From IMG/VR virus record IMGVR_UViG_3300037418_003103: 64,000 bases of DNA; one strand, 5' to 3'. The notes under the pieces were generated by a model. That model was not told where the DNA came from and did not search any database. It was given only the letters and a program-made list of their open reading frames with translations. Source of the stretch: a virus. Its lineage: Duplodnaviria > Heunggongvirae > Uroviricota > Caudoviricetes. Shown here piece after piece: positions 1 through 64,000 of the stretch. Position 1 is the stretch's first letter, and each line of letters starts with the position of its first letter. The position numbers and the translations under genes are program-made.

Positions 1-82
1 TTACAAATAATGTGAATTTAAAAACAAGTATCAAATTGGCCAATTAGCCTAATAACTGGGAGTGCTTTAGTCCTCTTATATT

Positions 83-862
83 TCACCCTCTATTAAATTC
101 ATTTTCTAGAGCGAGTAATAATTTACTTAAATCAGCATGATAGAACCCAGATGAATTTATATTGTTAACTTCAACTATCTTTAATTCATCATTCGAGAGG
201 CATACATCTAACACGAAAGCTCTTGCAGGCTGATAGATATCGACCATTTTCTGAGCGAAATCAACATAGAATGATTCGTCGTCATAATTTTTAAAGTCTG
301 GATTACTACCTAATTTATATCTACTTGCTGTAACTACTTTCCCACCCACAACCCAACAGCGAACTTCTTGCTGTATGTGCTTTAACTTTGAAATAAGAAC
401 TTTTGTTTCATCAGTGATTATATTTTGAGTATTATTTTCAACGCAATGAGAAACATACCATTCCCACTCATCTTTTTGATAGACTTGACCAGGGAAAACC
501 TTTGTATCCTTTGTAGGCCTGACAAAAAACGAGTCATCCTTTAAGGGAATCTTATCGGTAAAATTAATTATATATCCATCACCGTTAAGTAAGTTTTCTA
601 ATCCGTATTTCTTTGAATAAACTTCAAAGTTGTGATTTTCATTCATAAGACTACCAGGCGTCCAACCATACCTTTTATAATTTGTTCCCATGCCATAAGC
701 GCCAAAACAAAAAACATCCTTCCTTTCAGTTGTAAATTCTACTTCGTTTAGGAAAGGGATACAATTAGCCACCTCATACTCAAGTCCATAGCGTTGAAGT
801 GCTTCGGTTAACAAACCGAAGTGTACTTGCTTAAATGTATTCCTTTGGATTATATAGAACAT
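83..862 (-). CDS. ATP-grasp domain protein (DUF4343/R2K-like)
   Basis: FFVRP..TK, EVRCWVVGGKVVTASRY, FVLDV and IVEVNNINSSGFY are typical ATP-grasp motifs. Confidence 0.75.
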   Translation of the reverse strand: MFYIIQRNTFKQVHFGLLTEALQRYGLEYEVANCIPFLNEVEFTTERKDVFCFGAYGMGTNYKRYGWTPGSLMNENHNFEVYSKKYGLENLLNGDGYIINFTDKIPLKDDSFFVRPTKDTKVFPGQVYQKDEWEWYVSHCVENNTQNIITDETKVLISKLKHIQQEVRCWVVGGKVVTASRYKLGSNPDFKNYDDESFYVDFAQKMVDIYQPARAFVLDVCLSNDELKIVEVNNINSSGFYHADLSKLLLALENEFNRG

Positions 863-918
863 TTACTGTTTTAGACAAAAATACTATTAAAAATGATTAG
901 TTACAACTTTTTTATAAA

Positions 919-947
919 TAAAAAAGGCTACCAGTACTGGTAGCCCT
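919..947 (-). terminator. Intrinsic terminator after pnkp
   Basis: GGCTACCAG-TA-CTGGTAGCC hairpin followed by a T-run on the minus strand. Confidence 0.7.
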
Positions 948-966
948 ATATATGGGGGTAACAATA

Positions 967-1809
967 TTAAAAATCAGCATCAGGATCGCCAACCCTAAGC
1001 AGCGGTAGGCCCAGCTCGTACCATTTTTGACACACCTGCAGCCTGTCATCCAACACATATTCGATATTATACTGACCTCTGATATGTGCGTTGAATAGCT
1101 CCTCTTTAACAATAGAGTCCTTTCTCATATCACCTGTTGCTCTCATATAAAGATTTTCGTATATAATTCCATGCTTATTTAGGAACTTAATAGTAGGCTC
1201 TCTATATTTGTCCTCTCTACCTGATAGTAAAATAACTCTCTTACCCTCTAAAAGAGAAGCTACATGCGGATTTAGATCATCCTGATCACAAGTTGATGCG
1301 TCGTATGGATTTCTATCATTCATGAGTGCAAGAGTTCCATCCAGATCACAGATTACCGCACTTGGAAGGCCGTCAATATGCTCAATCCTTATAGGCTTAG
1401 GCCTTAAGAACTGATTATACATTTTCTTAATAACCCTCTCACCCACGGACTTATCTCTATTCAGATCATTCTTGATGCAAGTTTCAAGTGGCACATCAGT
1501 AAAGTCCTTTATAACCAGAGTAGCCTTACCCTGAATTAGCTGTCTGATTCTTGGCTCATGCTTACTGCCCAAATTGCAATCATCTACAATGACATGCTTT
1601 CCACCTTCAATAGCCATAGTAATAATTGAGTCTCTTACATTGAGAATAAATTTCTCTGAGTCCTCGGAGTGTTTTGAATTATCAAGCATGGCTCTCAAAT
1701 CATCCTTATTAACTCTCTTATAAGTGTTAGGGTGTTTTTTAATAACTTCTTTTGCCCATGTTGACTTCCCGCTTCCTGGGAGTCCTTTTGTCATTGTAAC
1801 TGTAACCAT
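967..1809 (-). CDS. pseT: Polynucleotide 5'-kinase/3'-phosphatase (T4 PseT-like)
   Basis: N-terminal P-loop GLPGSGKSTWA and NKDDLR; C-terminal HAD domain DLDGTLA and LDDR. Confidence 0.93.
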   Translation of the reverse strand: MVTVTMTKGLPGSGKSTWAKEVIKKHPNTYKRVNKDDLRAMLDNSKHSEDSEKFILNVRDSIITMAIEGGKHVIVDDCNLGSKHEPRIRQLIQGKATLVIKDFTDVPLETCIKNDLNRDKSVGERVIKKMYNQFLRPKPIRIEHIDGLPSAVICDLDGTLALMNDRNPYDASTCDQDDLNPHVASLLEGKRVILLSGREDKYREPTIKFLNKHGIIYENLYMRATGDMRKDSIVKEELFNAHIRGQYNIEYVLDDRLQVCQKWYELGLPLLRVGDPDADF

Positions 1810-2370
1810 AATTATTATTTAATATTTTTTAAACCAATGAAGCTTGTGTGAATTCAACTTTATTCCTTTTTGCTTCAATACTTTGTATGCGTTCTGATAG
1901 GTCTGCAAGAAATATTTGGCCACGCAAACCAATTTCATTCTGTGATTGGCCTATATTATTATCCATCCATTGCAACATAAAACATTGGCGGCCTAAATCG
2001 TCTTTTTTTGAAAGAACAGTAATATATACGATTGACCAATCGTATTCTTCTGCTAATATTTTCATTGAAAAATTTATTTATTTTAATAAATCCAATAAAG
2101 CTTGTTTATAACCTTCATACTTTTCAGGAAATATATAAGCCATCATTCCTGTATTGGCTGCATATTTTTTGCTTTATCTTCAATAGTTTTTTCATCAAGA
2201 GATATTTTTTTACTTTCTTTTATTAATGACTCAAGCAATCTCATTTCATATGTCTCAATAGCTGCACGGGTCATATCATTACTTCCCTCACTAACTGCTA
2301 TTTGTTCTTTATAAAATTTAATCTTGTCTTTTATTTCTATGATAGGAATAATAATATGTGTATTCATAAT

Positions 2371-3051
2371 TTAATATTTATATTCTCCTACTAATTCAAT
2401 TTTATTTTCAGAGTTAATTATTGTTTTTAGTAAAGAATGTTTTTTAATATACTCTTGATACTCAGTTTTAGCTAATCCTTCATCATGACCATATATACCT
2501 AATTCTCGTTCGATATCTTCAATTGATTTATCTTCAGAAATAAATTCTTTAGGTAATTGTTGAGTAGATAGTGATTGAATATATTGTTCAGCCTTTTCTT
2601 TTGCATAAATTTCTTTAGGGATGCCCCAAGTATTAAACAATTCAATTAATGCACCTGCAATAAAGCATTTTCTAATATCTTCTAAACTAAATTGTTTATC
2701 TGCTTGTGCTGCTTTATATCCTGCAACAAAACCAGTCCTTATAGCTATATTAAGTTCTAAGTGTTTTGCTTCAGTTAAAGGATATCTTTTATCTGCCAAT
2801 TCTTCGATGTTATCTTCTGTTTTAAAAGGGCTAGGAAGTAATGGCAATCCTTCAAGTTCTTTAGCTTCTTTTGTAAGAGGATAATAAGCGATTAACTTTG
2901 TACCTCCATCAGATAAACCTGATACAAAAGCTCCTTTTTGGAAAATGGTATTCCTATCTTTTGATAAAATACAATCGTATCCTTCTTTTATTTCAGCATC
3001 CTCATCTACAAGAAGAAGGTAATCAGATGTTACTATTAAACTATTTTTCAT
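2371..3051 (-). CDS. Hypothetical protein
   Basis: 226-aa ORF co-oriented with its neighbours; no recognised motif. Confidence 0.6.
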   Translation of the reverse strand: MKNSLIVTSDYLLLVDEDAEIKEGYDCILSKDRNTIFQKGAFVSGLSDGGTKLIAYYPLTKEAKELEGLPLLPSPFKTEDNIEELADKRYPLTEAKHLELNIAIRTGFVAGYKAAQADKQFSLEDIRKCFIAGALIELFNTWGIPKEIYAKEKAEQYIQSLSTQQLPKEFISEDKSIEDIERELGIYGHDEGLAKTEYQEYIKKHSLLKTIINSENKIELVGEYKY

Positions 3052-3225
3052 ACTTATTTATTTTTTCCATAAACATGCTATAGGCGTCCATTCCCATATA
3101 CCTCATATAACAATACGTATCAAAATTATCCTTCGTTCTATATTTTTCTGGTATCAAATTCCATTCATTGCTAAAAGGATGAATGAAAACTAACTTATTA
3201 TAGTCATTAATCAGTCCTACATCCA

Positions 3226-3543
3226 TTATTTTAATAATGATTTTAATTTCTTTTTAACAGCATTCTTATAAAAGGTTAAGACCTTTATGTGTTTATTATC
3301 AGAATTATATAATTTTTTTAAAGTCAAAGACTTAGTAAACTGATCTTCTGCATACTCACACAATCTACAGTATAAAAATAATCTCATCTGACTATCTAAA
3401 TGTTGTAGTTTTTTAACTACTGTTGAGTACTTATTTAACCCCTTGCTAACATAACGTGTTAACTTATCTTCGTTAATTTCATTTAATAGCTCGACTAAAA
3501 CAATTTCACACCTGCTATCACCGAAAGTATTTTTATTTAGCAT
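3226..3543 (-). CDS. Hypothetical protein, local NxFG-S paralog family
   Basis: Begins MLNKNTFGDS; aligns by eye with 3547-3862 and 4767-5096. Confidence 0.65.
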   Translation of the reverse strand: MLNKNTFGDSRCEIVLVELLNEINEDKLTRYVSKGLNKYSTVVKKLQHLDSQMRLFLYCRLCEYAEDQFTKSLTLKKLYNSDNKHIKVLTFYKNAVKKKLKSLLK

Positions 3544-3546
3544 AAA

Positions 3547-3862
3547 TTATTTAATTATTTCACGTAATCTTTTACGCACACAACTTTTAAAAAAAGTTAT
3601 TAATTGCTCGTGCTGGCCACCCTTAATTCTTAATTGATTTAATAAATAAGATGACTCTAGCTCGTCATTCACCCCTTTATAAACTATCTTATACAAATAT
3701 CCTTTCGTGGCTGAATCCAATAACTTTAATTTTTTAGCTAATATAGAATATTTTGTTAGTTTATGACCTATTCTATGATTTAGTTTACCATCATCAATCT
3801 CGTTCAGTATTTTAACAAAGAGTTATTTCTGATTTTGTACTACCGAAGGTATTTTTATCCAT
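3547..3862 (-). pseudogene. Frameshifted paralog of 3226-3543
   Basis: MDKNTFGSTKSEITL, then a frame change at a T4 run (3817-3820) to VKILNEIDDGKL...RKRLREIIK*; span 316 nt = 3n+1. Confidence 0.7.
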
Positions 3863-3875
3863 TGTCTACATTTTT

Positions 3876-4691
3876 TTATTTTTGGCCACCAAGAGTTATT
3901 AATTTTAACTCAGGTGTTGAAAGCCACTGTTTAATTTTTTCAACACTAAACCAACCATAAGTTTCATGATCCCCATAATTTACCCAATACATTATGTCGT
4001 ATTTAGTACCTGTCTCCTTTTTTTTCTCCTCTCTTTTTACCGAATCTTCATAATTAATCCATTTTGGCGATAGTGCAACCCAGTACTTGCTTGACTTCCT
4101 GGCCTTTTCTTTTAATTGAGACAAGCCAATCTTTTTTTCGTACTTGATTAAATCAGATTTAGATTTATCCTTGTTATACATTTCGTCTAAGGCTTCTTTT
4201 GGAAGTTTAGATGCTATACATACACAAAGGCTAGTTCCCGAAAAGACAGGTATTTTATCTGAAATAAACGCAATGGCTATGTCTTTTTTATCAAACGCTT
4301 CTTTTAATACTCGAAGGTATTTAATAGGCCCAACAATTCCAAAACTATTTTCATCCCAGGCACAATTTATTTCTCCTATGGTATATTTATCAGGTATATG
4401 CAAGTCGTAAGGAAGAGAATCTTTAAAGCTGGCATTATTAATCCCATCATTTTTCCATGAGGATTGAACTATTAACAACGCAATGTCTTTATCTTCCTTA
4501 TAAACAACACAGTCGTTTTTTGTTATTTTCCTTCCTTTGATACCCAACTTTGAGATATCTATTCCAAGATTGGCGCGAATTCCGTTTATTCCCCACTCAT
4601 GTTCTGAACAGAAATCATAACCTAAAGAAATAGCAATCAACATGCCATCTGGATCTGTGATTATTTTTTTGTTGTTATAAGTTTTACGCAT
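3876..4691 (-). CDS. Conserved-type phage hypothetical protein
   Basis: 271-aa ORF with an LGYDFCSEHEWGI motif. Confidence 0.65.
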   Translation of the reverse strand: MRKTYNNKKIITDPDGMLIAISLGYDFCSEHEWGINGIRANLGIDISKLGIKGRKITKNDCVVYKEDKDIALLIVQSSWKNDGINNASFKDSLPYDLHIPDKYTIGEINCAWDENSFGIVGPIKYLRVLKEAFDKKDIAIAFISDKIPVFSGTSLCVCIASKLPKEALDEMYNKDKSKSDLIKYEKKIGLSQLKEKARKSSKYWVALSPKWINYEDSVKREEKKKETGTKYDIMYWVNYGDHETYGWFSVEKIKQWLSTPELKLITLGGQK

Positions 4692-4766
4692 GTTTTTATA
4701 TTTTCTTTTTAATAAATGTATTTACCAACCAGTTCTTTTTCTTTTGTTATGCGATATTTTTCTAAG

Positions 4767-5096
4767 TCATTTTTTTTCTTTCATTATTAATTTTTTAAGC
4801 CGTGTATGAATAACACAATCAAGATATGTTAGAGTTTTTTTATTATACTCGCTTTTATCCTCAAAGTCAGCTAGTGTCTTAGAAGCTGCCCTGGTTTCTT
4901 TATAATGCTTTAATAATACTTCATAAAGAAACCTTTTTTGTTTAGACGTTTGATTTTTTAAACCATTTATCACTTCAGATAAATTGGTTAGGTATTTGAC
5001 AACAAATCTAAATGTTTTTTTATCACCAGATTCTATTAAACCAGTAGCCAATGAAGTTGCTGCCTTGCTATTACCAAACATATTTGTAGCTGCCAT
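4767..5096 (-). CDS. Hypothetical protein, NxFG-S paralog family (likely start MAATNMFGNS)
   Basis: Shares NxFG-S, FLY and C-terminal basic helix pattern with 3226-3543. Confidence 0.55.
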   Translation of the reverse strand: MAATNMFGNSKAATSLATGLIESGDKKTFRFVVKYLTNLSEVINGLKNQTSKQKRFLYEVLLKHYKETRAASKTLADFEDKSEYNKKTLTYLDCVIHTRLKKLIMKEKK

Positions 5097-5130
5097 ATCT
5101 ATATTTTTAGACAAATATAAGATAATATTT

Positions 5131-5826
5131 CTAATAAAAAAATTTTTTTTTATTATTGGACTCAAATAACTTAACCTCTAATGAATTTTGGAGTGGTTTA
5201 ATAGGCGCTACAGGATACTTGGTGAGTTCATTATTTTCATATAGCTTATTCATTCGTTGTCTTAAGCCATTAATATATTCCTGAATATCTTCCTGCTTAA
5301 TAAATTCATCTGGATGAGTAAACAAGTATTTAATATAAGATCTCTTAGGAAGTCTATTATCAAGTAACTCATCAGCGAAATAAAGACATCTGCATATATG
5401 GAACAATTTATTCTTCCCCTTGTCTTCAGTTAGATCCTTATAATCCCTCTTAGCAAACCCAATAAATGCCTTAATTATATTGTATGTTCTAAGAATATTT
5501 ATTTGTTCTTCAGAGGTCCATTTTTTTGTGTCATACAAAATAACATCGGCGTTAATGATTGAATCACCTGAGAATAAGTTGGACCAAAATTGATTAGGCG
5601 TAGAAAAGACGTACTGAGTATTATTCTCTTTGTCATCATATTGAAAGGTATGTAAGTTAGGTAAAAAAAGATCAGACTCATGGAACGACGTGTATCCCAC
5701 TAGATAATCAGTATCCGAGTCAGCAGTATTAGTTTCATATAATCTGGAACCAATAAGTTTCTTGCCAGAAAAATGAGGAGCTGACATGATGAAGTCAAAC
5801 TCCTCCTTTGTTATTTTAATATTCAT
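5131..5826 (-). CDS. DNA polymerase beta-superfamily nucleotidyltransferase
   Basis: GSRLY...DSDTDY (GS/DxD) motif; C-terminal KLFHICR helix. Confidence 0.8.
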   Translation of the reverse strand: MNIKITKEEFDFIMSAPHFSGKKLIGSRLYETNTADSDTDYLVGYTSFHESDLFLPNLHTFQYDDKENNTQYVFSTPNQFWSNLFSGDSIINADVILYDTKKWTSEEQINILRTYNIIKAFIGFAKRDYKDLTEDKGKNKLFHICRCLYFADELLDNRLPKRSYIKYLFTHPDEFIKQEDIQEYINGLRQRMNKLYENNELTKYPVAPIKPLQNSLEVKLFESNNKKKFFY

Positions 5827-5829
5827 TTC

Positions 5830-7947
5830 TTATACTATTTTAACAAATGGCTTAGAGAACTCAGGCCTGATCATTTTCCAAATTTGTTTATCAAGAGCAT
5901 CAGAATAAGAATTAAGCCTGGTAAATAAAAGACTAGTATTCTTGTTTAACTTTGCTGCCTCAGCAAAAGCCTTTCTATTAACAATCTTATAGAAATCCTC
6001 TTCTACCTCAAGCCGAATTATTTCATACTGATGAATGAGTTCATTTGAAGTGTCATGCAACCAGTTAAAAAATTCGTCAGGTACTCTATCCAATAATTCA
6101 TCAAATGGCTTACCCTCTGATAGGTATTCCCAAACGGCTAGATTGGACACCCCTGTAACAATTCGATGCAGTCTGATATACTCATCGAATTTAACCTTAA
6201 CTCTAAATCCATTACTGAACTTAACAACAAACCCTTCTTTATTCTCCTCTTCAAGAGCCTTCAATTCACTTAAGTCATTTACTCCATCATACCTCTTAAC
6301 AATAGGTAAACCTATATCTTCTAATGGAAGATCCAGACCAGTAGCTGTATCTCTAACAGCGATAAGAATCAGATCATCCATTTCACCATATCCACACACG
6401 ATTCTATTTTCAGGATATATGATCTCCACAAGATATGTTTTAGACTTATCCATCTTATATTTTATATCCTTATACTTAGTATGAAGTATTCTATTTGCAT
6501 GCCTGGATTGATCCGAGTTAAAGCTACCCTTAGTTGCTATGTAAATCTCATCATTCAGCCAGTAAAAAATACCAAGCGAATTGTGTACTAATATTCCTTT
6601 TGCAAAATAATTTTTTGTTTCTGTTCCAATATCAAATCCTTTTCTTCCAGACGGAAAATTCCTTTTTGTGCTCTCAATCTTATTAATTGATAAAATTTTC
6701 TTTTCAACTAATTTAAATGATGCTTTACATTCTTTAATTAAATTTTTAAAACCATACGGTTTATCTCTATAAAGGAGTGGTAATTTATACCTCATACATG
6801 GAATTATATATGGCTCAATCGCTTCCCAAAAATTTGTAATTGAATTATCTTTAGACTTGTTTATTCTTATAACCCAACCCTTATGATAGTGAACATTAAA
6901 ATCGATTTGATACATTTCATATAATTTATTACCCAAACGATAACATTCATCTTCCGTAAATGAATTTGTTGCAAATAACGCACGGTCTTCTTGTTTTTCA
7001 CTATGTATAAGAGAACCATCATCCATATACCATTTTGCAACGGTAAAGTCATTAACCCAAGATAAATCTTCAGGTATTATTTTCTTACCTTCTGGATACC
7101 ATAAATCTCTCAATTCTGTTAATTCTGGGTATTCTTTTGTTACGAACCAATGTAATTGGCTACCATAACCAGATACTGATGTTTTTCTTTTAGCTGTATA
7201 ATCTACAAATATTGATTTAAAATAATTTACATATTCCTTATAGTTTTCAGTGTGTGGTTCACTATACTTATGGCCATTAATTCCTTTAACAATACATCCA
7301 TCCCCTAATAAACCTGACTTTATAATATGTAATAAAGGTTCAGGCATTGAATTAGCAAATGTCGATATGCTATCCCCAACTTCACACTCAAATGCAGGTT
7401 TATATTTACCATTAACAAATATATGATGATTATCAGTTACTCTAATAATATTAGGCTTATTAGCACCACCAGATTTTTTTGAAACAGGACAATCTACAGT
7501 AATAGCTAGCCAATTGTTTTTTGTTCCGTTGTCAAAATGTTCTATTACTTTAGACGGTACTAAATTACCCTCTTCATCCATACCTATTAACGTGGGCGTC
7601 AATTTCTTATTGACAATATCGCCTATTAATAATGTTGTACCATCCCAACATTGAATTGGTGTGTCGAACCTAAAGCAACCGTCCATCTTCTCATATACTT
7701 CAAAAGGTAGGTTAGGTATATCCTCAGGTTTGTGTTCAGATATATTAAAGAATTTACTGAAAGGACGAGCAATGATATTCATATCTCCATCCATTATAAG
7801 GCCACGAGTTATGGTTGTAACTTCATCCCATAACTTCATGAACTGAACTTTTTGAGAATAATTATAAATATATAACTCAGCAGATGGATGTTTTTGAACA
7901 TTCACCAGTCTATCTTCAATGTGTCTTAATAGTAATTCTTTATTCAT
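5830..7947 (-). CDS. T4 Rnl1-like RNA ligase interrupted by an intein
   Basis: RGLI, RPFSKFFN, motif I YEKMDG|SLG, ATKGSF, EIIYPENRIV, EGFVV, RVKVK. Confidence 0.92.
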   Translation of the reverse strand: MNKELLLRHIEDRLVNVQKHPSAELYIYNYSQKVQFMKLWDEVTTITRGLIMDGDMNIIARPFSKFFNISEHKPEDIPNLPFEVYEKMDGCFRFDTPIQCWDGTTLLIGDIVNKKLTPTLIGMDEEGNLVPSKVIEHFDNGTKNNWLAITVDCPVSKKSGGANKPNIIRVTDNHHIFVNGKYKPAFECEVGDSISTFANSMPEPLLHIIKSGLLGDGCIVKGINGHKYSEPHTENYKEYVNYFKSIFVDYTAKRKTSVSGYGSQLHWFVTKEYPELTELRDLWYPEGKKIIPEDLSWVNDFTVAKWYMDDGSLIHSEKQEDRALFATNSFTEDECYRLGNKLYEMYQIDFNVHYHKGWVIRINKSKDNSITNFWEAIEPYIIPCMRYKLPLLYRDKPYGFKNLIKECKASFKLVEKKILSINKIESTKRNFPSGRKGFDIGTETKNYFAKGILVHNSLGIFYWLNDEIYIATKGSFNSDQSRHANRILHTKYKDIKYKMDKSKTYLVEIIYPENRIVCGYGEMDDLILIAVRDTATGLDLPLEDIGLPIVKRYDGVNDLSELKALEEENKEGFVVKFSNGFRVKVKFDEYIRLHRIVTGVSNLAVWEYLSEGKPFDELLDRVPDEFFNWLHDTSNELIHQYEIIRLEVEEDFYKIVNRKAFAEAAKLNKNTSLLFTRLNSYSDALDKQIWKMIRPEFSKPFVKIV
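6580..7677 (-). mobile_element. Intein with LAGLIDADG homing endonuclease (366 aa)
   Basis: Starts at Cys91 (CFRFDT), block B VTDNHHIF, motifs GLLGDG and WYMDDG, ends ILVHN followed by Ser. Confidence 0.93.
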
Positions 7948-7951
7948 AAAG

Positions 7952-7959
7952 CAAAGATA
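7952..7959 (-). promoter_or_regulatory. Bacteroidota sigma-A -7 box (TATCTTTG) upstream of rnl1
   Basis: Matches TAnnTTTG; the same box occurs at 876, 14789, 17956, 29780, 30315, 33750, 37872, 41818 and 49488. Confidence 0.7.
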
Positions 7960-8766
7960 AGATTATTTATTTAAATAACAAAATCATCTTCATATTGTCT
8001 TATATGATGTTCCAATTCGTAGTACATTTCTTTTAACAATCTTCCAAGAGTCGCTTCATCAGAATATTTTATTGATTCAAGAGTTATATTTTGAATTGAT
8101 TTAAAGCATTGAGGCGTTCGCTTTCGCTTCTCAAACTCAAAGCCTGGTTTAATTTTTTTAAATCCCAAATCGTACATTGTAACCAGACAATCAAATCTGA
8201 TTTCAATCATTTTTCTCTTAGCCTGTTCATTATCAGGCACTAGTGTTATCTCTGTGTTCATGGTAGTTACATTCAATGTAATCTTCTAGATCTATATCTA
8301 TTTGTTTTAAAAAATCATTTATGTAAGGATCAAAAATAGGCCCCGAAAGTCCATCATTAGATAGTATGTACTTGGGCATCGCTATTTCTAAAATATACGC
8401 TTTCATTTTAATAAAATGAGCAATTACTGGATCGTTCAGAAATCTATCATGAATTTTTTTCAATTCAATTTGATTAGGCTGTATACTACTCATTTGAAAT
8501 GTCTTTGTTACTCAAGTAATTATATATTTCAAAAGCTATCGAATAAATCTCTTCCAAGTCTTTCTTTGCATCCAAAGTCGGACCTCCCGTTAGAATAAGG
8601 ATATCGACCACATTATCTGTCAAGTCTGATAAGTTTGTTACTGGAAATGTTATTTTTTCTTTTCTTGTATCATTTAAAAAGTCTGAAGCCACATTTACAT
8701 GTGGAGTTATTACTTGGTACCTTTTACTTCTCGTGGTAAACCAATCGAGTAGTTCAACTAGAATAT

Positions 8767-9288
8767 TCATTTTAGATCTATTTTTAAACCCATTTCTTTA
8801 AGAGCCAAAACGGCTTCTGCGTTCCCCAGGCAATCATCAATGGGGTTATGCGTGTGGGATGTTTTACGTAATATTTCCTTCCATTTTGAGAAGGCATCCA
8901 TCTTCATTCCACAATACAAATCACCGATTCGTCTTGCTGAATAACCAAAAGGGTTTCTCCCTAAAAAATAATGAAAGTAAAAATTAATCCATGCGAAATC
9001 ATACCCTGGATTATCTGTAATTAAGATTGGCCTTCCCTTAGAATTTGCTAATATCCATTCTTCAAACTTAATCATGACCTCCTTAGGATCATCAAAAGAC
9101 TCATGCTCCTGGCGTGAAAATCCACTAATAGATAAGCTCTCTGCATTATAGGTTGTAGAGATAGGCCTAGTCTTTCCATAAAATGTCTTGCTGAGACTAG
9201 GTTCAATTAAAACAGCACCAAAACACACCATAGAATTTATATGTTGCATGGGTCCATCTGACTCAACATCTACACTAAAATAACTCAT
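8767..9288 (-). CDS. DEDDh 3'-5' exonuclease
   Basis: VDVESDG, NPGYDFAW and HNPIDD motifs. Confidence 0.85.
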   Translation of the reverse strand: MSYFSVDVESDGPMQHINSMVCFGAVLIEPSLSKTFYGKTRPISTTYNAESLSISGFSRQEHESFDDPKEVMIKFEEWILANSKGRPILITDNPGYDFAWINFYFHYFLGRNPFGYSARRIGDLYCGMKMDAFSKWKEILRKTSHTHNPIDDCLGNAEAVLALKEMGLKIDLK

Positions 9289-9571
9289 ATTAATATTTTA
9301 AAATTATTACTCTCTCCAGCCTATAATATCATTTAATTCATTAGAATCAAACAAATGAACTTCTATCAACCAGCCTCCATCCCAGTATTCTTCACAAGGA
9401 ATTACATCTGACCCCCATTTGCCTGGTTTGTTTGGGTTTGGTACTACTTTAAATGGATAATAAGTTGGCGTAGCTAGGCCTGTCTTACCATCTGAATCTA
9501 TTACTTTTAGAAGCTTATTGGGTGGCACCATATCAATAGGATACCACCCTTCAGGTAGTTTATTCATTTTG

Positions 9572-10009
9572 TTATTTTAATAAGTCTTGAAGCTGTTTGT
9601 TATCGAATGAACCTTTGAAATTCTTATTAAAGTGTTGCATAACAGCCGCTATTAGCCTATCAGGACTCGTTGCTTTAACTTTTTCTATCTCGGCAACCAT
9701 TTCCTCATTTGTCATCTGCGTAGGCAGGAACGCCTTTAAAACGCCTATTTCTTGTAATTCAGCTGTTATATGCTCCTGAGCAGAAGTAGATGCATTCTGA
9801 GCATAGAGGTCAATTGCTTGATTTCTCTTCTTAACCTCAGAGGATAGAATACTAATAATATCCTGATCGCTTATTTCCTTACCTGCGTTTTTTTTATCAG
9901 CCTTCCACTCAGAAATCCTGGACTTAACTATGCCAAGCGTATTTTTCTTAATACTATCCTTTGCCTTGTAAGCCTCCAAAAAAGACTCTTCTATTCTTTT
10001 ATTTAACAT
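9572..10009 (-). CDS. GatB/YqeY domain protein
   Basis: AYKAKD, EVKKRNQAIDLY, ELQEIGVLKAFLPTQMT. Confidence 0.85.
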   Translation of the reverse strand: MLNKRIEESFLEAYKAKDSIKKNTLGIVKSRISEWKADKKNAGKEISDQDIISILSSEVKKRNQAIDLYAQNASTSAQEHITAELQEIGVLKAFLPTQMTNEEMVAEIEKVKATSPDRLIAAVMQHFNKNFKGSFDNKQLQDLLK

Positions 10010-10327
10010 TTACTTTATTTTTATTTAATTATTATTTCTGGAGGGTACTTATGTATAAAATATATGATAATCATTAAAATAGTAAGTAATACCAATTTCC
10101 ATGGCCAGTCTGGCTTTCGTATTTTATTGTATTCTTCATACTCAGATGTTCCTGGCGTTTCTTCTAACGAAGGATAAAAATAGCATAAAATAATATTAAA
10201 TATATTTACCATTCAAGATTCGTTTTTTACGTATTGTATACTCTTGCAAGCTTTGCTTTAACCCGTTTATATGGGTTATACAAGAAACCTTGTATTTAGG
10301 AATTTCTGAAAAATATGATTCATTTGC

Positions 10328-11872
10328 TTATTTTGCTAATCTTTCTCTTATTTCTTGCAGTGAATGATCAACAAGCAGTATTCCGTCTTTAAATACTGTT
10401 TTAAGTGCACCCGTTTTTTCTTCTTCGTTAGAAACCTGATCTTTTAGCTCATAAGTTTTATTATTATTTTCTATCACTTCTTTAACACACAATAGCCCTT
10501 TTGCACTCTTCTTTGTTCCGTCATCTGTTATTGGATCTTTAAATATTTCACGACCAATTGGATTAGATAATCCATGAGAACCTACAGTCCTAACTTCGCC
10601 ATAAGTTGCTTTTATTGCAAAACCAAAAGTGTCTCTGGTATTATATTGATAAGTATAACTTCCAATTCCAAGTACAACATTGGTTGAAGCGAAGCCTTTA
10701 GCTTTTAAACGTTCACAAATTTGTTCAGCTCGGTCAAGGGTGATGCTATCTCCATAAATGGCTCCAATATGCGGGTCCAAAACCTTGTATCCCAGTTCAT
10801 TTACAGTCCCGCCAAATACGTCCCAGAGTAATTCAATCACACCCTTATCTTCAGGTATCATTTTCTTTCTCCAATCAGACATTTGAGTGGAATCGTACAA
10901 ACCAGAGTGTTTTGTCCAATTAACCGCTCCACAGATAATATCAACAGGATCTCCACTGTCAGGACGTATAACCAACTTACCATTACGGCCCATAATTTTA
11001 TCCTTCATTTTGGGTAGAAAGTCTGTACATACAGTCCAAAGGTTCCAAGTATCCGATACTACTGAAAGGATTCCTTCTGGATACAAGTCTAATAACCTTT
11101 CAAACGTTTTTATTTCAGATTCTTGAGTGCCCATACACATTATTGAATGTTCTGTTGCTGGCACTGAGCATCCTACCAACTCTTTAGTTACATCAGCTCC
11201 GTAATATTCTTCAAGAAATTCTATTGCGGGAATGGTATCAGTGCCTTTAAAAGACAACAAATGGCCTGCTCCAGATAAAGCTCCACTTTCATGTGATGAC
11301 ATCCCTCTGAGAGCAAAATCGTGCCCGATAAATTCTACGCCATTGATTGAACCAGTGGTTTCCAACGCATATTTATTAAGCAACATTCTGTAATGGTTAG
11401 CTATAGTAGCTGATGTAGTTGACTGCCACACTGAATAGCTTAAAGATGTTTCAAGAAAATTAACTAACCAATATGCGTGATCAACCGTATTAGTAATAGT
11501 TACCACTGGAACTCTGATTGGTGAAACAGAACCCTCTGGTAAGGCTTTAATTTCCAGTGGTAAATAACCAAGATCATGAAGTTTTTCAATATGTGTAGTA
11601 TCTATAGAATCCTTGCCCAAAGTATTATCCATCATTCGTTTGAACTTTGAAATCACCTCATCTTTAGGCTTATTAAAAAACTGTTCATTCCAGTTTTTAA
11701 TCAAATATTCTTTAATATAATACTGTAAGCCAAAGTTAACAACGTAATTAATACCTGGTATTCTGGATTTTCTAGGCGTTAAGTTACTGTATATTTTAGT
11801 TGTATTTTCTGGGTACATTTTGTAGTGCGACTGTTTATAAAAATCTACTGCTAATAACGGATTTGTATTCAT
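10328..11872 (-). CDS. nadV: NAMPT-family protein (probable NARP1 Namat)
   Basis: DFYKQSH, HDFALRG, GTDT, PATEHS, VVSDT, RPDSGDP, YGDSIT, KKSAKG. Confidence 0.93.
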   Translation of the reverse strand: MNTNPLLAVDFYKQSHYKMYPENTTKIYSNLTPRKSRIPGINYVVNFGLQYYIKEYLIKNWNEQFFNKPKDEVISKFKRMMDNTLGKDSIDTTHIEKLHDLGYLPLEIKALPEGSVSPIRVPVVTITNTVDHAYWLVNFLETSLSYSVWQSTTSATIANHYRMLLNKYALETTGSINGVEFIGHDFALRGMSSHESGALSGAGHLLSFKGTDTIPAIEFLEEYYGADVTKELVGCSVPATEHSIMCMGTQESEIKTFERLLDLYPEGILSVVSDTWNLWTVCTDFLPKMKDKIMGRNGKLVIRPDSGDPVDIICGAVNWTKHSGLYDSTQMSDWRKKMIPEDKGVIELLWDVFGGTVNELGYKVLDPHIGAIYGDSITLDRAEQICERLKAKGFASTNVVLGIGSYTYQYNTRDTFGFAIKATYGEVRTVGSHGLSNPIGREIFKDPITDDGTKKSAKGLLCVKEVIENNNKTYELKDQVSNEEEKTGALKTVFKDGILLVDHSLQEIRERLAK

Positions 11873-11966
11873 ATTTAATCTTTGATTTTATCCCATTTTC
11901 TTTTTAAAACGGGAAGGTTTGTAATATTGTTTTTTATATATTTAAGTGTGTTCTCTCAAAAAAAAA

Positions 11967-12761
11967 TTATACTACTTTAAATTGGTGAACGAAATTGTTT
12001 AAACTTTTCATATGATTACCATCATGATAATCATTGCTTATATCTTTAACTGAGTTGGTGCAAAAAATTCTGGTTATGTTTTCTTTTAATTGATCGAATC
12101 CTTTACTGAAGTATCCATGGGTAACATATAGATATACATCTCTTGCACCCTGTTCTTTTAATTTTTGAGAGAGTACCGTAAAGGTATAACCGCCATCGCA
12201 CAAATCGTCAACGATCAAGCAGTCCTTGTCCTTTACATCCCCGACAAAAACCATATTTATTTCCCCGCTTAGACTCCTATATTTATTTGCTGCAACAACT
12301 GGCAAATCTAACTTACTTCCATAGGTGAATACCTTCTTATAAGCACCAGCATCAGGTGAGACCAGGACTAAATTATCTGATTTAATGTTCTCAACCGCAT
12401 TAGTTACAAAATTAAATGAAGTAAGTTTAAATGAATTATTTATCAGAGCAAGACATACATCAGAATGAGGATCAAGCACAGATACAGTAGTAAAGTGACA
12501 TGAATTAATCACTTCAGCAATCACTTTTAAATCAAATGATTGAGTCTCTATAAAACGTCTATCGCTTCTCTGCCCAAATAAGCATGGAATAAACGCACTT
12601 GTTTCAATATTTTTATACTGTAAAATCTCAGCAATGCTTCTTAGATAGAAGAGATCTTCATAAGAGTTGATTCGTGTGGATACTATCTCAGACGGATCAT
12701 TTGCCGATACAAGCTTAGCAGATATTTGACCGTCAGGATACCTGACTTTTTCGAAATTCAT
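11967..12761 (-). CDS. prs: Ribose-phosphate pyrophosphokinase family (probable NARP1 Adps)
   Basis: RYPDGQ, QRSDRRF, DPHS, SPDAGA, IVDDLCDGGYTF, LYVTHG. Confidence 0.92.
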   Translation of the reverse strand: MNFEKVRYPDGQISAKLVSANDPSEIVSTRINSYEDLFYLRSIAEILQYKNIETSAFIPCLFGQRSDRRFIETQSFDLKVIAEVINSCHFTTVSVLDPHSDVCLALINNSFKLTSFNFVTNAVENIKSDNLVLVSPDAGAYKKVFTYGSKLDLPVVAANKYRSLSGEINMVFVGDVKDKDCLIVDDLCDGGYTFTVLSQKLKEQGARDVYLYVTHGYFSKGFDQLKENITRIFCTNSVKDISNDYHDGNHMKSLNNFVHQFKVV

Positions 12762-13021
12762 TAAGTATTTTTAGTTTTGCGTGAAGATGTGTTTATTTTA
12801 AACAAACCTACTATTTTAAGTGGCTACTCACAACTAAAACTAAAAATATTTTTTAAAATAAATTGTTCTAAATCTCATAAAGTGCGTTAAATGCAATAGT
12901 TCTTAGTTCTTTAATAATTTCCAACTCAGTAAAACCATTCTGCCTATAATCAGAATCACGAATAGTTATTAACGCTTCTTATTGGATTGAGAATTTTATT
13001 GGAATCTCACTTATCTTAGTG

Positions 13022-13402
13022 CTATTCATTATCTGTTACCTGATTGTTTTTAGGAATATATTTATCTGCCATTTCTTGCGCATAGGCATTAGCCTCTTCA
13101 AGTGTATCAAATCTTTTAATCTTTAAATGATCATTAACAAAATGTAAGGTAACTCTTGGCCTGGCATAAACATTATTTAATTCATCTATCATGTAACCTT
13201 CAGATAATAAATGCTCCCTTGAAAAGGAGCCGACGAGAAATTCATACCATGATTCTGGAATATGTTTAACAGCCATCTTAAATCCAAAAAAGCTTAATAC
13301 TCTCTTTTTTTTATCATATGCTGGTACATATTCGTACTCGTTCAATCGGATTTTATTCCGAACGGTTATGCTTATTATCATTTCTGAATTTAAAATTCTC
13401 AT
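13022..13402 (-). CDS. Hypothetical protein
   Basis: 126-aa co-oriented ORF. Confidence 0.55.
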   Translation of the reverse strand: MRILNSEMIISITVRNKIRLNEYEYVPAYDKKKRVLSFFGFKMAVKHIPESWYEFLVGSFSREHLLSEGYMIDELNNVYARPRVTLHFVNDHLKIKRFDTLEEANAYAQEMADKYIPKNNQVTDNE

Positions 13403-13411
13403 AGTATTAAT

Positions 13412-14479
13412 TTAAAATTTTCTCATCTTTAATAAGATGTCCCTAATCAGGTCATCCGAAACACTTTCTGGGAGGCCAGAATTTTCATATAATTCTGGTA
13501 GTTCAATAATATCTTTTTCAGCGTTAGCTATAATTGTATTTAGATCAACCTTACCCAGTCTAATGTTGATCAGATACTCACTGTTCGGTCTTCTTACATT
13601 TAATGTTTTTTCAGTTGCTATTTCTTTAGCAATATCAAGTAGTCTTCGGCAATGAAGCATATTCTTACCATCTATCTTTTGTCCATGTTCCTCTGTATCA
13701 ACATAACGTTGAGTATTCCTCTTTGAGAGCCAATCCTGGTAATTATTATAATCACGACAGTGCTTAGAGTATTCATCCTTATTAAAGGATACGACGCCTA
13801 TACACGTAGCATTCTTGGGTACTCCAGTGAGTCGTATAGAATTACTTGTATCAAGTGATATTCCTCTAAATTTACTTGGGTTACCCTTAATAAATGAGTC
13901 AAAGTCATAATACAACGAATATATATCTTTCATGTGATCTACTTTAGTCAAACCACAGTATTCTTGTTTAAATTGGTGATTATCCAAATAATTCTGAAAT
14001 TTTATTGATACGCCTGAATTAAATAAATAAACAAAATCCAACGGTGTTTTTCTTTCCACTCTTTCCTTCTCCCAATTCATCTTCTTATCAAGACCCTTTG
14101 CCCTCTTTATCTGACCAACAGCATAATCACCAAACGACTTCAGACACTGTTTGGTTAAAAAGTCGCTTTTTCTTTCAATTAGAATATCAAATGATGGATG
14201 CTTATACAGGATTAGATCCTCTGGAGAATAAAGCATTGCAAGGGCATTTCCGTCATTTTTTTGAAGAAGTTCCAGGAATCTCTTTATTTCGTAGTAAGTT
14301 TCGTTGGCATTGATGTCAATTTGTTCTTTATAGCCAAAAGTAAGAATATCTTCATTACTCTGCATATAGACGCCTTTATAATCTATATCGCTTACTCCTT
14401 CTATGTAAGTACCATGGCTATATGAACCCACGATGCACTTAAATATAAGATTATGAAATATTATTTCTTTATCTGTCAT
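13412..14479 (-). CDS. Pol-beta superfamily nucleotidyltransferase (YcgL-like)
   Basis: VGSYSHG...SDIDYKG, YYEIKRF, DGKNMLHCRRLL. Confidence 0.85.
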   Translation of the reverse strand: MTDKEIIFHNLIFKCIVGSYSHGTYIEGVSDIDYKGVYMQSNEDILTFGYKEQIDINANETYYEIKRFLELLQKNDGNALAMLYSPEDLILYKHPSFDILIERKSDFLTKQCLKSFGDYAVGQIKRAKGLDKKMNWEKERVERKTPLDFVYLFNSGVSIKFQNYLDNHQFKQEYCGLTKVDHMKDIYSLYYDFDSFIKGNPSKFRGISLDTSNSIRLTGVPKNATCIGVVSFNKDEYSKHCRDYNNYQDWLSKRNTQRYVDTEEHGQKIDGKNMLHCRRLLDIAKEIATEKTLNVRRPNSEYLINIRLGKVDLNTIIANAEKDIIELPELYENSGLPESVSDDLIRDILLKMRKF

Positions 14480-14849
14480 ATGCTAACCTTTATTAATAAA
14501 CTCTACTATTTCATTTATCAAAAATTCTTTATTATCAGTAGTAAAAAACTTTGTATTTTTACCATTAATTGAACATCTGAATTGATTAAACGGTTTCTCT
14601 TCAATTTCAATCTCATAATCATCTACATTAATTTCGTAAACCCATGCATTAGGTGCTGGGCCTAATAAAGTCTTGTATCCAAATTTTCTTACCTTGCCAA
14701 AGGATGTAATATCGTTATAATTAATACTGGGATTATAATTAATTTCCGTACCCACTTCTATCTCCATGTTCAAAATTTAATTTAAAAGCAAAAATACTAT
14801 AATTTTTTCATTTAAACAAATTAATGCTTATAAAATATATAAATAATAC

Positions 14850-15320
14850 TTAAAGAGTTTTAAATATGGTGCTTCTGGCCCATCCTCGCTCCATGTATAA
14901 GATGCACGTCTGGACTCTACTTCCTTTAAATATACTTCTTGGTAAATGAGTAATACTCTTTAAGCCCCATTGCATTATATCTCTAGTTCTTTTTTCTCCA
15001 TTAATGATCGTTAGGCATGGCATCAGAGCTATGATATTATCAGTCATGTCCATACACCGATATAGAATTTTATAACCCTCTTTCATTGGCGTAAAGGGCG
15101 GGTTCATTACGATCCAGTCAAAAAATTTATCTGGTTCTATTTTATAAAAATCATCTGGTGCTATTACACTGCCATGGGATTGTAGTGCTCTAACAAGGTT
15201 TCCTTTACCAGGTGTTGGTTCTAAAATAGTTCCAACATAAGCTGGTAACAATGAACACATATACTTACATATTCTTTCAGGTGTTTGAAAGTTATCACCC
15301 CAGTCTTTTTTAATCTCCAT
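14850..15320 (-). CDS. Small N6-adenine DNA methyltransferase
   Basis: FQTP, ILEPTPGKGN (SAM binding), NPPF catalytic motif. Confidence 0.8.
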   Translation of the reverse strand: MEIKKDWGDNFQTPERICKYMCSLLPAYVGTILEPTPGKGNLVRALQSHGSVIAPDDFYKIEPDKFFDWIVMNPPFTPMKEGYKILYRCMDMTDNIIALMPCLTIINGEKRTRDIMQWGLKSITHLPRSIFKGSRVQTCILYMERGWARSTIFKTL

Positions 15321-15405
15321 ATATTTGTTCTAGTAATTTAGCTTTTAAGATAAGCTATAACTAAGTTTATTCTTCCTGACTGAGGAAGTTAGTTCTGGTG
15401 TTATT

Positions 15406-15840
15406 TTATATTAATTTTAATAATTCTAATTCTTTCTCTACTGCCTCCCAATCTATAAACGGCCTATCTGATAGTTCTGAATTAGTGATTAATGGTGCTC
15501 CCAGAGCTGTATCATCTATTATACGCTGACCATAAGCTTTGGGTGAATTAGTCCATGTATGCTGTGTAGGATTAGTTTGAATTCCGTATAGAGGTATATC
15601 ATTTTTTTTAAACCAATCAACTGCTTGGCTTAAATAATTTCCTGGTATCGGAAATATGTTGGCATCATCAGACTTAGGGGCTTCTACATCACTTCTCATT
15701 GTAAATAAGATCAGTTTATGCCCGTTCTCAATTAATTTTTTAAGCACAGGAATCGCACCAATATCTAGTCCTATTCTTGGGAAATCATGAGTTACAACTG
15801 TTCCATCAAAGTCAATGATAAATATTTCTTGCTCTTTCAT
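15406..15840 (-). CDS. HAD-family phosphatase (BT0820-like)
   Basis: IDFDGTVV, LFTMR, IIDD. Confidence 0.8.
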   Translation of the reverse strand: MKEQEIFIIDFDGTVVTHDFPRIGLDIGAIPVLKKLIENGHKLILFTMRSDVEAPKSDDANIFPIPGNYLSQAVDWFKKNDIPLYGIQTNPTQHTWTNSPKAYGQRIIDDTALGAPLITNSELSDRPFIDWEAVEKELELLKLI

Positions 15841-15884
15841 TGTTTAAATATACTAAATTAAATAGCAAGAAGCAACTTTATAAA

Positions 15885-15917
15885 TAAAAAAAAGGGCTCA
15901 AAGTTATTTGAACCCTT
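15885..15917 (-). terminator. Intrinsic terminator
   Basis: AAGGGTTCAAA/TTTGAGCCCTT hairpin plus T-run. Confidence 0.65.
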
Positions 15918-15941
15918 ACCTGATTAATATACGACAAAAAA

Positions 15942-16418
15942 CTATACACTAGCTAAAGTGTGAAGACTGTGCACCACGCCCAATCCGACTCTCTTCGTAT
16001 GAGCCTTAATCCAAGAAGAAACCGCATCCAAATGCTCTTCGACCTCTTGCTTTTTTTCTTCTAATACTTGCTTTTTATTAGCTAAAACGTCTTGCTCGTC
16101 AACAAAACCCATTTCTTGTAGAGTGCTTTCAAGACTTTCGCTATCATTCTTACGTGCCATCTTATTCAGATGATCCATTAAGAGGCTCTCATGCCTCTTA
16201 GCTTCAATTTCAGCAATAGCCGCATCAGACAACCCCTTGGAGACTTCGCCAAATGGCTGTCCATTCACAAATGACTCAACGTCAAAAACAGTAACTTTTC
16301 TGCTTTCGTTCTTTAACGTTGCGGCGTTTTTAAATTGTTTCACAACCTGTCTTTTTCTAACAGATACCATACCGTTAATTGTCCCGTCAGGGCCAGAAAC
16401 AGAAACATTCTTAATCAT
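15942..16418 (-). CDS. Hypothetical protein
   Basis: 158-aa ORF followed by a terminator. Confidence 0.65.
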   Translation of the reverse strand: MIKNVSVSGPDGTINGMVSVRKRQVVKQFKNAATLKNESRKVTVFDVESFVNGQPFGEVSKGLSDAAIAEIEAKRHESLLMDHLNKMARKNDSESLESTLQEMGFVDEQDVLANKKQVLEEKKQEVEEHLDAVSSWIKAHTKRVGLGVVHSLHTLASV

Positions 16419-17154
16419 AATTTTAATTTTTAAAGTAAAAGATATTTTTCATTTTCTTTTACTTAAGCAAAAGATGTGCCAGAGCTATTGCGGCTGCTCA
16501 TTAACCTCTTTTACGCATATAATCTGTAACACCCAACATATCCATATGAAAGTAAGAATACTATGGATCACAACAATAATTCCCATAATAATTTGTTTTT
16601 AAAATTTAATTGGTTAATCATGCGGATCATGAATTTTATCTAATAAACGTTTAATTATTTTTTTATAACGCTTATTTTCATTCTTAAGGGTATATACTTC
16701 AAGTCTTAATCTAATATTATCTTTTGATATAGATTTCACTAAAGAAGTATAATCCTGTAATTCATCTGGGTTTTCTAATTTTGATAAGTTTTCTTCTATA
16801 AAAAAACTATATCTATTTTTTTCTCCTGTCATTATTATTTAGATAAGGTTATACGTATTTATTTATTTATTGGCAAGAATATTATCTCAGAGCTTACTTA
16901 CATTTTCATTAGCTAGCGTTTTTATGTTGTTTCTCAGACTCGTTCTTTTTCTTAATGTCTGAAACTAATTTAATTTCTTTTTTAATTGAATCAATTGATT
17001 GAATCAAAATGCTTTCCCGTCTTCCGCTCTTGGAAATCTTATATAGAGGATGAACAGTTTTTAAATCATTATTCATTTCTATAAGCCTTTTTTTCAATAC
17101 TTTTATCTTGGCATCAGCTTCTGATGCCCTAACTTTACGTGTACTCATGTTTTT

Positions 17155-17703
17155 TTATTTTAATGCTGTCATAGAACCCACCCAGAAGGCACTCTCTCCA
17201 TCATAGTGAGGTAAGTTAAAGTAATATTTAGTTATTATCATAGCCAACCAAAACACACCGAATATGACCCCTTTCATTATACCATCGGCGTTGCCTTCAT
17301 CCATATTCTTTATGTTTCTAATAATTGTATAAATTCTTTTGGCAAAGAATGTGGTAAAGAAGAAGAATATTGCTAATGTAAACCATATCTTAGATAGAAA
17401 TATAAAAAAATTTGGAAAATTAAATCCCAGTATGGTCCATTCTATCCATCCATAATGATAATCAAGTAATAAATAAATGCAGTATATTAGCCCTAATACT
17501 GAACGGCCAGTTCTGGCTCCATTATCATCTCCACAAAATGTATAAAGAAAAAATTTGAGGATAGGGGTTAGTACAATAAAGAATAAGAAACTAGCTACTA
17601 CTAAGGTGATCTGAAGGCCGCCCACAATAGCTAAATCCTCAAGAGTAAAATCATACGTCGAGAACGTACCATTTAAGTTCTTAACAGTCTTATAGAATGC
17701 CAT
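17155..17703 (-). CDS. Hypothetical membrane protein
   Basis: About four hydrophobic segments. Confidence 0.6.
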   Translation of the reverse strand: MAFYKTVKNLNGTFSTYDFTLEDLAIVGGLQITLVVASFLFFIVLTPILKFFLYTFCGDDNGARTGRSVLGLIYCIYLLLDYHYGWIEWTILGFNFPNFFIFLSKIWFTLAIFFFFTTFFAKRIYTIIRNIKNMDEGNADGIMKGVIFGVFWLAMIITKYYFNLPHYDGESAFWVGSMTALK

Positions 17704-18649
17704 GAGTATTATTTTTGGTGATTAAATTTAACACCTCATTAAAATCATAATCCCTATCCTCGATTCTATTATATAAGTAAGACTCGTATCTATTTAATTC
17801 CTTCACAAATATTTCAAGTGAATAATAGCCTCCAAGGATTTTTTTGTCCAGGGAGCATTCCTTTAATTTCTTAATATCTCTACTAAGACAATCATTTTTA
17901 ATGGTGTTAGTTACTGTAAATACCTTACTTGCTATCATAATTTTATTTTATGATGCAAATATAATATAAGTTTTTTAAAGTACCAAATAACTTATTTAAT
18001 AAGTTAATTAACACAGTACTCGCCAGCGTAGGAATCAATCAAAACTCCTTCCCGTTTCTTGTTAAATACTGAATTAATTGCTGCCAGGTTCAATGACACA
18101 TAAATAATTTGCTGATTAACTTTTAACGACTCCGAAACTAATTCTAATTCTAAGGCTCGGTCTAATTGTTCTTCAAGTTCAATCTTAATAAATTCAATTT
18201 TCTCTTTAAAAATCCATAGACTAGATAAAGAAAAGTGTTCAGAAAGGATTTCTTTGTCCAGTAATTCATAATCAATACGCATAGTTTGGGGTCAATTATT
18301 ATTTATAATTAATTAAAGAACAAATTTACCGTAAAAAAAAATTAAAAACCAAGTAATATATGACTATATTTATCCACAATTTGGGCATACTTATCAACAC
18401 TTTGTTATATTTACTGTGTTTTTTCTGGCGTTTGTGGAACAAATTCCGCGTTTGGCAGCTTAACGCTGTGGTTGTTCATCAACCGCATGCGGAAGGTTTC
18501 TTTTCTAAGTCTACCTTTTAAACTACCCTTAATCCTTTTATACATTACTATATAATCATTGTAGGCCTTATTAGGATCTTTTACACTGAATACTATCATT
18601 ATTTATTAACATTGTTTCCACAAATATACATATTTAAGTTCATAAAAAC

Positions 18650-18679
18650 AAAAAACCGTTAACGATTGCTAACGGTTTA
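18650..18679 (-). terminator. Intrinsic terminator
   Basis: AAACCGTTAG/TTAACGGTTT hairpin plus T-run. Confidence 0.65.
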
Positions 18680-18697
18680 ATTATTTTAATAGATAAA

Positions 18698-19060
18698 TTA
18701 ACTTTGTTTAATATTCGTTTTATTTGTTAAGTATGCCTTAGGATTACTAATAACTTTAACTAAATTGGATAATTCCTTATCTTTAAACTGCCTTACGGAT
18801 CCATCCTCATTTTTTTCTCTATTCACCTTGGCATTAAATTCTCGTCTGTCTCCACCATCTTCAGGATCGCCTAATCCAGCTACGCTCATCACCTGTGATT
18901 TAGTAAGGATGGTATCATCAAGTGCTCTTTCAACCTCTGCATACTCTCTATCATACTTTTGTTTTTTCTTACCGTTTAATTTAAGAGGACTAGTTCCTAC
19001 ACCCTTATTTCTTTCATCGAAAGCTTCTCTAACCATCTTAAGCAGTATGTTCTTATCCAT
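18698..19060 (-). CDS. Hypothetical protein, probable late/virion class
   Basis: TATTTAT box upstream; N-terminus LLKMVREAFDE. Confidence 0.6.
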   Translation of the reverse strand: MDKNILLKMVREAFDERNKGVGTSPLKLNGKKKQKYDREYAEVERALDDTILTKSQVMSVAGLGDPEDGGDRREFNAKVNREKNEDGSVRQFKDKELSNLVKVISNPKAYLTNKTNIKQS

Positions 19061-19108
19061 ATTTAGATTTATTAATAAATATCACAAGTTGCTTAAAAAT
19101 AACTTACA

Positions 19109-19984
19109 TTAATAAAATCTTTGTTGAGTAGGAGTCATAGCTCTTTTCATATTCAAAAGAGCCTTATTTTTAATGAGTCTTACCCCCTCAGTAGTGATGT
19201 CAAGCTTAGTAGCAATTTGTTTAAGAGATAAGGTGTCTCGTCCATTCAATCCGAAGCAGTATGATAAAACTTCTTTTTGCTTTGGCTTAAGTTTTTCAAT
19301 GAAAGGATGGAGTTCAATTTTTAGATCGTTACAGCAAGCGATGCTGTCAGCGTTGTAATCATTATTTGAATTTGACAGGACGTCTCCATACGTTGAGCTA
19401 CCATCAACATCATGAAAAACCTCCTTATCAATTGAGTCAAACTTAAAATTAGAAATTTCAATTCGATGTTTTAGATCTGATTCATTAACATCTTCATCTA
19501 CGTATTCCTCCATATCTTGTAATTCAGGCCTACGCTCCAACACCTGTTCTAGTCTTTCAACTATATGTTCCATTTTAGATATTCCATAAACCAAATTGCT
19601 TGGAAGTCTCACAAGTCTTGTTTTACCCGCTAAATAATCTGTTATACATTTTCTTATAAGCCATACAGCATAAGAAATGAATTTAAAGCCACAATCAGGT
19701 TTGTAATTTTTAACTGCTAGGGTAAGGCCTATATTTCCTTCTTCTATTAGGTCTTCTAAGGTGGCGCTTTTACTAACATACTGTTTTGCCACGCTAATAA
19801 CAAATCTTAAATTTGAAACGATTAGCTTTTCTATGGCTTGTTTATCTCCTTCCACCGCTTTAAGCGCGCAAGAATTTTCTTGCTCTGGGGTTAGTATTGG
19901 AATTTTGCTAACTTCTTTTAAATAGAGTTTAATACTATTAACTTGTACAGAAGTTATTTTTTGGGCTATTGATAATTTACGCAT
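19109..19984 (-). CDS. Sigma-70 family RNA polymerase sigma factor (RpoD/RpoS-like)
   Basis: LYLKEV, SNLRFVISVAKQY, DLIEEGNIGL, KFISYAVW, VRLP, region-4 HTH ITTEGVRLI. Confidence 0.93.
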   Translation of the reverse strand: MRKLSIAQKITSVQVNSIKLYLKEVSKIPILTPEQENSCALKAVEGDKQAIEKLIVSNLRFVISVAKQYVSKSATLEDLIEEGNIGLTLAVKNYKPDCGFKFISYAVWLIRKCITDYLAGKTRLVRLPSNLVYGISKMEHIVERLEQVLERRPELQDMEEYVDEDVNESDLKHRIEISNFKFDSIDKEVFHDVDGSSTYGDVLSNSNNDYNADSIACCNDLKIELHPFIEKLKPKQKEVLSYCFGLNGRDTLSLKQIATKLDITTEGVRLIKNKALLNMKRAMTPTQQRFY

Positions 19985-20705
19985 GAGATTATATTTTTTT
20001 TAAAATTTTTGGCATGATATTAGCATTACCATAAAAAGGAAATTATTTTATGATTGTGGAGAACGTAACATACAAGCATAGGTATATCTATATCCATGTG
20101 TATGGTTACTTAAAATGTAATTTAGAGAAAAGGTAAAAATGCTAAGTGTCTCGTTTTATTTCAGGTTCTAAGAATCTAATAAGCGGCGGGATTAGTGTGT
20201 TTTCTATCAATGGAAATTATTTTTACAAAATTAAAAATCAATATTAATACTTCAAAATTTATTTAAAAGATTCCCAAGGAATCTTTTCCACATTTTAGAG
20301 ACTTTCTGCTATTAAAATTACTCAAATTTGAGTATCCACAATTAAACTAACTTCATCAATTTTATTTCTTTAAAAAATTAACCAAGTCTTCCAATTTTTT
20401 AATTGAACTGCTACCTAATATAATTTCATCAAAAGCACCATATCTAGATTTAAGACCGAACAAATATTTAATGGCATACTTTAATCTCTGTATAAATGTT
20501 CCATTACATAAATGAATGCTGACATAAGCGGTTTTATCCTCATCCTCTTTGTCATAAGTAATTACAATTTGATGATCAACAGACCAACATTCGCATAAAA
20601 TTATATCTGACACAACCGAATCCATAGTCTTAAAAATTGTTTATTGCTAATTTTAAATAAAGTTACTTTTAATTTTTAAACAACACAACTTTTTTCTAAG
20701 TTTTT

Positions 20706-21914
20706 TTAGATAATTATTTTCTTCGTAAATCCGTTGTCATAAATAAGAATATAAATACCATGAGCAAGATGGGAATTTCTCTTGAACTGCTCCAAATCGG
20801 TAACAGAAATAACGCTTACTAACTTTCCTGACATATCATAAACAGATATGCTTCTAGCTGGAGTGGCGTCAAATTTAACCAAGACTATTTTTCCATAAGA
20901 TATAATTCCGCGACTATCAATTTTTTTAATTCTATAATAATTTATTGGGAGGGGTGAATTATCGAAGTATTTAAATTCTCCGCTGGTCGTCATGTTCATT
21001 ACACCGATTGTATTGAAAGTAAGCCCATCAGATGAACGAGATATTTCAAACCTATTGTAGGTTGACATGGGATCTTCCGCCCATGTGAGCTGTACTCTCT
21101 TACCTATCTTTATTGCAGATAATTCACGAACGGTACCTACTGATAGGACAATAACATCTCCTGGCTTCACCGAATAATAATCTGAGTTGTCGCTACCTAC
21201 TCTGAATTCATCTATTAGAAGCCTTCTGGATGGAATACCTGTCTCATCTGTTTGCCAATTCAGTCTCCAGTCAATCTTATCTACGCCCACGCGCAAGTAA
21301 TTAGGTGTTGTGTTATTTGGACCATTGACAAACAAACGAAGTGTATCATTGATCCAAATTTTAATGTAACCACTTGAATCGTTTGACCACTTTATATTCA
21401 TTATTAAATCATTCCAAGATTTTAGTTTAACAGGTCCTATGTTCCAGTGAGTTTCAAGATCTTGTCCGTTGGATTGAACGCTTCCAACTATTGCAGTCAT
21501 GTAGTTATACTGTCCCTGGTAGTTAATAAGAAGAGGAGGTAAATGCTCTGTATTAATTTTATCAAACTCCATTAGGGTACTATACGAGTCAAATTCATTA
21601 GTAGGATATTCATCAAGGTAAAAGCTCATCCCGTACCAGGAAGTAAAGTTGATTAAATTGTTACTCGGAAGAATAAATTGGCTTCTCATTACGCTACTCT
21701 TTAATGAGTCGCTTGAATTGACCAAGAAACTTGCTGATTGGTTGCCGTATTTAACGGTGCTAGACACTTCAATAGCTGTTGGATTGGATTTAACCGTATC
21801 CATTCCCTGGAATGGTGATAAGGACTCAAAGTTATTCTCGTACTCAATACCATATCGTTGAGCAGCTAAGAGCAAAGGGAATAACAAAAATGTTATAGTA
21901 ATTACCCGCTTCAT
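20706..21914 (-). CDS. Secreted polysaccharide-lyase-like protein with Ig-like domain and T9SS-type C-terminal domain
   Basis: Signal peptide; WYGMSFY/WNDL..IKWS..SGYIKIWIN/DEFRVG jelly-roll; FEISRSSDG..YYRIKKID; VYDMSGKLV..GIYIL..TKKIII. Confidence 0.75.
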   Translation of the reverse strand: MKRVITITFLLFPLLLAAQRYGIEYENNFESLSPFQGMDTVKSNPTAIEVSSTVKYGNQSASFLVNSSDSLKSSVMRSQFILPSNNLINFTSWYGMSFYLDEYPTNEFDSYSTLMEFDKINTEHLPPLLINYQGQYNYMTAIVGSVQSNGQDLETHWNIGPVKLKSWNDLIMNIKWSNDSSGYIKIWINDTLRLFVNGPNNTTPNYLRVGVDKIDWRLNWQTDETGIPSRRLLIDEFRVGSDNSDYYSVKPGDVIVLSVGTVRELSAIKIGKRVQLTWAEDPMSTYNRFEISRSSDGLTFNTIGVMNMTTSGEFKYFDNSPLPINYYRIKKIDSRGIISYGKIVLVKFDATPARSISVYDMSGKLVSVISVTDLEQFKRNSHLAHGIYILIYDNGFTKKIII

Positions 21915-21973
21915 ATACTATAAGTATTTTGAAGCAGGTAATTATTTCAGAATTGACTAAGAAATTACTAACA

Positions 21974-22471
21974 TTAATTAGTATATGATTTCAACTCCAC
22001 TCTTTCTGTGGAATTTTTTTTATAAACTCTTTCAGCATAATAAAATAAGTCAAGTGTTTTAACCATTGTTACAATGTCTTTTCTATTATTTCTCCGATAG
22101 AGTTTATATAATTCAGGCTTTAGCGTTTGGGTTTTGATAAGTTTATCTTTCATAAGCTGGTTTAGGTTCTTATTACTAACGACTATCCAGAAGTCGAAAG
22201 TCTCGAAGGCGAAATAATCCGCTTTTCCGAATAGCCAACCTTTGTTTCCCTTAACATTCTTCATCTCAACCCAATGAAGTAATTCGTCTGGTGAGTCATC
22301 TCTCATCTGTCTTTTTTTTAGAGATTTGACGTCATAAGTATACTTATCATCTTGCTTAACATCCCAGTGTTCATACATATCCTCTGCTGGAGAAGAAAAG
22401 GTTATCTTCCCTGTTAAGTAACTGGCGAAGTCTCTTTCTTGATCTTCATAACGATTATTATTATACGCCAT
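21974..22471 (-). CDS. PD-(D/E)XK nuclease-like protein
   Basis: HWDV..YDVKS, WVEMKN, GWLFGKADY. Confidence 0.6.
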   Translation of the reverse strand: MAYNNNRYEDQERDFASYLTGKITFSSPAEDMYEHWDVKQDDKYTYDVKSLKKRQMRDDSPDELLHWVEMKNVKGNKGWLFGKADYFAFETFDFWIVVSNKNLNQLMKDKLIKTQTLKPELYKLYRRNNRKDIVTMVKTLDLFYYAERVYKKNSTERVELKSYTN

Positions 22472-22531
22472 TGAAATAGTAGTTTTTAATATAGATGTTT
22501 AAAAAATTAAGATTATTCGGTTGTTATTTTA

Positions 22532-23221
22532 TCAAGGTAAGAATATATTGGTGTTATACTTAGGGTTATTGAGGTGTTCGTTTAGAGCACACCATGGTAT
22601 ATCATCATAATCTTCCTGTGATATTTTATACGGAGAACACTTATAATGCATCTTAATATAATTGTTTATTTTAAACGACGTCTCCCCTTTCAAATCTATA
22701 AGAATACCAGGTGTAGCGTTATTTAGAGTGGATAAAGAAAATTTACCCCAAACAATATTAGAAAAACCATATTGAAACAATTGGATATAACAATATTCAG
22801 TGGAGTGATCGTATTCATAAAATCTGCCTGAATATATATTAGGATTACCTTCAATATCATATGTAAATGGCAGACTCTCAGGCGAAACATCTGCCAATAT
22901 AATCATTATCAAATTAATATATAGATTTTCTGAATACTTGTAAGCTGCTTTGAAGCCTCCTAATTTATCATTGATAAGAATATTATGTGCATCATATTGT
23001 ATTGAATAATGCTTTGGTGAGTAAACATTTATCACCGAAGGAAACTGAAGACCAAAGTTAGGCAGAATATAATCGACTGGTTCTTCATCGAAATGATCAC
23101 GATTTAAACTAAATACTTCGCTGTTTTTTTCACCAATCCTTTTTATATCAGAGGATGAGTCTATTAAAAAATATTCGTTTCCAGAAAATTGGTGCAGTTC
23201 AAGCTGAAGATAACGTCTCAT
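22532..23221 (-). CDS. Hypothetical protein
   Basis: Long ORF; likely start MRRYL. Confidence 0.5.
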   Translation of the reverse strand: MRRYLQLELHQFSGNEYFLIDSSSDIKRIGEKNSEVFSLNRDHFDEEPVDYILPNFGLQFPSVINVYSPKHYSIQYDAHNILINDKLGGFKAAYKYSENLYINLIMIILADVSPESLPFTYDIEGNPNIYSGRFYEYDHSTEYCYIQLFQYGFSNIVWGKFSLSTLNNATPGILIDLKGETSFKINNYIKMHYKCSPYKISQEDYDDIPWCALNEHLNNPKYNTNIFLP

Positions 23222-23304
23222 TAATTTTATTTTTATGCGAATGTAAAATAAAATAATTAATAAGCAAAATAAATGTATGGTGTACTTGGACACATGTGTC
23301 CAGA

Positions 23305-23643
23305 TTATTTATTTTGGTTCCTACTTTCCCGTCTTTCTTTATCTTTTTCATCCACATCCAACAACTCAACTGTTTGACCCTTTAGATGATGCCAGCAATC
23401 ATTTAAGTATTGTATGTTCCCATCTTTTATAAACGAGTGACAAATATGCTCAGGGTTAAAATTCTGTAGTAAGGAGGGAGTGATGGTAGGATTATTCAAG
23501 TCCATATTAAAGTGATGATGTCCGCCATTTTCTACTAACGCAAACGCATGCTCCCATCCGCACCCCTCACACCAGTATAGGTATTGATCAACCCTTACTA
23601 TACCGTCATCGTGTTTTAAAAAATAGTGTCTAATCTTTGCCAT
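23305..23643 (-). CDS. DUF6527-like Cys/His protein
   Basis: CEGCGWEH, PTITPSLL, CHSFIKDG, YLNDCWH. Confidence 0.7.
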   Translation of the reverse strand: MAKIRHYFLKHDDGIVRVDQYLYWCEGCGWEHAFALVENGGHHHFNMDLNNPTITPSLLQNFNPEHICHSFIKDGNIQYLNDCWHHLKGQTVELLDVDEKDKERRESRNQNK

Positions 23644-23992
23644 GTTCAAAAATTTCCTTCTAGCCACAAATAACATTCGTTATCCACGTCATGTCTTGTA
23701 AATTTAGTTGGTGTGAAGCTAAATATTTTATTATCCAATTGATCATGTAATTCAATTCCTGAATTTGGATTAATCAAATCAAATGTTGTTATTTGTGTTT
23801 TTATTTCTATGTCCTTAGAACGTTCTAAAATTCTATAGCATTCTAACTCTAATAGATTGGCTGTAAATAAATCTGTTTTAAAGCTAAATTCTACCCCAGC
23901 CTCATTTTCAATGAAAGAATTATCTAATACCTCGAATTCTATTCCAAATTTGTTAAATTTTAATGTCCTCATCGATTTAAAATTTATTTTAA

Positions 23993-25588
23993 TTACATAG
24001 ACATGATGTCTATGTCTGTGTTTAGTGTAGTATACTCAACACCATCCTTGGTGGTTACAAAGAGAACGTGCTGCGTCTTGCCAAGAAGATTAATTAAAAC
24101 GTGACCATGGAACCATGCAGATGCTCCTCTATTATAAGAAAGTCTTAATTTCGTGCTAGTTCCTACGCTAGAAAATCCATCAATACGGCAGGGTTGATGT
24201 GTATGACCTGTCACCATCTTGGTAAGTTTTTTAAATTGATTTGCTGATCCTCTTGATCCAGAAGCACCAACATGACCATGACTTCCGCATTCAATATTTC
24301 TTACTTTATAACTATCATTAATACCAAGACATTTCATATTAGGATAACGCTCATTAATAATATATGGAACTACACCATTTGGTGCTTTACCCTCAAGTAT
24401 TGCTGTTGAATACTTCATATATGGAAGAGCATTTTTCATGGTTGACATCTTCCGCCAATCTGTTATTCGTAAAAACTTATCCAAGTGTTCATCATGATTA
24501 CTCTTAACAATAACCACATTATATTTCTCTACCTGTTCAAGCCATTTAAGCATCTCCTTTACTTCATTTTCCAGAGAATTAGAACCATCCATTTCCTTTT
24601 CATATAAGAGGAAAGGATCATCTATATCGTGATGACTAATTGACCTGCTATCAATAATGTCGTGTAAAAATAATTTGCTAGGATGCAGTTTTTTACACAA
24701 GTCATTTAGAGTTACATCCACTACATCCTTATCTACGACTGCTACATGAATATCACCCATGATAAGCGCTTCAACCTTATCCACCCTTGTAACTTTTTCA
24801 TTGCTCACCTTATAAAATAGATCAATAAATTCACCCTTGTTATTGGCAGTTATTTGCCTGGCAAAGAAAACTTCTTCATCTTTTATTTCTACTATACAGG
24901 CCCCGTAAGTATGATGGAATTCGCCTATCTTACCAGCCTTAGAATTTGTATAATTAGGTTTTGTACATGCACCTGTTGTAAACATCAACTTGGGCTTTGA
25001 CCCTTCCAGGACAGGATGTGATCGTAAGTGTACTCTAGGATGGCCGATCACGCAACTATGCTCGCCAGTCATTGTCTCTAAGGATGTTAATGGCATGCTA
25101 GCCGTTGGCTGCATTTTAACATCACTAAGGATAGCGATGCTGTTGTTTAAATTATGCCTATTTAGTGTTAAATAAGGAATAACTTCTTTATCCCACCAGT
25201 CATCTTTTTGAGCTTTTTCAGACCACATGCTTGTAGGGTTTTTGTATCTGTAGGGTATGACAAGAATTTGAGCTCCTATATGATCTGCATATACTTTTAA
25301 ATTATCGAAAAAATCCTTATTTACTGGTGTTGCATTTTGTGCTGAGGTTATCAAGAATCGCTTCTTATTTTTGTCATGTTCTTTTTTCTTTGCCTTAACC
25401 AGGACGTCAGGCTCGATGTCCATCTTTTCTTTAAATCCTAATTTTACAGCCCATTTTCTTACAGTTCTTTCAGATTTATTAAAGTAATGCATTAACTCCT
25501 GCATTCTATCATCCCAGGGTAATTCTTTATTTGTGTAAGTTTTTTTGGCAAATTCTATTTGCTCTGCAGTTAGTTCTTTGAACTTCAT
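23993..25588 (-). CDS. HTH plus calcineurin-like metallophosphoesterase
   Basis: SERTVRKW HTH; GDIH, LHD, SNHDE, SHGH, GHTH. Confidence 0.8.
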   Translation of the reverse strand: MKFKELTAEQIEFAKKTYTNKELPWDDRMQELMHYFNKSERTVRKWAVKLGFKEKMDIEPDVLVKAKKKEHDKNKKRFLITSAQNATPVNKDFFDNLKVYADHIGAQILVIPYRYKNPTSMWSEKAQKDDWWDKEVIPYLTLNRHNLNNSIAILSDVKMQPTASMPLTSLETMTGEHSCVIGHPRVHLRSHPVLEGSKPKLMFTTGACTKPNYTNSKAGKIGEFHHTYGACIVEIKDEEVFFARQITANNKGEFIDLFYKVSNEKVTRVDKVEALIMGDIHVAVVDKDVVDVTLNDLCKKLHPSKLFLHDIIDSRSISHHDIDDPFLLYEKEMDGSNSLENEVKEMLKWLEQVEKYNVVIVKSNHDEHLDKFLRITDWRKMSTMKNALPYMKYSTAILEGKAPNGVVPYIINERYPNMKCLGINDSYKVRNIECGSHGHVGASGSRGSANQFKKLTKMVTGHTHQPCRIDGFSSVGTSTKLRLSYNRGASAWFHGHVLINLLGKTQHVLFVTTKDGVEYTTLNTDIDIMSM

Positions 25589-25827
25589 TCCTAAGTGTTA
25601 TAACAGCCTATTCTTATATTGGAAGCTATTTTGGCCTAGCTTCAATAGTATAAAGATACTATCTTTATGTTTAAACCACAACTTTTTAAGTGTAAAAATA
25701 TTAATTATTAGTCAATTATAATAGCAATTTTTATATTGTTGTAATTAAACATTATACTTTTTATTTTATATCAATAAGTATGAATTACTTGTTGTAATTT
25801 GCTTCTTATATAAATATGTAATAACAT

Positions 25828-26412
25828 TTAGTTGGTTGGTGTAACGTTAGGGTGCATCCACCAAGGCTTATATACTTGTTTATCTTTTGGACAATGCATC
25901 TTATACCCGTCTGGTAGTTTACCTCCACTGTTACAACCATTGCTTTGGATTGTGTGTTCGCATTGATCACATAATGGTGCTCCACAGCATAGCCCCATTG
26001 TTTCATCGCAAGAATGCGTAGCTTGACTTCCGCAACTTGCACATTTCTCTTTTTTATGTTCCTCACAAAAACCACTTTCATCTGCAGGCTTCTTACAGGT
26101 CCCTATCCAGGCAACTGAATACTGGCATGCATTACTAGGTGAATTATTAGCATCCAATTCTTTAAGCAATAACGATAATTTTTCTTTAGAATCCACGGCA
26201 ATATCGTTTCTTTGTTCTTTATCTAAAAACCAAGTCCAGAAATAAGTTGCATTAATGGTAATTCTTCCTTTTTTATAATAATAAACGGCGTCTCGCATTG
26301 AGCTTATTGAAACCCATCCTGTCCCAACCATTAAGTGTTTGCTAAATCCAAGGTCAACCAAATCATCTTCAGACAACCCTTGTCCATAGGAATTTTTATT
26401 TGAACCTTCCAT
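25828..26412 (-). CDS. Cys-rich zinc-finger hypothetical protein
   Basis: Several CxxC/CxxH pairs in the C-terminal half. Confidence 0.6.
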   Translation of the reverse strand: MEGSNKNSYGQGLSEDDLVDLGFSKHLMVGTGWVSISSMRDAVYYYKKGRITINATYFWTWFLDKEQRNDIAVDSKEKLSLLLKELDANNSPSNACQYSVAWIGTCKKPADESGFCEEHKKEKCASCGSQATHSCDETMGLCCGAPLCDQCEHTIQSNGCNSGGKLPDGYKMHCPKDKQVYKPWWMHPNVTPTN

Positions 26413-27105
26413 TTCTTTACAATTTTAATATTTTTAAATTAGTAACAAGTAGGTAACTCAATAACATACTTTTCTTTTACGGGTAATGGATACTTGAAAA
26501 TCTTATTCATAGTTTAATTTTGGGATTTGCCTAGAAAACATTTATTAATAGGTAAAGATTACTATTTAATCTTATATATACCTGTTTCAACCATCTTATC
26601 AAAGATAGCCGCCTCTAAATTTCCAATAGCATGCGTGAACATATATAAATCTGATCTTTTCATTTCTTCTGGCGACTTATTTTTTGCGCCGTGACGACTG
26701 AGCAAGTCAAACATTATGTGCTCATCGTTCAATATAATATCTCTTATTTTCTCTAACCTTTTCTTTGAAAAGCCTTTAACCCATTGCTTTTTATTTTCTA
26801 CAACATAATTAAACCATACTTCTTTCATATTATTTCAATTTAAAATTTATTTATACGGTCAATATGAGTAGATAATTGCTTTAATTAGAGTTTCCAGGGT
26901 TTCAGGATTAGATGTAACACAAATACAAACTTCTCCGTTATTTCCACCAACCCAGAGTTGAACACCAGCGTCTTTTTGGTAGCGTAAATATGAATTTCCT
27001 TCAACCATCTCTAACTTGTCTGATGAATGGAATCCAAGAACCTTCTCATCCTTAAAGTACTTCTCTAAAACATCTGTAATAGTCATAACTTGCTTAGATT
27101 TTTTA

Positions 27106-27474
27106 TTAGCTTATGCGTTTCCAATCCCTTATCTGATAATTGGATACAAATGTACCAATTTTAAATTCTTGATTATATAGAATCACGTCCAAAACCATTG
27201 GTAATTCAGAGTATAACTTATCCCACTTTGCTATCTGCTCAGGTGAATAAACTTCTGGTTCATCTGAATTAAATGGGTCAAAATTAGTTGGCTTCCCATT
27301 AAGTATTATATTAATTCCCTCATAAAAACTATCACCTCCGAATGGGAATTTATTTTCATCCGCATCATGATCTTCTCCCTTGGAGATAATGTATTTATCT
27401 GACGTTAGACTCCATCTGAGATGCTTGAGTAATTTAAGATGATCTTCATTTACTTGTACTTTTAAGATTGACAT
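27106..27474 (-). CDS. Conserved-type phage hypothetical protein
   Basis: EDHLKLL and PFGG motifs. Confidence 0.55.
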   Translation of the reverse strand: MSILKVQVNEDHLKLLKHLRWSLTSDKYIISKGEDHDADENKFPFGGDSFYEGINIILNGKPTNFDPFNSDEPEVYSPEQIAKWDKLYSELPMVLDVILYNQEFKIGTFVSNYQIRDWKRIS

Positions 27475-27476
27475 AT

Positions 27477-28175
27477 TTATAACGTATTTTCTTTTATTTG
27501 TTTTATTATTTCTGGTACTCCAATACTGGCCTTTTCTCTTAAATAAATAACTTTTTTACCCAGAATGCTTAGTTCTTCAGAAGGGTTAGGATCAATATAA
27601 ATTATCTTTGTAGTGTCAGGTGCGGAACAGAGTAAAGGTGTAATGTAACCGATGCTAAGGCTGGTACCAACAATTATTAAGTAATCAGCTTCTAAAATAC
27701 ACTCATTTGCCTTCAAAACATCATAAGGGTATTCACCAAACCAAACTACACACGGTCTTAGTTGAGAGCCATCCTTTGGATGCTTATCGGATGTGGTAAT
27801 ATCTGACGTCCATGGGATGCTTAAATTAGGATTATTTGAGCTAGTTGCTCTTAATAATTGGCCATGAAGATGAATTACATCTTTGCTCCCCGCTCTTTCA
27901 TGTAGATCATCCACGTTCTGTGTAATAACCTTAACGTCAAATAAACCCTCCAAAGCAGATATTGCTTCGTGCGCAGCATTTGGATTAACGTAAGATAACT
28001 CCTTCCTTCTGCCATTATAAAAATCCAATACTTTTTCACGGTTCTTTCTCCAACCATTAACGGTGGCTACCTCATCAATACTAAAGTTCTCCCACATACC
28101 ACCTTTATCTCTAAAGGTATCTATACCACTCTCCTGGGAAACACCAGCACCAGTAAAAAATACTATTTTTTTCAT
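27477..28175 (-). CDS. cobB: Sirtuin (CobB-like NAD-dependent deacylase)
   Basis: FTGAGVSQESGIDTFR, TQNVDDLHERAG, HLHG, LRPCVVWFGE, VGTS. Confidence 0.93.
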   Translation of the reverse strand: MKKIVFFTGAGVSQESGIDTFRDKGGMWENFSIDEVATVNGWRKNREKVLDFYNGRRKELSYVNPNAAHEAISALEGLFDVKVITQNVDDLHERAGSKDVIHLHGQLLRATSSNNPNLSIPWTSDITTSDKHPKDGSQLRPCVVWFGEYPYDVLKANECILEADYLIIVGTSLSIGYITPLLCSAPDTTKIIYIDPNPSEELSILGKKVIYLREKASIGVPEIIKQIKENTL

Positions 28176-28660
28176 AATTTAAAATTTTCCTCTTTCTTGT
28201 AAACGCTTAGTAACTCTTCGTTCTATTTCTTCTTCGAATCTTCTATTTATCATTTTTTCGATTATACTCTCAGTTAAGCAATTAAACTTATGATCTATGA
28301 ATATGAGTAATCGTTCCTCAATGTTCTCAATACGCTTATTAATTTTTACTTCATCCATTAGTAACTGATATATTGATTAATTTCTGGATTTAAGATGTTG
28401 GTTTTCTAGATTCTCAATCTCTATATTTATTGCTTCAGGATAATGACCTCCTGTTGAAAAAATAGAAACGAGCCCTGTAACCTCATTATTAATGTAGTGT
28501 CTATTTTTTCCTCTTTCTTTAATAACCTCCCAATCCATAGAAACATCATCCCAATCATCCAAGACTAATCTATGGCCACCCTTTTCTTTGTAAACCAGTC
28601 TTATAAGGTTATTATGACTAAACGTTTCCAAGAATTCACCTAATTTCATTTTAATTTGTT

Positions 28661-29182
28661 TTAGTTTACAACCTTCTCCGTACCATTAACACTCATGTAA
28701 TTTTGAAGGGCTTTTAGTGATGTTCTAACCTTCATAATGGCTTCTCCAAGCCAATTGGTTCCACGCCATTTACTCTTATCTAGAATATTTGGATCATCTT
28801 CATGCAGTCCAATACCCCATATTCTATCCTCTGGAGATGCTTCTACAATTTCCCTGTTCCCTGTTGATACCAGCTCCGCAAAAAGTTCTGGGTTTTGAGT
28901 AAACTTAGCATAATTTCCTTGCCAAACAATATCACGGCAGTGCTCATTCCAAACAGTCTTGTCAAATTTTTTAATTTGACGGCCAAGTAGTTTTTGCTCT
29001 GCAGGGTTATTCGTTGCTAATATTTTATTAGCTATCTCAGCATCTTCAAACAACAGTGCTTTACGGTACATCATGTATTGTTCAGCAGTGGCAAAAGTAA
29101 CTCCATCTATGGTAAATTTTGACTTAAACCACTGAGAGTATTCTCCGCCCCAAAAAAACACATAATCATCTGTAATTTTCAT
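28661..29182 (-). CDS. NADAR (YbiA/DUF1768) family protein
   Basis: SQWF, TAEQYMM.KA, KF.QN, EASPEDRIWGIG, GTNWLG. Confidence 0.92.
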   Translation of the reverse strand: MKITDDYVFFWGGEYSQWFKSKFTIDGVTFATAEQYMMYRKALLFEDAEIANKILATNNPAEQKLLGRQIKKFDKTVWNEHCRDIVWQGNYAKFTQNPELFAELVSTGNREIVEASPEDRIWGIGLHEDDPNILDKSKWRGTNWLGEAIMKVRTSLKALQNYMSVNGTEKVVN

Positions 29183-29202
29183 ATACTTAAATTTAAGTAA
29201 GC

Positions 29203-29757
29203 TTAATTATTAAACTTGTCAAATAATTTTTTAAAAGATTCTGTTTCGCCTATTGAATAGGTAGACGCGGCTATCACTGGCTTTTCCTTAATGGGTTTAG
29301 CAAAAGGATTTTTATTCCCAGAAGGAATTATTGATCTAACTACCCAATTAATATGCTTGTCGCTTGAATTAATTTTATTTTCTAACCAGTCCAAAAAGCC
29401 AAGATATGCTCCATAGGACATAAAAGTCTCTGTATCTTTACCAGTTATTCCAACATTTTTATTATGTAGGATTTCGGATATTGGAGATTCCTTGTCAATA
29501 AAATTTTTAGTTATATTTTCCCAAAAAATTTTTAAATCATCCTTGTATGTTTGAGAAAACGCTTCAGCAAGAACTTCATTAAAAGAAATCAATTTATTTC
29601 TCGTAAGTACACATATAAACTGTCCTCTGGGTTTTTCTGAAACTCTTGTAATCTTTGTAACAGGAAAATAAGACTTAATTAGATGTGTTAGAAAATTTTT
29701 TGATTTTGGATTAGTTAATAAATCATCTAATGATTTATTTATTTGTTCTGTTGTCAT
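29203..29757 (-). CDS. Hypothetical protein (likely start MTTEQ)
   Basis: TATATTTG box at 29780-29787 lies inside the longer ORF call. Confidence 0.55.
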   Translation of the reverse strand: MTTEQINKSLDDLLTNPKSKNFLTHLIKSYFPVTKITRVSEKPRGQFICVLTRNKLISFNEVLAEAFSQTYKDDLKIFWENITKNFIDKESPISEILHNKNVGITGKDTETFMSYGAYLGFLDWLENKINSSDKHINWVVRSIIPSGNKNPFAKPIKEKPVIAASTYSIGETESFKKLFDKFNN

Positions 29758-29852
29758 GTTATTTATTAAAATTAATATGCAAATATAAGAGAAATTATTG
29801 AAACTTCCAATTCTAAGTAACAATTATTTTGAATTCAGTGTTTTAACTGTTC

Positions 29853-30263
29853 TCAAACGTCTTGGTTTATAATTTTTGTACTATTTAGGTTACTGATTAA
29901 ATTAGATTTAATAATGTTATGTAAGTGAGGGTTCTTTAAAATCATCAACTCTAATTCTTCTACTGAATAATTGAATTTGGGATTTGGTAGACCTAACTGA
30001 TGTATTCTTAATGTATACCATGCATCCATTCTATGAATTCCAAACGGTAACCAAGTACTAAACATTTTTCTATCACCAAAATAAGCTGTAGAATATAATT
30101 GGTCGTAATAGAACTTTTTAATATCACCTTCTTTCTCAAGCATTTTCTTATAATAATTTTCACTTGCTAGCCTTACCTTGCGCCCATATTTTAACGGCGC
30201 TATGGCACAATCATATTCATAATCTTTCTCCCAATCATATTTTTCTTCTTCCATATTGTTCAT
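29853..30263 (-). CDS. Hypothetical protein
   Basis: 136-aa ORF after a -7 promoter box. Confidence 0.55.
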   Translation of the reverse strand: MNNMEEEKYDWEKDYEYDCAIAPLKYGRKVRLASENYYKKMLEKEGDIKKFYYDQLYSTAYFGDRKMFSTWLPFGIHRMDAWYTLRIHQLGLPNPKFNYSVEELELMILKNPHLHNIIKSNLISNLNSTKIINQDV

Positions 30264-30286
30264 TTTTCTTCTTCCATATTGTTCAT
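30241..30286. repeat. Perfect 23-bp tandem duplication spanning a start codon
   Basis: ttttcttcttccatattgttcat x2. Confidence 0.9.
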
Positions 30287-30854
30287 TAGTTTATTAACCA
30301 AGTTGAATTTTATACAAATATAAGAGAAATTATTGGATTATCCAATTTTTTTTACAAAATCCTATAATAGTGATATCCTTTAGACCCTTCGATAGCGTAG
30401 TGAGTCCACTTAACTTCTTTCTTGATGATTAAATCACTCATTTCTTTAAATCTTTCTACTGATTCTGTCTCACAAACCTTAATATATTTATCTTCAGATT
30501 TTTTTTGTTGTTTAGGCTTTTCAGGTTCAACGCTGACCTTTGCTTTAGGCAGATTCCTGGGCGGTCTTTTCTTGGGCCCATTCATTTTAACTTGTGTTGG
30601 TTTAACTCTCTTGCGTTCTCTCGGCATTTAATTTACTATTATTAATAATTATCTTTTGTTTGCTCTTCAAATAACTTAATACGTCATTATAAGCTTTTAA
30701 TTTTCCTCCATTCGTTATTTGACGTGGTGAATTTGATTCTGGCTTTTGCTCTTTTATTTTAGCTATTTTGCCTTCAATAAAATAGGCCGTCCGTGTAATA
30801 GATGCTAAAAGCCCATTTGCATAATCGTTACTATAACTATCTTTCATTTTATTT

Positions 30855-31100
30855 TTATTTTCGTTGGCCGTCTTTAAAAGCACTTTTCGTTTTATTACTG
30901 AAAGTGATCAGTTCCTGGAGTGTAATTTTTAAATTCTTCAAAGAGTACTCTTCAATAGCACCAATAAGATCACTCAATTCGCAACACTGAAGAATTTTAT
31001 CACTCTGTTCAAACGCATCCTCTAACTCTTGATACTCCTCTGTTATTTTAGAAAATTCTCCAAGAATACCCTTTTCTATTTTTTTATTGTGGTAACCCAT
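30855..31100 (-). CDS. MazG-like helical protein
   Basis: KITEEYQELEDA..ELSDL (EExxE/ExxD pattern). Confidence 0.65.
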   Translation of the reverse strand: MGYHNKKIEKGILGEFSKITEEYQELEDAFEQSDKILQCCELSDLIGAIEEYSLKNLKITLQELITFSNKTKSAFKDGQRK

Positions 31101-31644
31101 TCTCTATTTTATATAATTTTATTAAACTTGATAACCTGGGCTCGGCGCAGCCTGTTCCATAGATCCAATCTAAGCTATAGTGGTTTCTAATACCGTAACT
31201 ACCCAACTCATGGCCATTGTATTCAATATCGTATCCTTTTTCTGTATTTTTAATATAGGTCGCTGGAATAAATTGTTTATAAAAATCAAGGCATAAATCA
31301 ACAATTTTTCTAAGCTCATAATCATTAACTACATCTGTTTTGATCAGTTCATTCTTCATGAAATACTTGCTATGTTCGAAGTCAAAACTCTCAAATCTAA
31401 AACATGGCGTTATGCCTTGAAACTGTCCTAGAGGTAAGAACCCTTTTAAGTATTGATAGATAAATGATTGTTCACCACTAGCTACCAGACACTTATTATT
31501 ATGCTTAAGTTGGAATGATATGACATCTTTAGGCTTAGTGATTTTATCCGTGTACTCACTTACTGCCCAGGGAATTTCAACTCTGGCAAAACCATTATTT
31601 TCATAGTATTCGCTACTAAGGCCAAGAAGTTTATAATTAATCAT
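31084..31644 (-). CDS. Stand-alone class II aminoacyl-tRNA synthetase-like catalytic core
   Basis: LVASGEQSF, TPCFRFE (motif 2), YFMKNEL, ELGSYG, GTGCAEPR (motif 3); no anticodon-binding domain. Confidence 0.7.
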   Translation of the reverse strand: MINYKLLGLSSEYYENNGFARVEIPWAVSEYTDKITKPKDVISFQLKHNNKCLVASGEQSFIYQYLKGFLPLGQFQGITPCFRFESFDFEHSKYFMKNELIKTDVVNDYELRKIVDLCLDFYKQFIPATYIKNTEKGYDIEYNGHELGSYGIRNHYSLDWIYGTGCAEPRLSSLIKLYKIENGLPQ

Positions 31645-32282
31645 AGTATTCTTATTTATTTTCTATTATAAATTCTTGTAATAGATGAATAGGCGCGCCT
31701 AGCCCTGCTGTATCATGTCTCCTTTCTTTCATTAACTTAAGAGCAATTTCTAGCGGCTTGGTGTCTACTTGTCTTTTGAAAGGGAGCTGTATCACACTTG
31801 GTAACTTTTTGGTACTAGCAATAATATTAAAACCACTATGAACTGTATCATTAAGCGAGTGAACTTCAAAAACATCATATTCGTTAGTAACTAATTTCTC
31901 AATAAAGAATTGTCCAATCTTATCACTCATCTTATTTTCGGCTAAATAAAGATCTTCTTTAATTTTTTGTAAAAAAAAATCGTCTGGCATAATATGAAAG
32001 TTTTTTACAAATTTACTGAAAATTATTAATAAAACAATTTTTTTGCTTTATTTGTTGCATTAACATGTAATAAACATCAGTATCGCTAAACAACACATTA
32101 AGAAGATTAACATACTTGGTGGCCGTATCCAACTGATCTAATGTTTTGCATGAATCAATTACTAATTCAGCCTTAAGCCATGCTTCTAATAGATATAGAA
32201 ACCTAAGAGTAGTGCATTTTTTAACCTTATGTTTCATCTTAAGTGTTTTTATATTGGTCTCTAGCGTATTCTTTACTAATGC

Positions 32283-32852
32283 TTAATTATTTATATTATA
32301 ATGCTTTTCAGTCCCATCAGCCTTAGAATAAACAATTTCATCTGATTTAATATCAAGTTTAATATCCTCTTCATTCATAAGCTTAATATATTTATCTGCT
32401 TTGCCTTTCTTAACATATGCAACTGTCATGTGTGGATGATAGCTATGTTCATTGGTATGTGGTAATTCAGACAGTTTTTTATTAGCTGATTTCAATCCAT
32501 CACCATGCATATCAAATTTAAGAACGTCGCACTCAGGAGACTCAAATTTAGAAATATTACCAATTGATACGCCGAATGAAGAAAAAGTATCAATTACTAC
32601 TTCAACTTCTTTGTCAGGCACATCAGAATGAATGCCATAAAGTAATGTAATATGAGGCGTCTTTTCAAGAGCATATTTGTTCTCTTCTTTCCCATTCTCA
32701 CCCATGTACAAATCATCTCTATCTATAAGATCTAACACAGATTTCCATTCCTTTCTTGGGATTTCAACGTATAGCATCACACAGCCATATTCATAGGATA
32801 CTCCCTTTTCTTCTAATAATATTCTAAGTTTTCTTCTTAATTCTATATTCAT
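32283..32852 (-). CDS. 2H phosphoesterase, Acb1/T4 57B-like
   Basis: GCVML, PHITLLYG, DVLK, YHPHMTVAYVKKG; two HxT motifs. Confidence 0.8.
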   Translation of the reverse strand: MNIELRRKLRILLEEKGVSYEYGCVMLYVEIPRKEWKSVLDLIDRDDLYMGENGKEENKYALEKTPHITLLYGIHSDVPDKEVEVVIDTFSSFGVSIGNISKFESPECDVLKFDMHGDGLKSANKKLSELPHTNEHSYHPHMTVAYVKKGKADKYIKLMNEEDIKLDIKSDEIVYSKADGTEKHYNINN

Positions 32853-32865
32853 ATCAATAAATATA

Positions 32866-33738
32866 TTAAATAATCCATTTAGCAAGCATAGAGTCTTGCT
32901 GGAATATCAAGTCATTATCGGTCACATCTTGATTCAAAATAATATTCTTTAAATGCATAAAGTAACGGTTTCCTGGGACATTAATCATCTTTCTTTTTAT
33001 TACTTCGCCTGTATCAAATGACATAATATTTTTTACTCTAATTGTTTCATTAAATGATTTTATATTATTTATTGAAAATAATTTAATAGTATACTGAAAG
33101 GGTATTGCCAACGAGTTGAAATCGTTGTAATAACTCGATGGAATTTTATTGAACTCTAATATAATCTCATCAGCTTTTTTACCAACAATATGCGGGACTA
33201 AGTAAACTGGCATAGACTCCAATATTATTTGCATCATTTCTTTTTGGATAATACTTAGTCTTTTAGGATTGGTATTGCCAAACACCAATTGTCTATATGA
33301 CTTGGATTCAGCTAAAAAATCATCCAAATTAATCTCACTCTTAACAAAAACATTCCACTCAGGTAGGATTCCTGTTAGGCAAAATGCGTGTTTGAACGCC
33401 TGCCAATTAGCAGCCTTTAAATCAAGAGATACATAATAATTATTCTCTTTAAAATTATTAAAATTTAATTCTGAATAAGTATTTTTATATCTATTCATAT
33501 CAATACTATTCAAATCCATTCCAAGTATTTTAAATTTTTCAATGATAGCATCCATTGATTTCATTTTATATTTTCCTATGTCTTCAACTTCATCCTCTAA
33601 CGCCTTAAGTCTATTTACTGGTTCCATGGTACATATGCCTGCATTTATAAGAGTATTTATGTAATAAACGGCGCTCTCAAGATACGGAATTTTAAATTCT
33701 GGATAGGATTTAGTTAACTCTTTATAATTCATAACCAA
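32866..33738 (-). CDS. Hypothetical protein
   Basis: 290 aa; SLDLKAAN and ADEII motifs. Confidence 0.6.
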   Translation of the reverse strand: MVMNYKELTKSYPEFKIPYLESAVYYINTLINAGICTMEPVNRLKALEDEVEDIGKYKMKSMDAIIEKFKILGMDLNSIDMNRYKNTYSELNFNNFKENNYYVSLDLKAANWQAFKHAFCLTGILPEWNVFVKSEINLDDFLAESKSYRQLVFGNTNPKRLSIIQKEMMQIILESMPVYLVPHIVGKKADEIILEFNKIPSSYYNDFNSLAIPFQYTIKLFSINNIKSFNETIRVKNIMSFDTGEVIKRKMINVPGNRYFMHLKNIILNQDVTDNDLIFQQDSMLAKWII

Positions 33739-33799
33739 CTTTTTAAATACAAATATATTAAAAATTGCTTAAAAAACCAACTCTATTCAAAAATTTAAA

Positions 33800-33806
33800 T
33801 ATTTAT
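33800..33806 (+). promoter_or_regulatory. Putative phage late promoter box TATTTAT(A)
   Basis: Same box on the coding strand at 19075, 32857, 39879, 41373, 42892, 44199, 47274, 50189, 61052 and 63849. Confidence 0.6.
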
Positions 33807-33811
33807 GTAAG

Positions 33812-34567
33812 ATGAAACTAATCAAACTATATGAGTCTCTTTTGAATGAAGCCGCAGTAACTTCGTGCGTTGCTAAATTTGGCTATGAATTATTTGGACA
33901 AGAATTAGGTGGGAGAGAAAAGGATACTCCAACTGAGACAAATTATATTGATTTGATCAACAAATTCACAAGGGTCGAGTTCGGTAGGAAAATAAATCCT
34001 GGATTTGTAACGGCTATTGATAACCTTAAAAGATGCACTTCAGAATACCCAGATGTTCTTATACCAGAAAAAGAAAAAGTTTATAGAGGCATAATGATAC
34101 CGTTAAGGTATTTTATAAATACAAAATCTCAAATTCTTATAGATAAACCCATTAGCTATATATACAAAGCATCTAACATGGTTCAAAGCTGGTCTACCAG
34201 TAAAGAATCAGCAAGTTTGTTTGGCTTTGCTGATAGCATTTTTGAATTATACAATGAGTATATAGAAAACGGGTACAATAAATCCAAGTCAGCGACTTAT
34301 CAATTTTTTGAGGACATTAAAACTAAACACTCAGATATTAAAATTCCTTTTATACTCCAATACTCTACCAATAAATCAGAATTTCTATTTAAATCAAAAT
34401 TTCTGAGTATATTATCTTTTCAGGTGGCTGAGAACGAAGTCCTTAGGGTGGATAATAAGCCAATCGAAACGCTAGCCTATTTTAATTCAAATACAGAAGA
34501 CTTTGATTATTTACCATTAGAGGCAACTCAAATGCTCAGTGATTTCTCTAATTATATTACGATGTAG
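33812..34567 (+). CDS. Putative R-S-E clade ADP-ribosyltransferase
   Basis: VYRG, SWSTS and ENEVL in canonical order. Confidence 0.6.
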   Translation: MKLIKLYESLLNEAAVTSCVAKFGYELFGQELGGREKDTPTETNYIDLINKFTRVEFGRKINPGFVTAIDNLKRCTSEYPDVLIPEKEKVYRGIMIPLRYFINTKSQILIDKPISYIYKASNMVQSWSTSKESASLFGFADSIFELYNEYIENGYNKSKSATYQFFEDIKTKHSDIKIPFILQYSTNKSEFLFKSKFLSILSFQVAENEVLRVDNKPIETLAYFNSNTEDFDYLPLEATQMLSDFSNYITM

Positions 34568-34615
34568 ACTTTACTTATTTAGTTTTTTTCATATTTTAAT
34601 TCAAAGAATTAAAAT

Positions 34616-35038
34616 ATGAAAAAAGTATTTTTAGGTGGTACAACCAATAATTCAAATTGGAGAGACGAATTAATAGATAAACTTAGAATTGAGTTCTTCA
34701 ATCCAGTTGTTAAGGACTGGAATGAAAAAGCACAAAGAGAAGAAATTAAACAAAGAGAAGAATGTGATTTTGTTCTTTATGTAATTACTCCTAAGATGGA
34801 AGGAGTATACAGCATTGCAGAAACCATAGAAGACGCTATTAAACGGCCTAAAAAAACAATATTTGCTTATTTATTAGAAGATGATAAAAAGGAATTTTCC
34901 AAGCATCAGGTTAAATCACTTGATATGGTCGGCTCTATGGTTAAGGAAAACGGTGCAAAATGGTTTAAATCATTAGACGAGATCGCTGATTACCTTAATT
35001 TCCAGGGCTTAAATACTTATAAAACTTCCAAGGATTAA
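34616..35038 (+). CDS. Nucleoside 2-deoxyribosyltransferase-like protein
   Basis: VFLGGT..SNWR, FFNPVV.DW, YVITP.M.GVYSIAE. Confidence 0.8.
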   Translation: MKKVFLGGTTNNSNWRDELIDKLRIEFFNPVVKDWNEKAQREEIKQREECDFVLYVITPKMEGVYSIAETIEDAIKRPKKTIFAYLLEDDKKEFSKHQVKSLDMVGSMVKENGAKWFKSLDEIADYLNFQGLNTYKTSKD

Positions 35039-35556
35039 TATAGATCTTCCGAAAATAATTCCTTACTGGAATAGTTTAACTTGCCTCCGTTGGCTACAAA
35101 TATCATGGCAGCTTCCGTTCTGTCGACGAATCTGTTTTTATTGGTTAGGAAGCCCTGCACGTATTCTCCCGCTTCCGTAGTAACGCTTCTCTTGCCAGTC
35201 AGGGCAATGAACTGATGGATGGCATCACCATGCCTGTAACCGCATAACACGACGCCTCTATCCACGTTTTTCACCTGTATCTTTGCTGATGGTTGATCCT
35301 TGTACCAGACAGCGCTACAGATTATCCTCTCAATAGTTGTTGGCTCTTTATCTGAGTCTGATTTATTTTTCTCTATAATATTATTATTCTTTACAAGAAG
35401 ACTTAACGCTTTGGTTTCTACTATAAGTTCATTTACCTTACTGAGTTCATCCTTTTTAAGGAGTCTTGATCTGCTCAATCTATGAAAGCAGCCTAACCTT
35501 GAATTTATTGATGCGTAAAGGCTTCTTCTGTAATCGTAATATGTTTTTTTAATCAC
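35035..35556 (-). CDS. Conserved-type phage hypothetical protein
   Basis: CGYRH, QGFLTNKNRFVDR.EA, LFSEDLY. Confidence 0.65.
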   Translation of the reverse strand: MIKKTYYDYRRSLYASINSRLGCFHRLSRSRLLKKDELSKVNELIVETKALSLLVKNNNIIEKNKSDSDKEPTTIERIICSAVWYKDQPSAKIQVKNVDRGVVLCGYRHGDAIHQFIALTGKRSVTTEAGEYVQGFLTNKNRFVDRTEAAMIFVANGGKLNYSSKELFSEDLY

Positions 35557-35602
35557 AATGTTTTAATTATAACAACAAAAATAAGATTAATTAATTAAAA
35601 AC

Positions 35603-35631
35603 AAAAAAAAATCCCCGTTTTTGGGGATTTT
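35603..35631 (-). terminator. Intrinsic terminator
   Basis: AAAATCCCC/GGGGATTTT hairpin plus T-run. Confidence 0.7.
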
Positions 35632-35652
35632 AATTCTAAAATTAAATAAATA

Positions 35653-36732
35653 CTATACCAGTTCTTTGCTCTTAGCTTTACTGCGAGATTTTAATTTTCT
35701 GGTTTTTGGCTGAGGTTCTTTGTTTTTTTCCGATTCTTGTTTAATATCTTCTTTTGAAGAAGACAATTCAGTCCTGGCCCTCAATTTAATTTCAGGTTTT
35801 GCTTTGGACTGCGATTTTTGTTCAGTCTTCTTTTTACTATCAGATTCTACTTCCTGAGTTTTAACTTCATCCGTTTCAATAGCCGTCTCAGATTCATTAG
35901 AATCGTCAAGCATATATTCGTTATTCTTACTCTGTTTATCTAATTTAAGTTTTTGCTTACGCACACCATAATTATATAATTTAAGCAATTCTTCAATTTG
36001 AAGTTGCTGACGCGGCTGCCTGTGAACTATCCCGCTCGCTTCTTTCAATTTGTTTAACATTTTTTCAGGAGAATAGCCATTAAGGCTCGCTACTCTGATA
36101 TATGCCTTAAAGAAAATGGTTGTATCAGCAAAATCGTAAAACTCTCTAAATACCTGAAAATTGCTAAGCAACTCATTAATCTTCTCATCACTCATTTTGA
36201 ACTTAAATTTACCTGCTTTGGTTAAATCGGTAACCGTCTGATTTTTATCTACACTTCCTTTGCCTAGAGCTAAGAGATTTGTTGTATGAAGGCCATATTT
36301 TTCGCTGTACTCAACCAATTTAACATATGATTCCACACCTCTTTTATAGTAGTGAATAATATAATCAAGTGTTGACCAATTCTTAGATGCTTGGTTGATA
36401 TCAGCAGCATCGTTGATCATAACCTCATTTGAAATTATGAAGTAAATTGGTAATCCAAGTTCCATGCAAACAAGAAATCTGTGCTGACCATCAATAATCA
36501 CCAGCCTGTTATCTACAAGTATTGGATTGTACTGTGTTAAATCATTTTTTTTAATACTTTCACTTAACTTCTTAGAAAGTGAAGGAACACGATTGAATTC
36601 CGAAAGAGTAAATCTATCATAATCCTCACTCACGTATATCTTTGTTTTTGATACAGTAAGTGTTTTAGGATCAACAATCGTTAATTCGTGGTTTTGATTA
36701 GCCACTTCATTTTTTTCAATTACATTTTCCAT
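35653..36732 (-). CDS. ParB/Srx N-terminal domain protein with charged tail
   Basis: NPILV..IIDGQHRF; low-complexity K/E/S C-terminus. Confidence 0.75.
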   Translation of the reverse strand: MENVIEKNEVANQNHELTIVDPKTLTVSKTKIYVSEDYDRFTLSEFNRVPSLSKKLSESIKKNDLTQYNPILVDNRLVIIDGQHRFLVCMELGLPIYFIISNEVMINDAADINQASKNWSTLDYIIHYYKRGVESYVKLVEYSEKYGLHTTNLLALGKGSVDKNQTVTDLTKAGKFKFKMSDEKINELLSNFQVFREFYDFADTTIFFKAYIRVASLNGYSPEKMLNKLKEASGIVHRQPRQQLQIEELLKLYNYGVRKQKLKLDKQSKNNEYMLDDSNESETAIETDEVKTQEVESDSKKKTEQKSQSKAKPEIKLRARTELSSSKEDIKQESEKNKEPQPKTRKLKSRSKAKSKELV

Positions 36733-36781
36733 TTTTTAAATTTTATGTTATTAAATTGTTTGGAAAACGTATTATCAAACG

Positions 36782-37846
36782 CTATGCCAAATTTAAACTT
36801 TCTTTTTCTTCTCTTAAAAAATACTCAAGAGCAACGGCTGAAATTTTCTTATTTAACTCCTTTAATTCAAAGCCAGAATCCTTTATGGTTTCGAGTTCTT
36901 CTTTAATAATATCGTTTATTACCAGTTTAATATATTCACCAATATGACGTCTATGAATAGCTCCTCCATTTAGAAGATGACAGGCTTTTGTAAGCATTTG
37001 GTCAAGTCTCCATGTGGGGGTTATTTTGTCAACTACTTCACTAATTTTATTATTTCTATCAATGTCAATAGGAGAGGCAACAGGCTTATCTTTTGGCTTG
37101 CCTGCATGTTTATCTCCCTTAGCTTTAAAACGGTAAATTTGGCCGTTTAAATGGCCAATACCAACAATTCCTTCGCCTATACCAGAAAATCCAAATGCCT
37201 TTCCTACTGGACATTCAGTTTCAACTTCTTTAACTATCTGATCAATAAGCTGTTGGGAACTTGCTGGGTCATTAAAGTCTATGTCCAGAGTATAGGTTTT
37301 ATAATCATTTATATTATATATCCTGTTACCAGGTGCCCTTAGGTTTGAGGAATCAACCCAATAAGCAACAGAATCAACCCCGTCCTTTGGATGTGGAGTG
37401 ATCTTTACTCCTATTATAAACATAGATTTATCTAAGTTGTTAATTGCCACGCCCTTTTGGATTCCTTTTCCCACCCACTCAGCGTATATTGTTATTGTAT
37501 TAGTTGATAAGTCCAAAGAATTCCTGCTTTTAATTTGATTAAATAACACTTCTAAAGCCGATTTATTTCTTTCGCAAAAAAGAGCCGATCCAGCGTTGTC
37601 ATTACCAATACTGATTATGCTTTCTTTTGATTGAACCCACATGCCTACCAGGTCGTTCATACAGACGCCTAAATTAGTTCCATGTAATTTTACAGTAAAA
37701 TCGAACCTGATAGTAGGTTTAGGGAGTGATTCATCATATGTTGGATCTCCATTTTCATCTAAACCTGTAAATTCTGAATATCTTTTTACAGCATATACGG
37801 TATTAATATACTGTCCGATATCTGGGAAGCTAATTTGTTTTTTCAT
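36782..37846 (-). CDS. Rnl2-family RNA ligase
   Basis: TVKLHGTN, YAEWVG.GIQKGV, GEGIV, FKAKG. Confidence 0.85.
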   Translation of the reverse strand: MKKQISFPDIGQYINTVYAVKRYSEFTGLDENGDPTYDESLPKPTIRFDFTVKLHGTNLGVCMNDLVGMWVQSKESIISIGNDNAGSALFCERNKSALEVLFNQIKSRNSLDLSTNTITIYAEWVGKGIQKGVAINNLDKSMFIIGVKITPHPKDGVDSVAYWVDSSNLRAPGNRIYNINDYKTYTLDIDFNDPASSQQLIDQIVKEVETECPVGKAFGFSGIGEGIVGIGHLNGQIYRFKAKGDKHAGKPKDKPVASPIDIDRNNKISEVVDKITPTWRLDQMLTKACHLLNGGAIHRRHIGEYIKLVINDIIKEELETIKDSGFELKELNKKISAVALEYFLREEKESLNLA

Positions 37847-37899
37847 ATTTTAATTTTAAAATATGAAAAAACAAATATAAGTAAAGTCTAAAGCTTGCT

Positions 37900-38523
37900 T
37901 TATTTTACGTTTCGAAAAGAAGTCTTCAGATCAAAACCAGCTGAAAGTATTTTCTCTTTATTGGTTTGATTATTAGGAATATCCTTTGTTCTGGACAGCC
38001 AATTTGATAACTGAATCCATAAGTCTTCTGCTGGCAAGACCCTTTGAAAGCCGTAATCAGCGAGTATCGGAAATTTAGAAAACTCCTGATGGTGTTCGAA
38101 ATAATGGTAGTCGCGGTGTTTGTAAGTTAGGCCTAACTCGCCACCTAAAACGTTGATCAATATAGGATAATTCAACTTATCGTTAACCACTGAGTTAACT
38201 CTTTTTTTTAAGACCTGTGTTAAGGATTGATTCGAAAGTTTAAGGTCAACAGTATAATAATCCTTCTCGTCACCGCCTCTGATCCAGTATCTTCTTTTTT
38301 TGCTCTTAAGAGCAATTTTTTCAATATCAGACTCCCAATAATACTGACCATTCAGACATACTCCTTCATATTCATATCCGCAAATATAAATATTAACCAG
38401 ACCATTTGGCGGGAATTTAGGTGTCCTATAGAACTCAGTCCTATCAAGGATTAACTTTTCATCAATTCCATATATTCCCTGCAGATAATCGTAATAATCC
38501 TTAAATTTGCTAATTATTTTCAT
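37900..38523 (-). CDS. Conserved-type phage hypothetical protein
   Basis: MKIISKFKDYYD...GFDLKTSFR. Confidence 0.65.
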   Translation of the reverse strand: MKIISKFKDYYDYLQGIYGIDEKLILDRTEFYRTPKFPPNGLVNIYICGYEYEGVCLNGQYYWESDIEKIALKSKKRRYWIRGGDEKDYYTVDLKLSNQSLTQVLKKRVNSVVNDKLNYPILINVLGGELGLTYKHRDYHYFEHHQEFSKFPILADYGFQRVLPAEDLWIQLSNWLSRTKDIPNNQTNKEKILSAGFDLKTSFRNVK

Positions 38524-39071
38524 GTTAACTGGGTAGTTTTCTCTACACGATTTGAATCAAGTATCTCTGATGCTTTTATCATTAATTCATCAAGATACTG
38601 CCACATTTCCGTTTCTGGACCAATGTGCCTGAGTGCTGTTGTAAAATCTATATGTTCTTTAACATACATTCTAAGCTTATCAATATTTTTCATCCTGGTC
38701 GCATGAGATATATTTGCAATTCTATCAGCAAGCTTGATAACCAATGCTTTAGGATATAAATTTATTTTCTGATATACCCTTTCTTTCTTCTCTTTTCTTG
38801 TTCTAGCATCGCTTGGGTCAGTAACAGCTAGAACCATTTCAGCTACGTTAAGGCCAAATAAATTTTTTATTTTACTGTAAGTTAATGCGGCATCCTCGAT
38901 GCTATCATGCAGTGCACCCGCAGAAATATAGTCACCAGCATACCCAAATTGTTGAATAACGTCCACAACATCCTGCAGATGTTTCTCGTATGGAAATATA
39001 TCGTACATTTGGTTCTTGTGTGCTGAAAAAGCAACCATTTTAGCCTCTTCGTTTGCCTTTGAATAAAACAT
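38520..39071 (-). CDS. HD-domain RelA/SpoT-type small alarmone hydrolase
   Basis: AH..Q, PY..H, LHDSIED, VTD, IKLADRIAN. Confidence 0.85.
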   Translation of the reverse strand: MFYSKANEEAKMVAFSAHKNQMYDIFPYEKHLQDVVDVIQQFGYAGDYISAGALHDSIEDAALTYSKIKNLFGLNVAEMVLAVTDPSDARTRKEKKERVYQKINLYPKALVIKLADRIANISHATRMKNIDKLRMYVKEHIDFTTALRHIGPETEMWQYLDELMIKASEILDSNRVEKTTQLT

Positions 39072-39139
39072 AAAAAGTATTTATTGCAAAATTACAAAAA
39101 ATATAATTAAAAACCAATTTTAAATTAAAATTATTGCTT

Positions 39140-39862
39140 TTATAAATTAACATACTCTGTTCCAGGTATAAAGTCCTTGGCATTATGCTTCTTTAAAAGA
39201 TCTCTCCAACCGTAGCCAAATGTTTTTTGGAAATGTGGAAGATCTAAAAAAGTTTTCCAACTGCCCCCCCATTCCCATCCATATTTTTTGAATAATGATA
39301 CAACTTCCATCCAGTCAGAAATGCCGTCGTTATCCCAATCCTTCCTTGAATCCCAGCTTGCTTCTCTTCCATCAATAACAAAGGCAAAATCGATAGCGAC
39401 GCCAAAATTATGAAGGCTCTGGCCCTGCTGAGCATTGGTAACTACATTTCCCATGGGTTTACGTGAACTACGTCCATCAGGATTAACTACGCTTCTACCC
39501 AAGTTGTATAGATCTTGTTGTTCTTTAAATGTTCTTAGTGTAAAAGTGTATCGACAAGCCGCTCTACCAGTTAGTGCTTTGGTTGTTTCATAAAGGATTT
39601 GTGTGGCTTCCGCCCGTAACTTGGGGTGAAGTAGCTTTATTCTTTGAAGAGAAATATTATCTAGTTCTACCTTTGGAGCTTCTATCTGAACCTCAAATAA
39701 CGCATTGATTGTATTTTGGCCGATAATACCATCTACTGTGAGATGCTTATCTGCTTGAAACTTTTTAATGGCATTACTTGTATTGGTTCCAGGAATTCCG
39801 TCAACAATCAGTGGTCCGTATCCCTTTTTATTTAATTGTGCCTGTACTAATTTTAAATCCAT
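39140..39862 (-). CDS. Endolysin: PG-binding domain plus M15 (L-Ala-D-Glu-type) peptidase
   Basis: VDGI.G repeats; RT..EQ..LY, SLHNFGVAID, WGG.W, DLPHFQ. Confidence 0.92.
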   Translation of the reverse strand: MDLKLVQAQLNKKGYGPLIVDGIPGTNTSNAIKKFQADKHLTVDGIIGQNTINALFEVQIEAPKVELDNISLQRIKLLHPKLRAEATQILYETTKALTGRAACRYTFTLRTFKEQQDLYNLGRSVVNPDGRSSRKPMGNVVTNAQQGQSLHNFGVAIDFAFVIDGREASWDSRKDWDNDGISDWMEVVSLFKKYGWEWGGSWKTFLDLPHFQKTFGYGWRDLLKKHNAKDFIPGTEYVNL

Positions 39863-39907
39863 AATTATTTATTTAATAATAAATATTTATAGATTAGAAA
39901 ATCAACC

Positions 39908-40288
39908 TTATTCCTGAGTATTATCACTCGGATCTGGCTGAGGATTCTCCATTTGTCCATAGTTTACCTCACTCTGAGTAATATCTGGTATGCTTGCTTT
40001 AGATTTAGCTCTTTCAATCATTACCTGACCCATGTTATCAATAGAAATAAATCCTAGTCCAGATAAGATAATATAGAAATCGTATTCCAGTACTCCTTTT
40101 AATAATTCCATTAAATCAGGTTCAACTCGCCCCTTTGGAAGATAGAAAATAACATAGAATGCGAAAAATAGAATTGCAAAAGAAGCTATTATAAAGTGTA
40201 ATGAGATAATAAGTGTGACTAACCGTTTACTACTAAAAGTATCAGTTGAAGAAAGAATTCTACCCCAAAAAATTTTAATTGATCTCAT
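39908..40288 (-). CDS. Putative holin / membrane protein
   Basis: SSKR followed by two TM segments, directly upstream of the endolysin. Confidence 0.5.
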   Translation of the reverse strand: MRSIKIFWGRILSSTDTFSSKRLVTLIISLHFIIASFAILFFAFYVIFYLPKGRVEPDLMELLKGVLEYDFYIILSGLGFISIDNMGQVMIERAKSKASIPDITQSEVNYGQMENPQPDPSDNTQE

Positions 40289-40299
40289 ACAAAATAATT

Positions 40300-40968
40300 T
40301 TAACTATAATAATCTTTCCATGTTGACTGAGTTAATCCATAGTCTACTACGACGATAACATCTTCTCCGTCTCTATTTACCAGGCCATAAGAACTAATAT
40401 GACCAAAGTCTCCAACACCACAATCAGCATCAAGAGAATAACTTAATAAGTGCTCAGCAAATTGGCTCTCGTTAAGTATTTCTAAAACGCTATCATCTAT
40501 TCTAAAAATATTTTTTCTTCCGTTATTTTGTTCGACCCTATTTCTTAAAAACATCCCCAGTTCGTCAACACTAAAGTTCAATAGCTTCTTAAAATCACTT
40601 GGTTTTACTCGTCGAGCTAGTTCCATTTCCAACCAATAATCCTTTTGATGATAGTTGAATATTCTTGCTAGTATTGGCTGATAGTATCCATCGTCCTTCC
40701 ATGCTGCCTCATTAGCATTCTGTTGAACTCCTTTCTCATTCCAGGCAAGCTTAAGAACCTTTTCATCATCAATCTTATAAACAATTCTTCCTGAGCCTGA
40801 ACTGATCCTGATTAGATTCTCAGTGCAATACTTCTTTCTATCCGCAAAAGAGTGAAGCGTTTTAAATTTCTCTACGTCCCATGAAGTGGGATACTCTTCA
40901 TCAATTACAGTCTCTATAAGAGTCTTGTTTAATTCTTCGTTTAGTCTCTTTTGTAAAAATTTCTTCAT
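40300..40968 (-). CDS. Protein-kinase-like fold protein
   Basis: SSGSGRIVY, VLKLA, N.NE, GDF..SSYG, VVDYG. Confidence 0.65.
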   Translation of the reverse strand: MKKFLQKRLNEELNKTLIETVIDEEYPTSWDVEKFKTLHSFADRKKYCTENLIRISSGSGRIVYKIDDEKVLKLAWNEKGVQQNANEAAWKDDGYYQPILARIFNYHQKDYWLEMELARRVKPSDFKKLLNFSVDELGMFLRNRVEQNNGRKNIFRIDDSVLEILNESQFAEHLLSYSLDADCGVGDFGHISSYGLVNRDGEDVIVVVDYGLTQSTWKDYYS

Positions 40969-41363
40969 TATTTAACAAAGGACTTCGTTCCAATGATTTT
41001 CATATCATCTGAATTCCTGTCAATAAATATGTAGGAATATGAAACAAGATCGAACTCATTTAAGTGATTGATAACTTCTTCTGCAGTAAAACAACTACAT
41101 GAATAAATATCAAATTGTATCATAGCTGGATTATCTTTTTCCCAGCAATGGAGTGAGGCATGGCTTGTTGCCAAGGTGACTGTACCTGTTACGCCTTCGT
41201 TACCAGGTTCATCTACGTAAACACTTGTTGGACCAGCAATCACTTTCATCCGTACCTTTTCTACAAGTCTGGTGAACCAGTTATTAAGTTCATCAGTCTT
41301 AAGTGGCGGCTTATTACAGTACGCTTTAACAATGAGATGCAAGTGATTTGGAATGAATGGCAT
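40968..41363 (-). CDS. speD: S-adenosylmethionine decarboxylase proenzyme family
   Basis: HLIV, GVTG...LATSHASLHCW, DIYSC. Confidence 0.85.
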   Translation of the reverse strand: MPFIPNHLHLIVKAYCNKPPLKTDELNNWFTRLVEKVRMKVIAGPTSVYVDEPGNEGVTGTVTLATSHASLHCWEKDNPAMIQFDIYSCSCFTAEEVINHLNEFDLVSYSYIFIDRNSDDMKIIGTKSFVK

Positions 41364-41422
41364 TTTTTATAATATAAATATAAGATTTATAATATAAAAA
41401 TAAAAAACCAGAATTAATGTGG

Positions 41423-41791
41423 CTAAAAAACTTCTGAAACTTCTACTCTTATGAGTCCCTGTTTTAGACTGAATCCTATCTTATGAGCGGCTGCAAGTGA
41501 TAGATCAACTATTCTCCCCATTCGGGACATTCTGTGAGCCATTCTATCATTAATCTTTACAATAACACTCTTACCAGTCTTTAAGTTCTTAACCAATACC
41601 CTCGCGCCTAGTTTAAAGTTATTGCTGGCTGCAGTTAATTTCTTATGACTAAATACATCTCCTGATGTTGTTGGTGAGCCTTCCAGACTCCTAGCATAGA
41701 TACTTGCTATTCCATGCTTAACATGATGTGATTTATTTAAGCCTAAATTTGTATTCAGCAATATAAAAAATACTAATGGAAATTTAATCAT
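41423..41791 (-). CDS. rlpA: RlpA-like lytic transglycosylase (DPBB)
   Basis: GIASIY, LTAAS, VKINDR, IVDLS.AAA. Confidence 0.85.
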   Translation of the reverse strand: MIKFPLVFFILLNTNLGLNKSHHVKHGIASIYARSLEGSPTTSGDVFSHKKLTAASNNFKLGARVLVKNLKTGKSVIVKINDRMAHRMSRMGRIVDLSLAAAHKIGFSLKQGLIRVEVSEVF

Positions 41792-41857
41792 AACTTTTTA
41801 ATTTAAGTTTATTTTTGCAAATATAAATTTAAAAAGTTAATAATCCAAATTTATCAA

Positions 41858-42214
41858 TCACAAATATCTAATACATAAATAGTTGATTGTTATATGAAGG
41901 ATATTATCAACAATAATTAAAAGCCAGAATGATAAGAAGGGAGGTGCTGATTCAGGGAATCCAGTCGATGTAAAACACCAATTTTTATACTGACAAACAT
42001 ACTTTGCAAGTCTGAATTTATCAATCAAAAAATGTGTTGAGAAGATCACTGCAAGAGCCATGGGCGACGCTATGAAAACAAACGGAATCGCATATAGAAC
42101 GCAATGGACCAGGCAAGCAAGCCATCCTTCCTTAGTAAAGATAACCTTCTTATTGGCCATCCAATTGTTTTGGGTTATATAATCACCCCAGGCATGAAAA
42201 AGTAGTTGTAACAT
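41858..42214 (-). CDS. DUF3307 membrane protein
   Basis: H..GDY..Q..WMA..K, HC..Y, HFLID, DNILH. Confidence 0.8.
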   Translation of the reverse strand: MLQLLFHAWGDYITQNNWMANKKVIFTKEGWLACLVHCVLYAIPFVFIASPMALAVIFSTHFLIDKFRLAKYVCQYKNWCFTSTGFPESAPPFLSFWLLIIVDNILHITINYLCIRYL

Positions 42215-42253
42215 GCCGTTAATATAACCTTACAAAATAAAAAGTAAACTTTG

Positions 42254-42871
42254 TTACCTTAAATAGACATCACCTAGGACCCTTATTTCACCAAGATAAG
42301 TATCAACGCCAGGCAGTATCGGTGTGTTTGATGCGATTCTATTCTTGTCTATTTCTATGACACCTATATCCTTATTCTTAATATTTTCTTCATGAAATAT
42401 AACTAATCCATGGAAAGCCCTGTCATTAAATTTTGATGAGTTTCTGCTAAGTCTGAGCGCCATTAATGCAGCGTAGTCTGGACGTTTATAAACATCAATA
42501 GTTCTCATGTACTCGGTTAAAACAAAATCTCTACGTTCAGAGTCTTGTATTGTGTTTAAAACACTTATAACCTCATTTTCAGTATTTGATCCATTTATTC
42601 TATTCAATAAATTTAATTCATCATAGATAGCCTCAGCTATTTTCCTGTTTGTTACAAAGGATACACCCATAGATTCAGTACCGCCTAAACCACCTGAGTC
42701 CAACCCTGATTTGGCCAGTAAAACACCACTACTAATAACTTTATGATAATTGGTTGTAACATGATATAAAATTAGAGGTAGGGTTTCTATATTAATCTCG
42801 CTTCTACCATGTACAGATTGTTCGCTTAATAAGTTGCGTAGAGACATGGCCAGAGCTTTTTTAATATCCAT
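42254..42871 (-). CDS. Hypothetical protein, possible ADP-ribosyltransferase fold
   Basis: LYHVT...SG.L, GVSFVT, GEIRV; late box upstream. Confidence 0.45.
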   Translation of the reverse strand: MDIKKALAMSLRNLLSEQSVHGRSEINIETLPLILYHVTTNYHKVISSGVLLAKSGLDSGGLGGTESMGVSFVTNRKIAEAIYDELNLLNRINGSNTENEVISVLNTIQDSERRDFVLTEYMRTIDVYKRPDYAALMALRLSRNSSKFNDRAFHGLVIFHEENIKNKDIGVIEIDKNRIASNTPILPGVDTYLGEIRVLGDVYLR

Positions 42872-42906
42872 ATAAAAGGAGTTTTCTTAATTATAAATAT
42901 CTAAAA

Positions 42907-43470
42907 TTACACTTTGGCCAGGGAGTGATTACTTATTAAGTAATGACTACCAAATAGAAGTGCAGAAAATACAAGTGTTGATATAAGACTCCATGGATAG
43001 AATGGAAGTCCATCAGCATAACACATCATAAGACCACCCAGTGTTTTTGGTCTACCAAGACCTGCCAGCGGTGAAGTGCTAAGCCAAACTAAGAAGTTAG
43101 AAATAATAAAATAAGTGGTGGGAGCTGCGATAGAGGCAAAAAGTATTCTCTTTACATTAATACCTTTAATAAAGAAGCCAAATACGCACATTGCAGCAAA
43201 TAATAGATAATTGGTTGCTTGGCCCTCATAAAATCCTGGTGTACTACCAATTCCGTTTATAAAAAGCAACTGATACAAGGTATCAGAAATAAACATTGAA
43301 AGAAGTGGTAGGATAAAGGAAAATTTTTTATCTTCTACAATATAACCAGCAAAAATAGCAATCGCTATTTGTGGAGCAAAGCCAAAAGGCCTAGATGGAA
43401 TTATCCTGTATAGTGAGGCAACAAGTATGAGAAGAAGTAGGTTATATACTACTGATTTAGTTGTGTTCAT
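42907..43470 (-). CDS. DUF6580 family putative transport membrane protein
   Basis: FAPQIAIAIFAG, PLLSMFISD, SNFLVW, GLMMCY..GLPF. Confidence 0.8.
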   Translation of the reverse strand: MNTTKSVVYNLLLLILVASLYRIIPSRPFGFAPQIAIAIFAGYIVEDKKFSFILPLLSMFISDTLYQLLFINGIGSTPGFYEGQATNYLLFAAMCVFGFFIKGINVKRILFASIAAPTTYFIISNFLVWLSTSPLAGLGRPKTLGGLMMCYADGLPFYPWSLISTLVFSALLFGSHYLISNHSLAKV

Positions 43471-43553
43471 AATTTAAGACAAATTTACTATAAATCTCTA
43501 GATAGTCAAGTTGATTAAAATATTATTTCTTATCTCAAAAACAATATCGAAAG

Positions 43554-44288
43554 TGGTGTGAGGTGGTCTCGAACCACCGACGACTGGATTTATTTCCTTG
43601 CCTGTTTAGAACAAAAAGTGTCAGTTTGACTATGACAATTAGGGCATAGTATTCTTAAATTACTTACTCTATTATCTGCCCTATCACCATTTATATGGTC
43701 TAATTGTAATACTAACGGTTTACCGTTCCAATTCGGTTCCTGTTGGCATTCATAACACTTATTTTCTAAAAATCCTTCCTCTAGGGCTCTTTTCTTAACT
43801 GTTTTAGTATTATTAGTTTTTGACGGAAAACTAAAAATATCATCTAATGTTAACCTCTTTTGGAAACCATTCTTGGTGCTACTAATACCAAAATCAAATT
43901 TAAGTTCACTCAAATTGATCTCGTATAAGCTAGCATATTTTTCAAGAGTCTGAAAATTACCTGATCTTATTTTAAGACCTAATTTCCTAAGTACCTCACT
44001 CTTTGAGTGACTGTTTTTAACAGCAATAACCAATAGTTGCTTCGTCCAATTAACAGTTTTTTTATACCCAATAGTTTTCAGCTCAAACTTCTTCAAGTAA
44101 TAGCGAACTGTTGAGGGCGATACGCCGAATTCTTTAGCTATTTCTCTTATTGATAGCTTTAGAGATACTAACTTAATTAATTTTTCTTTGTCCACCTATA
44201 TAAATAGGCGGACACGCCATAATTATAACAAATTCCTATAAAGTATTAGAAAATAAATCCTTTACTATACCAACTGAGTTATCTATTC
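43554..44288 (-). pseudogene. tRNA-Phe-like remnant split at the anticodon loop by an HNH gene
   Basis: 5' half about 44249-44288 (ACTCAGTTGGTATAGTAAAGGA); 3' half 43554-43597 with intact T-arm GGTGG-TTCGAGA-CCACC; acceptor pairs only 3/7. Confidence 0.55.
43590..44195 (-). CDS. HNH homing endonuclease with N-terminal HTH
   Basis: SIREIAKEFGVS; CYEC, LQLDHING..DN...NLRILCPNCHSQT. Confidence 0.9.
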   Translation of the reverse strand: MDKEKLIKLVSLKLSIREIAKEFGVSPSTVRYYLKKFELKTIGYKKTVNWTKQLLVIAVKNSHSKSEVLRKLGLKIRSGNFQTLEKYASLYEINLSELKFDFGISSTKNGFQKRLTLDDIFSFPSKTNNTKTVKKRALEEGFLENKCYECQQEPNWNGKPLVLQLDHINGDRADNRVSNLRILCPNCHSQTDTFCSKQARK

Positions 44289-44525
44289 TTTTTGGTTATC
44301 ATCTTCTTTATACTTAGTGTTTAAATAATGTAGATAGCCAATTTCTTCAGAAGTTAATTCACCAATAAAAAAACTATCTTTAAATTTTTCAGTATTAAAT
44401 ACGTGATATCTCACATTTTTATTCGAAAAGTATTCAACTTCAACAAGTTTGCCTAATTCAATTAATTCGTCTATAAAATATTCATACTGTTCTAAAGCTG
44501 TCATCATAATTTTAATTTTTATTTG

Positions 44526-44596
44526 AATTACATGAGAGATTCGAACTCCCGTGGTGTGGGTTGCAACCACACGCCTAACCACTCGGCCAATGTAAT
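44526..44596 (-). tRNA. tRNA-Cys(GCA)
   Basis: Cloverleaf; loop TTGCAAC; U73. Confidence 0.9.
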
Positions 44597-44597
44597 A

Positions 44598-44807
44598 TTA
44601 AGCTTCTTTTATCATTCCAAGGATTTCTCTTGGAGATACAAGAGTACACTTCTCTTGTATCTCCTTTATTCTTCTCTTGGGAATATCGTAGTGATTCTTG
44701 TGAAACCAGCATTTTTTAATCCCAAGCAACTCACCCATTAAATGCAGGTTCTCTATTGAATACGGTATGCATATCAGATGTCTCTGTTTATCACAGAAGT
44801 ACTTCAT
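44598..44807 (-). CDS. DUF4031-like protein
   Basis: NLH.M...LGIKKCWFH..HYDIP. Confidence 0.65.
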   Translation of the reverse strand: MKYFCDKQRHLICIPYSIENLHLMGELLGIKKCWFHKNHYDIPKRRIKEIQEKCTLVSPREILGMIKEA

Positions 44808-45013
44808 TTCCATTGCTTCTTTCTGTTGTACTTCCATGTTCTATACTCCCCGTATTTCCATTTTAGAATCTCTTTATTTTTTCTTCTACCTCTTGAACGA
44901 TGGTATATAATACCTTCATCCCAGTAGGGTTCAGACATCCTATCATTGGTTACAATCTTGTATTCTTTCCTACAAGTTGTCTTTTGGCTCACTGAGCCTT
45001 TAAATGGTTTCAT
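44804..45013 (-). CDS. Small basic protein ending WKYNRKKQWK
   Basis: Shares its C-terminal motif with 45433-45621. Confidence 0.65.
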   Translation of the reverse strand: MKPFKGSVSQKTTCRKEYKIVTNDRMSEPYWDEGIIYHRSRGRRKNKEILKWKYGEYRTWKYNRKKQWK

Positions 45014-45054
45014 CAATTAGATTTTTATATCTAATGTTCTGTTACTCTTTTCAT
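45011..45054 (-). promoter_or_regulatory. uORF MKRVTEH* plus hairpin next to the start codon
   Basis: Stop TAG lies in hairpin ATTAGAT/ATCTAAT; ATG 17 nt after the stop. Confidence 0.55.
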
Positions 45055-45100
45055 ATTATTTTTTTTTAACCAACAGTATTTAGTTGGCCAATTTTTAATT

Positions 45101-45451
45101 TTATACTATTCCAAATATTAGTAATTTTGCGGGCATTGCAGCAAAATAATCTGCATCATCCATTTTTGATACTGGCACTTCAAATCTTACTATTTCTGCA
45201 TTTATTTCTCCACAATTGATTAAAGTTTGATAATAGGCTACCCCTTTTCTTATCATTGTCAAAGTAGCTTGTGGGTTTTGCTTATAAAGAATTTTCTTTA
45301 TTTCATTTTTTTTGTCAATCTCTTTTTGAATCTTCCAATCATCGAAACCTGGAGGTGGTGGTACAAATCCGCGCATGTTATTTTTAATTTGTTTTTTACT
45401 TTTTTCAGACTGTTCCTCTGTTAAATTAGGAACTAATTCATTTGCTTCCAT
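45101..45451 (-). CDS. Hypothetical protein
   Basis: KKILYKQNP.A, FEVPVSKM.DA. Confidence 0.6.
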   Translation of the reverse strand: MEANELVPNLTEEQSEKSKKQIKNNMRGFVPPPPGFDDWKIQKEIDKKNEIKKILYKQNPQATLTMIRKGVAYYQTLINCGEINAEIVRFEVPVSKMDDADYFAAMPAKLLIFGIV

Positions 45452-45621
45452 TGTGTTTTTCTATTTAATTTCCAATTGATTTTGTGCCTATTATATCTGC
45501 GATATCTATTACAGCCTCTATGAGGTCTACATCTATCACAACCTAATCTATTTCTCAACCAAATTATTCTAAAGGTTCTTGAATCTGTTACTTTTTCTAT
45601 TTCTTTTGTTTTGTATGACAT
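45433..45621 (-). CDS. Small basic Cys/His protein ending WKLNRKTQWKQMN
   Basis: CDRCRPHRGCN; Arg/Lys-rich. Confidence 0.65.
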   Translation of the reverse strand: MSYKTKEIEKVTDSRTFRIIWLRNRLGCDRCRPHRGCNRYRRYNRHKINWKLNRKTQWKQMN

Positions 45622-45665
45622 TCTGAATTGTTTTTAATTCAGAAGAAGTCGTATTGTTTTTTCAT
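45619..45665 (-). promoter_or_regulatory. uORF MKKQYDFF* plus start-occluding hairpin
   Basis: Stop TGA lies in hairpin TTCTGAATT/AATTCAGAA; ATG 17 nt after the stop. Confidence 0.6.
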
Positions 45666-45684
45666 TTAATTTATATTTTACTTG

Positions 45685-45755
45685 TAGCACCACTAAGATT
45701 CGAACTTAGTCGTCGAAAATCAAAATTTCGCATGCTGCCGTTACATCATGGTGCA
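45685..45755 (-). tRNA. tRNA-Gln(TTG)
   Basis: CGAAA-TTTTGAT-TTTCG anticodon arm; GTTCGAATC T-arm. Confidence 0.88.
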
Positions 45756-46120
45756 ATTTTACTCCAAATTCTATTTTCCAGGTCCTTATAAAAGGGTTCA
45801 GGGATCTTTATTCCTCTTGACTCAAAATCCTCTACAATTTCCTGCTTCCTAAAAGTACCTTCAACTACACCATCACTCCAAAGGTTGACATGCAACCCCC
45901 AACTCTTCTTAGCTGTTATTACAGCCCTGGTTATGTTCGGATGGCGGGTAATAACCTCAAATATATCATTACTCTTAAATTCTCCATTATCAAATCTCTT
46001 AAAGGCTTCCTTTCCTGAGAATGAACCAGTTCCTTGTTTGAATCTGTAGTCCAGATTCAGATCACATCCACAAAAGATAAGTAACCCACTTCTATATGAC
46101 TTCAGAAAGAATGAGAACAT
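45746..46120 (-). CDS. Hypothetical protein (possibly frameshifted 5' end)
   Basis: Frame stays open about 40 codons upstream without a start codon. Confidence 0.5.
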   Translation of the reverse strand: MFSFFLKSYRSGLLIFCGCDLNLDYRFKQGTGSFSGKEAFKRFDNGEFKSNDIFEVITRHPNITRAVITAKKSWGLHVNLWSDGVVEGTFRKQEIVEDFESRGIKIPEPFYKDLENRIWSKIAP

Positions 46121-46253
46121 TTCATTAAAGTTTTCTGAATACTTTCTTATCTTTCTATCTTTTCTTGAACCAATCAGTTTTTTTCTTTCTTCTCTATCCT
46201 GATTGGTTACATTGCGTCCAGCCGTTTCATAATGCTCATAATTTTAATTTGTC

Positions 46254-46514
46254 TTAGGGTATTATTCCAAGTGATTTTAATTCTTTTTCAATACCTCTTC
46301 CCTCCTTATTGGAGGCGGTACAAAAGCACTGTACCGCCTCAGCTACTGCGACCTCTACATCATCGTCATAAGCCGCAATTGTATTCAGTTTGAACAATGG
46401 TATGTCAACGTCCAAGTAACCCATTCTTTGAGTTGTAATTACTGGCGTTAGGACACTATAGCTCCTTCCAGGAAGATCCATTGTTATATTCATTACTTTA
46501 TTATCATTCTCCAT
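46254..46514 (-). CDS. Hypothetical protein
   Basis: 86-aa ORF inside the tRNA array. Confidence 0.5.
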   Translation of the reverse strand: MENDNKVMNITMDLPGRSYSVLTPVITTQRMGYLDVDIPLFKLNTIAAYDDDVEVAVAEAVQCFCTASNKEGRGIEKELKSLGIIP

Positions 46515-46602
46515 ATTAATAATGTTTCATAATAAATATTAGCAAACGGTGGCAGAGGATAGGCGTGCACTAACGCCTCGTTTTACGTCAAACTTTGCCT
46601 TG

Positions 46603-46676
46603 CTCAGGCTTGTGGATTCGAACCACAGTCTCCACCGCATATATAGGTGGCATCCTAACCGCTAGACCAAACCTGA
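46603..46676 (-). tRNA. tRNA of undetermined identity (Asp/Glu-type body, 9-nt anticodon loop)
   Basis: All stems intact; CCACC-TATATATGC-GGTGG. Confidence 0.7.
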
Positions 46677-46781
46677 ATTTAAGATCTGACTAAAGCTTAG
46701 ACGCACACGTGGCTATGGTGGCTCTCCTTCGGCTGATTCAGCAAATTTTTGCTGACACCGTTTATTAATATTTAAAGAACT

Positions 46782-46858
46782 TGGCGGTTTGGACGGGACT
46801 CGAACCCGTGACCTCCGCCGTGACAGGGCGGCATTCTAACCAACTGAACTACCAAACC
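46782..46858 (-). tRNA. tRNA-Asp(GTC) with encoded CCA
   Basis: Canonical cloverleaf; loop CTGTCAC. Confidence 0.97.
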
Positions 46859-46903
46859 TTTTAATCGTTTTTAAAACACGCAGAACGATTCAAAACTGAC
46901 CTG

Positions 46904-46976
46904 AGTTCCCTGCTGGACTTGAACCAGCGACCAATCCCTATTACAGGACTGCTCTAACCAACTGAGCTAAGGGAGC
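46904..46976 (-). tRNA. tRNA of undetermined identity (irregular anticodon loop)
   Basis: Good D- and T-arms; AGTCC-TGTAATAG-GGATT. Confidence 0.65.
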
Positions 46977-46982
46977 GTTTTG

Positions 46983-47055
46983 TAGCACGAACGGGAATCG
47001 AACCCGTGACTTCTCCGTGAAAGGGAGACGTCTTAAACCCCTTGACCATCGCGCC
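46983..47055 (-). tRNA. tRNA-Glu(TTC)
   Basis: TCTCC-CTTTCAC-GGAGA. Confidence 0.95.
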
Positions 47056-47067
47056 ATTAATATTTAG

Positions 47068-47141
47068 TAGTCCATGAAGGACTCGAACCCTCAACCTCCT
47101 GATCCGTTATCAGGTGCTCTATCCAGTTGAGCTAATGAACC
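47068..47141 (-). tRNA. tRNA-Arg(ACG), A at position 33
   Basis: CCTGA-TAACGGA-TCAGG. Confidence 0.88.
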
Positions 47142-47152
47142 GTTTTTTTTTG

Positions 47153-47224
47153 AGCAGAATATTGGATTCGAACCACACATCCTGATTACAAATCAGGCGC
47201 TCTACCAGCTAAGCTATATTCTGC
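47153..47224 (-). tRNA. tRNA-Thr(TGT)
   Basis: CCTGA-TTTGTAA-TCAGG; short variable/T region. Confidence 0.85.
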
Positions 47225-47231
47225 ATTTGTC

Positions 47232-48039
47232 GGAGACGTGGGGCTCGAAACATACTTTTCTTTAATTATTTGGTATTTATTAATATGAAGCCAAAATACA
47301 CTAATAAAGAATTTGAAGAAGCAACTTCAACCACAGAATTACCTTGCGAATGTTACCAATGTTCAAATACATTTCTTAAAATTAAAAAACATATAACTTT
47401 TGAACTTAAACACAATGTCGGTGAGTGTAAATTTTGCTCACAACAGTGTTTATCTAATTTTAAAAATAAGAAAATTAGTGTTAATTGTTCAAATTGTTCA
47501 AAGACCTTTAAAAAAAACAAACATAGAATGAAATTATCATTAAATCATTTCTGTTCACGCTCATGCTCCGCAACCTATAATAACATTCATAAAACTTACG
47601 GCACTAGAAGGTCAAAATTGGAATGTTGGTTAGAGCAACAACTCACCGCATTATACCCTACCATCCATTTTGATTTCAACAAGAAAACTATTATCAAGTC
47701 TGAGCTAGATATTTACATACCATCATTATCATTAGCATTTGAATTAAACGGTATCTTTCATTACGAACCCATATTCGGCATTAAAAAACTTAACCAAACA
47801 CAGAACAACGATATTTCCAAAAGTAAAGCTTGCTTTGACGCAAAAGTTGACCTTTGTATTATAGATGTTTCATCTCAAAATTATTTCAAAGAACCTTCCA
47901 GTATCAAATTTTTAGATATCATCCGAAAAATTATTGATGACCGCTTGTTAACATCTTAGCCGCTATAAAAATAACGTTACCAGCAAACACCTCTTGGCGG
48001 TGGGTTAACTTAGTTTGCCTAGGAGACGTGGGGCTCGAA
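47232..48039. mobile_element. Endonuclease cassette flanked by an 18-bp direct repeat of a tRNA 3' end
   Basis: ggagacgtggggctcgaa at 47232-47249 and 48022-48039. Confidence 0.75.
47285..47959 (+). CDS. Zinc-finger plus PD-(D/E)XK (Vsr/DUF559-like) homing-type endonuclease
   Basis: CxxC/FCSxxC repeats; ELDIYIP..AFELNG.FH; antisense to the array. Confidence 0.8.
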   Translation: MKPKYTNKEFEEATSTTELPCECYQCSNTFLKIKKHITFELKHNVGECKFCSQQCLSNFKNKKISVNCSNCSKTFKKNKHRMKLSLNHFCSRSCSATYNNIHKTYGTRRSKLECWLEQQLTALYPTIHFDFNKKTIIKSELDIYIPSLSLAFELNGIFHYEPIFGIKKLNQTQNNDISKSKACFDAKVDLCIIDVSSQNYFKEPSSIKFLDIIRKIIDDRLLTS

Positions 48040-48094
48040 CCCACCTGACCTGATACCCTTCCGACACGGTATAAGCGTGAGGGGATAGACTCCA
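48020..48094 (-). tRNA. Atypical D-armless tRNA-Ile(TAT)-like RNA
   Basis: CACG-CTTATAC-CGTG arm, GTGGG-TTCGAGC-CCCAC T-arm, no D-stem. Confidence 0.6.
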
Positions 48095-48105
48095 ATTTTT
48101 AATAG

Positions 48106-48178
48106 AGCGAAGTGTCAGATTCGAACTGCATCCCCTGGTTGGAAGCCAAGTACTTTAAGCCATTAAGCTACACCTCGC
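48106..48178 (-). tRNA. tRNA-Gly(TCC)
   Basis: Loop CTTCCAA; GCG/CGC acceptor with U73. Confidence 0.9.
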
Positions 48179-48184
48179 AATTTG

Positions 48185-48258
48185 TGGTCCCTGCTGGATT
48201 CGAACCAGCGGCCCTTGGTTTGTAATACCAATGCTCTAACCAACTGAGCTAAAGGACT
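48185..48258 (-). tRNA. tRNA-Val(TAC)
   Basis: TTGGT-ATTACAA-ACCAA. Confidence 0.9.
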
Positions 48259-48259
48259 A

Positions 48260-48298
48260 TGGAGCCGAGAGGCAGCATCCCTGCCTGTTCAACTCGGC
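48260..48298 (-). ncRNA. 39-nt CCA-terminated tRNA minihelix-like RNA
   Basis: GCCGAG-TTGAAC-AGGCAG-GGATG-CTGCCT-CTCGGC-T-CCA. Confidence 0.55.
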
Positions 48299-48534
48299 AT
48301 ATACTCTTTATAATTTTATTCAAAATAATCTGTCGCAATAACCAACTCATCTAATTTCTTTTTACTAACCTTCTTTGCTATTATCTTAAGATCATACTCT
48401 TCCCACCTAATTTGTGCTTTACGAATTGCTTCCTCTTCTGATTCGGCAAGAGTATAACAATACATTGGTGTTTTTGCTCCTTTCATTATAGGTATAAATA
48501 CAAAATATAATTCATTCATTTGTTAATTTTTTTG

Positions 48535-48608
48535 TGGAGTAGGCGAGCATCAAACTCGCTACCTCCTGCATGCAAAGCAGGTGCTCTATCCAACTGAGCT
48601 TCTACCCC
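48535..48608 (-). tRNA. tRNA-Ala(TGC)
   Basis: G3:U70 pair; loop TTTGCAT. Confidence 0.92.
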
Positions 48609-48626
48609 ATTTAATTCTTTTCTTTG

Positions 48627-48699
48627 TAGCCTTGAATGGATTCGAACCATTATCCTCGGCTTAGAAGGTCGATGCTCTGGTCCATTGAGCTACAAAGCT
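48627..48699 (-). tRNA. tRNA-Arg(TCT)
   Basis: Loop CTTCTAA. Confidence 0.92.
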
Positions 48700-49026
48700 A
48701 TTGTTGCACGAAAATAGTGTATTTAGCTAAATATACTTTATTTAAAGTATATTTTATAATTTTTAATTGGGTTGTCGGTTAATTTGTTAGTACTTTCCAA
48801 ATACCATCCAATATCATACGTTTCGCTATCTATATTACTAATTTCTATTTTCATACCATCCTTTTTCAATTTTTCAATAGTTTCTGCTGAAACAAAACAC
48901 TCAAATAATGTTACATAGTTTAACTTATTTTCTGGGTTATAGGTGGTATTATGTATTAATGTTATAATATCTTCATACGTTTTTTCATGAAACTTTCCCA
49001 ATTCTGTCATAATTTTTAATTTTTTA

Positions 49027-49101
49027 GCGCGCAGTCAAGGAATCGAACCTTGTCCATGCTAGGTTTTGGAGACCTGCCGCATACCATTATGCTACCACGC
49101 A
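49027..49101 (-). tRNA. tRNA-Trp(CCA)
   Basis: Loop CTCCAAA; T-arm CAAGG-TTCGATT-CCTTG. Confidence 0.85.
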
Positions 49102-49295
49102 TTTTATTTTTCGTATTCAAACAACTTAACAAAAATCAGAACCCTCCCTCTTTCTCTTTCAAATCTAAGCTCCGCTTTATCATCAACATCTTTCGCCTTC
49201 TTTAAGTACTTATCGTATATCTGATCAAAGTCCTTATTAAAATCCTTTTCTTTCTCACTCCCTAACTTCCTGTAACGCTCTGTGTTTTCCATATT

Positions 49296-49325
49296 AATAA
49301 AAAACCCCCGATTTTGTCGGGGGCT
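49296..49325 (-). terminator. Intrinsic terminator/attenuator at the head of the tRNA array
   Basis: AGCCCCCGA-CAAAA-TCGGGGGTT-TTTTATT. Confidence 0.85.
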
Positions 49326-49346
49326 ATCTAAGTTACTTTTATATTT

Positions 49347-49445
49347 TTAAAAATATTCAGTATCATACATAACACACCCCAATTCAATGTCTTCGCATTG
49401 TGCCCAATTAAATCGTATCCCTGTTTCTATGACTACTTGTCTCAT
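49347..49445 (-). CDS. Leader peptide MRQVVIETGIRFNWAQCEDIELGCVMYDTEYF (32 aa)
   Basis: Lies between promoter boxes (49475-49495) and the terminator; codons mirror the anticodons of the array. Confidence 0.7.
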   Translation of the reverse strand: MRQVVIETGIRFNWAQCEDIELGCVMYDTEYF

Positions 49446-49474
49446 TATTATTATGTTTTAACTTTCTTTGTCAT

Positions 49475-49495
49475 TATAAATATAATGCAAATATA
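49475..49495 (-). promoter_or_regulatory. Tandem host-type (TATATTTG) and late-type (TATTTATA) promoter boxes for the tRNA array
   Basis: Both motifs lie 30-50 nt upstream of the leader ATG. Confidence 0.65.
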
Positions 49496-49533
49496 CTAAA
49501 AGTAATTATTACAACCAACTTTTTTATTTTTTT

Positions 49534-50172
49534 TTAAACATCAAGCTGTGAAGTGATGCTTATACTAAAAAGATAGGTATTATTTGTTTCATTAAATCCA
49601 TCTAAATAAGCGTTGATATGGGAAACATATCCGCCTGGATTACCTTCAACTCCATGACTATTGTAATTTAATTCTTTCGCAAACTCTTTAGGATTACCAG
49701 AAATACTACTAGGTATCTGAAGTTTAAATTCCATTGTTGATCCTTCCTCTGACTCAGAAACCTTAAGAGTATTCTTTAAGATATATTTACCATAAGGCTC
49801 TATGGAATGATAAGCATCATCCAAATATTGAGCTGATCGTTTTTCTGAAATGTAAGGAGGTAACTCTGCATCGTCCCATCCAAGCTCAAATGAAGCAACC
49901 TTTATTGCTTCTTGTCTTAACCTCTCAGCACCTTCTTTATCTCCTAGATTAAATTGGGCCTTTCCTTTATCGTACAACTCAATAGCTTTCCTTTCGGCTT
50001 CTTTATTTGAACCATGATCACCATCGGTTGGATCTGTTTCGCTATAAAGACTAGTTTCTAATATATCATCAGGTCTCTTAATTTTATTAAAATTATCTTT
50101 AAAAGATTCTATGATAGCCTTCTGTTTTTGCCTCAATATTAGTTTCTTTTCCTTATTTGTAAGTATTTTCAT
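49534..50172 (-). CDS. Hypothetical protein, probable late/virion class
   Basis: TATTTATA box; basic N-terminus with IIE/ILE. Confidence 0.6.
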   Translation of the reverse strand: MKILTNKEKKLILRQKQKAIIESFKDNFNKIKRPDDILETSLYSETDPTDGDHGSNKEAERKAIELYDKGKAQFNLGDKEGAERLRQEAIKVASFELGWDDAELPPYISEKRSAQYLDDAYHSIEPYGKYILKNTLKVSESEEGSTMEFKLQIPSSISGNPKEFAKELNYNSHGVEGNPGGYVSHINAYLDGFNETNNTYLFSISITSQLDV

Positions 50173-50412
50173 TTAGAGGTTGTTTTATTATAAATATAAG
50201 CATAAATATAAATGTTAACTTATACAACACTCATTAAATGTCAAGTTTTAGTTGTTTAAATTTAGATTTCTTTTGTTTTTTATTCTCAGCATTAACTATC
50301 TCAGTATACTTAATGCATAATTTGTATATTGCATCATACAGGTCTGTTTTGATTTCTGTATCCCTTAATTCATGCTTTGCAAGTGCTGTAAAATCTTCTG
50401 GTTTCATATACT

Positions 50413-51183
50413 TTATTTTAATTCCTTTGTAAATGGCTCAAGTCCTATTAATTTTCTATTTTCTTCAACTCTGTTAAGACCAACTTCAAAAGAATGCGGA
50501 TCATTCTCCATGCAAATCCAGCCTCTCTTTAAATTATCACAAGCCACTGCGATGGTAAATGAACCAGCGCAATTATCCAAGACAACCTCCCCTTCATTTG
50601 TGTACGTTTTTATAATATATTCACATAACTTAACTGGTTTTTGTGTGGAGTGAAGATTTAATTTTTGTCTATCAGACGGAAATTGAAGGACACTAATTGG
50701 ATATCGTTCAGTTGAATCATAAGTTGTGTAATTACCGTATTCACCATAAATTTCCCCTTGTGGCGTATTCCTCTTATGGTGAGCCGTTGAAACCTTTCTC
50801 TTATGACCATGTGTTTTGATGTAATTATATGTTGGTAAATGCTTATAGAAAACAAGAATGTTCTCATGTGCCTTCATTGGCGCCTTTTTGGCATTTAAAT
50901 GGCCAGTGGGTCGTGTTTTTTGCCAAATCCATTCATACCTAAGCATCTCTAGATTACTGGCTCCAAGAACCTTGTCAAACGGCGTTTGAGCAAAGAGACA
51001 AATAGCCCCATCATCCTTAATTACACGTTTATATTGCTTCCATAATTTTTCTAAGTCTATTATTGAATCCCATTTGCAATGTGTTGTTCCATATGGCAAA
51101 TCAGCGAATATTAAATCAACGCTCTTGTCAGGTATTTTATTCATCTCAATTAAGCAATCTCCGAAATAAGCCTTGTTAATCAT
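50413..51183 (-). CDS. N4/N6 DNA methyltransferase (beta class)
   Basis: GDCL, DLPYG, HENILVF, HSTQKP, VLDNCAGS. Confidence 0.92.
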   Translation of the reverse strand: MINKAYFGDCLIEMNKIPDKSVDLIFADLPYGTTHCKWDSIIDLEKLWKQYKRVIKDDGAICLFAQTPFDKVLGASNLEMLRYEWIWQKTRPTGHLNAKKAPMKAHENILVFYKHLPTYNYIKTHGHKRKVSTAHHKRNTPQGEIYGEYGNYTTYDSTERYPISVLQFPSDRQKLNLHSTQKPVKLCEYIIKTYTNEGEVVLDNCAGSFTIAVACDNLKRGWICMENDPHSFEVGLNRVEENRKLIGLEPFTKELK

Positions 51184-51186
51184 TAA

Positions 51187-52032
51187 TTATTTACTTGTTT
51201 TGTCGTTTAAATTTAGATATCTAATAGCAGGCGGTATCGGTGGAGCAGGTGCTTGGGTACCTTGTATTGAAGTCTTTACATTGCTTTTTATGTCTCCTTC
51301 TTTTAATGGCTCAGATTTATTAGGGCATAGATCTTCACCAAAGAAAGATGAAAACATGTTGCTAGCTTTATCTACCCAGTCAGTAATTTTTGTTATAAAA
51401 ATTGGTGACGAAAGATCACGATGACGTCTACTCAATTCAATATCCACCATAGTTTCTAAATTTATAAGATTTGATGAGTTAAGTATAACACTATCAGCCA
51501 CAATTGAGTCCTGTTCGGTTTCTGATAAGTGATTCCCCTGGTATGGATTATCAGGCCTACGTATCTCCCAAATTTCACCTCCAAGTTCTTTAACAGCATC
51601 AGATTCATGACGAAACCTAATATCAGATAGTAGTAGTTTCATGTCAGGAGTTAACTTTATTTGTTTCTCATACCATAATTTAAAACGCTGAACCCAAATC
51701 TTTCGTCCAAAAGGAAATTCACCCTCTTTTAAATGATTCTGTATATCAAATTGAAACAGGTCAGTTCCAACAATTTCCATTGCTCTCCTAGGAGACAATC
51801 CCCACCTAGGATCAACTGTTTCTTTCTGTTCCTGGGTTCCCCATAGTTGTTCCCTACTGAAGTCAAATATATGTACCATTGCTTCCTTCATTGGATCTCC
51901 GAAGGCATACTCTTGGTAACCATATTTACTAATAAGGTATTTAGCCGTGGTAGATTTACCAGAAAATTTTCGTCCTTTGATGCCTATTATTTTCATTCTA
52001 TTTAATTTTTTCATTGGGTATTTTATCAACAA
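51187..52032 (-). CDS. Deoxynucleoside monophosphate kinase
   Basis: GIKGRKFSGKST, FGDPMKE, PR..M...GT, SDIRF..E, HLSE. Confidence 0.88.
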   Translation of the reverse strand: MLIKYPMKKLNRMKIIGIKGRKFSGKSTTAKYLISKYGYQEYAFGDPMKEAMVHIFDFSREQLWGTQEQKETVDPRWGLSPRRAMEIVGTDLFQFDIQNHLKEGEFPFGRKIWVQRFKLWYEKQIKLTPDMKLLLSDIRFRHESDAVKELGGEIWEIRRPDNPYQGNHLSETEQDSIVADSVILNSSNLINLETMVDIELSRRHRDLSSPIFITKITDWVDKASNMFSSFFGEDLCPNKSEPLKEGDIKSNVKTSIQGTQAPAPPIPPAIRYLNLNDKTSK

Positions 52033-52235
52033 CTATACACACTCCAAAAGGTTTTTGGCATGTATGAATAACTTCAACCACTCTATAATATACATTATTT
52101 AAATACAGACACTCTCCCTGTCTTGGAAGTACCTTTAAATTCACTTCCTTAAGCTCTTCCCACTCTTTATTTATAATTCTAATTTTCACTTTAATTTAAA
52201 ATCCTATCCATTATATTTATTATAAAATATTTATC

Positions 52236-52310
52236 ATGATAAAAGACGAAAGACAATACGGATGCGGTTGTAAGAAACCTAAGCCGCCAGTAACAGTTAA
52301 AAAACCTTAA
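52236..52310 (+). CDS. 24-aa peptide MIKDERQYGCGCKKPKPPVTVKKP
   Basis: Two TATTTAT boxes upstream and a strong hairpin downstream. Confidence 0.5.
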   Translation: MIKDERQYGCGCKKPKPPVTVKKP

Positions 52311-52350
52311 AAATGACCCCTTTATAGTTTAGTATAAAGGGGCTCATTTT
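52310..52350. terminator. Bidirectional-type hairpin terminator
   Basis: AAAATGACCCCTTTATA/TATAAAGGGGCTCATTTT. Confidence 0.7.
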
Positions 52351-52442
52351 CTCATAAGCACGAAACGGTAGTTTTGGTAAGGCACCCAAGTTTTGGTTTA
52401 ATTTTTCATAGGCTTTGGTTAATCATAGGTATTGGATAGCCT

Positions 52443-53156
52443 TTAGGATATTTGATTAATTTTTATGTCTTTTTTTGATTTTATTATTCCGTCTATTATT
52501 CCGTATTTTAGGCTCTCTTCAGCATTAAGCCATAAATCTCTATCTGCGTCTTTTTTAACTTGTTTAGAAGTTTTACCAGTATATGAGCCTAATAAGTCAA
52601 ATAATACATCATTAAACTTTTCTGCTTCATTAATAGATATTCTCATATCAGCAATAGTGCCCTCAGCGCCTGATGAAACTTGATGGAGCATAACCCTACT
52701 AAATCTAAGAGAGTATCGCTTACCTTTGGTCCCTGAGCCTAAAAGGACACTTCCCATGCTCGCAGCCATTCCAGTATTTATAGTTATTATATCTGATGAT
52801 ACATAATCCATTACGTCTACAATACTAAGGCCATTTGTAACACTTCCACCAGGGCTATCCACATGCATTATAATATCTTTCTTTTCTACGTTGTCAAGAA
52901 ACATCAGCTGTGCCTGAACAACAGTACTCATCTGTGAGTTAACTGGTCCAGAAACCCAAAGTATCCTATCCATTAGCATCCTTGAGAAGATATCCATTTG
53001 AGTTACCCTCAGCTCTCTTTCTTCAAGAATATATGGCGTAAGAGACGCGTCAGAACCATACAACTTATTTTGTATGACAGCCCAATTGTCAAATTGCTGT
53101 TGATGTATTCCTAAATGATTGGTGGCGTAATTTTTAAACTCTTTTGCGTAATTCAT
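52443..53156 (-). CDS. clpP: ClpP protease proteolytic subunit
   Basis: DIFSR..DRI, SPGGSV, GMAASMG, MLHQ, DRD.WL.AEE. Confidence 0.95.
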   Translation of the reverse strand: MNYAKEFKNYATNHLGIHQQQFDNWAVIQNKLYGSDASLTPYILEERELRVTQMDIFSRMLMDRILWVSGPVNSQMSTVVQAQLMFLDNVEKKDIIMHVDSPGGSVTNGLSIVDVMDYVSSDIITINTGMAASMGSVLLGSGTKGKRYSLRFSRVMLHQVSSGAEGTIADMRISINEAEKFNDVLFDLLGSYTGKTSKQVKKDADRDLWLNAEESLKYGIIDGIIKSKKDIKINQIS

Positions 53157-53167
53157 TAAATTTTTAA

Positions 53168-53584
53168 TTAAGCAGCTTCTTCTTCTAATTTTTCCTGAAA
53201 TAATGTTTTAATACTCTCATTTAGTACTTCGTATTTATCATATCCGTATTTTCTAAGTAATAGTGAATAAGTTTTAACGTCTGGTGTAGTAATAACCATC
53301 TTTCCTTTTTCTGTATCAAAATGGATGCGTGCAAGTAATTCTTCTACTACCATTTTTTTCTGTTCTAATTCTAATTTTTCAAATATGCTTCCATTAATAA
53401 CTACAATTACATCCACATTTGTCATATGCTTAAGAATTTCATTAGCTTTGGTCACTTTGCCAATTTCTTTAAGTTCGCTATTATCTAATAGCTTAACATT
53501 AATATGGTTATCCAGACCAGTAGCATCTAATAAGCCATCAAATAATTCTTGTACGTCATCGTACACTTCTTCAAATTTATTCAT
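53168..53584 (-). CDS. Phage metallopeptidase-like protein (HE motif degenerate)
   Basis: GKVTKA, VIVVIN, PDV..Y...RKYG. Confidence 0.5.
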   Translation of the reverse strand: MNKFEEVYDDVQELFDGLLDATGLDNHINVKLLDNSELKEIGKVTKANEILKHMTNVDVIVVINGSIFEKLELEQKKMVVEELLARIHFDTEKGKMVITTPDVKTYSLLLRKYGYDKYEVLNESIKTLFQEKLEEEAA

Positions 53585-53657
53585 TTTATTTATCGTTTAA
53601 TTTAAATAAAAATACTAATAGAATCATTTAATCACAACTTTTTTAATGAATAAATTT

Positions 53658-54644
53658 TTAATTAATATCACTTAAATTCTTTAGATTTTCAATTAGCTTC
53701 TTTTCTTCTTTTGTAATTGATGAGGGTATTTCTATATCAAGTGTAACAATCATATCACCTCTAACGTCTGAATTAATAAATTTCATACCTTTATTCTTAA
53801 CCCTAAGATTGTCTCCAACCCTACTAAATTCAGGTATGGTTATTTTTATAAGGGTTCCTTCAATTGTTGGAATCTCCACCTTATCACCTAGAACTAATTG
53901 CGGATAAGTTAATTTTAATTTATAATTCAAATCATTAGCATTTCTTACAAACTTATCATGTGGCAGCACATTTATATGAATAATTAAAGATCCTTCAATA
54001 CCACTCTTGATTCCGTTCCCCTTGCCTTGTATAGAAGTAGACATGCCAGTATAAACACCAGCAGGAAACATCACTTCAATGGAATCTTCCGATAAAATAA
54101 TACCCTTCCCATTGCATGCAGTACAAATAATTTCAGGTACATTACCACTCCCTGAGCATGCGTGACAAACGTGATAATTTTGCATAGAACCAAACGGTGT
54201 ATTGGTCGTCTGTATTACACTACCTGTGCCATGACAATTTGTGCAAGTTTTTAAATTAGAACCACCATTTGAATTACACTCCGTGCAATTTTTATATCTT
54301 CTATAAGTGTATGTTTTTTTTGTAGGATTAAAAACCTGTTCAAGAGTCAAGTCAATTTTTATAGCCAGATCACTGCCAGTTCTAATCTGTTGTTGTCTAA
54401 ACATACTAGCAAATTCTTCAAATGCGTTAAAATTATCTCCATTGTGACCATGCCTATCATATTTTGAACGCTTTTCTGGGTTTGACAATACCTCATTAGC
54501 CTCATTAATTTCTTTGAATGTATTTTCATCCCCACCCATATCTGGATGATATTTTTTACTCAATCTCCTGTAGGCTTTTTTAATTTCTTCCTGAGAGGCT
54601 GTTTTATCTACCTCCAGTATCTCGTAATAATCTCTTTTATCCAT
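53658..54644 (-). CDS. dnaJ: DnaJ chaperone
   Basis: DYYEILEV, HPD, four CxxCxGxG-type motifs, C-terminal domain. Confidence 0.95.
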   Translation of the reverse strand: MDKRDYYEILEVDKTASQEEIKKAYRRLSKKYHPDMGGDENTFKEINEANEVLSNPEKRSKYDRHGHNGDNFNAFEEFASMFRQQQIRTGSDLAIKIDLTLEQVFNPTKKTYTYRRYKNCTECNSNGGSNLKTCTNCHGTGSVIQTTNTPFGSMQNYHVCHACSGSGNVPEIICTACNGKGIILSEDSIEVMFPAGVYTGMSTSIQGKGNGIKSGIEGSLIIHINVLPHDKFVRNANDLNYKLKLTYPQLVLGDKVEIPTIEGTLIKITIPEFSRVGDNLRVKNKGMKFINSDVRGDMIVTLDIEIPSSITKEEKKLIENLKNLSDIN

Positions 54645-54696
54645 TTACTCTATTTATTATCAAACAAACATACTTATATTTTTTAAAAAAAACAAC

Positions 54697-55356
54697 ATGG
54701 TTTATAGGGTCATTTTATTAAGGAACGGAGAATACAAGTCCACCTTGTACCGTTGTTTGACTAGAGAAAATGCTTTTATCAATTTTAATAAGATTAAAGA
54801 AAATAATAAAGATGTACTCTTTCCAAAAAAATTTATTAATTGCGGTGCTATAAAGCCAGTAAAATATGAAATAGCTGTTAGCAAAATAACAGAAGACACA
54901 GATAGCTTCAGAGTTCTTAGAAATGATGCAGGTAAAATATATGTCGAAAAACCTATTGGTGATTGGACCATTCTGCATTCAGATGAATACCTAATTGAAG
55001 AAGGATTTAATATGTTAGGTTATCAATCCAGAAAAAATAAACCAACCATTAAAGAAGTAATTAAAAAGATAAGCTCTGGCGCTTATAAAAAAAATATGGT
55101 AAAACAGGTAATTGTTGTGCATAACAAGTTAGTAATTCATAACGAAGAACAATTTGATATGGTTATCTGTAAATGTATTGAAGACGCACAAAGGCTTCAT
55201 CACACTCTAGCTAGAATAGCTAAAAAACAAAAAATAAAAAGTATTCTATTTATGGGTACGGCCTCCCAAGCAAGTATCAGCAAAATGTATCAAATTATAC
55301 ATGAAAATACTGGTTGGGCCATGACAAGAATTAGAAGAAGGACTACTAGGCCTTAA
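54697..55356 (+). CDS. Conserved-type phage hypothetical protein
   Basis: 219-aa basic ORF. Confidence 0.6.
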   Translation: MVYRVILLRNGEYKSTLYRCLTRENAFINFNKIKENNKDVLFPKKFINCGAIKPVKYEIAVSKITEDTDSFRVLRNDAGKIYVEKPIGDWTILHSDEYLIEEGFNMLGYQSRKNKPTIKEVIKKISSGAYKKNMVKQVIVVHNKLVIHNEEQFDMVICKCIEDAQRLHHTLARIAKKQKIKSILFMGTASQASISKMYQIIHENTGWAMTRIRRRTTRP

Positions 55357-56670
55357 GCAAAAAGTGACTCTAATTTATGCTGAAGAGTTCTTAACTCCAT
55401 CTCATATTTAGCTAACTCTTGTTGCTTATCTAAAGGCATTTCGCCAAAATACTGAGACTTTAATTTATTTATTTTATAGTGTATTGCATCACCCTGTCTG
55501 ACACAAGAATCGTAAATCTCTGCCTTCTCTTCATTAGTTAAGTTGTTACTCATTTTATTTTAGCTTTTAAATTACCACCAATATCAAATTGTTTACTTAT
55601 GTCTTGAATCAAGTTGTTTATTCTTTCCATTTCTACTTCAGAAACCAGGATGGGGTTTATACACTCCACTCTCTCTTCTGTGTCCGTCGCTAAGAAAAAC
55701 GCCATCATGTTAGCATTCTTACTCTCAATAAGTGTATTAACCGACTTACTGATCTGTTCAATGAGCGAAATATTTGCAAATGTTTCTCTAAACATGTAGA
55801 AAATAACTATTAGAGGATATTCCTTTTTCATATAGATCCTTTAAATTCATTGAATGTTATTTCTGTTACGAAAGGATTTGTATCGAACGTAGCATTATTA
55901 TCATAATTGAACGATTGTTTGTTGAACAAACTAATAACCCTTTCATTCTTTGCATCGATACCTAACTCCAGATGGCAATCAATAATTGTATCTCCATTCA
56001 TCAGATAAATAATAAACTCTGGAACCAATCTATCTTTATGAATACTGCTTTTATATTGGTCGATTTCTTTAACTACAATTCTCATTTGATTAACATTTAA
56101 ATAAAACTACTAATTTATATTTAAAAGTAAACTGATACCCAACTTTGTGCGTTAATTATTATTTTTAATAAATTTAAATGTTATCCCCTCTATTTCAAGT
56201 TCATAGTCCATCTCTTGACCGATATCAGTACTTGTATCAAACGATTCAGTTCTATAATATAACTCTTCTCTAAGTTGCTTATGATTTAAGGGGTCTAAAT
56301 TATAAACTATAGACATGCCTACTTTATTAATCTTGTCGTTATTTATTATTTCTGAAACAGTTTCTATTAGTTGATCAAAATTCATTATTTAAAATTTAGT
56401 AAAAAATTTAATTAATCCTTCCGTCAATTTTTTTAGAAACGGTTTTTTAATAATAGTTATTTTGTTATAATTATTTTTTAAATCTTCTCCAAGGCCATTT
56501 TTCAACTCACTAATAAAATTTTTTTTAGCGTTATCAGTTCTATCGAAAGCTTTTTTATTCTCAGATATAGTGTATATTAACTCTTTTTCTAAAATGTCCA
56601 TTTTTTTTTATTTAAAAATACTAAAAATTATTTACAATAGTAAGATCATCAATTATTTTTTAATAAAAAC

Positions 56671-56985
56671 ATGAAAATATTATTATTTATTTTTCTAGCT
56701 TATGGTATAACAAACATACTTGTTTTTGGAAGTATATTCGATAATTGGAGGAATTTCTGGCAAAAAATTAATCCTGGCTTTTTTGGTAAACTATTTAGTT
56801 GCCCTCTTTGTCTCTCAACATGGGTTGGAGCTATCCTATCCTTCATTCTAAACAAATATGGCTATTCAACGCCGTTTCAAAGCTATGGCATCACGCATCT
56901 TCCACTAATTGTATTCTTTGATGCATGTTTTAGTTCGGGAACGGTATGGCTTATACACACGCTACAGGAACATTTTGAATCTTAA
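56671..56985 (+). CDS. DUF1360-like membrane protein
   Basis: LFSCPLCLSTWVG plus TM segments. Confidence 0.6.
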   Translation: MKILLFIFLAYGITNILVFGSIFDNWRNFWQKINPGFFGKLFSCPLCLSTWVGAILSFILNKYGYSTPFQSYGITHLPLIVFFDACFSSGTVWLIHTLQEHFES

Positions 56986-57599
56986 TAGTCATCTATGCAT
57001 ATGGAACAGGCTTCACCTTCCTTGCAAGAGCAAGATTTGTTATTTTCCTGCGTTGGAAAATCATTAAGGACGGGAGCAGTTAATTTAATTACCTCCTCTT
57101 TCTTTCTTTTTTGTAGTTGCATTTTCCTAAATTCATCAGCGCGTTTCTCTTCTTCATAAGCTTCCATATCTTCTTCTGTTGGTATCGGCAAACTATCTAT
57201 CAGAGATATTTCCTGGATAGGTGATAAGTTACTGGTCACATCAGCCCTATCTATAACAAAATTAAGATGCTGCAGACTATCCAATGAATGCTGCATAAAG
57301 AATTGCTTTAATTCTTCTATTTTAGATTTAAGAAGATCGTTTTTAGCCTCCATCTCCAAGTTTACCTTAATAATGGATGCAACATAATTAAGTATATCAT
57401 CAATACTAAGAGTTGTATCCTCAGTAAAAATCATACTATAATTAGGTTCATCTTTTCCTTTCATTCTCTTAATTCCTACAACCTCTGGAACACTCCAAGT
57501 TTCTTTAATGATCGCGTCAACGACAGGGAGTCCTTCAATATATCTTATTCCAATAACATAAGGCCTTAGAGGCTCAAGAGTTTTTTCAATACTTATCAT
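56982..57599 (-). CDS. Hypothetical protein
   Basis: 205 aa; Cys-rich C-terminus. Confidence 0.6.
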   Translation of the reverse strand: MISIEKTLEPLRPYVIGIRYIEGLPVVDAIIKETWSVPEVVGIKRMKGKDEPNYSMIFTEDTTLSIDDILNYVASIIKVNLEMEAKNDLLKSKIEELKQFFMQHSLDSLQHLNFVIDRADVTSNLSPIQEISLIDSLPIPTEEDMEAYEEEKRADEFRKMQLQKRKKEEVIKLTAPVLNDFPTQENNKSCSCKEGEACSICIDDY

Positions 57600-57797
57600 T
57601 TATTTAAATTTTGATTCCAGTTAAAATTGAAGTAATAATATAGGAAATTGACAATCCAAGTAATAATAATTGCTGTTTAGAAAGTAAGTATTTAGTGCTT
57701 CTCACATACGCTTGAATAAAATAATATAGACTTCTTAATGTATGAATGCTAGATAATATCAACAATATTACAAGCACTTTATTAACTATGGTTAAAA

Positions 57798-57971
57798 TCA
57801 TTTTTTCTTATCTTTAAGTAATTTAATTCTTAGTCCTTGAATTATTTTTTTAAGCGTTAAAATATTTTTTCTTGCCCTTAAGCCAGCGGCCTCATTATGC
57901 TTTTCATAAAATTTGGTTACATCCGTTTGAATTGAGGACGTAAGCCTCGTTAATTCTGTTAATTCTTCCAT
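57798..57971 (-). CDS. Histone H1-like Hc1 family protein (57 aa, missing from the ORF track)
   Basis: DVTKFYEKHNEAAGLRARK...LKK...LR. Confidence 0.75.
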   Translation of the reverse strand: MEELTELTRLTSSIQTDVTKFYEKHNEAAGLRARKNILTLKKIIQGLRIKLLKDKKK

Positions 57972-58222
57972 ATTATTTTTCAGATACGAATGTTTTAAAA
58001 TTATGCAACATTGATTCAGACATTACTACTTCTCTTATAGTCTTTTTAATTTCTTCCATTTTTTCATTAAAAGGTAAGCTTGATCCCATTACCTGGATTA
58101 ACCTTTCTTGATTCTTTAGCACATCTAGAGAGAGTTCACTTATTATTATATTGACCATATTTTCATTCATATAATGAATATAAGCTAAAATAGGATAAAA
58201 ATAAAGACTATGTAAAATTATT

Positions 58223-58687
58223 TTATTTTGACGCGGACATTAATCCATATACTTCAATCAAAGTATCAACATCAGATTTTGTTTTTGGTTCATCAAAGTC
58301 AAAAATAAACATCCACAACTTCAAAAGATTCGTATAAGTATTATTATTTTCAATTTTGTTTGGAAGTGGGTAATAAACTTCATGCATAAATTCTAAAAAA
58401 TAAGAGTATAATTTTTCACTATTAATAGTGAAACCCTCTTCTTTAAAATTACTTACATTCTTATCCCAACACCATTTAAAGTGATTTATTTGTTCCGTTG
58501 CTGATGTTACGTCGTCACCCATATATGTATCAAATATTATTAATATTAATGATTGTATAAAATCGCTGTACAGCTCGCATTTCTCTCGCGTTATATTATT
58601 AGCATCATAAAGCAATTGCATGCTCTCACTAGTTAATTTTTTATTTATATATGTCAAAAATAATAAAGTTTTATTTCCTTCTTCCAT
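58223..58687 (-). CDS. Conserved-type phage hypothetical protein
   Basis: DTYMGDD, HFKWCW. Confidence 0.6.
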   Translation of the reverse strand: MEEGNKTLLFLTYINKKLTSESMQLLYDANNITREKCELYSDFIQSLILIIFDTYMGDDVTSATEQINHFKWCWDKNVSNFKEEGFTINSEKLYSYFLEFMHEVYYPLPNKIENNNTYTNLLKLWMFIFDFDEPKTKSDVDTLIEVYGLMSASK

Positions 58688-58966
58688 TATTTTGTTTAAC
58701 TAAAATTTAATTAAAAATATTTTTAAATAAAGTCTAGTTCATAAGAACGGCCACCACTCTTTTATATTTATTGGCGTTCTTTTTATTATATTAGAGTATT
58801 TGTTATCCTATAAGCTATACCAAAATGTGAAGTGCTTAATTTGTCGTGATTTGATTTACAGTTATTGTAGAGACTTGATGAATCAGCATACAAATGCTCT
58901 GCAATTGTTTTGAATTGTATAAGCGTTATCATTTGGTAAGTTTATAATAATAAATAGTTATATAAT

Positions 58967-58997
58967 TAAAAAAGCCCAACAAAATGTTGGACTTTTT
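58967..58997. terminator. Intrinsic terminator
   Basis: AAAAAGCCCAACA/TGTTGGACTTTTT. Confidence 0.7.
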
Positions 58998-59019
58998 AAT
59001 TATATAAATAAGATTTTTA

Positions 59020-61035
59020 TTATTTCTTAGTAATTGCTCTTGTTTTTGCAAGTGCCGCACCTGGATCAGTTTTAAGCAAGCTATTAAACTGAGGCAAAAT
59101 AGCAAAAGGCTTCTTTGTAACAGGATCAAGGACTACGAAATTATCTGTTCCGAATTTACTCTTATAGACCTTATATTGTACCTCTTGTGGTGCTGACGGC
59201 GCATCAGGTATAGGATATGGGTCTTCGTCTTCATCGTCATTTGCATCATTTGATGTTGAGGTGATAGGTTGGTCATCCAATGCATTTACATCTGGCTCAG
59301 CGTCATCATCGAAATCAGTTGAGGTGTCATCAGCCTTGTAATAGCTATCTGTTTCTACATCATTATCCACATCGTTGTCAACATCATTATCCACATCGTT
59401 GTCGAAGTCTTCATTCATGCTAACATGCTTTTTAGCTTCAGATGCTTGTGTGATGCCAGCTTCTTCCCAATTTCCACTTTTCGGAGATGATGCGGTACCA
59501 TCCTTGGTTTGCAATTTCTTACCCGCTACCGCGCCGACTTCCTTTGAAGCAAAACCAACTGAATCATCTGAGTTTTTAACAACAGGCGCTTTTGGCGCTG
59601 TACCATTCTTGGTCTGTAATTTTTTACCTGCTACTGAACCAACTTCTGGAGCCAACCCAGGTTTTGTTTTTTCCCATTCTTGTGTTGAACTAGGCTTTTG
59701 ACCATCGATATTACCTGATGGTAATTTAGACTTTTTACCTGATGTGTTTCCAATTTCAGGAGCCTGATTAATGCCTGTTTTATCCCATTGAGCCGTTTTA
59801 GCTGGTTTAACGCTTTCAATATCTTCGGATTCAGTAATTTCTTCTTCTACATCATCCGTTTCATCTTCATCTTCTGTTAATAATTTCTTAGATTTACTCC
59901 AAATGTCTGAAAATATTTTATTTTCATCTATTCTATTAGAACCTTTAACAGATCCAAGAGTGTCTTCAGACTTATAATTAAATAAATCTTTCATACGCTG
60001 CATATCTTCATTTACAAGATTTTTATCTGATGCTATAAGAACAATCGCTCTACCCTCATTTACACTACCTTCCCATCTAATTTTATAGCTTTCATTACCG
60101 TCAGTCATTTCGAAAACTTTCTTATCAGTTTTATATGACTCTGGAATCAATTTTAATGCGTTTCCAACGCCATTAAAGTCTTTTTTAAATTTCAGTCTTT
60201 TCATTGTATCTTTTATTGATTTTTTATTATTTGTTTTATTTTCAGCAATGTTTATAGGTTCTTCTTTAGCTACACCTCTACCCCATGATGATGTGTCATC
60301 AGGATTAATACCTTGTTTCTCTAATGATTTTCTTGTTACTATTTTGATTTGACTCATTGGAATACCTAAATCCATGTCCTTTAAGTCCATCTTAGAATAA
60401 TATTTAATTTCATCATTATCAACACCAGCATAATCCCAGCCAGTTAAAATCTTACCAGTTTGTTTATCAATAGCAAAGTGTGTATTGATTGGGTCCTTTT
60501 CCCTCCTACCTTCATTAACTTTATTTTTTCCAAGAGGCATAATTTTATCTCCTAACTCAAAAGTTGGAACAAAGGCTTTTTTTCTTTTTTTCTTAGACGA
60601 TTCAACTCTCTTATTTAATTTCTTACCAAAATCGTCATCAGATGCACCCCATGTAGACTCAGTGTTTCCTCCCTGAGCGTTACCCAACTTTGAATCTCCT
60701 TCTATTGATTTCTTAAATCTATCAGTAAATTCTTTTCCTGCTTCACCATCATACTCAAGCATTTCCATGCCATTTAATGTTTCCATCTCAGAATGATAAT
60801 CCTCATCCTTCTTGTCTACGTAATTAAATTTATTGGTTGCCATTTTTGCCTTATCCTTATCTTCTTTTTTAAGGTCTTTGTCATAGGCTTCCATATCCTT
60901 CGCAGTAGCTTTATTAGCAGCTTTATTAATCTTACCATCTTCTTTATGAATCTTAGAAGTAACGCTAACACCAGGTGTTGCCGCCTCATTTAAGAATCTT
61001 GTAGCTAAATGTTTTTTGATTATGCTTTTATCCAT
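59020..61035 (-). CDS. Large charged protein with internal repeats; probable internal head/scaffold-type protein
   Basis: Late box; many L/I/V-x-E sites; (A)xEVG..(A)GKK repeats; acidic DNDV repeats. Confidence 0.6.
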   Translation of the reverse strand: MDKSIIKKHLATRFLNEAATPGVSVTSKIHKEDGKINKAANKATAKDMEAYDKDLKKEDKDKAKMATNKFNYVDKKDEDYHSEMETLNGMEMLEYDGEAGKEFTDRFKKSIEGDSKLGNAQGGNTESTWGASDDDFGKKLNKRVESSKKKRKKAFVPTFELGDKIMPLGKNKVNEGRREKDPINTHFAIDKQTGKILTGWDYAGVDNDEIKYYSKMDLKDMDLGIPMSQIKIVTRKSLEKQGINPDDTSSWGRGVAKEEPINIAENKTNNKKSIKDTMKRLKFKKDFNGVGNALKLIPESYKTDKKVFEMTDGNESYKIRWEGSVNEGRAIVLIASDKNLVNEDMQRMKDLFNYKSEDTLGSVKGSNRIDENKIFSDIWSKSKKLLTEDEDETDDVEEEITESEDIESVKPAKTAQWDKTGINQAPEIGNTSGKKSKLPSGNIDGQKPSSTQEWEKTKPGLAPEVGSVAGKKLQTKNGTAPKAPVVKNSDDSVGFASKEVGAVAGKKLQTKDGTASSPKSGNWEEAGITQASEAKKHVSMNEDFDNDVDNDVDNDVDNDVETDSYYKADDTSTDFDDDAEPDVNALDDQPITSTSNDANDDEDEDPYPIPDAPSAPQEVQYKVYKSKFGTDNFVVLDPVTKKPFAILPQFNSLLKTDPGAALAKTRAITKK
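59357..59403. repeat. 12/24-bp tandem repeat encoding (DNDV)4
   Basis: acatcattatccacatcgttgtc(a) x2. Confidence 0.85.
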
Positions 61036-61080
61036 TTTATTGTATATGTAAATAAATATCTAACTTTTTATTAAAATCAG

Positions 61081-63588
61081 TTATTCTTTAGAAATAACCG
61101 AGCCTGAACCTTTTTTAGTTTTAACAACCCCATCTACAGCTCCGCCGCTACACTTTCCATTCTGTGCCTCTTTATTGTTATTCAATTTTGTGCAATTATC
61201 TATTTCAACAAAGCTTCCTTTAGGATACTGAGTCTTAACCTGGGCTTGTGTTTTTCTAATCTTTTTAAACTTGCCTTCTCTTCCAATTCCTGGAAGTGCA
61301 TTTGCATCGTATGGTCCGCTTGAGCCACCATTAGCGGCTGAACCAGCAACAGGACCTTCTTTAAGTATGCTGCCTAATTCATCTTCGGGATAGAGGCTTT
61401 TTTTAATTACGCTAGTACTAGACATTGGTGCAGTAAACGGTCCACTTGAACCACCTGTTGACGCACCACCTGCAACAGTAGTTTCGTTCACACCTCCAAA
61501 ATACTCGGATAAAATTCGAACAATTTCCTTTGACTTATCATAAAGATTGATCAGCTCATTCTTTAAAGCCTCATCAATTTTTACAATTGGATCTCCTTCA
61601 TTAAATGATTTTATACCCTCTCCAACAGGAAGAAATTCGATCCTATCATTAATGTAATTCTGCAATACAAAACCGTCTATTTTAAAATCAGAATAAATGT
61701 CATCACTATGCTCATATCTATTTGCATAATCCTCAAAATCAGCATGAGATAAATCAGCATAATCAAACACGTATAACTGATTTGATTTATCCTTGACTAA
61801 AGCTATATCACCATTAAACACTATAACTTTAAAAACTATATTTTTTGGTATCTTAGCAGCTATTTCTGGATACTCTTGTGCATTCCATGGTGATGACTGA
61901 TCATTTTCTGTCCCAGGCGGATAATTGCTTTCATATTCTTCTATTTCTTGCTTTGGATGGCTCATTAAAACTTGTCCGTTCGGATCTTTAAATCTATTGC
62001 CACTCTTAGGTTCCTGCATGAATTTAACGACGCTATCTTCAACCGCCTTAACGGCCTCTTCTGGTTTTTTAAAAAATTTGCCTTTTAACTTGGTGGCCAA
62101 TTTATAAGCTCCTGCAGGAAGTGCAATGAGTAATCCCATGCCTGTCAAAAATTGTGATAAATCGCCCCATGTAATACCATTTCTTCTCCAGAAACTATCC
62201 AGTCCAGCCTGTGAAGGATTGTTATATATATCATGTATCAATTTCAAAACTGCCTGATGTAATTCAGGGCTAAATATATCCTCATTCAATTTAGACTTTA
62301 CTGATTCTTTAATAGGCATGATAAGCCTATTGTACTGTTCTACAGTGATTCTATATTTTTTATTAAGCTTCATTTCCTTCAGTAATTTTGCTTGATGTTC
62401 ATTTATTTTTATCTTTCTCATAGCGCCTTTTTTATTTTTTGCATTATTTCCTTTAGACTCTCTTACCTTAGTCAAAGCATAATCCTTATCTACATTATCG
62501 CTCCCGCCTAGTTTAGCAATATTCCGCATTTTATTGCCACTAATTATTATATTTTCGTGAATTGATTCTTGGCTGTTATTTTTAGATGAACTAATTTGTT
62601 TTATTTGACTTGAATCGAACACAATGAATTCTTTTTCATTGTTGCCCATATCTGAAATGATACCATCATATCCTTCGTTGCTAAGTATTTTATGTGCTTC
62701 ATCTGAATTAAGGCCGTCTCTTAAGTCATATAGCTCCCCAAGGCCAATCTCATCATTAATAAATTCTAAAGCGTCTTCATCCTTCATCGTTTGGCCAAAT
62801 AATATCTGAACTATAACGCCAGCTTGCTCTTTCTTAGTAAAAATAGATCTAAGTCTTAGATCAATAGGTTTTCTCATTAAGATATATGCCGCAATAACAC
62901 GACCGCCAAATTGATCAGTATTTTCTTTTTTATCTGAAAAGAAAATACCATGGATAGTATTATCATATCCTGTATTACTACCTTTTTTATTTAAATCAAA
63001 ATCATTGAATTCAGCATTTGTTGCGTGATAAACTATAATCGGATTTCCTTTACTATCTACTATTTTATTTCCGTCTGCTGCAGTGAATCCTTTAACGACG
63101 CTTTTTGTCTGCTCACCATGCATGGATTCTGATTTAATCGATTGGCTATTCTTACTCACTAACTTAACTTGTGATGGTTCAAAAATAACAGTCTGAAATG
63201 CAGGATATTTAGCCATTACTGAGTCAAAACCTTGTTCTTTCAAAAATTTAATGTCCTCAGCATTAATATGCTCTACTTCGATTTTTTTACCAGTATATGG
63301 ATTGGTTACATCGCTTACATATGTTCTATTGTCTATTATAAATGGCTTTCTAATATCAAGATATGCTTGGTACTTATTCTTACCATATTGCATCTGTGGA
63401 GGCGCTTCATGAAAATATATACCGCGATTAGTTAGTGAATGCTTTCTTGTGTATCCTTCACTATCTTGTCCTTTCATCTCTGAAAAATCTCCATCGGATG
63501 AATGATAAAAAATCTTTGGCCTTCCATCAAGTTTCAACATAGGTCTAAACCCATTATGTTCTATCTCTTTAAGCTGCTTTTGTACCAT
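61081..63588 (-). CDS. Large protein with two ART-PolyVal-like domains
   Basis: YHS..GIYF..YG..AYL.IRKP..GFDSV..VIFEPSQVK, then YHAT..GIFF..FG..AYI.MRKP..GYDGII..EFIVFDSSQIK. Confidence 0.7.
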   Translation of the reverse strand: MVQKQLKEIEHNGFRPMLKLDGRPKIFYHSSDGDFSEMKGQDSEGYTRKHSLTNRGIYFHEAPPQMQYGKNKYQAYLDIRKPFIIDNRTYVSDVTNPYTGKKIEVEHINAEDIKFLKEQGFDSVMAKYPAFQTVIFEPSQVKLVSKNSQSIKSESMHGEQTKSVVKGFTAADGNKIVDSKGNPIIVYHATNAEFNDFDLNKKGSNTGYDNTIHGIFFSDKKENTDQFGGRVIAAYILMRKPIDLRLRSIFTKKEQAGVIVQILFGQTMKDEDALEFINDEIGLGELYDLRDGLNSDEAHKILSNEGYDGIISDMGNNEKEFIVFDSSQIKQISSSKNNSQESIHENIIISGNKMRNIAKLGGSDNVDKDYALTKVRESKGNNAKNKKGAMRKIKINEHQAKLLKEMKLNKKYRITVEQYNRLIMPIKESVKSKLNEDIFSPELHQAVLKLIHDIYNNPSQAGLDSFWRRNGITWGDLSQFLTGMGLLIALPAGAYKLATKLKGKFFKKPEEAVKAVEDSVVKFMQEPKSGNRFKDPNGQVLMSHPKQEIEEYESNYPPGTENDQSSPWNAQEYPEIAAKIPKNIVFKVIVFNGDIALVKDKSNQLYVFDYADLSHADFEDYANRYEHSDDIYSDFKIDGFVLQNYINDRIEFLPVGEGIKSFNEGDPIVKIDEALKNELINLYDKSKEIVRILSEYFGGVNETTVAGGASTGGSSGPFTAPMSSTSVIKKSLYPEDELGSILKEGPVAGSAANGGSSGPYDANALPGIGREGKFKKIRKTQAQVKTQYPKGSFVEIDNCTKLNNNKEAQNGKCSGGAVDGVVKTKKGSGSVISKE

Positions 63589-63592
63589 AGAA

Positions 63593-63829
63593 CTAACTGC
63601 TTTTGTTTTTTAACCCATTACGCCACGTGTTTCTGTTAGTCCATAAACTTTTAAATAATTGAGTGATTACATTTTTACTGATCTCAACAACCTTGTCTTC
63701 AAACTCAGGATCATCCTTAATTCTATCCTTAACAATCCTGTTTATCTTCTCTTTAAATTCGGTTGCATTGATGTAATTTTTTATCTCCTTGTCCACATCA
63801 GCCTTGGTTATTTCTTCGTTTATTTTCAC
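63593..63829 (-). CDS. Small hypothetical late protein
   Basis: TATTTATA box upstream; first gene of the operon with 61081-63588. Confidence 0.55.
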   Translation of the reverse strand: MKINEEITKADVDKEIKNYINATEFKEKINRIVKDRIKDDPEFEDKVVEISKNVITQLFKSLWTNRNTWRNGLKNKSS

Positions 63830-64000
63830 TGTAGTAATTTAAGTTTATTATAAATATTATATCTTTAAGTAAACTTAATTTTTATGTATAAATAATTTTA
63901 CCCACCTCTGGTTTTAAACAGGGTGTTAATAATCATTTGGCTCAATGATTAATACATTTTTATTTTCGATGGTGATTACCATAAAATTATTTTAGTATTA

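Follow-up and report, generated by a model that had tools for sequence, protein, structure and literature searches.

The gene is a single, intact open reading frame coding for a protein of 402 amino acids, on the minus strand of a 64,000-nucleotide stretch of viral DNA that was analysed as a whole and is referred to here as the window. From the N-terminus the protein comprises a predicted signal peptide, a β-jelly-roll domain, an FN3-like domain and a C-terminal sorting domain (CTD) of the T9SS (Table 1). An AlphaFold2 model of the whole protein, built with 64 homologs, has a mean pLDDT of 88.8 and consists of a signal helix followed by three β domains; a second model, covering residues 255-402, has a pLDDT of 88.9. 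Four contigs, with lengths of up to 345,454 bp, are recorded as coding for an identical 402-residue protein. The initial annotation of this locus had described a phage-encoded protein with a Sec signal, a jelly roll, an Ig-like module and a short CTD, and all of these structural claims were borne out by the HMMs, the models and the genomic context.

Table 1. Features of the gene and of the protein it encodes, with positions in the window.
Feature	Position	Strand	Basis
Whole gene, 402 codons plus TAA stop at 20706-20708	20706..21914	-	Open reading frame list and translation
Predicted Sec (signal peptidase I) signal peptide, residues 1-18	21861..21914	-	Sequence and hydropathy heuristic
β-jelly-roll domain, residues 20-254, PF14099 (Polysacc_lyase) homolog with PL20-like fold	21153..21857	-	HMM, model, residue mapping
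FN3-like domain, residues 262-347, FEISRSSDG...NYYRIK module	20874..21131	-	Predicted model, fold search, profile
Type A T9SS C-terminal sorting domain, residues 345-402, N-terminally short	20709..20882	-	HMMs

The gene is phage-encoded. Nearly all open reading frames of at least 120 amino acids in the window lie on the minus strand, and phage genes on the same strand are found within 1-2 kb on either side, with others throughout the 64 kb. A phage sigma factor lies 0.7 kb downstream of the gene and a T5 A1-like DNA-transfer protein 2 kb upstream. The window also codes for NAMPT, two RNA ligases, polynucleotide kinase, PRPP synthetase, Sir2, a ParB-like protein, an endolysin, an HNH endonuclease, a DNA methyltransferase, a dNMP kinase and a prohead-protease/ClpP-like protein, and contains 13 tRNA genes in one block. 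The A1-like protein is closest to those of phages of Maribacter, Flavobacterium and Cellulophaga, with 43-44% identity, which fits a host of the Flavobacteriia type. With a GC content of 0.366 the gene is within one standard deviation of the genes of the window (0.340 ± 0.031), and it stands 8th of 20 by codon-usage distance. No clear transcription unit or timing emerged from a scan for promoters and terminators or from a TATTTAT motif.

The N-terminus consists of MKR, a hydrophobic run and the sequence AA/QR, with cleavage predicted between Ala18 and Gln19 from reading of the sequence and a hydropathy heuristic. This agrees with the Sec signal peptide proposed in the initial annotation, and in a hydropathy screen of the 64-kb window the gene was the sole open reading frame with a Sec-type signal. 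The AA/QR site, with Q19-R20, is kept throughout the clade of homologs to which the protein belongs. The Gln19 that would be exposed by cleavage matches the Bacteroidetes-specific Q-rule, according to which Gln is exposed after removal of the signal peptide (PMC5837995) and which has previously been seen in proteins of Porphyromonas phages (PMC10367356).

Residues 34-211, within the jelly roll, match the Pfam family PF14099 (Polysacc_lyase) with 70.2 bits against a gathering cutoff of 29.9. PF14099 covers both the PL13 heparin lyase I family and PL20. In a structural search (all against representatives) the best fold match was 2zzj_A, with a Z-score of 26.4 and an rmsd of 2.4 over 220 of 238 residues. 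The next matches, all with Z of 17.6 or below, were to Cip1, GH131, PL7 alginate lyases and heparinase I; heparinase I (9grw_A) scored 16.9 and the PL7 lyases 16-17. 2ZZJ was also the sole direct sequence match in the PDB (E 1.5e-5), at 17-18% identity. Both the profile and the predicted structure confirm the lyase-like jelly roll that had been proposed from the sequence. Foldseek returned matches to many clostridial neurotoxin receptor-binding domains (the Hc of botulinum and tetanus toxins). These were rejected as a generic lectin-type jelly roll of no functional significance here, the rmsd being approximately 20 Å; the same generic resemblance to the neurotoxin-type jelly roll is seen for GH131 (PMC12149522).

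The catalytic site of TrGL, the protein in 2ZZJ, is formed by Arg51, His53, Glu55, Gln91, Tyr200 and Asp206 (PMC7601620). Mapping of this site through two independent profile alignments to 2ZZJ and a 64-sequence alignment places Val75, Arg77, Gln79, Glu116, Asp212 and Leu218, respectively, at the equivalent positions of the phage protein. None of the six residues is kept, with Asp212 standing in place of the catalytic Tyr, and the positions that had been picked out as altered from the sequence (RSQ, MEFD and YLRVGVD) were correctly identified. Ordinary relatives in PF14099 retain the motifs R-[ST]-E, Q-W-H and Y-x-K-x-G-x-Y-K, in which Glu, Gln and Tyr are kept. The 11-member clade containing the phage protein is uniform in having the motifs R-S-Q and L-R-x-G-x-D-K-W-D-W-R, with E or Q at the Gln91 position. 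At the Gln91 position the register is four residues apart between the two profile alignments and the larger alignment was followed, in which two flanking acidic columns near this position are common to both groups.

Tyrosine serves as the base/acid in jelly-roll lyases (PMC11920209), and since the corresponding residue is Asp here, canonical β-elimination is very unlikely. As cited in the same paper (PMC11920209), PL36 lyases use Lys instead of Tyr. Judged by its cleft, the phage protein is probably not a canonical lyase; the missing catalytic Tyr speaks against lyase activity without proving a binding role. Arg77, Gln79, Glu116, Arg208, Asp212 and Lys213 of the cleft are conserved within the clade, and the conserved charged residues among them point to a working site, which might be used either for binding or for a different chemistry. 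Because the changes in the cleft are common to and conserved in the clade, including its Terrimonas protein, they are an old feature of a distinct subfamily and not decay of the phage copy.

The module that follows the jelly roll, with the sequence FEISRSSDG...NYYRIK, folds as an FN3 domain. Residues 3-97 of the 255-402 model match many FN3 domains with Z-scores of 10-11.6; 4u49_A matches with an rmsd of 2.0 over 81 residues, and the best fold match is the FN3 domain of the pectate lyase Pel3. The Ig-like module of the initial annotation is therefore real and is of the FN3 type. A sequence profile matches the FN3 of gp130 (E 3e-5), and an HMM of the middle module built without the query gives 91 bits on the phage protein; the Pfam fn3 HMM gave no significant match to it. 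The named relatives of the module are proteins from Bacteroidota MAGs.

The last strand of the FN3 domain passes directly into the CTD. The short CTD had been proposed together with two models by which it might be recognised, and these gave different results. TIGR04183 (type A) scored 28.1 bits against a cutoff of 23, aligning residues 345-402 of 402 to model positions 12-71 of 72, whereas Pfam PF18962 (Por_Secre_tail) remained below threshold, with 21.4 bits against a gathering cutoff of 27 and a match to model positions 21-75 only. The first strand (PNP) is absent from the phage protein, which explains the low score for PF18962. A CTD HMM built from 30 homologs, from which the query was excluded, finds the phage tail with an E-value of 1.5e-11, and with this same HMM no further T9SS-tagged open reading frame was found in the 64-kb window. 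A profile of the phage protein's own six-member clade matches the CTD of F. johnsoniae in 8glj_D (E 0.0017, chain residues 18-68 of 75); with the 58-residue tail alone no solved CTD was found in the PDB. In the predicted model residues 344-401 form approximately five strands and one short helix, as against a seven-stranded Ig-like β-sandwich, and FN3 domains filled both fold-search lists.

Within the six-member clade Gly363, Leu365, Gly386, Tyr388, Tyr392, Gly395 and Lys399 are invariant. Motif D, as GIY (G386-I-Y388), and motif E, as KKIII (K399), are both present, and the homologs L020 and L021, from two metagenomic loci described below, and P0003 have a short form of the CTD that likewise passes the TIGR04183 cutoff. 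Type A CTDs are about 100 residues long and permit either surface attachment or release (PMC12618676). According to a review (PMC10202324), the last 13 residues of the CTD are required, and the last 22 residues of one CTD sufficed for the export of GFP. The C-terminal Lys is almost invariant and is functionally important, as seen by cryo-EM (PMC10994853). Just ahead of the CTD, D349/A350 fits a loose pattern for cleavage by PorU taken from PMC10202324, which is weak evidence. On these comparisons of sequence the tail is a real and selected type A CTD, shortened at its N-terminus, and would be expected to direct export.

Scanning of metagenomes revealed a full-length homolog, 34% identical to the phage protein, on a contig of 327,907 bp (locus L020). 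Homologs of the window's NAMPT (51% identical) and of its ClpP-like protease (60%) lie approximately 5 kb away from it, one on each side, and PHROG virion-protein matches are found near it. Another homolog is present on a 4-kb contig (L021). No immediate neighbours are shared among the window, L020 and L021, which suggests that the gene travels as a single unit; since the neighbours are not conserved between carriers, the context gives no clue to function. No match was found among GenBank phages, either by megablast of the 19-24 kb region or by tblastn of the protein, PHROGs has no family for the 402-residue protein, and IMG/VR yielded no relative, whether scanned with the protein or with an alignment of the clade. 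Among GTDB genomes only distant (20-32% identical), canonical PF14099 genes were found, and none from the clade of the phage protein. A protein-language-model search provided a lead to a mostly viral cluster of PF14099 proteins.

The comparison with host homologs suggested in the initial annotation was carried out as a tree of the jelly roll. The phage protein falls in the 11-member clade, which has a support of 100/100 and a stem length of 1.1. Its own branch is long (1.38) and clusters with proteins of the Terrimonas type (98/92), and the L020 protein groups with the set having FN3 plus the short CTD (99/94). This placement reflects either repeated acquisition by phages, or shuffling of domains, or a misleading long branch.

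Taking these observations together, the protein is probably a passenger of the host T9SS, encoded by a giant phage of T9SS-bearing Bacteroidota, for which we infer export, a ligand and a benefit to the phage. The original and hedged reading, in which a glycan-binding or glycan-cleaving protein leaves the cell through the host T9SS, is supported as the best one. In such a scheme Sec would export the pre-protein and signal peptidase I would cut after Ala18 to expose Gln19, which a host glutaminyl cyclase would probably convert to pyroglutamate. The protein would then fold in the periplasm, where its type A CTD would be recognised, and pass through the SprA/Sov translocon with PorV, after which the passenger would either become attached to the cell surface or be set free. 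The FN3 domain would serve as a spacer bearing the PL20/PF14099-type jelly roll. The jelly roll does not have the set of Tyr, Gln/His and Glu on which β-elimination relies, and it would seem most likely that it binds an acidic polysaccharide or cleaves one by non-canonical chemistry. Its action on glycan would take place on or around the infected cell, altering the surface or matrix that is met by this and by other phages. The purpose may be receptor masking or superinfection exclusion, the clearing of capsule or matrix for the progeny, or the release of nutrients, and these are inseparable here. A more specific proposal, which we put forward only as a speculation and consider doubtful, is that the members of the Tyr-to-Asp clade are non-catalytic, lectin-like pseudo-lyases that giant phages of the Bacteroidota have repeatedly taken from their hosts, that the host T9SS mounts them on the infected cell, and that by binding an acidic glycan in the capsule or LPS of that cell they hide or cross-link the phage receptor, giving superinfection exclusion or protection of the progeny.

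The protein might instead be a metabolic helper, in other words an active secreted enzyme, a non-canonical lyase or hydrolase, degrading environmental polysaccharides to feed the cell during the long infection by a jumbo phage. A nutrient-feeding role has been proposed for other phage CAZymes. Membership of PF14099 would be in keeping with this, as would the NAD-salvage genes in the same window and the set of clade-conserved cleft residues, which fits a working site, and T9SS-tagged glucanase and GH39 genes are found in Cryophage (PMC7468147). On the other hand, the complete replacement of the TrGL site, with its catalytic Tyr changed to Asp, does not favour an enzyme, no member of the clade has a known activity, and the long branch points to rapid evolution, as is commoner in genes for surface interaction than in those for metabolic enzymes. 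On balance we consider such a role unlikely. It is quite unlikely, too, that the shortened CTD is non-functional, leaving the protein in the periplasm or making the gene a decaying, host-derived passenger gene without a role. The missing first strand, the sub-threshold score for PF18962 and a length of 53-58 residues compared with about 100 for type A CTDs (PMC12618676) could be read in this way. However, the short form is maintained with its invariant Gly, Tyr and Lys residues in six divergent proteins and in two phage contexts, the open reading frame is intact and phage-like in composition, and it is the C-terminal motifs D and E that are the critical ones (PMC10202324).

The sorting-domain signature is genuine, as it would also be if the tag served mainly to occupy or jam the host translocon, with the passenger incidental; jamming had been raised in the initial annotation. 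Such a decoy is very improbable, since no part of the protein is better conserved than the passenger: within the clade the mean identity is 55% for the 235-residue jelly roll compared with 39% for the CTD, which is unexpected for an incidental passenger, and there is no hint of stalling in the sequence. Finally, that the gene does not belong to the phage at all, and is host DNA misassembled onto it or part of a bacterial island, is scarcely credible. The closest named homolog is indeed bacterial (Terrimonas), and neither a PHROG family nor a match in a GenBank phage was found. Against this, a chimeric assembly with host DNA, of which the initial annotation had warned, is contradicted by the phage genes flanking the gene on the same strand and present throughout the 64 kb, by a composition and codon use typical of the window, by the identical protein on four contigs and by the homolog inside a second large phage contig. 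A virion-associated depolymerase was also considered and was rejected, since the cleavable Sec signal and the T9SS tag would divert the protein from the cytoplasm, the site of virion assembly.

The T9SS occurs only in the Bacteroidota, in which it shapes the cell surface, motility and the use of polysaccharides. By feeding a glycan-directed protein of its own into this system, as the passenger reading proposes, a phage could change the infected cell's surface or the surrounding matrix, with a bearing on phage-host recognition, superinfection and carbon turnover. The T9SS tag and the Q-rule signal also point independently to the Bacteroidota as the host phylum of this uncultured phage of approximately 345 kb. 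The subfamily carries the label 'heparin lyase I family' within PF14099 and has a cleft unfit for the known lyase mechanism, which calls for caution in the automated annotation of CAZymes and AMGs.

The idea of phage-encoded T9SS cargo has already been published, for the first time in 2020, when type A cargo proteins with endoglucanase, GH39 or PA14 passengers were described for Cryophage (Bellas et al, Nat Commun, PMC7468147), and T9SS sorting domains have been seen in crAss-like BACON proteins (PMC6949934). To these few published cargoes the present protein adds a PF14099 jelly roll. What is new is modest, namely the type of passenger, the shortened CTD in a small clade, the two very large phage carriers and a PF14099 subfamily without the lyase catalytic set. 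As in Cryophage, the carrier is an uncultured phage of Bacteroidota and the protein is fast-evolving and probably carbohydrate-directed, with a type A tag and a presumed hijack of the T9SS. Here, however, the tag is attached to a PF14099/PL20-like jelly roll, in which the cleft is non-canonical, and to an FN3 domain, the CTD begins without the usual first strand, and the phage is approximately 345 kb in size, with the homolog in a second phage contig of approximately 328 kb.

Among proteins of known structure TrGL, the PL20 endo-glucuronan lyase of Trichoderma reesei (2ZZJ), is the nearest to the jelly roll, being both its best structural match and its only direct sequence match in the PDB. 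Unlike the phage protein it is a fungal, single-domain enzyme, with neither FN3 domain nor CTD, and all six residues of the site differ between the two. A closer relative is WP_237871776.1 (P0007) of Terrimonas ginsenosidimutans, 33-35% identical to the phage protein over the jelly roll. It belongs to the same clade (100/100), has the RSQ and G-x-D-K-x-D-W-R signatures, and also combines a Sec signal that leaves Gln after cleavage with a T9SS type A CTD. In contrast to the phage protein, it is chromosomal, its CTD is full-length (34 bits for PF18962) and it has no FN3 module. Its name at NCBI, 'heparin lyase I family protein', denotes family membership only, and such proteins of the Bacteroidota are uncharacterised. 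The type A CTDs of F. johnsoniae seen on the translocon (8GLJ and 8GLK; Lauber et al, 2024, PMC10994853) have, like the phage tail, a GxY motif and an almost invariant Lys near the C-terminus, while the first 17 or so residues of 8glj_D, which form the PNP strand, are without a counterpart in the phage protein.

Besides the T9SS cargo gene, a second very large phage-like contig has genes for NAMPT and for a ClpP-like protease in common with the window; the three genes are arranged there in a different order. The GC content of this contig (0.40) is higher than that of the window (about 0.33). The NAMPT encoded on this contig is 51% identical to that of the window, where NAMPT belongs to a set of three NAD-related genes.

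Table. Features of the window and the second contig
Feature	Position	Strand	Remarks
RNA-ligase-like ORF, 705 aa	window 5830-7947	(-)	RNA ligase matches at N- and C-terminal parts
NAMPT (514 aa), PRPP-synthetase-like (264 aa), Sir2-like (232 aa)	window 10328-12761 and 27477-28175	(-)	NAD-related set
Phage sigma-70-family factor	window 19109-19984	(-)	brackets the T9SS cargo gene with the A1-like gene
DUF6527-domain protein, 123 aa	window 23305-23676	(-)	DUF6527 at 35.7 bits (cutoff 23.6)
T5 A1-like DNA-transfer protein	window 23993-25588	(-)	brackets the T9SS cargo gene with the sigma factor gene
13 tRNA genes in one block	window 44525-49100	(-)	ARAGORN
Second very large phage-like contig	L020:1-21221		JACCDX011479450.1, 327,907 bp

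Residues 207-390 of the RNA-ligase-like ORF match a LAGLIDADG homing endonuclease and are flanked on both sides by the RNA ligase matches, an arrangement that resembles an intein or an inserted domain. The tRNA block includes a tRNA-Tyr with the anticodon ATA, and for one further entry (46903-46976) ARAGORN gives a two-base 'anticodon'.

Among the PF14099 relatives of the cargo protein, the Terrimonas protein WP_237871776.1 (P0007) and the clade members P0006, P0012 and P0013 have an aspartate in place of the catalytic tyrosine and lack the histidine. They are bacterial proteins, P0012 and P0013 presumably so, annotated as 'heparin lyase I family', a label that probably overstates their function. 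An ESM Atlas cluster contains 85 PF14099 proteins of about 236 aa each, labelled mostly as viral (Uroviricota), and stand-alone PF14099 domains may therefore be more frequent in phages than PHROGs or the GenBank phages would suggest.

The A1-like protein encoded near the cargo gene has its best matches, at 43-44% identity, in phages of Maribacter, Flavobacterium and Cellulophaga. Because A1 is a pre-early gene in T5, the region around the cargo gene, with its A1-like gene, may by analogy be an early region.

Follow-up and report, generated by a model that had tools for sequence, protein, structure and literature searches.

Two genes for small, strongly basic proteins in the tRNA array of a large phage are each preceded by a short upstream open reading frame (uORF) whose stop codon is embedded in the 5′ arm of a hairpin, the 3′ arm of which reaches the start region of the gene behind it. 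In all likelihood the arrangement is a genuine switch operated by translation, of a general type already known, placed before an undescribed protein family. The cassette, consisting of an open uORF, a stop codon within a hairpin, a masked start codon, and a gene for a basic protein of 60 to 90 aa, occurs in more than 100 sampled uncultured phage and metagenome contigs.

Two cassettes in one phage tRNA array

The window, by which we mean the whole 64,000-nt stretch of DNA that was analyzed, carries the two cassettes between genes for tRNA-Gln and tRNA-Cys (Table 1). The sequencing runs listed as containing this stretch are of rhizosphere and soil DNA only, with none from RNA among them. All hairpins described here are predicted folds.

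Table 1. Features of the two cassettes and their immediate surroundings in the window
Feature	Coordinates	Strand	Basis or detail
tRNA-Gln(UUG)	45684..45755	(-)	ARAGORN and Rfam tRNA
uORF2, MKKQYDFF*, 8 codons and TGA	45639..45665	(-)	start ATG 45665, TGA 45641-45639
Hairpin 2, perfect 9-bp stem, 6-nt loop	45621..45644	(-)	fold
pep2, basic 62-aa protein	45433..45621	(-)	ATG 45621
116-aa ORF, without known family	45101..45451	(-)	
uORF1, MKRVTEH*, 7 codons and TAG	45031..45054	(-)	start ATG 45054, TAG 45033-45031
Hairpin 1, perfect 7-bp stem, 6-nt loop	45016..45035	(-)	fold
pep1, basic 69-aa protein	44804..45013	(-)	ATG 45013
DUF4031-family ORF	44598..44837	(-)	Pfam PF13223, E 5.6e-8
tRNA-Cys(GCA), end of cassette pair	44525..44596	(-)	ARAGORN and Rfam tRNA

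The initial annotation had placed the uORFs MKRVTEH* and MKKQYDFF* ahead of the two genes, each ending within the 5′ arm of a hairpin, and had described the 3′ arms as reaching the start region. Both observations are confirmed on the minus strand, with the 3′ arms ending 2 nt before the pep1 ATG and on the pep2 ATG itself. Hairpin 1 reads ATTAGAT, loop ATAAAA, and ATCTAAT, followed by TG and the pep1 ATG at 45013, and its 5′ arm holds the TAG of uORF1. Hairpin 2 reads TTCTGAATT, loop AAAAAC, and AATTCAGAA, the final A being the A of the pep2 ATG at 45621; its 5′ arm contains the last sense codon of uORF2 together with the TGA. Folded as isolated segments, hairpin 2 has a free energy of -11.0 kcal/mol (z -4.4, with 0 of 200 shuffles as good) and hairpin 1 has one of -4.1 kcal/mol (z -2.7). 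At this energy hairpin 1 is weak and could leak. The hairpin loops are A-rich and could act as standby sites for direct initiation.

The uORF2 ATG lies 18 nt downstream of the tRNA-Gln(UUG) 3′ end, behind an A-rich leader without a Shine-Dalgarno (SD) sequence. The peptide conforms to the consensus of the family, M-K-K-x-[F/Y]-D-x-[Y/L/H/F]-stop, and uORF2 alone in the window satisfies the strict motif ATG-AAR-AAR-N6-GAY-N6-stop. We regard uORF1 as a divergent variant of the family leader, comparable to MKKITQH* in one of the related loci (L032).

Conservation of the leader architecture

Related loci were gathered by protein similarity, and a leader was scored as retaining the layout when the uORF stop formed part of the paired 5′ arm and the opposite (3′) arm ended -5 to +6 nt from the main ATG. 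The expectation, raised in the initial annotation, that homologs should carry the uORF and the hairpin was borne out: 106 of 115 distinct leaders keep the layout, with compensatory changes in the stems. The counted leaders are mutually related, so their number overstates the independent events. Most of the nine failing leaders stand directly behind a pep2-type gene, several such genes bearing the leader themselves, and the remainder resemble miscalled starts or motif hits. Family hairpins have a median of 12 bp, -10.7 kcal/mol, and z -4.5. A tRNA 3′ end lies 12 to 15 nt upstream of the uORF ATG in about 20 leaders from related loci.

The distance of exactly 17 nt from stop to ATG, which had been singled out as shared by the two cassettes, is indeed equal in both window copies, but only 6 of 106 family leaders have it. 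Gaps in the family range between 11 and 41 nt and peak at 16 and 28 nt; they measure 11 to 29 nt in most leaders and 11 to 17 nt in about one third. The equal spacing is particular to this phage and is not a design rule.

The stem covaries. RNAalifold identified 8 pairs in the leaders, 7 of them with double compensatory changes; stem cells were paired in 93.9% of cases versus 73.7% in shuffles, and the covariation score was 0.595 versus 0.229 (0 of 500 shuffles reached the observed value for either measure). When the pairing partners were slid, 31 to 53% were paired. The stems also include about 70 G-U pairs, all on the sense strand; this points to RNA and led us to reject a DNA palindrome. 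A transcription terminator or trpL-type attenuator was also rejected, since the 3′ arm runs straight into the main ATG and coding sequence and there is no U-tract. Alternative, competing pairing was found in none of the leaders. A search of Rfam 15 over positions 43500 to 49500 at E values up to 1 returned only tRNAs and one subthreshold ribozyme, with no match in 45011 to 45665.

To gauge the background, we applied a mechanical test that asks for a uORF of 5 to 12 codons together with a perfect stem of 6 bp or more, whose 5′ arm contains the uORF stop and whose 3′ arm finishes at the ATG. It was passed by 6 of 150 ORFs in the window (4%), both cassettes among them, and by 11 of 387 unrelated ORFs in the related loci (2.8%).

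The uORF peptide

Counted from the stop, the uORF peptide has the consensus M-K-K-x-F-D-x-[Y/L/H]-stop, and the codons behind it vary synonymously. The uORF is exactly 8 codons long in 77 of 106 leaders, and codon 6 is Asp in 73 of these 77 (GAT in 40, GAC in 33); Lys at codon 3 is encoded by AAA in 42 and AAG in 27. Conservation stays anchored to the stop in uORFs of 7 to 11 codons. By this pattern of substitution, selection acts on the uORF as coding sequence. In 626 kb there are 111 occurrences (79 distinct) of the motif ATG-AAR-AAR-N6-GAY-N6-stop, against 0.4 in shuffles, always on the gene strand and always preceding a member of the pep1/pep2 superfamily.

Both the ATG and the N terminus of the main ORF are conserved in their own right. 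Programmed recoding (read-through, frameshift, or gene 60-type bypass) was rejected on the distribution of the gap modulo 3, which is 46/42/18; with the gap in all three frames, the uORF and main products are separate rather than fused. Conservation is stronger in the uORF peptide than in the protein behind it, for which plain coupling gives no reason.

A predicted open uORF start and closed main start

The two starts of each leader differ in predicted accessibility: the unpaired probability averages 0.73 near the uORF start and 0.30 near the main start, and the former is predicted to be the more open of the two in 102 of 103 leaders. An SD-like 4-mer was detected in 1 of 60 window genes, where positions -16 to -9 are A-rich, and there is no SD before the main ATG of pep1 or pep2. 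Upstream of the uORF, A occupies position -3 in 56 of 77 leaders, and positions -14 to -10 are A-rich. Initiation in Bacteroidetes is governed by structure and upstream adenines, and AUGs are depleted near starts (PMC6847099). The leader of L161, a distant relative from an SD-using phage, has an SD in the hairpin loop.

From the geometry and its conservation, we infer, as the initial annotation had proposed, that a ribosome at the uORF stop opens the hairpin. The main start codon would be locked in the hairpin, with no SD to assist, and the uORF initiation region would be open and A-rich, as in Bacteroidota and other hosts that initiate without SD sequences. To get to the stop codon within the 5′ arm, a ribosome translating the uORF would have to unwind that arm entirely, so the 3′ arm and the main ATG would be single-stranded at termination. 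The same ribosome, or its 30S subunit, could then reinitiate on the main ORF before the stem re-forms. Such a gate would tie the basic protein, and the ORF overlapping its end, to translation of the uORF. By textbook ribosome footprints, a ribosome positioned on the stop leaves no space for a second 30S subunit at an ATG 11 to 17 nt away, which in our reading favors reinitiation by the same ribosome. We consider it on balance probable that uORF translation is needed to unmask the main start and is followed by termination and reinitiation, so that uORF translation would activate the main ORF.

The residues preferred in the uORF (aromatic at -4, Asp at -3, and Tyr, Leu, or His at -1) and the preference for stops read by a single release factor (TAG or TGA) may adjust the pause at the stop codon or the success of reinitiation, and the gate would then respond to the state of translation. 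The conserved uORF peptide hints at an extra tuning of the gate. We speculate, tentatively and with more doubt than confidence, that the octapeptide M-K-K-x-F-D-x-[Y/L/H], still within the ribosome at UAG or UGA, sets dwell or reinitiation according to a cellular signal and that the cassette is a sensor of the host translational state. Candidate signals would be damage to Asp, Tyr, His, or Lys tRNAs by host anticodon nucleases, release factor activity, or the product protein. If this is true, the sensor would switch on a new class of tRNA array-associated ribosome- or tRNA-binding miniproteins in a lineage that initiates without SD sequences.

Alternative explanations

An alternative hypothesis is that the leader senses stalled ribosomes, as leaders of the erm, cat, and cmlA type do. 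A stall on the last uORF codons would keep the 5′ arm open so that fresh ribosomes initiate on the main ORF, and normal passage through the uORF would let the stem re-form; the small protein would then be induced under translational stress. The stall might be caused by the nascent peptide or by scarcity of charged tRNA-Asp, tRNA-Tyr, or tRNA-His, for example, after anticodon nuclease attack. The composition of the uORF is consistent with this idea: the conserved residues keep set distances from the stop and stem; Asp occupies -3 in 78 of 106 leaders against a background of 6%; Tyr or His occupies -1 in 69 of 106 (background, 5% for Tyr and 2% for His); NAY codons (Asp, Tyr, and Asn) make up 85% of position -3; and GAC is enriched (45% versus 16%; p 7.5e-9). 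The cat leader peptides start with MVKTD, MKKSE, or MKKAD, similar to the MKKTD... and MKKAD... starts seen here. The initial annotation had suggested a check for RNA repair gene neighborhoods; the cassettes sit in tRNA arrays of a phage that also has an Rnl1-like RNA ligase and the RNA repair gene RlaP. The architecture also agrees with translation attenuation as reviewed in PMC8876359. However, each leader has a single hairpin with no alternative pairing, the single-codon runs of classical hungry-codon leaders are absent, 27 of 106 leaders have Leu at position -1, and the GAC enrichment may be a lineage effect. In the third or so of leaders with a gap of 11 to 17 nt, moreover, a stalled ribosome would sterically exclude a second 30S subunit. 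We view stall sensing as unlikely.

The choice of stop codon suggests a different kind of sensor. The uORF ends in TAG in 66%, TGA in 25%, and TAA in 9% of cases (TAG or TGA in 91%), compared with TAA in 55%, TGA in 27%, and TAG in 18% of family main ORFs and TAA in 71%, TGA in 17%, and TAG in 13% of all ORFs of at least 80 aa. If the leader reported on stop codons or release factors, efficient termination at UAG or UGA would lead to reinitiation, and read-through by a phage suppressor tRNA or loss of RF1 or RF2 would carry the ribosome across the main ATG out of frame and turn the gene off, giving early/late control. In one related locus (L050), a CUA-anticodon tRNA lies 1.7 kb downstream, but this was the only suppressor tRNA within the flanks of 47 scanned loci, and since all three stops are used, no one release factor is picked out. 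The bias toward TAG and TGA is more simply explained by the G-C pair that these codons contribute to an AT-rich stem. We judge a release factor sensor to be improbable.

It is distinctly improbable, in our estimation, that the hairpin is mainly an operator or an element of RNA stability or processing and that the uORF merely carries ribosomes past it. In that case the basic protein might bind its own leader as feedback, or the stem might protect the mRNA end after excision of the upstream tRNA. The products are very basic (pI 10.2 for pep1 and 11.2 for pep2), the leader is exclusive to the pep1/pep2 superfamily, as expected under autoregulation, and the tRNA 3′ ends close upstream of about 20 leaders would suit a processing element. 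Stem sequences, however, vary freely with compensation and loops are alike only in A-richness, which is ill-suited to a sequence-specific operator, and neither the conserved uORF peptide nor the constant placement of the stop within the 5′ arm would be accounted for.

Timing control by an internal promoter, for which T4 gene e and I-TevI are precedents, is very improbable. Long transcripts would be closed and silent and those started in the uORF region would begin within the stem and be open, the uORF itself being irrelevant. The common TTT-GAY at codons 5 and 6 does yield TTTG, a core of Bacteroidota promoter elements, but many variants (Y-D, D-D, L-D, and TTC-GAC) lack it, and the invariant ATG, in-frame stop, 8-codon length, and synonymous third positions are coding signatures. 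Chance pairing of short ORFs with AT-rich inverted repeats, both common in DNA such as this window (32.6% G+C), in which hairpin 1 by itself is unimpressive, is refuted by the frequency of the layout in the family (92%, against the 2.8% and 4% backgrounds of related loci and window), by the shuffled alignments, and by the motif count.

The basic proteins and the ORFs that overlap them

The initial annotation had called pep1 and pep2 paralogs on the strength of a C-terminal WK(Y/L)NRK(K/T)QWK motif. BLASTP aligns this motif at 8 of 11 identities and finds no other match between the two, and on direct reading the third-position differences between the two copies are synonymous. At the family level the relationship is firmer: hhalign of the two profiles gives a probability of 95.5% (E 1.4e-8), over an alignment that spans the N-terminal part and the C-terminal tail. 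Of these homologous families, the one represented by pep2 has a Cys/His knuckle, in pep2 itself CxxCxPHxGC followed by the tail NWKLNRKTQWK, and the other is without it. The pep1 family, with the consensus ...YP.YWDEG..FYP.YRRGFKN....YQVRMYKTWKHNRKTQWK, comprises 1010 clusters at 90% identity, which are uncharacterized and from phage, and 158 representatives at 50% identity, all of 31 to 123 aa. The pep2 family has about 61 clusters, and a similarity search with pep2 found two close relatives. Members of both families are almost always located inside phage tRNA arrays.

The initial annotation proposed that pep1 and pep2 bind ribosomes or RNA, which they may do; the property seen in them is their basic character. 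Pfam and PHROGs gave no above-threshold match for either protein. The best PDB profile match, to the RNase III double-stranded RNA-binding domain, was not significant (E 0.7) and was set aside. AlphaFold2 modeled the window pep1 poorly (pLDDT 63, pTM 0.22) and a typical family member better (pLDDT 80.6); with the latter model, Foldseek returned no match and the best VIA Z score was 3.3. The ESM Atlas yielded no usable match for the protein family. Among 1.84 billion representatives searched, only small stand-alone proteins appeared, with no fusions that hint at function, and clustering of neighboring ORFs yielded homing endonucleases and antisense artifacts only, with no conserved partner gene. 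When three family members served as tblastn queries against 50,697 phage records, no relevant match and no cultured carrier turned up, and a distant DNA search with positions 44000 to 47000 matched only tRNAs and the DUF4031 gene.

Both genes are overlapped at their 3′ ends. The 116-aa ORF has its ATG within the CAA-TGG (Q-W) codons in the tail of pep2, overlapping that gene by 19 nt, and because of this placement the ORF is probably translationally coupled to pep2. The DUF4031-family ORF overlaps the pep1 3′ end, with candidate ATGs at 44837, 44813, and 44807 in or just past W-K codons of the pep1 tail.

Relation to known systems

Our literature search found no paper describing this system. 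The closest parallels belong to a class in which translation of one ORF is coupled to the next (mgtQ-mgtB, tap-repA, and rpmI-rplT); by sequence and predicted fold, the phage leaders share its open uORF start, sequestered main start, and overlap with the inhibitory arm. In Salmonella, mgtQ is an 8-codon ORF between mgtC and mgtB that opens a stem-loop masking the mgtB start region; acidic residues of its minipeptide matter, acting by ribosome destabilization before completion (PMC8092293). The likeness lies in an 8-codon ORF within an operon whose translation frees the next start from an inhibitory stem-loop. In contrast, mgtQ uses alternative stem-loops (1:2 and 2:3) and an SD, whereas the phage leader has a single hairpin and no SD, its stop is inside the 5′ arm, its 3′ arm abuts the ATG, and its conserved residues keep their distance from the stop. 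The two are also unrelated in host and gene family, and phage tRNA arrays are a different setting.

In the resistance genes cat, cmlA, and ermC, a leader ORF (about 9 codons in cat and cmlA) has a start of its own, and the downstream start region is masked by a stem-loop (PMC8876359). As proposed here, a ribosome on the leader disrupts the masking stem-loop. There, however, a drug stalls the ribosome in mid-leader and initiation occurs de novo on an SD, which the phage leaders lack, and the product makes the cell resistant to the inducer. The phage gene has no known inducer and encodes a small basic protein, and the uORF stop lies within the stem, 11 to 29 nt from the ATG in most leaders.

Upstream translation and nearby termination unfold a start-masking structure in R1 tap-repA, the IncB and IncI-alpha repB/repY leaders, and rpmI-rplT of the infC operon. 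As in the phage leader, the upstream ORF ends near the next start and unfolding is required. These systems differ in that they rely on long-range helices rather than a local hairpin. Their leader peptides are not known to be conserved in sequence, and control is exerted by antisense RNA or by a ribosomal protein that binds a pseudoknot. Two further precedents are more distant. The MAGDIS uORF of mammalian S-adenosylmethionine decarboxylase mRNA, which functions through its last residues, with Asp at -3, and through termination events, resembles the phage leader as a very short uORF with Asp at -3 from the stop, but it operates in eukaryotic scanning, is repressive and polyamine dependent, and is not known to have a start-masking hairpin. 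The T4 gene 60 bypass is likewise a phage element with a stop codon in a hairpin, the stop coming right after the last decoded codon, and it involves a nascent-peptide signal; it fuses ORFs via matched take-off and landing codons, whereas the main ORF here has its own ATG.

Implications for phage tRNA arrays

Large phages carry tRNA arrays with their own regulation and accessory genes, and the cassette recurs there as a stand-alone unit. It is a compact and sequence-diverse natural case of uORF-gated translation without SD sequences. With access to the start set by structure alone, termination-reinitiation and nascent-peptide effects would be directly testable in short synthetic constructs. 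The cassette also brings to notice two homologous, unnamed protein families, whose strict association with tRNA genes suggests that they may contribute to tRNA handling or to the function of ribosomes in the course of infection.

uORF-hairpin cassettes within a phage tRNA array

The window is AT-rich and phage-like (G+C, 32.6%), and its minus strand carries nearly all genes. Within a cluster of 13 tRNA genes (44525-49100) interspersed with HNH homing endonucleases lie two genes for small basic proteins, pep1 and pep2, each preceded by a leader made up of a short upstream ORF (uORF) and a hairpin. As the initial annotation proposed, the two units match: each uORF stop falls within the 5' arm of its hairpin, each 3' arm extends to the main ATG, and the stop-to-ATG gap is 17 nt in both. 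As isolated segments, hairpin 2 is predicted to fold at -11.0 kcal/mol (z -4.4) and hairpin 1 at -4.1 kcal/mol (z -2.7).

Coordinates of the two cassettes and adjoining genes
Feature	Position	Strand	Remarks
tRNA-Gln	45755-45684	-	18 nt, then uORF2
uORF2 (MKKQYDFF, stop)	45665-45639	-	
Hairpin 2	45644-45621	-	9 bp, loop AAAAAC
pep2	ATG 45621 to 45433	-	62 aa
116-aa ORF	ATG 45451	-	starts inside Q-W codons of pep2 tail
uORF1 (MKRVTEH, stop)	45054-45031	-	
Hairpin 1	45035-45016	-	7 bp, loop ATAAAA
pep1	ATG 45013 to 44804	-	69 aa
DUF4031 ORF		-	overlaps pep1 tail; Pfam E 5.6e-8
tRNA-Cys		-	after DUF4031 ORF

Two ARAGORN calls in the array are odd (46602-46676 and 46903-46976, minus strand): one is a tRNA-Tyr whose anticodon is AUA, and the other is a tRNA whose anticodon loop is irregular ("???"). 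An HDV-like ribozyme match in the array (RF02682, 47947-48019, minus strand; 38.9 bits, E 1e-4) falls short of the gathering score, 44. The phage also encodes an Rnl1-type RNA ligase split by a LAGLIDADG endonuclease domain, the RNA-repair nucleotidyltransferase RlaP, a NAMPT-like enzyme, and an ART-PolyVal ADP-ribosyltransferase (5830-7947, 13412-14479, 10328-11872, and 61081-63588, respectively, minus strand), yet its RNA-repair genes are 30-39 kb away from the cassettes.

Conservation of the leader among relatives

Related loci, chosen by protein similarity, were fetched from IMG/VR (64), metagenomes (80), and GTDB contigs (4). A uORF of 5 to 14 codons ending 8 to 45 nt before the main ATG was found in 109 of 115 distinct leaders. 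The full layout, with the stop predicted to pair in the 5' arm and the 3' arm ending within -5 to +6 nt of the ATG, is kept in 106 of the 115, a count of mutually related sequences rather than of independent events. The hairpins of qualifying leaders have a median of 12 bp and a predicted -10.7 kcal/mol (z -4.5). Most of the nine failing leaders lie directly downstream of a pep2-type gene, several such genes having a leader of their own, and the remainder resemble miscalled starts or motif hits. Of 48 family leaders, 29 passed a stricter mechanical test; among the remaining ORFs in these loci, only 11 of 387 did, 2 of the 11 being pep2 genes.

Ninety of the 106 leaders are in loci with same-strand tRNA genes, and about 20 have a tRNA whose 3' end is 12-15 nt upstream of the uORF ATG. 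Many normally class I tRNAs (Asn, Lys, His, Ile, Trp, and Cys) were called at 84-92 nt, with long variable arms or short inserts (loci L015, L018, L022, L024, L042, L057, L059, and others). A tblastn search with three family members found no carrier among 50,697 phage records. GTDB contigs L075 and L076 (PLXT01000115.1 and PLXT01000002.1) carry the cassette in a "Methanobacterium sp." MAG, and L077 (375 kb) does so in a Bacteroidota MAG; the contigs probably come from phages and were swept into the bins, which makes the bin names weak indicators of host.

At L055 (250-341) and L074 (100-185), an unrelated 76- to 77-aa gene (METQIRIWRV...) directly follows a tRNA. Its short uORF (MRTIDFPPW or MTNLNSS), whose peptide departs from the family consensus, ends at or in a hairpin abutting the ATG. 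The layout may be more widespread in these tRNA arrays.

Proteins encoded by the cassettes

A profile search recovered 1010 clusters of pep1 relatives at 90% identity. At 50% identity there were 158 representatives, all of 31-123 aa, among which we found no Pfam domain, name, or fusion partner. That pep1 and pep2 are paralogs was first suggested by their shared tail, and this is borne out: BLASTP aligned only 8 of 11 shared residues, and the family profiles aligned with 95.5% probability (E 1.4e-8) across an N-terminal region (T..REY.I) and the tail WK.NRK.QWK. In pep2 relatives (about 61 clusters), a CxxCxP[H/N][K/R]GCN knuckle replaces the YP.YWDEG...KN middle of pep1. A third, Cys-rich type of 93-95 aa has the leader too. 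An AF2 model of a typical family member (pLDDT 80.6) has two helices with a long conserved loop between them and matched no solved fold. No neighbor gene other than tRNAs is conserved. Both proteins are very basic (pI 10.2 for pep1 and 11.2 for pep2), and putative tRNA or ribosome binding is a reasonable guess.

The [T/Q]-W-K tail (ACA/CAA-TGG-AAR) of both proteins holds ATG-GAA in the +2 frame (window 44804-44837 and 45433-45451), where the next ORF (MEANELV..., MEVQQ..., or MEMKYF...) begins; at L053 and L063, a pep1 gene (MEIDFPP...) likewise starts within the final stretch of a pep2 gene. With such tail-embedded starts, the cassettes look, from their sequences, like chains of coupled ORFs. 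At L040, L044, and L050 (~2185-2282 in L040 and L050), pep1 genes without a stop of their own (tails ...VTQVGEG...) run on for 40-50 nt within the tRNA-Ser gene that follows; tRNA excision would leave a non-stop mRNA.

Proposed mechanism and alternatives

Shine-Dalgarno (SD) sequences precede 1 of 60 window genes, and upstream regions are A-rich, as in Bacteroidetes, where initiation is set by secondary structure and upstream adenines (A-3) and additional AUGs are avoided near starts (PMC6847099). Position -3 of the uORF start is A in 56 of 77 leaders, and positions -14 to -10 are A-rich. The mean predicted unpaired probability is 0.73 around uORF starts versus 0.30 around main starts; in 102 of 103 leaders, the uORF start is the more open of the two. 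L161, a distant relative of pep2 whose phage uses SD sequences, has the same design, with one SD before the uORF and a second inside the hairpin loop, indicating that the architecture is independent of initiation mode.

The invariants are an open uORF start, a stop in the 5' arm, and a 3' arm abutting an ATG without an SD. By the time the stop occupies its A site, a ribosome would necessarily have unwound the 5' arm, and gaps as short as 11-17 nt would leave no space for a second 30S beside it, which favors termination followed by reinitiation of the same ribosome at the main ATG. We lean toward such obligatory translational coupling as the working model. Leader-gene reinitiation in general has been proposed on the basis of genome statistics (PMC4833913). 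The gap is mostly 11-29 nt and occurs in all three frames (46/42/18), excluding a recoding fusion; a transcription attenuator is excluded by the lack of a U-tract and of alternative pairing.

The uORF has exactly 8 codons in 77 of 106 leaders, with the consensus M-K-K-x-F-D-x-[Y/L/H]. Asp occupies codon 6 in 73 of the 77 (GAT 40, GAC 33), and Lys at codon 3 is likewise split (AAA 42, AAG 27), a codon pattern that is best read as selection on amino acid or tRNA, not nucleotides. When uORFs of 7 to 11 codons are aligned at their stops, they have the last four positions in common: F/Y/D/L at -4, D (78/106) or Y (10) at -3, and Y (48), L (27), or H (21) at -1, against backgrounds of 6% D, 5% Y, and 2% H. 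We counted 111 instances (79 distinct) of the strict motif ATG-AAR-AAR-N6-GAY-N6-stop in 626 kb, versus 0.4 in shuffles; all are on the gene strand and precede a superfamily gene.

A stalled-ribosome sensor of the erm/cat kind, perhaps of Asp, Tyr, or His tRNA supply, is possible but unlikely.

The leaders are similar in architecture to the translation attenuation of cat, cmlA, and ermC (PMC8876359), and the closest published case that we found is mgtQ, an ORF of 8 codons that, when translated, releases the start region of mgtB from an inhibitory stem-loop (PMC8092293). Unlike these systems, the present design has a single hairpin with the stop in its stem and no SD, its peptide conservation is stop-anchored, and it is exclusive to one phage protein superfamily in tRNA arrays. 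Searches of full-text literature found no description of it.

uORF stops are TAG (66%), TGA (25%), or TAA (9%), whereas ordinary ORFs of the same loci use TAA in 71%; we consider a sensor of the stop codon or release factor quite improbable. A CUA-anticodon tRNA of amber suppressor type (ARAGORN "Pyl"; L050, 3917-3989) lies 1.7 kb downstream of a cassette with a TAG-terminated uORF.

Among 27 leaders, RNAalifold found 8 pairs, 7 with compensatory double changes. In a counting control, 93.9% of cells were paired versus 73.7% in shuffles, with a covariation score of 0.595 versus 0.229 (0/500), and pairing fell to 31-53% when partners were slid. The sense strand holds about 70 G-U pairs, which speaks for an RNA element and against a DNA palindrome. 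That the hairpin is an operator or RNA-stability element seems a shade less likely still, an internal promoter is highly doubtful, and chance is negligible.

Within the coupling that we favor, because peptide conservation is anchored at the stop and TAA is avoided, the leaders suggest that termination or reinitiation is tuned and possibly signal responsive.

What the first reader, a model, noticed from the sequence alone, without database searches (positions are those of the whole stretch)
48260..48298. 39-nt CCA-ended minihelix RNA inside the tRNA array
Seen: GCCGAG/CTCGGC (6 bp), a 6-nt bulge, AGGCAG/CTGCCT (6 bp), then U-CCA, ending 1 nt before tRNA-Val. It is GC-rich and perfectly paired in an AT-rich genome. 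Established: 12 bp equals the acceptor-plus-T-arm stack measured by tRNA-processing enzymes and EF-Tu, and G1-C72/C2-G71/C3-G70 resembles Thr identity elements. Inference: an anticodon-less tRNA mimic, either a decoy for tRNA-targeting toxins or an amino-acid donor.
Basis: partly seen in the sequence, partly recalled or inferred. Interest (0 to 1): 0.75.

Follow-up and report, generated by a model that had tools for sequence, protein, structure and literature searches.

The report
tRNA-derived CCA-ended minihelix in phage array
A 39-base, GC-rich hairpin ending in CCA sits like a gene in a soil jumbo phage's tRNA cluster; it looks like a tRNA reduced to its acceptor end, but its function, if it has one, has not been shown.

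Summary
It has a 6-bp outer stem, a 6-nt bulge, a 6-bp inner stem, a 5-nt loop, then U-CCA. One base later tRNA-Val begins.

It is not a terminator: there is no U-tract, while the window's real terminators have one. It matches no Rfam family.

The only syntenic relative found is Logan contig L002. It has an element at the same place, after the ORF67 ortholog. That element carries an 18/18 match to the D-arm of T5 tRNA-Leu, and a hairpin at the position of the window's inner stem with one compensatory pair change. The contig ends before the 3' strand and any CCA could be seen.

I surveyed the 5' flanks of 229 phage tRNAs. Only one other strong NCCA-ended hairpin abuts a tRNA (L042), also U-CCA plus 1 nt, in an unrelated phage. 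In both phages most or all tRNA genes examined lack an encoded CCA.

Best reading (0.42): a tRNA-derived, anticodon-less minihelix, excised by the tRNA-processing enzymes and acting through its acceptor end. Rivals are a decaying tRNA relic (0.30) and a cis-acting 3'-end cap for ORF67 mRNA (0.20). The decoy and amino-acid-donor roles are untested.

Closest known: the stable tRNA-like RNAs of unknown function in the T4 and T5 tRNA clusters.

The parts
48260..48298 (-). 39-nt minihelix: 6-bp acceptor-type stem, 6-nt bulge, 6-bp hairpin in the position of a T arm (5-nt loop, no T-loop motif), U discriminator, encoded CCA
48293..48298 (-). outer stem, 5' strand (G1-G6); predicted RNase P cut immediately 5' of 48298, where U is at -1
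   Evidence: the cut site is inferred from known RNase P preferences
48287..48292 (-). 6-nt bulge UUGAAC; aligns with the GGAAC of the D-loop-like segment in L002
48270..48286 (-). inner stem-loop AGGCAG / GGAUG / CUGCCU; L002 has AGACAGU / GGCCG / AUUGUCU at the same position
48260..48269 (-). outer stem 3' strand, U73 and CCA
   Evidence: of the 14 tRNA and tRNA-like genes listed in the array, only tRNA-Asp also encodes CCA
48259..48259 (-). single spacer U between the CCA and tRNA-Val +1
48184..48258 (-). tRNA-Val(UAC), with an A1-C72 mismatch; its RNase P site would create the 3' end of the minihelix
48299..48315 (-). 17-nt AU-rich spacer between the ORF67 stop codon and G1; no promoter-like or terminator-like site called
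48316..48519 (-). ORF67, a small beta-beta-alpha-beta-alpha protein of unknown function; its ortholog precedes the related element in L002

Best explanation
This is a tRNA-derived gene for an anticodon-less minihelix RNA. It descends from a tRNA that occupied this slot of the array; the relative points to a class II, tRNA-Leu-like ancestor. The D, anticodon and variable arms are gone. What remains is an acceptor-type stem stacked on a hairpin in the place of the T arm, 12 base pairs in all, followed by U and a genomically encoded CCA. It is co-transcribed with tRNA-Ala, ORF67, tRNA-Val and tRNA-Gly. RNase P is predicted to cut 5' of G48298 (U at -1, G1-C72, a 12-bp stack, NCCA) and 5' of tRNA-Val. 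That would release about 40 nt, which exonucleases would trim to the CCA end. With no anticodon, D arm or T-loop it cannot decode. Any activity must therefore come from the acceptor helix and CCA end, as a mimic offered to proteins that read only that part of a tRNA. Such proteins include CCA-tail nucleases, CCA-modifying toxins, the CCA-adding enzyme and some synthetases. What is shown: the anatomy, the position, the tRNA ancestry of the relative, and the rarity of encoded CCA. What is inferred: transcription, excision, stability and any partner.
For: The structure is stable and dominant. It is the third strongest local fold in 64 kb and 64% G+C in a 33% G+C window. It is placed like a tRNA gene, with an AU leader before G1 and the next tRNA 1 nt after the CCA. 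CCA is encoded in only 1 of the 14 tRNA and tRNA-like genes listed in the array, yet it is encoded here. Model hairpin substrates lean on the CCA contact with RNase P (established knowledge). L002 has DNMK 75% identical and ORF67 58% identical. It carries an element at the same place after ORF67. That element has an 18/18 match to the D-arm of T5 tRNA-Leu. Its 12-13-nt D-loop motif was found only in tRNA-Leu(-like) genes across 0.48 Mb of phage loci. It also has a hairpin at the inner-stem position with one G:C to A:U double change and a GGNNG loop; the global alignment has P about 0.01. Among the 5' flanks of 229 phage tRNAs, only this element and L042:5083-5115 are strong NCCA-ended hairpins abutting a tRNA. 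Both are U-CCA plus 1 nt, and the two tRNA genes beside the L042 element also lack an encoded CCA. Of the three strongest hairpins ending within 5 nt of a tRNA, two carry UCCA. Truncated acceptor-stem hairpins with CCA are cleaved by the tRNA-tail nuclease Cas12a3 (PMC12851939).
Against: There is no RNA evidence: no RNA run holds this DNA. Only one relative exists, and its contig ends 2 nt into the predicted outer 3' strand, so neither outer-stem compensation nor the CCA can be checked. Local sequence similarity to L002 is not significant (P 0.35). A 6-bp hairpin somewhere in 40 nt arises by chance in 42% of shuffles, and at that exact position in 3%. The 5-nt loop is not a T-loop, so recognition of the elbow by RNase P or the CCA-adding enzyme would be weak. 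The array contains other aberrant tRNA-like genes, which fits ongoing decay. The L042 element is an analogue, not a homologue, and the survey test was chosen after the result had been seen.
Confidence: 0.42

Rival explanations
1. It is a decaying pseudogene. A tRNA (Leu-like) at this slot lost its anticodon arm in the common ancestor with L002 and has since been shortened by deletions. The two helices and the CCA are simply what the deletions left, and the remnant does nothing.
For: L002 shows a longer, already non-canonical version at the same site. The window version aligns to it only with several gaps. The array holds other odd tRNA-like genes: a two-base anticodon call, a 9-nt anticodon loop and a D-armless Ile-like gene. 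The helices equal the acceptor stem (6 of 7) and the T stem (5 of 5) of a widespread bacterial tRNA-Phe, as expected if they were inherited from a real tRNA. The T-loop position is degenerate.
Against: All 12 pairs are Watson-Crick and 9 are G:C, in a genome under strong AT pressure. CCA is kept here although 13 of the 14 listed tRNA and tRNA-like genes have lost it. The inner helix differs from that of L002 by a compensated change. The D-arm of the L002 element is still identical to T5 tRNA-Leu over 18 nt, which is unlike free decay. An independent UCCA hairpin sits in the same position in L042.
Confidence: 0.3
2. It is a cis-acting boundary element. RNase P cuts only at tRNA-Val, and the hairpin with its CCA tail stays on the ORF67 mRNA as a tRNA-like 3' cap. 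The cap would block 3' exonucleases, as the t-elements of plant mitochondria define mRNA ends.
For: It follows ORF67 by 17 nt here and by 25 nt in L002. ORF67 is embedded between tRNAs, so its mRNA ends must be made by tRNA processing. More distant ORF67 homologues lie in ordinary operons and have no such hairpin. t-elements are a precedent (PMC1920247, listed).
Against: In L042 the analogous hairpin has no ORF upstream on its strand. Other ORF-to-tRNA junctions in this array (ORF90 to tRNA-Arg, ORF62 to tRNA-Trp) have no comparable G+C-rich hairpin. A plain stabiliser needs neither a 12-bp stack nor a CCA. U at -1 and G1-C72 make a cut at G1 likely.
Confidence: 0.2
3. It is an intrinsic terminator or another signal read on either strand.
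For: It is a strong G+C-rich hairpin directly after a stop codon.
Against: There is no U-tract on the minus strand. Hairpins with a T-run on the minus strand, as an intrinsic terminator has, lie at 49325-49303, 916-955, 58963-59002 and 18646-18685. The consensus scan calls nothing here on either strand. A tRNA gene starts 6 nt after the stem.
Confidence: 0.03

Closest known systems
Stable tRNA-like RNAs of phage tRNA clusters: T4 rnaC and rnaD (species 1 and 2), and T5 RNA I, III, IV, 1, 2 and 3
   Same: They are non-tRNA genes interleaved with tRNA genes on the same strand. They are annotated as stable, and some as tRNA-like, RNAs of unknown function (PMC3014915). T4 rnaC keeps a T arm and closing stem, and rnaD ends in CACC. 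The window's phage has a T5 A1-like protein.
   Different: Those RNAs are 73-170 nt, and one T5 species is 719 nt. They have complex folds and no sequence similarity to this element. The element here is 39 nt, two stacked helices and a complete encoded CCA.
Synthetic acceptor/T-arm minihelices and hairpin model substrates of RNase P, the CCA-adding enzyme and synthetases
   Same: A 12-bp stack, NCCA, G1-C72 and the bulge at the 7/49 junction. Minihelices are charged by HisRS, and U73 alone confers Cys identity on minihelices (PMC9976931).
   Different: Those are laboratory constructs with a true T-loop or a tetraloop. This one is genomically encoded, with a 5-nt non-T loop.
Natural non-tRNA RNase P substrates of phages (P1/P7 C4 antisense RNA, phi80 M3 RNA)
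   Same: Small phage RNAs whose 5' end is made by RNase P on an acceptor-like stem with a CCA-type tail (recalled from memory, not tested here).
   Different: They are not in tRNA arrays. C4 acts by antisense pairing, and no target complementarity was sought or found here.
t-elements of plant mitochondria
   Same: tRNA-like stem-loops next to coding regions that are used by RNase P and RNase Z to define mRNA ends (PMC1920247).
   Different: They occur in an organelle, are larger and carry no encoded CCA. They are relevant only to the cis-acting rival.
Partial tRNA genes left by integrative elements (PMC9897764)
   Same: tRNA gene fragments found in prokaryotic genomes.
   Different: Those are contiguous 3' or 5' pieces. 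This element keeps both strands of the acceptor stem and lacks the interior.

Membership tests
tRNA (Rfam RF00005 / ARAGORN) | Cloverleaf with D, anticodon and T arms, scored by the covariance model | tested here: not met
   There is no RF00005 hit, even when only 66 nt were searched at E up to 10. ARAGORN does not call it.
tRNA (Rfam RF00005 / ARAGORN) | Acceptor stem closed by the 5' and 3' ends, discriminator, CCA, with a hairpin directly 5' of the acceptor 3' strand | tested here: met
tRNA (Rfam RF00005 / ARAGORN) | T-loop motif (UUCRANN, 7 nt) | tested here: not met
   The loop is GGAUG, 5 nt.
Intrinsic terminator | G+C-rich hairpin followed at once by a U-tract | tested here: not met
   The tail is UCCAUAGUCC. 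The scan calls nothing here, and the hairpins with a T-run elsewhere in the window show what a terminator there looks like.
RNase P hairpin substrate | About 12 stacked pairs, G+1 paired to C72, 3' NCCA and a pyrimidine (U) at -1 | tested here: met
   Sequence features only. Cleavage itself is not testable with these tools.
RNase P hairpin substrate | Cleavage by RNase P in vitro or in vivo | not testable with these tools
   No RNA run holds this DNA.
Conserved structured RNA (covariation support) | Compensatory changes in homologues | tested here: inconclusive
   There is one partial homologue (L002). It shows one double change and one G:C to G.U change in the inner helix. The outer 3' strand is cut off by the contig end.
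Bacterial tRNA-Gly acceptor identity | U73, G1-C72, C2-G71, G3-C70 | tested here: not met
   Three of four are present; position 3-70 is C-G. The L042 analogue has all four.
T4/T5 stable array RNAs | Sequence or structural homology to rnaC, rnaD or T5 RNA I-IV | tested here: not met
   A search of the phage collection with 821 nt around the element found only tRNA matches. The folds differ.

The most novel reading that the evidence does not exclude
Phages whose tRNA genes lack CCA encode small CCA-ended acceptor minihelices as a separate class of array gene. The released hairpins would act as decoys for immunity that attacks the tRNA 3' end (Cas12a3-type tail nucleases, CapRel-type pyrophosphokinases, MenT-type nucleotidyltransferases). 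Alternatively they would be charged and used as amino-acid carriers, possibly by the phage's anticodon-domain-less class II synthetase-like protein.
Probability: 0.12. Interest if true: 0.85.

Novelty: new variant of a known kind. Interest (0 to 1): 0.5.

Why it matters
Small stable RNAs of unknown function have been known in the T4 and T5 tRNA clusters for about fifty years. A 39-nt version reduced to the acceptor helix and CCA would be the simplest member of that group. It would show that the acceptor end alone is the useful part. Several bacterial defences are now known to attack exactly this part of tRNA, so a natural minihelix is a testable candidate for a counter-measure or a carrier. 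If it is only a relic, it still documents how array tRNAs decay by losing internal arms.

Tried and rejected
- **Rfam:** no family matches the element or the end of L002.
- **Close relatives:**
  - A distant search of the phage collection gave only tRNA matches.
  - The exact two-stem pattern gave 0 hits in IMG/VR.
  - ORF67, ORF212 and the ORF67 alignment gave nothing in IMG/VR.
  - The ORF67 alignment gave nothing in JGI metagenomes.
  - A lineage-specific tRNA-Arg 31-mer gave 0 hits in both collections.
- **Sequencing runs:** six DNA runs hold the stretch, and no RNA holder is listed. Laying four of them gave only identical pieces and no variants at the element.
- **Extending L002:** an exact look-up of its ORF67 found only the same contig.
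- **ORF124 homologues:** these led to other phages' arrays (L007, L044, L045), not to the L002 lineage.
- **tRNA-Val flanks:** the upstream flanks of 28 IMG/VR tRNA-Val-like genes sharing the same 5' 19-mer show no minihelix.
- **ORF67 fold:** there is no significant PDB match.
- **Homologues of L042:** none were found.
- **tRNA-Phe origin:** more than 120 bacterial genomes carry a tRNA-Phe with identical acceptor 3' strand and T stem. I do not rely on this. The acceptor is equally that of phage tRNA-Leu(UAA). A 5-bp T-stem match across 185,000 species could be chance.
- **Other strong hairpins:** the two strongest hairpins of the window (46312-46351 and 44626-44665) also read ...UCCA on the tRNA strand. 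However, there the UC or UCC is paired inside longer stems that lie within ORFs. They are not the same kind of element.

Full report
**Observation**

All 13 tRNAs that ARAGORN finds in the window lie on the minus strand.
- a 6-bp outer stem (GCCGAG/CUCGGC);
- a 6-nt bulge;
- a 6-bp inner stem (AGGCAG/CUGCCU) with a 5-nt loop;
- then U and CCA.

One base later, at 48258, tRNA-Val(UAC) begins.

The fold has -19.4 kcal/mol, takes 83% of the ensemble, and has z = -2.84. It is the third most stable 40-nt fold on either strand of the window. The element is 64% G+C in a window of 32.6%. A motif of two stacked helices with at least 12 Watson-Crick pairs followed by NCCA occurs once in the window. Shuffled windows give 0.075 on average.

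**Surroundings**

Upstream lies ORF67 (48519-48316), separated by 17 AU-rich bases. Upstream of that are tRNA-Ala and tRNA-Arg.

No promoter-like or terminator-like site is called at the element on either strand. The hairpins with a T-run elsewhere in the window show what a terminator there looks like, and this one has none.

The genome is a jumbo phage: its longest contig is 345 kb. It comes from rhizosphere metagenomes. It has a T5 A1-like protein whose nearest relatives, at 43-44% identity, are in phages of Flavobacteriia.

Of the 14 tRNA and tRNA-like genes listed in the array, only tRNA-Asp encodes CCA.

**What it is not**

- No Rfam family matches, not even the tRNA model in a 66-nt search.
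- It is not a terminator.
- It is not repeated elsewhere in the window or in 0.46 Mb of fetched loci.

**Relatives**

The lineage is nearly absent from public collections. One syntenic relative was reached through the dNMP kinase gene: Logan contig L002. Its kinase is 75% identical and its ORF67 is 58% identical. The order tRNA-Trp, tRNA-Arg, tRNA-Ala, ORF67 is kept.

After a 25-nt AU spacer, L002 has a 40-nt stretch and then the contig ends. That stretch has these features:
- It starts GUAGAG.
- It then has 18 bases identical to positions 8-25 of T5 tRNA-Leu(UAG).
- Its D-loop motif occurred only in tRNA-Leu or tRNA-Leu-like genes in 0.48 Mb of phage loci.
- It has no anticodon arm. Instead it forms a 7-bp hairpin (AGACAGU/AUUGUCU, loop GGCCG) where the window has its inner stem.
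- It is followed by CU, the first two bases expected of an outer 3' strand.

Against the window, that helix shows one G:C to A:U double change and one G:C to G.U change.

This evidence is thin:
- A global alignment is better than 99% of shuffles, but a local one is not significant.
- A 6-bp hairpin somewhere in 40 nt is common by chance (42%).
- A 6-bp hairpin at that exact position is less common (3%).
- The outer-stem partner and any CCA lie beyond the contig end, and I found no way to extend it.

More distant ORF67 homologues sit in ordinary operons without tRNAs or hairpins.

**Origin**

The element is best read as the remnant of a tRNA, with the hairpin occupying the T-arm position.

The relative points to a class II, Leu-like ancestor. 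[quoted passage not shown] The L002 form, which has an intact D-arm, could therefore even be a leucine acceptor. The window form, with no D-arm and U73, could not.

Both helices of the window element are also identical to the acceptor stem and T stem of a widespread bacterial tRNA-Phe. Given the size of that search, and the same acceptor in phage tRNA-Leu(UAA), I treat the isotype as unresolved.

**Is it more than a relic?**

I folded the 48 nt upstream of every tRNA in the fetched phage arrays. Of the three strongest hairpins ending within 5 nt of a tRNA, two end in UCCA plus one base: this element and L042:5083-5115.

A CCA-anchored scan of 229 flanks, now including T4, T5, River4 and nt-1, found only these two. 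L042 is an unrelated, G+C-rich viral contig. Its hairpin has z = -4.1. It carries the full bacterial tRNA-Gly acceptor set. No ORF lies upstream on its strand.

In L042 the two neighbouring tRNA genes lack an encoded CCA, as do 13 of the 14 listed in the window's array. An encoded CCA is what a hairpin substrate without a tRNA elbow would need for RNase P. This, the perfect G+C-rich pairing under AT pressure, and the compensated change argue for function. The degenerate loop, the gapped alignment and the other aberrant tRNA-like genes of the array argue for decay.

**Mechanism**

The most likely course, at 0.42, has four steps:
1. The element is co-transcribed with its neighbours.
2. RNase P cuts at G48298 and at tRNA-Val +1.
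3. Exonucleases trim the 3' end to the CCA.
4. A small hairpin results that can only act through its acceptor end.

[quoted passage not shown] The decoy idea is therefore reasonable, but it is untested.

The acceptor identity is ambiguous: 3 of 4 for Gly, 3 of 4 for Thr, and U73 as in Cys.

The 186-aa protein at 31084-31644 has a class II synthetase-core fold and belongs to a large viral family. Nothing links it to this RNA.

**Comparison and verdict**

The closest known things are the stable, partly tRNA-like RNAs of unknown function annotated in the T4 and T5 tRNA clusters. This element is far smaller and simpler, and shares no sequence with them. I rate it a new variant of a known kind. The interest is moderate, because the evidence for function rests on one truncated homologue and one analogue.

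Noticed in passing
window 47947-48019 (-) and 48020-48094 (-): There is an HDV-like ribozyme hit (RF02682, 38.9 bits; the gathering score is 44). It starts directly after a 75-nt D-armless tRNA-like gene with a UAU loop that ARAGORN does not call. The arrangement is that of the theta ribozymes described next to tRNAs in gut phages (PMC10879173), here in a soil jumbo phage.
   Followed up: partly
window 31084-31644 (-): This 186-aa protein has a sub-threshold Pfam hit to the class II aaRS core (E 0.0024). Structural matches (TM 0.78-0.87) are to SerRS, PylRS and HisRS cores. It belongs to viral clusters of 50-120 members each and has no anticodon-binding domain.
   Followed up: partly
window 45746-46120 (-); L007, L045: ORF124 has about 30 homologues at roughly 50% identity. 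The three loci fetched were phage contigs, and two of them (L007, L045) place it inside or beside large tRNA arrays. It appears to be an array-associated protein family with no known domain.
   Followed up: partly
L003 (ENA contig, 93.7 kb): This relative has the same DnaJ-ClpP-DNMK block. It also carries a tmRNA, two tRNAs with a CUA anticodon, an RF-1 domain gene, a PTH2-like gene and a CCA-adding-type nucleotidyltransferase. That set suggests reassignment of the UAG stop codon.
   Followed up: no
L042 4702-4784 (+): An 83-nt element matches both ends of the tmRNA model (61.5 bits) with the interior missing. It looks like a stand-alone tmRNA-type tRNA-like domain. It lies 300 nt upstream of the second UCCA hairpin.
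   Followed up: no
window 46312-46351 and 44626-44665: The two most stable hairpins of the window (11 and 13 bp) also lie in the tRNA array on the tRNA strand. They sit inside ORF86 and ORF79. Each pairs a GAGG or GGAG run with CCUC or CUCC.
   Followed up: partly
window 48184-48258 and 45684-45755 (-): tRNA-Val has an A1-C72 mismatch and tRNA-Gln has a U1-U72 mismatch at the top of the acceptor stem.
   Followed up: no
window 5830-7947 (-): An Rnl1-type RNA ligase is interrupted by a LAGLIDADG homing-endonuclease domain, which suggests an intein.
   Followed up: no
L018 7165-7310, L001 13690-13830: These tRNA-Leu-like genes have large internal insertions and are not called by ARAGORN. The one in L001 resembles the intron-bearing tRNA-Leu(UAA) type.
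   Followed up: no

Follow-up and report, generated by a model that had tools for sequence, protein, structure and literature searches.

Leader-peptide attenuation is textbook knowledge for amino-acid biosynthesis and for a few synthetase genes, but not for tRNA genes. The ilvGMEDA/ilvBN (Ile/Leu/Val) and thr (Thr/Ile) leaders resemble the locus reported here in that a short leader, the translation of which is inferred for the present locus, lies directly after the promoter and contains regulatory codons for several amino acids. In both cases, the 5′ arm of the terminator has an alternative pairing partner located within the 3′ portion of the leader ORF or beyond it, and stalling favors read-through, again by inference for the present locus. 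In Escherichia coli, pheST (pheM leader) is a case of leader-peptide attenuation of phenylalanyl-tRNA synthetase that senses one charged tRNA. Like the attenuator inferred below, it places a gene of the translation apparatus under a leader peptide, but its target is a synthetase instead of tRNA genes, its input is a single amino acid, and it is cellular. T-box riboswitches also convert tRNA status into a choice between terminator and antiterminator, and the genes that they control serve tRNA charging; they bind uncharged tRNA directly, without translation, and are marked by a Stem I, a specifier loop, and a T-box sequence that are conserved, none of which was detected in the cassette, where the signal is specific to one reading frame. 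T5-like and T4-like phages carry tRNA gene arrays interspersed with small ORFs and homing endonucleases, as is the array studied here, and we know of no leader-peptide control of such arrays. The full-text literature searched contained no account of tRNA genes controlled by a leader peptide; approximately 1.7 million PubMed Central articles lay outside its coverage.

Relative to known attenuators, what differs in the cassette is its target (tRNA genes, the decoders themselves, in place of the biosynthetic enzymes behind the ilv and thr leaders), its breadth (up to ten amino acids, mostly sampled once or twice and not in runs), its phage-borne nature in Bacteroidota-type promoter and translation contexts, and the placement of its stop codon between antiterminator and terminator, 20–35 nt before the terminator arm. 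The Rfam leader models (His, Trp, Thr, Leu, and similar) and the T-box model RF00230 gave no match at E ≤ 1, and an Rfam scan of positions 44000–50000 at this threshold returned tRNAs and one ribozyme-like match, with nothing within 49296–49495. The likeness to the amino-acid operon leaders of Rfam is one of mechanism, not of sequence family.

The window, i.e., the whole 64,000-nt stretch of phage DNA that was analyzed, had a G+C content of 32.6%. Its A1-like DNA-transfer protein, which it has in common with T5-like Flavobacteriia phages, was approximately 44% identical to homologues of Maribacter, Flavobacterium, and Cellulophaga phages, and by this protein comparison the window was assigned to a T5-related phage of marine Flavobacteriia. 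The protein set of the window was also present on a 345-kb contig. A protein encoded upstream (53658–54644) received a strong DnaJ-like assignment and, in PHROG, also matched a Q-like antiterminator weakly (E = 5.7e-6).

On the minus strand, a 212-aa ORF, a promoter, a leader ORF, a terminator, a 62-aa ORF, and the tRNA array followed one another in this order, with the following features:

50172–49534, minus strand: 212-aa ORF, upstream neighbor of the promoter
49488–49518, minus strand: Bacteroidota-type promoter, made up of a −33 TTG (49518–49516) and a TAnnTTTG-type −7 box (49495–49488)
49347–49445, minus strand: leader ORF of 32 codons plus stop, with an ATG start
49389–49442, minus strand: sensor segment (leader codons 2–19), containing at least one decodable codon for each of 11 clean tRNAs
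49380–49415, minus strand: predicted 9-bp helix of codons 11–13 (49415–49407) with codons 20–22 (49388–49380)
49369–49382, minus strand: antiterminator 5′ strand (codons 22–26), paired to 49327–49317 by 6 + 5 pairs that a 3-nt bulge separates
49299–49327, minus strand: intrinsic terminator, with stem 49325–49317/49311–49303, loop 49316–49312, and six T at 49304–49299
49104–49292, minus strand: 62-aa ORF, the first gene past the terminator
44525–49100, minus strand: tRNA array of 13 genes called by ARAGORN (ARAGORN, Rfam)

The original prediction had read promoter boxes, a 32-codon ORF (49445–49347), and a strong terminator in this order on the minus strand, and all of these were found where it had placed them. 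It had also let the tRNA array follow the terminator; this order holds, but the 62-aa ORF (49292–49104) between the terminator and tRNA-Trp had been overlooked. The leader ORF starts 43 nt after the −7 box, is preceded by an A-rich stretch, and was also predicted by gene callers in other assemblies. The conserved promoter word reaches approximately to 49474. This 28-nt word occurred only once in the window, was almost letter-for-letter the same in two diverged relatives of the locus (L004 and L005, see below), and was near-identical in other cassettes. The transcription start of the promoter is inferred. The 62-aa ORF starts 6 nt past the T-run and ends 3 nt before tRNA-Trp (49100). Scans against Pfam and PHROG assigned it to no family, and its homologues of 55–70 aa were found in cellular Bacteroidota contexts unrelated to tRNAs, which yielded no further cassettes.

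The array genes were, in order, Trp-CCA, Arg-UCU, Ala-UGC, Val-UAC, Gly-UCC, Thr-UGU, Arg-ACG, Glu-UUC, an aberrant gene, Asp-GUC, another aberrant gene, Gln-UUG, and Cys-GCA, of which the 11 with a named anticodon are clean tRNAs. The aberrant genes and other features inside the array are as follows:

46602–46676: aberrant tRNA gene (anticodon stem mismatched, or else a 9-nt loop), typed as Tyr(AUA) by ARAGORN and absent from the Rfam results
46903–46976: aberrant tRNA gene with a 6-nt anticodon loop, called ?(Leu|Ile)
47270–47959, opposite strand: HNH endonuclease gene
47907–47876: candidate internal promoter

An identity as Ile-UAU had been proposed for the gene at 46602–46676 and a Phe-like identity for that at 46903–46976; both were rejected on the grounds just listed. 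Small ORFs were also interspersed among the tRNAs, and Pfam and PHROG scans of the ORFs in the array returned DUF4031 and HNH only. In a search of the minus strand between 44000 and 51000, the only intrinsic terminator found was the one at 49325–49299. Control by the leader over the distal tRNAs, and over all 13 genes, is inferred and was not demonstrated, because the 62-aa ORF, the further ORFs, the HNH gene on the opposite strand, and the candidate internal promoter intervene. That tRNAs from each half of the array are represented in the leader speaks for a single unit.

The reading of leader codons 2–19 in the original prediction was correct. Under standard wobble rules, 13 of these 18 codons are decodable by the array, compared with 32% in the genes of the phage, and the earlier claim that the leader samples the array anticodons was confirmed for all 11 clean anticodons. 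None of 300,000 random 31-codon windows taken from the long ORFs of the phage had 11/11 anticodons decodable within 18 codons, and the same coverage had a probability of 3e-6 under independent draws from the phage codon usage. Among small ORFs of 25–45 codons in the six frames of the window, 1 of 158 reached 11/11, and this was the leader ORF itself. The overlap was thus better than that of random ORFs and windows, which had been named as the check on the prediction. At the level of amino acids, the leader contained all ten specified by the clean tRNAs (P = 0.012 when compared with 31-codon windows from genes of the phage; P = 0.0034 for coverage inside an 18-codon stretch). Lys, Ser, Pro, and His were missing from leader and array alike, as had been noticed from the sequence, even though Lys makes up 9.5% of residues in the phage proteins; full coverage together with no more than six other amino acids, which reflects this absence, had a probability of 0.002. 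The overlap between leader and array codons is not due to chance.

Several details of the original codon assignment did not survive. Nine of the ten exact Watson–Crick matches hold, and that to Ile-UAU falls with the aberrant gene at 46602–46676. Coverage by wobble had been claimed for Gly, Arg, and a Phe-like remnant, the last of which has no support given the 6-nt anticodon loop of 46903–46976. Asn had been regarded as the only residue without a tRNA, but within codons 2–19, GTC, ATA (twice), TTT, and AAT are all without a clean cognate. The C-ending codons TGC and GAC had been taken as a match to G34 anticodons despite the AT bias; this argument is weak and was rejected as uninformative, since G34 reads C- and U-ending codons and since TGC and GAC account for 39% of Cys and 24% of Asp codons in the phage.

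The terminator stem comprises 9 bp, including 6 G–C pairs, and is followed by six T. Its 5′ arm and two flanking bases (49327–49317) are common to the antiterminator. When the leader transcript (49488–49298) was folded, a structure of −41 kcal/mol (z = −3.8) containing the terminator and the 9-bp helix was obtained. When the 3′ arm of the terminator was withheld (49400–49314), the minimum-free-energy fold was the antiterminator, at −20.6 kcal/mol (z = −3.5). Both states were thus recovered, and the pairing of TTGGGG(TGT)GTTAT with the terminator 5′ arm, proposed earlier from inspection, was the optimal structure under the latter condition. The antiterminator duplex of the window had a free energy of −12.4 kcal/mol, which was not significant alone against dinucleotide shuffles (p = 0.12); that of L005 reached −17.9 kcal/mol (p = 0.003). 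The helix between codons 11–13 and 20–22 was predicted for the window only, and may possibly represent a 1:2 or pause hairpin partly covering the antiterminator. In the full transcript, enforcing the antiterminator state cost approximately 10 kcal/mol relative to the terminator state; therefore, the antiterminator could act only kinetically, as in classical attenuators.

The effect of ribosome position was modeled by masking the ribosome footprint and folding the RNA at the moment when the terminator 5′ arm has just emerged. With the modeled A site at codons 3–18, the terminator 5′ arm paired with codons 22–25. With the A site at codons 20–28, the antiterminator was masked and the terminator 5′ arm was largely free. 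In the thermodynamic model, the antiterminator also formed when the RNA carried no ribosome or one positioned at the stop codon, so that termination would have to rely on kinetic coupling and steric exclusion. Close coupling, with a ribosome sitting sterically between both strands, is accordingly an inference and an assumption of the model.

A DNA search of a phage collection with positions 48900–50300 returned tRNA matches only, and initial searches of viral contigs detected no relatives of the 62-aa and 212-aa ORFs. Two loci, from two JGI metagenomes (L002 and L003), were identical copies of the window locus. Diverged relatives were found via the neighboring proteins, namely L005, in which the 62-aa ORF was 71% identical, and L004, in which the homologue of the 212-aa protein was 40% identical. 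Both retained the promoter, the 62-aa ORF, the terminator, and a leader ORF of 30–35 codons, the peptide of which was poorly conserved. In L004, the terminator hairpin was retained despite one pair being altered on both sides, and in both relatives a G-rich segment complementary to the terminator arm was maintained within the last third of the ORF. Another locus, L001, matched the terminator hairpin exactly but was discarded; it belonged to an unrelated phage without tRNAs.

Further loci were gathered by a scan of viral and metagenome contigs for the promoter word. Most metagenome matches were generic Bacteroidota promoters before unrelated genes, and only loci with downstream tRNAs, chosen regardless of leader composition, were used. 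The pipeline required a −7 box, an ATG-initiated ORF of 14–60 codons, a hairpin with a T-run, and a tRNA on the same strand within 500 nt, and yielded 39 cassettes with 26 unique leaders from phage and metagenome loci. No cassette was found in 120 cellular-genome loci with the same promoter word, a sample that does not prove absence from bacteria. Several cassette arrays were cut off by contig ends. Four kinds of leader illustrate the correspondence with the array:

L012:655–735 and L144: leader rich in Leu, Val, and Cys, followed by tRNAs Cys, Val, and Leu
L078, minus strand, 3807–3712: leader rich in Phe, Asp, Glu, and Ala, followed by tRNAs Asp, Phe, Glu, and Ala
L172:581–673: leader rich in Thr, Tyr, Gln, Pro, Lys, and Gly, followed by tRNAs Pro, Gln, Tyr, Thr, Gly, and Lys
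L029 and L175: leader rich in Ser, Ile, His, Asn, Trp, and Arg, followed by tRNAs Trp, Ser, His, Asn, Ile, and Arg

Codons 2–13 of L029 specify exclusively the six amino acids listed for it, and where the array is mixed (L227, L007, and the window), the leader is mixed to match. In nearly all cassettes the amino acids of the array were covered by the leader. A poor fit was seen for L103, where 3 of 49 residues in a 50-codon ORF matched.

Co-variation of leaders with array content in related arrays had been named as a test that could refute the prediction, and it was passed. With one representative for each of seven families, the true pairing of leaders and arrays was the single best of all 5,040 permutations (cognate leader fraction 0.64 against a mean of 0.36; coverage of array amino acids 0.99 against 0.69). 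With the addition of two cassettes from a cultured phage, giving nine families, the true pairing was the maximum of 200,000 random permutations. Cognate residues made up 72% in the leader frame as against 28% and 22% in the other frames, and across 17 cassettes no stop was present in the leader frame, compared with 24 and 41 in the other two. Moreover, 72% of residues before the antiterminator were cognate as against 39% after it (Fisher 1.5e-12; the counts include related cassettes). The families are related by descent, so that the counts are not fully independent and independence is overstated.

Of the 26 leaders, 73% had an antiterminator duplex that outperformed dinucleotide shuffles at p ≤ 0.05 (median p over the leaders, 0.02), and in 24 of the 26 the duplex segment lay within codons 16–29. 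Sequence was not conserved between cassette families; across cassettes, the antiterminator segments paired with quite different, unrelated terminator sequences, which constitutes co-variation. The distance from the stop codon to the terminator arm was 20–35 nt (mean 24.8, sd 3.4), whereas the pipeline had allowed −12 to +75.

On sequence evidence, two cultured phages carry the same cassette design as the window:

Cellulophaga phage phi4:1 (NC_021788.1), 87065–87133: unannotated leader of 22 codons, upstream of a terminator and an array of 22 tRNAs
Maribacter phage Panino (PP540027.1), 25321–25401: leader annotated as a hypothetical protein
Maribacter phage Panino, other strand: second cassette, preceding tRNAs Tyr, Ser, Ser, Asn, and Phe

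In the phi4:1 leader, each of the 21 residues that follow Met was cognate to the array, as were 21 of 25 in the Panino leader at 25321–25401. The antiterminators of the cultured-phage cassettes had p values of 0.013–0.057 and the stop codons lay 26–30 nt before the arm, a geometry as in the rest of the family.

We consider it highly probable that the cassette is a ribosome-mediated, leader-peptide transcription attenuator gating the phage tRNA operon, with the reservation that no expression, ribosome-profiling, or termination data are available. This is the mechanism that had been proposed at the outset, and it is supported by the co-variation, the frame specificity, the position of the cognate codons before the antiterminator, and the alternative fold. 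What was observed comprises the anatomy, a codon choice that is not random, the two alternative folds computed for the RNA, and, across many cassettes, co-variation at two levels, between leader and array and between antiterminator and terminator. In the proposed sequence of events, the strong Bacteroidota-type promoter would fire and a ribosome would translate the 32-codon leader close behind the polymerase. A freely moving ribosome would cover or pass codons 20–28 as the terminator is made, so that 49382–49369 could not pair; with the antiterminator blocked, the hairpin 49325–49303 would form and transcription would stop before the 62-aa ORF and the tRNAs. If the ribosome were held in codons 2–19, which would require each array tRNA species at least once, the antiterminator strand would be free to pair with the emerging terminator 5′ arm, and the polymerase would read through into the 62-aa ORF and the array. 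Synthesis of the tRNAs would thereby be tied to the decoding speed of the sampled codons, and accumulating phage tRNAs would exert negative feedback; the loop would be self-limiting because its products decode those very codons. It is inferred that the leader is translated, that its translation is coupled to transcription, that slow decoding is what turns the operon on, and that the switch reaches over the whole array; it was not shown that each sampled codon acts as an independent input. As a counterpoint, the array offers no clean cognate for 5 of the 18 sensor codons and includes two aberrant genes.

Small ORFs and leaky terminators are abundant in phage genomes, and the Panino leader ORF carries no more than the annotation of a hypothetical protein; the small ORF might likewise be an ordinary phage protein gene with its own promoter and a leaky terminator, its overlap with the array resulting from codon usage or chance without any switch. 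The antiterminator of the window, taken alone (p = 0.12), would not contradict this. However, in close relatives the peptide was poorly conserved whereas the ORF, the terminator distance, and the antiterminator were retained, the overlap against the phage's own genes was below 3e-6, and leader composition shifted with the array, in one frame and only in the part before the antiterminator; an ordinary protein gene is therefore regarded as very improbable. Frame specificity also bears on whether the leader could be an RNA-only element, T-box-like or another riboregulator that binds tRNAs or a protein, with the open frame being incidental. T-box leaders sense tRNA and act by antitermination, and the leader of the window was strongly structured (z = −3.8), but even at E ≤ 1 neither a T-box nor any other Rfam cis-regulatory match was obtained in 49296–49495. 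In addition, the lack of stops in the sensor frame of 17 cassettes (0 against 24 and 41), the match to the array in that frame only, and the lack of sequence conservation between cassette families leave such an element with very little plausibility. Read-through of terminators by phage factors is common, and the protein at 53658–54644, with its weak Q-like match (E = 5.7e-6) beside the strong DnaJ-like assignment, would be a candidate if the terminator were overridden by a processive antitermination factor of the phage or by infection timing, the leader ORF only modulating RNA stability. Since this would leave unexplained both the match of codons to the array and an antiterminator segment that co-varies with the terminator, we hardly credit it.

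A different question is what would trigger the attenuator. In the original prediction, the trigger was host defense: anticodon nucleases or another depletion of tRNAs would stall the leader ribosome and switch on the replacement tRNAs, making the cassette a multi-input OR gate. This is a special case of the attenuator explanation and not an alternative mechanism. Phage tRNAs are reported to rescue translation after anticodon-nuclease attack, the modeled switch would respond to the loss of any tRNA used in codons 3–18, and the sensor has one or two codons per tRNA species in place of single-codon runs. Sequence cannot separate nuclease attack from host shut-off, late-infection demand, or amino-acid starvation, however, and as any slowing of decoding acts alike, an anticodon-nuclease trigger has not been shown to be the physiological one. 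Pfam and PHROG scans linked no defense or anti-defense gene to the cassette. Early stalls may also be weaker if the helix between codons 11–13 and 20–22 forms, and equal weight of the inputs was not shown. A dedicated defense trigger is thus possible but doubtful.

In the attenuator reading, the sensor (the translating ribosome) and the product (the tRNAs) would close a direct feedback loop on decoding capacity, and such a loop would account for the way in which phages carrying large tRNA arrays keep from producing tRNAs without need. It would also provide a testable link between phage tRNAs and host tRNA-targeting defenses or host shut-off. The leaders may serve as labels of which tRNAs form one regulatory unit, aiding the annotation of arrays and the spotting of tRNAs with altered identity. 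The compact, modular design (approximately 190 nt, with inputs set by codon choice) may be of interest for synthetic sensors of translation stress. As phi4:1 and Panino are cultured carriers, direct testing in phage–host pairs is possible.

More tentatively, and as a possibility that we would not yet favor, phages of Flavobacteriia, from the approximately 77-kb Panino and the 146-kb phi4:1 to contigs of approximately 345 kb, may run a codon-resolved, self-correcting tRNA supply in which slow decoding by the leader ribosome licenses each block of tRNA genes. Such a supply could detect and repair the loss of any host tRNA, including loss by anticodon-nuclease cleavage. If this holds, leader-peptide attenuation of tRNA genes would here be seen in nature for the first time, and its sensor would have up to ten inputs.

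Leader-terminator cassettes like that of the window were found to precede tRNA arrays in two cultured phages, Cellulophaga phage phi4:1 and Maribacter phage Panino. The phi4:1 cassette carried no annotation, and that of Panino was annotated as 'hypothetical protein'.

Leaders in cultured phages, both ahead of the tRNA array
L374:866-934 (NC_021788.1 87065-87133), leader of Cellulophaga phage phi4:1
L375:422-502 (PP540027.1 25321-25401), leader of Maribacter phage Panino

Arrays of related loci with leader-terminator-tRNA cassettes also contained unusual tRNAs. In locus L172, one tRNA of the array downstream of the terminator (695-726) had the anticodon CUA, of amber-suppressor type, and was labeled Pyl by ARAGORN, a hint that a stop codon is reassigned in the phage concerned. 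In two other loci (L007:877-1057, L012:838-924), the tRNAs for Cys and Val were 83-89 nt, unusually long for their identity, and may contain insertions or long variable arms.

Features surrounding the proposed attenuator and its tRNA array in the window
50413-54644, minus strand, gene run upstream of the attenuator, five named products
49104-49292, minus strand, 62-aa ORF rich in Lys, separating the attenuator from tRNA-Trp
47947-48019, minus strand, HDV-like ribozyme candidate, match to RF02682
47876-47907, minus strand, candidate internal Bacteroidota-type promoter within the tRNA array, antisense to the HNH gene
47270-47959, plus strand, HNH or homing-endonuclease gene inside the tRNA array, opposite strand
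46903-46976, minus strand, tRNA-like gene with good cloverleaf arms and an abnormal anticodon loop of 6 nt
46602-46676, minus strand, tRNA-like gene with good cloverleaf arms and an abnormal anticodon loop, either of 9 nt or with a mismatched stem
44598-44837, minus strand, 79-aa ORF adjoining tRNA-Cys, match to DUF4031 (E 5.6e-8)
43590-44195, minus strand, HNH or homing-endonuclease gene just beyond the array end

The upstream run, encoding a DnaJ-like protein, a phage metallopeptidase, a ClpP-like protease, a dNMP kinase, and an N6/N4 DNA methyltransferase, was retained in a diverged close relative (L005). The 62-aa ORF belonged to a protein family with lengths of 55-70 aa, which was also encoded by cellular Bacteroidota contigs, where GGACT-domain genes adjoined it and no link to tRNAs was seen.

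Within the array, the ribozyme candidate was located between tRNA-Gly and tRNA-Thr on the tRNA strand. The match covered the full model length, but its score of 38.9 bits fell short of the gathering score (44). At its 3' end, the candidate overlapped the end of the HNH gene on the opposite strand. For the tRNA-like gene at 46602-46676, there was no Rfam report. Both HNH/homing-endonuclease genes look like secondary insertions. The candidate internal promoter could allow the distal tRNAs to be expressed without attenuator control.
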